NCBI RefSeq assembly: GCF_006345805.1
Contig: NW_021826527.1
Location: 1 to 12,727 of the forward strand
Origin: Octopus sinensis
Taxonomy: Eukaryota
Length of the DNA: 12,727 nt
Direction of reading: 5' to 3'
The translations under genes and the position numbers were made by a program. Positions 1 through 12,727 of the stretch are shown in pieces (position 1 is the first letter of the stretch; each line of letters starts with the position of its first letter). The notes beneath the pieces are model-generated. The model saw only the letters and a list, made by a program, of their open reading frames with translations. It was not told the DNA's origin and did no database searches.

Positions 1-81
1 ACTATTTGATAGCTATTCCATTTTTATCGAGCCCGAATGATGGAAAATAATTCGAACGTAAAAACTAACAAAATGCCACTG

Positions 82-83
<2 letters not shown>

Positions 84-119
<36 letters not shown>

Positions 120-210
120 TCTCTCTCTCTCTCTCTATCTATCTATCCTATCTATCTCTCTATCTATCTATCTATCTATCACTTTCTCTGTCTGTCTGTC
201 TCTCTCTTTA

Positions 211-244
<34 letters not shown>

Positions 245-258
245 ATATATATATATAT
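84..258. repeat. Compound (CT)n/(CTAT)n/(TA)n microsatellite
   Basis: Direct reading. It explains ORF 37..264 (SLSLSL...). Confidence 0.95.
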
Positions 259-432
259 AAATAATAAATATTAGGGAATAATCCAAATTTACAGGAAAAA
301 TCAGATTTAGGATAAATCCAGTTTTATAGTAAAATATTATAAAATATTATTAGAGACAAAACCACTATTTTTGCAAAACAAACAGGAAAGACTTAATCAA
401 TACATAAAATTTTAATAAATAGTCAAAAACCG

Positions 433-476
433 CCACTTACAATCGTTTCTTGTCTTGATCGACAATCTTCAGGTGG
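433..476 (-). ncRNA. Minimal type I hammerhead ribozyme (inverted copy, one extra A after the GUA)
   Basis: Minus strand reads CCAC CTGAAGA TTGTC gatcaa GACAA GAAAC gatt GTA a GTGG. Confidence 0.7.
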
Positions 477-528
477 ACTTCCAATAATTCAGTCATTATG
501 AAGTAATTTGACACTGAATTATGGAAGT

Positions 529-571
529 CCACCTGAAGATTGTCGATCAAGACAAGAAACGATTGTAGTGG
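529..571 (+). ncRNA. Minimal type I hammerhead ribozyme
   Basis: Stem I CCAC(529-532)/GTGG(568-571); core CTGAAGA(533-539); stem II TTGTC-gatcaa-GACAA(540-555); GAAAC(556-560); stem III loop GATT; GUA triplet 565-567, with predicted cleavage 3' of A567. Confidence 0.8.
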
Positions 572-816
572 CGGTTTTTTTGACTATTTATTAAAATTTA
601 TGTATTGATTAAGTCTTTCCTTGTTTGTTTTGCAAAATAGTTTTGTCTCTAATATTTTTATATATATATATATTATAGTCCTTTATACGTTAATTATTTT
701 CATGCTTCACCCTAAAGGCAGCCGTCAAGCTGGAGCACTGCCACTGTAATCACCCCCTTTAATGGCCAGTTCTATGTGATTGGCTTTGGTGAAGTGTGAG
801 TTCGACGCTGCTGCCC

Positions 817-909
<93 letters not shown>

Positions 910-950
910 CATGCACACACACACACATGGCATGCATCCCTACACACACA
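817..950. repeat. (TA)n then (CA)n microsatellite
   Basis: Direct reading. Confidence 0.95.
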
Positions 951-1782
951 CAAACACGCGCGCTTGTTTCAGGCCGAAAGTGTGACCATGCTGGGTCACC
1001 GCTACAATTATATTCATGGCTTGAGTATATTGTGGCTCCTCAGAGAAAGTAGTCTTTGAGACGCAGACTTCACTATGTTAATGAATTTCTATCGCCAGCA
1101 AAGCTCTTTAGTAATAGCGAAGTCTAGCATTTGAAGTGGCCGCTTGCATTTCCGTTGAGTGCTGCTCACATTTAAGGCGTGGGGGAGCTTCAGTTATTTT
1201 CATGATATTTACAATACTCCTTCATACTGCTTTCGGCTTTGAATGAGACTAGATCGATTCGATCACAATGGCGATGCTTTTCAACATCTCGTTTTGCAGA
1301 TTCTTGAATAATTTCTGATACGAAATCTTGTAGCAGGCAGAGACGCAATAGAATTTCGCTTGACTTCGACTTTGTGTTCAAGAGTGCTTGTGATATTGTA
1401 TAGGTTATTTAAGAATGTATTTTTCCAATAAATCATTTCATCTGTATTAGCAGATTGAATGATGTAGATTATTTCCGATATTACACAATTTCTTTCGTAC
1501 CACGGAAAAGATTACATAATTTTGCTTGGCTTTGTGAACTGAAAATTCTTCCTTTCACTCCCTGAAAAAAGGGGAGCCCCTATTCTTTGCCCATATCGTA
1601 AAACAAGACCCGCATCTGGCAATGGTGCCCTTGATAATATACAGTCAGCCTCGACCGATGAGGCCAATTATATAATATTGACGCAAATTATAAAATATTT
1701 TCCTTATATATACATATGGATGTTGTTAGGTGAAATGATGTAGATATTCGATAGTTCTTGTTGTAGTCGTAACATACACATA

Positions 1783-1935
1783 TATACATACATACATGCA
1801 TACACACATACATACATACAAACATACATACATACATACATACATACATACATACATACATACATACATAAATACATAAATACATACATACATACATACA
1901 TACATACATACATACTTGCATACATACAATCATAC
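1783..1935. repeat. (TACA)n tetranucleotide microsatellite
   Basis: Direct reading. It explains the MYVC-repeat ORFs. Confidence 0.95.
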
Positions 1936-1978
1936 GTACAAAATCCCACGTGGAAAAACGCTGACAAAAGTAGTGTGC

Positions 1979-2027
1979 ATATATATATACAAACTTATAT
2001 ACACATGTATATATATAAATATATTAA

Positions 2028-2058
<31 letters not shown>

Positions 2059-2150
2059 TTATTCATATACATATATATGTGTGCATATGTGTGTGTGTGT
2101 GCATACATATATGTATATATATATATATACATATACGTACATGTGTGTAT
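1979..2150. repeat. Degenerate (TA)n/(TG)n microsatellite
   Basis: Direct reading. Confidence 0.9.
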
Positions 2151-2544
2151 GACAACATGCATAGAAATTAGTATGTATATATTCAACACACACACTGACA
2201 CACAGTTGTACTGGCGCACAATACGCATTGCAGCATGCAAGAAAGATTTCGCTCAAAATGGATTTGTTTATATATCGCTACGTATAAAAGTGGATACGTA
2301 ATTGGATATATTATGTAATACAGGATAAATTTTCTTCTCACTTATAACGGAAATTATATTTATTATATAAGGTTTGTGTGTGTGTGTGTTGGTCTATGTG
2401 AGCGCGTTCCTATTCACGTGTTTCTATAAAGGCGCGCGAATTTTACACGTCGACATATACTTGGGCATATGTGCAAAACGTACTTTTGTATAAATGTTAG
2501 AAATATATGTCTACGTACGTAAGCATGTGTCTCTGCTTTGTGTT

Positions 2545-2591
2545 TATATATATGTATATAATATATGTTATATGTGTGTATATATTTATAT

Positions 2592-2639
<48 letters not shown>

Positions 2640-2804
2640 ATCGATAGCTGGATGCATATGGGCGTCTATATGTTCTGTATATGTACAAACAAATACACGC
2701 ACATATCTATGTGTCTCTAGAATATACCATTTTAAAGAAACATTCCTGTGAAGTTAATGTTCTTTTCCATTATTTCAATATCGCTTATACGTGCGTGTGT
2801 GTGA

Positions 2805-2838
<34 letters not shown>

Positions 2839-3027
2839 ATATTTGTTTTTATTCAAAATTATACTACCAAACAAATTTAAATGTAAGTGTTTAGCTAAGA
2901 AATATAAAGCTATTAATTTTCGAAAATCTTTCAAAAGTAATTCTCCAATATATTTTCGGATACAAGCAATATTATTATATATATATACATATATATGATA
3001 TATGCATTATATATATATATATATATA

Positions 3028-3070
<43 letters not shown>
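2545..3070. repeat. Cluster of simple repeats: (TA)n ~2545-2641, (TG)n ~2790-2838, (TA)n ~2970-3070
   Basis: Direct reading. Confidence 0.9.
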
Positions 3071-3071
<1 letters not shown>

Positions 3072-3530
3072 TTTATTTATTTATTGCATATACTACTTCA
3101 CATTTTATTTAGTGACGCAATTGGAGGCACTCTAGCGGCACACGAAGACTAGGCTTAGAATAAATGTGTTACTACTCTATACATAACACTACTTTTTTTC
3201 GCTTAATTGCAATTTATACCTGTATGATCGTATTATCATCTCTTTCAATCTCTCCTTCTCCCTCTCTCTCTCTCTCTTTCTCCCTCTTGTTATGTGCGTG
3301 TATATGTGCAAGGGGGGGTGAATTTATGTGTTTGTGTTTGTCTGTGTGTATGTGTGTGAGAGTGTTGTGTACAAAACGTTGTTTGAAGTTCAGCATTTGC
3401 AATTGCTTTACGTAAAATTTCATTAAATGTTTGTTCTGGCCAGCGATAGAGCTCTTTGTAAAATTCTTCGTTGTTAAATCGTATGAACAAACGCACACTA
3501 ACACGTATATATTAATAATGATAATAAATA

Positions 3531-3682
3531 ATATTCCTTTTCTTTTAGGCACAAGACCCAGCGCTTTACTGGTACTTTCTTTGTCAACCCCGCGAGTTAA
3601 AGGCAAAGTCGTCCTCGGCAGAACATTAACTCAGAACATAAAGACTGACGAAATGCCTCTAAGCATTTCGCTCTGCGTGCTA
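3531..3682 (-). mobile_element. tRNA-derived SINE family A, copy 1 (5'-truncated, internally deleted)
   Basis: Shares blocks AAAGGCAAAGTC..CCTCGGC, AACTCAGAAC.TAAAGAC, GACGAAAT, AAGCATTTCG and CGTGCTA with the copies at 3686, 3921, 4128 and 9321. Confidence 0.8.
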
Positions 3683-3685
3683 GAG

Positions 3686-3904
3686 ATTCCTTTCTTTTCT
3701 ACTCTAGGCACAAGGCCCAAATTTCTGGGGAAGGGGCCAGTCTATTAGATCGACCCCAGTATGCAACTGGTGCTTAATTTATCGACACCGAAAGGATGAC
3801 AGGCAAAGTTGACCTCGGCAGAACTTGAACTCAGAATATAGATTGACGAAATACCGCTAAGAATTTTGCCCGGCGTGCTAACGATTTTGCCAGCTCGCTG
3901 TCTT
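3686..3904 (-). mobile_element. tRNA-derived SINE family A, copy 2 (near full length)
   Basis: Minus strand: A-box-like TGGCAAAATCG, B-box-like GTTCAAGTT, then core GCCTGTCATCCTTTCGGTGTCGATAAATTAAGCACCAG (resembles the MetaSINE-type conserved core, from recall) and tail ...GGGCCTTGTGCCTAGAGTAGAAAAG. Confidence 0.85.
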
Positions 3905-3920
3905 AATACTAGTAATAATA

Positions 3921-4124
3921 ATATTCCTTTCTACTAAAGGCCCAAGGCCCGAAATGTTGAGGGGATGGGACTTGTCGATTATATTGACCCCGGTGTTTCA
4001 CTAGTACTTAAGTTATCGACCCCGAGAAGATGAAAGGCAAATTAAATCTCGATGGAATTTGAACTGAGAGAGTAAAGACAGGCGAAATACCGCCAAGCTT
4101 TTCGTGCAAATGATTCTGCCAGCT
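3921..4124 (-). mobile_element. tRNA-derived SINE family A, copy 3
   Basis: Colinear with copy 2. Minus-strand TGGCAGAATCA and GTTCAAATTCC boxes; core GCCTTTCATCTTCTCGGGGTCGATAAC. Confidence 0.85.
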
Positions 4125-4127
4125 GGA

Positions 4128-4300
4128 ATGGTTTCAAATTTTGATAGAAGGTCAAAAAGGTCGAAGGAGGGTGTAGGTCGATAACATCGACCCCGAAATG
4201 AGGTAAAGCAAAGTCGAACTCGACGGAGTTTGAACTGAGAATGTAAAGACGGACGAAATACCTGCTAACTGTCTGCTAGCGATTCTCCCATCACGCTGCC
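4128..4300 (-). mobile_element. tRNA-derived SINE family A, copy 4 (different 3' tail)
   Basis: Blocks ATCGACCCCGAAA, GCAAAGTCGA, TTTGAACTGAGAATGTAAAGACGGACGAAATAC and GCTAGCGATTCT are colinear with the other copies. Confidence 0.8.
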
Positions 4301-4310
4301 ACATAGATGA

Positions 4311-4315
4311 TGATG

Positions 4316-4378
<63 letters not shown>
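4311..4378. repeat. (AAT)n microsatellite, 5' flank of the R4/Dong element
   Basis: Direct reading. Confidence 0.95.
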
Positions 4379-5607
4379 GCACGTAACAAGGTGTTAGCTA
4401 TAAATTCCTTAGCAGTTCCAGTTGTTACTTATAGCTACAATGTGTTGAACTGGAATATGAGTGAAGTAAAAAATATAGATAGAAAAATACGCAAGCTGCT
4501 GAGTTGTAATAGGATGCACCACCCAAAGCAGACGTAGATCGCCTTTACCTTCCCAGAGCCCAAGGAGGTCGAGGTCTGATCCAATTTGAACTAGCTTACA
4601 AAACAACCACAATTGGACTGGCCAAATATCTCGAAATATCGAATGACTGGATGCTAAAGCTCGTGGAAAATCACGAGAGACGAAAGAAGCTTCATACTAT
4701 CATCAAGGAAAGCAAAAAATTTGCTATTGATCTCGTGCAGGATACCCAAACTGAACAACCCGAGGGAAGTACGGCAACTATTGTTGCAAAGAAGGTGAAA
4801 ATGATGGCAATGAAGAATGCGCACGAGCAATTGGCTGATAGGTGGGAGGAGAAACCTCTGCACGGCAAATATGTGACCCGCAGCAAACAAGCTGATGTTG
4901 ACCAGAAGCAAACCCATCAGTGGCTGCGGAGCTCAGGGCTAAAAGCAGAGAGCGAAGGTTTCATCCTGGCTGCTCAAGACCAAAGCCTATTAACCCGGAA
5001 CTACCAGGCCAATGTGATGAAAAATGGAGCAGACCCAAAATGCCGATTCTGCAACGACATAATTGAAACAGTGGACCACCTAATCTCTGGATGTAAAGTC
5101 TTAGCACCAGTGGAGTATAAATTAAGACATGACAGAGTTGGTCAATATCTCCACTGGCTAATAAGTCGGCATTACAATATCAAAACTGCCGACAAGTGGT
5201 ATAATCACCACCCTGTGGCTGTAACTGAAGGAGAAAATGTAACCATTCTGTGGGACTTTCCAGTACATACAGACCGAACCATCAAGGCCAATAAACCAGA
5301 TATTGTTGTGAAAGACCAAAACAATAAAGTTTGCTTATTGATCAACATGAGCATCCCCTGTGATCATAATATCTCAGCGAAAGAGTTTGACAAGCTCAGA
5401 AAATATAAAGACCTACTCATTGAAATTGAGAAAATGTGGCACCTCAAGGCGGTTACAATACCAGTGATCGTAGGAGCACTAGGAATGATCAAGAAGGGAA
5501 CCGAAAATTATATGAGAATGATCCCTGGCTTACCATCCCTGCAAGAAGTGCAAAAGATTGTCTTAACTGGTACATCACACGTATTGAGAAGAGCATTGTC
5601 GATGTGA
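4379..5607 (+). pseudogene. Partial RT thumb-CCHC-RLE polyprotein, with a frameshift near 4526
   Basis: One frame from 4379 reads ...IDRKIRKLLSCNRMHHPK. A 1-nt loss then shifts to ADVDRLYLPRAQGGRGL (from 4528), in frame with ORF 4651..5607. Confidence 0.85.
4651..5607 (+). CDS. C-terminal 318 aa of the R4/Dong-like retrotransposon protein (zinc knuckle plus PD-(D/E)xK restriction-like endonuclease); not an independent gene
   Basis: Motifs KPLHGKY, AAQDQSLLTRNY, CRFC-x8-H-x4-C (from 5041), RHDRV, ILWDF, KPDIVV...LLINMS, KLRKYKDL, PVIVGALG. Confidence 0.85.
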   Translation: MLKLVENHERRKKLHTIIKESKKFAIDLVQDTQTEQPEGSTATIVAKKVKMMAMKNAHEQLADRWEEKPLHGKYVTRSKQADVDQKQTHQWLRSSGLKAESEGFILAAQDQSLLTRNYQANVMKNGADPKCRFCNDIIETVDHLISGCKVLAPVEYKLRHDRVGQYLHWLISRHYNIKTADKWYNHHPVAVTEGENVTILWDFPVHTDRTIKANKPDIVVKDQNNKVCLLINMSIPCDHNISAKEFDKLRKYKDLLIEIEKMWHLKAVTIPVIVGALGMIKKGTENYMRMIPGLPSLQEVQKIVLTGTSHVLRRALSM

Positions 5608-5783
5608 AAACTGTTGCTGCTCATGTATTTTAATTTAACTTAAAAAAAAAAATTTTTTTTAAATGAACGAACTACTGAGTTTGGTTTAATGGCCTACCAA
5701 TATACACTATGAGTTTCTTTGCCCTAGGAGTCGGGAAGACACTCGGCAAGAAATGGAAGAAACTTTGAAAGAAGAAAAAAAAA

Positions 5784-5784
<1 letters not shown>

Positions 5785-5825
<41 letters not shown>

Positions 5826-5909
5826 GTAATAATAATAACAACAACAACAACAACAACAACAATAACAACAGCAACAACAACAACAACAACAACTATAATA
5901 ATAATAAGG

Positions 5910-5971
<62 letters not shown>
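5785..5971. repeat. (AAT)n/(AAC)n microsatellite, 3' flank of the R4/Dong element
   Basis: Direct reading. Confidence 0.95.
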
Positions 5972-6052
5972 TATACGACAAACACTTCCACTAAGACCAC
6001 ACACACATCTCTCTATATCTTTTTCTCACACTAGCTATCTTTCTCTCCATAA

Positions 6053-6240
6053 ATACATATACATACATACGGTCATACATACATACACTCATACATATAT
6101 TAATTCATACATACGTACATACAAACATACATACATAGATTAATACATAAATACATACATACATACACACATACATACATACATACATACATACATACAT
6201 ACATACATACATACATACATACATACATACATACATACAT
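6053..6240. repeat. (ACAT)n microsatellite
   Basis: Direct reading. Confidence 0.95.
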
Positions 6241-6241
6241 G

Positions 6242-6479
6242 GAAGCGAGGCGAATATTGTCGCAGGACTCAATCACGAGAACGAGAGATGAATTTCTCTA
6301 TGGTTGCGGTTTGTCAGTGCTGCGCGACAATTCGCCACTTGCTAAGACGAATTTCGTGTTTCAGTATATGTGTAAAGGAAAAACTGAATAAAACACTCAC
6401 TTTTCTTCCAGGTAATTGACCATTTCAACAAATAACGTCTGTCATGTATCACTTGTGGCGATGATATTTGCCTCGCTTC
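6242..6479. mobile_element. Putative non-autonomous DNA element with 22-bp imperfect inverted termini (unclassified)
   Basis: 6242-6263 GAAGCGAGGCGAATATTGTCGC versus the reverse complement of 6458-6479 GAAGCGAGGCAAATATCATCGC: 19/22 identical. No clear TSD. Confidence 0.5.
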
Positions 6480-6716
6480 GACAAGCATTGAGTTTGTAAT
6501 ACACAATATATCTATGAAGTGAGGTTTCTTTCAGACAAAAATCTCAGCATCAATCATTCCGACCGTGTGTATACATTTAGTATGATACACTCATATCTGT
6601 TTTGGTACATTGCTGCTTCAATTGCTCTCACTTAAATGTGTGTATGTGTGTGTGTGCCTCTTTTTGTGCACGCGTGTACGTATGTACACGTTTATATGTG
6701 TGTGATTGTGCGTATA

Positions 6717-6759
<43 letters not shown>

Positions 6760-6820
6760 ATATATAGTATATATTATATATATATATATATATATAATAT
6801 ATATATAGATATATATATAC

Positions 6821-7031
6821 ATTCAAAATGTGACCGCGTGTGTACCGTTGGCGATTTTTTTCCTCTGTCTTCCCTTCTCTGGATTTTTTCCTTCTCCTAT
6901 GTTTCCGACGAAGAGCTCCGCTCGAAACGTTAAACCCTCCTTCTTTCCTTCTTTCTGAGCGTCCAATAATACTATACTTGTTCCACGTCTCGGGTTGTTG
7001 TGTTTTTTTGTGCTTTCTTGTTTGGATTAAC
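6821..7031 (+). mobile_element. PLE-type pLTR fragment embedded in (TA)n
   Basis: A ~210-bp pyrimidine-rich block with sharp (TA)n boundaries on both sides and a central hammerhead-like motif. Confidence 0.55.
6901..6935 (+). ncRNA. Minimal hammerhead ribozyme variant (U4C core, palindromic stem III)
   Basis: GTTT / CCGACGA-A / GAGC-tcc-GCTC / GAAACGT-T / AAAC. Stem I is GTTT:AAAC, stem II is GAGC:GCTC, and ACGT is self-complementary. Confidence 0.55.
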
Positions 7032-7126
7032 TATATATATATATATATATTATATATATATATATATATTATATATATGTATGTATGTATGTATGAATGT
7101 ATGTATGCACTATGTATGTATGTGGT

Positions 7127-7418
7127 GGAGGTGCAATGGTCCAGTGGTTAGGGCAGCGGACTCGCGGTCATAGGATCGCATTTTCGATTGTGACGAACCC
7201 TGCCTTACTCTTTCATCACAACTTTCTCTCACTCTTACTTCCTGTTTCCGTTGTGCCTGTAAGTCAAAGAGCCAGCCTTGTCGCACTGTGTCACGCTGAA
7301 TATGCCCCAGAACTGCGTTAAGGGTACACTTAACCTTAATTTCACGCGCAGGCTGTTCCGTTGATCGGATCGATGGGAACCCTCGTCGTCGTAACCGACG
7401 TATTGCCATCATCAACAA
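7127..7418 (+). mobile_element. tRNA-derived SINE family B (probably octopus OR-type), internally deleted, inserted in (TATG)n
   Basis: A-box TGGTCCAGTGG and partial B-box TTCGATT. Colinear with the reverse complement of 10631-10986 (CACAACTTTCTCTCACTCTTACTTCCTGTTTC; CAGGCTGTTCCGTTGAT). Confidence 0.85.
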
Positions 7419-7525
7419 TGTATGTATGTATGTATGTATGCATGTATGTATGTATAATAAAACACAATATGTACATGAAGGATTGCTTGTGTGTATTTAA
7501 ATAGATTTATGTATATCACTATAAG

Positions 7526-7581
<56 letters not shown>

Positions 7582-7601
7582 GTGTGTGCGTGTGTGTGTG
7601 T
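7419..7601. repeat. (TATG)n, (TA)n and (TG)n microsatellites
   Basis: Direct reading. Confidence 0.9.
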
Positions 7602-7740
7602 AGAAAACCAAATACATCATAATAGACACCTGGAGTGTACATACATACATTCATACAGACATACGTGTGCATGTGTGTGCGACTGCTTGCGTGTTTAGCT
7701 CTGCATAATATTACAACGTATCTGTTCAACGGTTGAGTGT

Positions 7741-8020
7741 CGATCAATCTCACTTAGTCTTACATTATTAAAGGTATTGCAGAGATGCCGAGAAGAAGAA
7801 TAACTGATTTCCTGGAGAGCAACAATCTCCTTAAACCTAACAACTACAGCAGAGACAGAAGCTTAGCACAGCTTGTGTGCAACATTAATGATATTTTAAA
7901 TGTTTTGAGTTATGCCAGATATTTTGTCTTTAGCAAAAATTTCGAATCTGTCCTCTGTAGAAATTCTTGGAAATTTTCACATTGTCATCTGGGAAAATCG
8001 ACCTCCTGGAACTCACTTGA
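7741..8020 (+). pseudogene. Decayed CR1/L2/Jockey-group LINE reverse transcriptase fragment (RT domains 1-3)
   Basis: RSISLSLTLLKVLQR [frameshift] RRRITDFLESNNLLKPNN..RS.LAQL...DILNVL..YFVFSKNFESV...GK...W parallels the consensus RPISLTS..KVFER.....FLE.NNLL...QHGFR..RS..TQL....YLDFSKAFD.V...GK...W. Confidence 0.7.
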
Positions 8021-8159
8021 GCCCAGTAAATATTAATGTTTGAGTTTTGCCTGCCATGGCACAGGGCACATATATGTGTGTATATGTATACACGTTTAAA
8101 GGCATAACAGCATGCACGTTTTTTGTAGGATGTTTTCTTGTTTTTTATTTTTTTTCAGA

Positions 8160-8453
8160 ATCGTTTTCACGTCCCCTTATCCAAGCTTGCATTGGCCAAA
8201 GTGAATTTGTTGGGGGAGATTTTTTACAGCCGGAATTACTTCCTGTTACCAGCTTCCCACTTCCTCTTGTTTTACAGTAAGATAATATTTTCAAATACCC
8301 GAACGTGTTTTTTATAGGACTTTGGAAAAGAACGGCACCACTTATATGATGGTAACCCTCGTTGAGAATGATCACAAGATCTGGAGATTTCAAGGAGTGA
8401 AACACACGCAGATAAACCTTACACACACAGACACACACAACCGCGCACACACT

Positions 8454-8484
<31 letters not shown>

Positions 8485-8705
8485 ACATACACACACATTC
8501 ACTCAAACACGAACGCACACACACATAAACACAACACATTGGTTTGTATGACGAAGGAATACATGCTACGATCCTCTTTCAGTTTCCGCACACCACTTCT
8601 ACGTACAATTAGCTTGAAGCTATAGTGGAAGGCCAAGGCGCTACGTGCTAGAAATGAACACGAATCTACGCGACTGAGAAACAAAATTCTTAGCACCACA
8701 GCTAT
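8160..8705 (-). mobile_element. Old CORE-like tRNA-SINE relic: head/core ~8565-8705, internal (CA)n 8420-8530, RTE-like tail ~8160-8260
   Basis: Plus-strand remnants CTTTCAGTTTCCG, GCTATAGTGGAAG, CCAAGGCGCTACG, CACCACAGC and TTTTTACAGCCGGA..CTTCCTGTTACCAGC resemble reverse-complemented cephalopod SINE segments (recall). Joining the pieces into one element is inference. Confidence 0.45.
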
Positions 8706-8742
8706 ACATACACAATCGTGTATGTACAGATGTACAGATGTA

Positions 8743-8955
8743 CGAGGCGATGCCGAAAGTTCCTGGCTTTGGATAAAAAATACAGGATGATCACTTAATT
8801 ATGATTTTATTCAACATATTCCCTTCTCAAATGCACACACTTATTGCAGCGGTCCTTCAGTTTTCCTAAGCCCTGTAAAATAACTCGGAAGTGTGGGCCT
8901 CCAGCCAGGCCAGTCACGATAGCCTTAAAGCCAGGAATTTTTTAGCACCCTCTCG
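8743..8955. mobile_element. Tc1/mariner-type MITE with TA target-site duplication
   Basis: TA|CGAGGCGATGCCGAAAGTTCCTGGCTTT ... AAAGCCAGGAATTTTTTAGCACCCTCTCG|TA: ~28-bp imperfect TIRs. A second copy lies at 11321. Confidence 0.85.
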
Positions 8956-9320
8956 TATGTTTATATGTAGAAGGCCGCATTGGATATTATAGTACTGCAT
9001 ACAGGTGTCATATTTTTAGCATATGTCGACACTGTTTGCTAGATCTAGCAGCCAGTATTTTTCTGAAATGCCACGCGTCTGCCCTAAAACTAATGAGTAC
9101 AATAAATGATATAGTCTTAGATAATGACTGTTTTATAGCCCATGCCATCTTAGTCAGGTAGAAAAAAACAATCAAATTCACCTTAAATGAGACGGTACCA
9201 TCCTAGAAAGTAAGAAAGCGTTGAATTAATGAAGTCCTAGATACACAACTTCGTGATGGTCACAGTTGAACCGTTTTCGATCAAGTGCATTATCACTTTT
9301 GCTTGAATTCAACAAAATAC

Positions 9321-9541
9321 ATATTTCTTTACTACCCACAAGGGTCAAACAAAGAGGGGGCAAACATGAACAGGCAAAGGGATTAAGACGATTATATCGA
9401 CCCCAGTGCGTTACTGGTACATAATTTATCGACCCCGAAAAGATGAAAGGCAAAGTTGACCTCGGTGGAATTTGAACCCAGAACGTAAAGACAAGCGAAA
9501 TACCTCAAAGCATTTCGTCCGGCGTGCTAACGTTTCTGCCA
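9321..9541 (-). mobile_element. tRNA-derived SINE family A, copy 5 (third tail type)
   Basis: Minus-strand TGGCAGAAACG, GGTTCAAATTCC and core GCCTTTCATCTTTTCGGGGTCGATAAATTATGTACCAG. Confidence 0.85.
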
Positions 9542-10399
9542 TTAGAGGATCAACGAGGAACCTTCTACTTGACCTCAGCCAAATTTCCGTCATCTAAAGT
9601 TCGAGTTTGAAGAGAGAAAGAAAGAAAGAATTTGTATGCGATCAAACATTAATATGGCCGTCATTCTTTTCTTTTCTTTCTGCATATAATGTGTTATTTG
9701 AGGAAAATGTCACAGTTTTTAGGTTGAGTTGACACGGGATTAACAGCTGCTTTATTCTATTTTGGATGAGTCATCTAATGTGTTCTGCACGCGGGAGAAA
9801 GGCGTGATAGTCACGGCTGAAACATTTTTGGTTAAAGGTCTACTTTTTCAGTGTTGATCTTGGATAAAAGAAATACAGTAACAATACAAACAATATTGTT
9901 GCGTATACCACATCATACCTGTACTGACTTTATTTACTACATGAGTGACACTATACATTTGCTGGATATGCTAAAAATAGCAGCTAGATTCTCCCGGATA
10001 ATACTCAACAGTTTTAGAAACAAAGCAGGTACAATGTACGAAGTAGTTCTTAATTTCTAGAACTTCCAGTTACTGGAGGATGTCGTAATTGGAACGTTTG
10101 CTTACTAAGAACTGCTCAGAAGTTAATTAGCAACAATCAAATTGACAAGGGCAAACATACATGCCAAAGAGATAGAATTTATGTAGCGGCGCAATATATT
10201 AGAAATAGCAGCCAATATTTCTCCAATCAACTTCTAAACTTCAGCCTGGCCTCGTTCTCAAGCAAGTATTGCTTAGTAACATGCACGAGGCGTTCGATAT
10301 TTATTTTTACGTATCGCGAGCGGACGTGGACACAGTTACTCGGAGCCCTCACGCTTATGACCAAGAGGTACAGCCAGATTATGACACCGGAAGATTGAG

Positions 10400-10538
10400 A
10401 GGGCTGCACCCAGTTTCGGCTGGTATTCAGTACAGCAATGGGAAATAAATTTCCTTGATCAGGCACAAAACGATCCAGGAACTTAACCGATAATGGTACA
10501 GTCATAATCCAAATACACTAACCATTACTCCACGCACA
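10400..10538 (-). mobile_element. Degenerate tRNA/CORE-like SINE head
   Basis: Minus strand GCGTGGAGTAATGGTTAG (A-box-like), GGTTAAGTTCC (B-box-like), then TTGTGCCTGATCAAGGAAATTTATTTCCCATTGC (CORE-like). Confidence 0.45.
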
Positions 10539-10566
10539 CTCACTTTTCTCAAAACAAGCTCAAGCG

Positions 10567-10600
10567 CAGCGGTTCTCAAACATTTTTCACCTATGGACCC
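10567..10600 (+). mobile_element. hAT (Charlie-like) terminal sequence; partner end not found
   Basis: CAGCGGTTCTCAAAC matches the hAT-Charlie terminus CAGNGGTTCTCAA. Confidence 0.4.
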
Positions 10601-10630
10601 ACTCTTATAGACATTCGCTCTATGTAATAT

Positions 10631-10986
10631 GGATGGATGGAAGCACTCGTCGGTCACGACGATGAGGGTTCCTTTTGATCCGAATCAACGGAACAGCCTG
10701 CTCGTGAAATTAACGTGTAAGTGGCTGAGCACTCAACAGATACGTGCACCCTTAACGTAGTTCTCGGGGATATTCAGCGTGACAAGGCCGGCCCCTTAAA
10801 ACACAGGTACAACAGAAACAGGAAGTAAGAGTGAGAGAAAGTTGTGGTGAAAGAGTACAGCCGGAGCCTCGTGGAGCTTTTAGGTGTTTTCGCTCAATAA
10901 ACACTCACAACGCCCGGTCTGGGAATCGAAACCGCGATCCTATGACCGCGTGTCCGCTGCCCTAACCACTGGGCCATTGCGCCTCC
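10631..10986 (-). mobile_element. tRNA-derived SINE family B, near full length with (CCAT)n tail and probable TSD
   Basis: Minus strand GGAGGCGCAA TGGCCCAGTGG ... GTTTCGATTCCC; tail CCATCCATCCAT. Flanks TCTATGTAATAT (10619-10630) and TCTATTTATTAT (10987-10998) are 10/12 identical. Confidence 0.9.
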
Positions 10987-11002
10987 TCTATTTATTATAT
11001 AT

Positions 11003-11085
11003 ATAGCCATTCGCTATACATATTATATGTCTTGTAGACATTCTTTATATAAATTATATGTCTTATAGGCATTCATTATATATAT
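11003..11085. repeat. ~30-bp AT-rich minisatellite (about 3 units; another unit at 10603-10630)
   Basis: Recurring TATGTCTTRTAGRCATTC.TTATATA.ATTA. Confidence 0.65.
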
Positions 11086-11320
11086 CATTTATTTAAAGGA
11101 TATATAATACATGTCTTTAAGTGATGCTAATATTTTCATATGTCGAGAAATATCTCAAACATAGTTTTTAGACACAAGCTATTTATCATAAGGAACGGAA
11201 TAAAAAACTGAATAAGAGAAGGGACGCCAAAAAAAAAACTGAGAAAGTAGCATATAGAAAACGTGGAACGTAAGAAACGGAAACGAAAAAACACACACAA
11301 AAGAAATGTAAAAGGTAATA

Positions 11321-11540
11321 TACGAGACTCTGAAAGCTTCCTGGCTTTAAGTAAAAGAAAATACAGGAGCATCAGTTGATTAGGATATTATTCCACGTAT
11401 TCCTCTTTCAGCTTCACACACTTATTGCAGCGGTCCTTCAGTTTTTTTTTATGCCCTATAAATGAAGTCGGAATATTGATCCTAAAACAAAACTTTTCCC
11501 GATACCCTTAAAAGCGGGAATTCTTCAGGAACTCCTCCTA
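11321..11540. mobile_element. Second, more decayed copy of the Tc1/mariner MITE
   Basis: Shares TTCCTGGCTTT, AAAATACAGGA and the exact CACACACTTATTGCAGCGGTCCTTCAGTTTT with 8743-8955. TA at both ends. Confidence 0.8.
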
Positions 11541-11542
11541 TA

Positions 11543-11545
<3 letters not shown>

Positions 11546-11590
<45 letters not shown>
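11546..11590. repeat. (TA)n microsatellite
   Basis: Direct reading. Confidence 0.95.
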
Positions 11591-11592
<2 letters not shown>

Positions 11593-12296
11593 ATTATTTT
11601 TGTTTACTGGATTGAAAATCACGGTGCCGCATAAAAAAAAACTATTCGCACCGAATGCATATAGGTAGTTTGTGTGCATAAAAAGAAATACGAACTAATA
11701 TATAGTTCTTAAATTTGATAGAAACGGGGAGACTGATTCGCTGGTGTGTAGGTAACACAGTCGTGTTAACAAAGAGATGTGGTTTCGACTGCCACGTGGA
11801 TAAGAATGCCTTCATTTTATTCTGTCAAAGATTTATATGCCCTTTATTAGACTATTTTCTTTAGTCATTGCACAGTGATCGCTTATAAGCTTTAAGCTTA
11901 TATAAAAGTATTATTATTATTATTATTATTAGTTCAACAAAAGCAAAATGGCCGAACGGACACGGTTGGAGCGGCTTTTTTTTAATTGTAGAACTGCATC
12001 GGGCTCGCTTCACTTTGAAGATCACAAAATGGTAAAGATCATGAACAATATTTCTTTATTTATTCAGAAGACAACTGATTAACCGTAAATCACTAATATT
12101 TCGTGTCTGAAGTAAATCTCTCAAGACCTCCAACCGACCGTCCAACCATCCAAACAACAAACAAAACACTACTAAGCCGCTAAGTGGCCATAGTCCAACC
12201 GATACTATTTTTCTACCTCGTTAGCGATCCAAGAATCACCAATCACATTCTCACTGGCAAATATCGATATATCGACTGATAGCGGCTTACTTTCCA

Positions 12297-12320
12297 TTTA
12301 TTATTATTATTATTATCATG

Positions 12321-12382
<62 letters not shown>

Positions 12383-12420
12383 TGTTATTACTATTATTAT
12401 TAATACTATTATTTTTATTA
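12297..12420. repeat. (ATT)n microsatellite
   Basis: Direct reading. Confidence 0.95.
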
Positions 12421-12489
12421 TGAACATTATTCCCTTCTTTGTCTGCTATTCTATGCGTGCCATTATTCATTAAGTATTTGTGTTTCTGC

Positions 12490-12521
12490 GTGTGTGTGTG
12501 CATGTGTGGGTGTGTGTGCGC

Positions 12522-12558
<37 letters not shown>

Positions 12559-12640
12559 GCCTGGAAATATAAATGTATATACGTTCAATTATGTACAAAA
12601 TGTCTGGTCCTACGCTTTTGTGGACACGCCTGTGTGTGTG

Positions 12641-12679
<39 letters not shown>

Positions 12680-12680
12680 A
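12490..12680. repeat. Two (TG)n-(TA)n compound microsatellites
   Basis: Direct reading. Confidence 0.9.
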
Positions 12681-12727
12681 TACACTTGTAACTTTTTTAT
12701 GTCTGCCAAGATATATATGCATGTGCT

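Follow-up and report, generated by a model that had tools for sequence, protein, structure and literature searches.

A foldback near the left end of the window (the whole 12,727-nucleotide stretch of Octopus sinensis DNA analyzed here) is likely to be a dead-end, twin-primed pair of spliced-leader copies made from one RNA of a Penelope-like element (PLE). Its arms consist of exon 1 of the parent element joined exactly to exon 2, with the 1,802-nucleotide (nt) intron absent, and we are close to certain that they originate as copies of the spliced leader of a Hydra-clade PLE. The foldback comprises the following features.

227 to 260, no strand: left (TA)n target tract, assigned from the sequence and from arms across the family, which end in (TA)n.
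261 to 504, minus strand: long arm, a spliced leader that begins at the start site (504), extends to the long (tail) end and matches parent exons 1 and 2 joined.
261 to 338, minus strand: tail, present in the long arm only, between the short and long 3' ends; AT-rich, with approximate boundaries.
433 to 476, minus strand: type I hammerhead motif carrying an additional A where cleavage would occur.
486 to 504, minus strand: copy of exon 1 (19 of 23 nt, four bases absent), with an intron-less join to exon 2 at 485/486.
504, no strand: head-to-head junction, seen in the sequence as one T common to long-arm position 1 and short-arm position 7.
504 to 660, plus strand: short arm, exon 1 positions 7 to 23 (504 to 520) spliced to exon 2 (521 on), extending to the short 3' end.
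529 to 571, plus strand: type I hammerhead motif, laid out as in the Hydra hammerhead table in the available excerpts of PMC8557442.
659 to 674, no strand: right (TA)n target tract, assigned from the sequence.

The donor and acceptor used as reference for the join at 485/486 are those of parent L142 (1854/1855 and 3656/3657), and the junction class at 504 is also present at loci L031 and L115. The first-pass annotation had described inverted arms carrying outward-pointing hammerheads at 529 to 571 (+) and 433 to 476 (-). Both descriptions hold, the arms aligning over ~165 bases at ~92% identity with differences that are nearly all indels. The arms are not equal in length, however, as the minus arm carries ~80 extra tail bases (261 to 338). 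Apart from the window itself, nothing matched the right flank at more than 84% identity, which left no empty site for comparison. This flank (672 to 815) is an older repeat, 74 to 84% identical to many loci (101 candidates). Elsewhere in the window, a 364-amino-acid open frame (4513 to 5607, +) gave a weak zf-RVT match (E = 0.0015, below the cut-off) and is, by its motifs, presumably the C-terminal portion of a non-LTR element whose endonuclease is of the restriction-like type. Diverged short dispersed repeat copies, SINE-like by appearance, lie at 3599 to 4300 and 9389 to 9536 (families D18 and D20).

The plus motif combines a 4-bp stem I, a CUGAAGA core, a 5-bp stem II and a self-complementary stem/loop III, with the cut predicted 3' of A567. 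It matched a type I descriptor once, compared with 0 of 20,000 shuffles of the arm. The minus motif has the extra A and fails the same descriptor, such that the earlier claim of two full hammerheads is retained for the plus strand but not for the minus strand. This extra A was found in 1 of 178 distinct arms and is a mutation or sequencing error. An Rfam search, proposed earlier as a check, returned no hammerhead match in the whole window at E<=1 or in 515 to 600 at E<=10. A pattern for the family's hammerhead matched the genome 1,973 times and its reversed control 0 times. The duplex of the loop III 8-mer was calculated at -5.8 kcal/mol; in a second family (see below) this 8-mer is a perfect palindrome (-10.0 kcal/mol). 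Hammerheads of this type are described as inactive as monomers and in need of dimer formation in the excerpts of PMC4209133.

In the 2.7-Gb genome assembly (G000), where the arm is a young dispersed repeat, exact matches numbered 502 for the spliced junction and 1,185 for the unspliced acceptor, both counts being lower bounds given indel errors, while controls gave 0. About 30% of the exact-match exon 2 junctions were spliced, and the loss of the intron is the exact GT..AG loss that characterizes a processed retrocopy. The same GT..AG joint (1854-3657) was also present in contigs of public run X15, a run of unrecorded kind that is possibly the source of the assembly. Among the runs listed for the stretch from promoter through exon 1 into the intron, none was recorded as RNA. 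Contigs of runs guessed to be RNA, the run type being a guess, covered the intron and exon 2 and had no splice joint, which counts neither for nor against splicing. At the L143 centre (G000:C1:59513800-59513890), the two arms share an acceptor lying 9 nt upstream of the normal site; in parent L142 this acceptor is TG and thus non-canonical.

The ends of the arms are equally regular. Two 3' end points are fixed across the arms, at leader positions 176 and 269, and (TA)n follows each. The 5' limit is also fixed, as among 30 loci drawn from 109 exact matches only L041 extends into parent upstream sequence. The start site was placed from copy ends and an initiator-like motif. An extra G precedes position 1 in 20 of 35 arms, where the parent has a C. 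It is only suggestive of cap copying, because in ~15 of these 20 arms the G can be accounted for by the sequence of the partner.

Parent elements were sought with the upstream stretch of L041 as the query (903 candidates, 40 scored, 30 fetched). In 29 of the 30 fetched matches, the first 23 leader bases were followed not by the hammerhead but by a GTAAGT- or GTATGT-type donor, the sole exception being L041's own site. Exon 1 of the parent comprises these 23 nt, and the two 3' end points fall at leader positions 176 and 269 of the joined exons. Parent L142 (G000:C2:87901501-87911500) is laid out as follows.

1832: initiator-like start.
Up to 1854: exon 1.
1855 to 3656: 1,802-nt GT..AG intron.
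3657 on: exon 2.
3666: hammerhead.
3884: tail end.
3940: ATG, followed by a frameshifted open reading frame (ORF).

In L142 and related parents, the block of promoter, exon 1 and donor occurs three times at a spacing of ~0.8 to 1 kb.

Translations of the parent ORF contain DKT, a reverse transcriptase (RT) core, CxCX5C, YIG, CxxC (CYLC) and CxH (CRH). The RWK position reads KWK in the parent and RWR in homolog P0001. A model of the 287-residue core (pLDDT 81, 12-row alignment) was obtained, and the best Foldseek match of the RT core model was telomerase (E=2.8e-6). The ORF's C-terminus is 35% identical to that of homolog P0002, GIY-YIG occurs in 26 to 50% of the members of the Atlas neighbours of P0001, and a protein from Octopus bimaculoides aligns with the parent ORF at 65%, covering 29% of the query. 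Neither the parent ORF nor its two homologs gave an RT or endonuclease family in Pfam and PDB sequence searches, and no intact parent ORF was seen. RT and endonuclease are separated by an asparagine-rich insert, a feature also reported in rotifer Penelopes. The parent family carries a hammerhead in its pLTR and inserts at (TA)n. Judged by its motifs, the parent fits the definition of a Hydra-clade PLE in the excerpts of PMC8557442. The PLE origin suggested by the first-pass annotation was thus confirmed and narrowed to this clade by the motifs, the telomerase-like RT model and the C-terminal YIG-type endonuclease. The label of an ordinary inversion scar, however, misses the spliced arms and the fixed start.

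A related second family (334 exact matches) keeps the hammerhead core and has a changed loop II. Nine donor matches were obtained for it, of which three were unrelated sequence and one lacked a hammerhead within the stretch examined. The five parents have the donor 1.1 to 1.3 kb upstream of the hammerhead and the same exon-intron layout as the first family. Among 30 fetched matches, 5 had an unspliced acceptor and most others had exon 1 joined to exon 2. Five further loci (L190, L191, L219, L265 and L266) belong to a sister subfamily with a different exon 1 sequence, apparently spliced and paired too.

It might be argued that spliced RNA was not copied repeatedly at all, the intron having been lost once in the DNA of a source element or the palindrome being an assembly artefact. 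The window contig is indeed unplaced with numerous homopolymer indels, and L041 is an intron-less copy that retains upstream parent sequence. However, two families and several haplotypes have the exact GT..AG join, L143 shows an alternative acceptor form, varied foldback joints occur in contigs of a public run, and the asymmetry of long and short arms is unlike the pattern of chimeric reads. We consider this explanation very improbable and retain the copying of spliced RNA.

The pairing of the arms was analyzed in a sample drawn from the first 100 listed spliced junctions. These represent 65 sites, of which 63 were analyzed (a solo long arm, L028, was lost to de-duplication and one site was unfetched). 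Head-to-head pairs were found at 55 sites and solo arms at 8 (6 short and 2 long). All pairs but one, L041, joined a long (269-nt) to a short (176-nt) arm, the count of 54 including two short arms whose alignment runs into the TA tract. No long+long or short+short pair occurred among the 55. Likewise, 10 of 12 unspliced inverted pairs picked by eye were long+short, while one extended into the ORF and one was complex. The truncated arm of a pair may be the long or the short one, and 6 of the 8 solo arms are short; hence, the short site starts cDNA by itself.

This last point bears on a single-cDNA origin from spliced RNA, whereby a cDNA starts at the tail, reaches the 5' end and snaps back, and the endonuclease trims the copied strand at 176 before it is joined to the target. 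Such a route makes both the long+short pairing and the sharing of variants between arms obligatory, and the commonest centre resembles a 2-bp snap-back. Self-priming and endonuclease resolution of the tail have also been proposed previously (PMC3846280; excerpts of PMC8557442). Yet foldbacks with the commonest centre have the intact 5' end on the short arm in 5 cases and on the long arm in 7. In L112, L126 and L157 the long arm is present only from positions 171 to 192 onward, while the short arm is nearly whole. Solo short arms and long-arm tail remnants would therefore require later deletions. A palindrome centre can lose sequence asymmetrically once inserted, but overall we regard the snap-back as unlikely and favor two cDNAs started separately on one RNA.

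Partner arms share their variants. At position 112, both arms carried the minor variant in 8 pairs (1.0 expected) and 0 of 62 pairs were discordant; at position 158, both were minor in 17 pairs (4.4 expected) and 2 of 63 were discordant (p<1e-4 for each position). Ten rare variants were shared between partners, 9 of which were absent from 49 unspliced arms, numbers too few to decide their source. Two loci (on C2 and C11) carry a rare two-variant haplotype in all four arms, and their centres and flanks differ. A-to-I editing was rejected as the cause of the A>G variant that they share, as both also share a T>C change. This haplotype points to a source locus that exact searching of the assembly did not recover. 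A shared haplotype is no proof of a single RNA molecule, as it would also be explained by a single active source locus per cell, by gene conversion between arms or by assembly polishing.

The centres, in contrast to the arms, are variable: the 50 foldbacks compared (two tandem loci enter this number twice) show 31 kinds. Where a kind of centre recurs, it does so at short microhomologies, the haplotypes differ, and the intact arm may be the long or the short one. Between the arms, L010 has a 218-nt inverted copy of flanking sequence and L022 a 161-nt direct copy. Variable centres combined with a shared arm haplotype indicate that each palindrome was made at insertion. On the long-arm side of L167 (200 to 760), a unit that begins at leader position 113, passes through the tail and reaches the ORF start is repeated in tandem; the jump point is identical both times, and the arrangement may reflect a circular or repeatedly jumped template. 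An earlier reading of this site as a 21-nt filler was rejected in favor of the tandem unit running into the ORF.

The first-pass annotation had also raised the possibility of an amplifying palindromic or ambisense element. A non-autonomous element of this kind (retrozyme- or MITE-like), amplified as a unit and using its two ribozymes, would account for hundreds of near-identical copies (0.6% substitutions), for centres that recur (7, 6 and 5 copies) and for whole foldbacks in tandem at L011 and L014. The centre is not inherited with the copy, however, as recurring centres cross haplotypes and one haplotype has different centres at C2 and C11. Furthermore, foldback copies lack a promoter and an intron. 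At L011, L012 and L014, two to three whole foldbacks lie in tandem with identical microsatellite spacers; these runs include the flanking microsatellite and are thus local duplications or assembly repeats. Nor are head-to-tail units with same-strand hammerheads, the arrangement typical of retrozymes, found in the sample, where 63 of 63 sites were head-to-head pairs or solo arms. A self-amplifying palindromic element is already largely refuted, and we give it hardly any credence.

The predicted folding of the transcripts also argues against use of the ribozymes within the hairpin. A transcript of 256 to 669 folds at -216.7 kcal/mol. Imposing the hammerhead fold on the plus transcript costs 75.8 kcal/mol, and the pairing probabilities of the hammerhead stems are <1e-19. 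On either strand, the antisense arm is transcribed ahead of the sense ribozyme, and no folding of the ribozyme is predicted in a through-transcript because the antisense arm comes first. The hammerheads in foldbacks are accordingly modeled as passengers, which are not expected to fold in such transcripts. The competition between hairpin formation and self-cleavage suggested earlier appears weak, given this order of arms, a cost of ~76 kcal/mol and a single motif per strand, of a type described as needing a dimer. Any function of the motif is probably confined to the parent element.

We return to the twin-primed pair of spliced-leader copies as the likely origin of the foldback. In the proposed sequence of events, the element protein, probably a dimer, would cut both strands of (TA)n. 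The two cut ends would prime cDNA on one spliced RNA, at 269 for one end and at 176 for the other, and both cDNAs would run to the capped 5' end. The cDNA ends would then be joined by end-joining repair through 0 to 8 nt of microhomology or a short templated fill. Priming in the unspliced downstream repeat of the transcript would yield long, intron-containing copies, whereas priming on the spliced leader would copy only 176 to 269 nt, without upstream promoter, intron or ORF. Since spliced-leader copies lack all three, they are likely dead ends. Intron retention in PLEs would then act as a filter on which copies propagate and would not reflect an inability to copy spliced RNA. More broadly, the foldbacks could be an in vivo record of the Penelope cycle, in which a dimer sits on one capped, spliced sense RNA with one subunit per start site and one cDNA per break end, a reading that we regard as evenly balanced between right and wrong. 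For a Poseidon PLE in vitro, the excerpts of PMC11167929 describe both strands as cut and extended, two internal start sites that bound the tail, and a predicted dimer. The two start sites are used there without strand preference, and the strict long+short rule is therefore not explained by that work as excerpted.

Spliced retrocopies are an unreported and mechanistically telling product of an ordinary element class; no report of spliced PLE retrocopies was found in the literature searched, with subscription papers, Repbase and Dfam outside that search. Exactly spliced copies, numbering in the hundreds and found in two families, indicate copying of spliced sense RNA, with loss of promoter and ORF from the copies. 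Such RNA can then serve as a template for Penelope-type elements, which are noted for intron retention. Self-priming on an antisense template was proposed in PMC3846280 for head-to-head palindromes and intron retention and was left open; that paper likewise states as open whether the template is sense or antisense and how PLEs keep introns, and the significance of this retention is stated as unknown in the excerpts of PMC8557442. The spliced copies favor a sense template over the antisense-template model. From the one-long, one-short rule follows a sharp prediction for in vitro work with the PLE system already available. Where animal genomes have hammerheads paired on opposite strands, these should also be interpreted with caution, as they can be by-products of insertion and not regulatory devices. 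If a dimer does act on one RNA, the tail, the head-to-head inversions and PLE-wide intron retention would be explained in one step, and an antisense template would be excluded for the Hydra clade. PLEs would also supply hundreds of perfect 175-bp hairpins to a lineage with heavy A-to-I editing.

Several elements of this picture are already known, namely, inverted 5'-truncated pLTRs, tails, (TA)n targeting and opposite-strand dual hammerheads. In processed pseudogenes, the intron is lost exactly in the retrocopy, and in LINE-1 twin priming, two cDNAs are made from two target ends. The octopus foldbacks differ from both in the absence of poly(A) priming. Unlike in LINE-1, their cDNAs copy one RNA stretch and thereby form an outward-facing palindrome instead of an internal inversion.

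The closest relatives are the Hydra-clade PLEs. As excerpted from PMC8557442, they share with the octopus element DKT, CxCX5C, CxxC, CxH and a C-terminal YIG-type endonuclease, as well as a 3'-proximal hammerhead, insertion into (TA)n, inverted 5'-truncated copies and a tail that is optional. However, the families listed there are <~3 kb, whereas the octopus unit repeats at ~7.9 kb and has a 1.8-kb intron in the leader and three repeats of the promoter region. The octopus hammerhead also differs from that of Hydra-1_Obim. PLEs retain introns and no spliced copies are reported in those excerpts, in contrast to the octopus family. Drosophila Penelope and Chlamys-3 also have a leader intron, which is described as retained. 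Drosophila virilis Penelope has a start site inside the pLTR with an intron shortly downstream (excerpts of PMC2377424), and its hammerhead adjoins the intron 3' end (excerpts of PMC4209133), as in octopus. Most Penelope transcripts are spliced; its 75-nt intron is nevertheless kept in genomic copies (excerpts of PMC2377424), compared with ~30% spliced junctions in octopus.

Poseidon PAc in vitro, as excerpted from PMC11167929, is alike in having two internal start sites that bound the tail and in the cutting and extension of both strands, and hammerhead cleavage is unnecessary for its insertion. It belongs to a different clade and has a tail of 30 to 40 nt versus ~93 nt in octopus; the excerpts describe neither a one-site-per-end rule nor a spliced template. 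Dual minimal hammerheads in Schistosoma resemble the octopus pair in lying on opposite strands (100 to 700 bp apart) and in their self-complementary helix III; they are taken as truncated PLEs, have low activity and need dimers (excerpts of PMC4209133). A spliced-RNA origin, a fixed 5' limit or a long+short rule is not described for them in these excerpts. Animal non-LTR retrozymes are likewise PLE derived and noncoding with a type I hammerhead (Li et al., bioRxiv 10.64898/2026.07.22.740005, as excerpted). These are head-to-tail tandem units, whereas the arms of the octopus foldback meet head-to-head and the foldback does not multiply as a unit.
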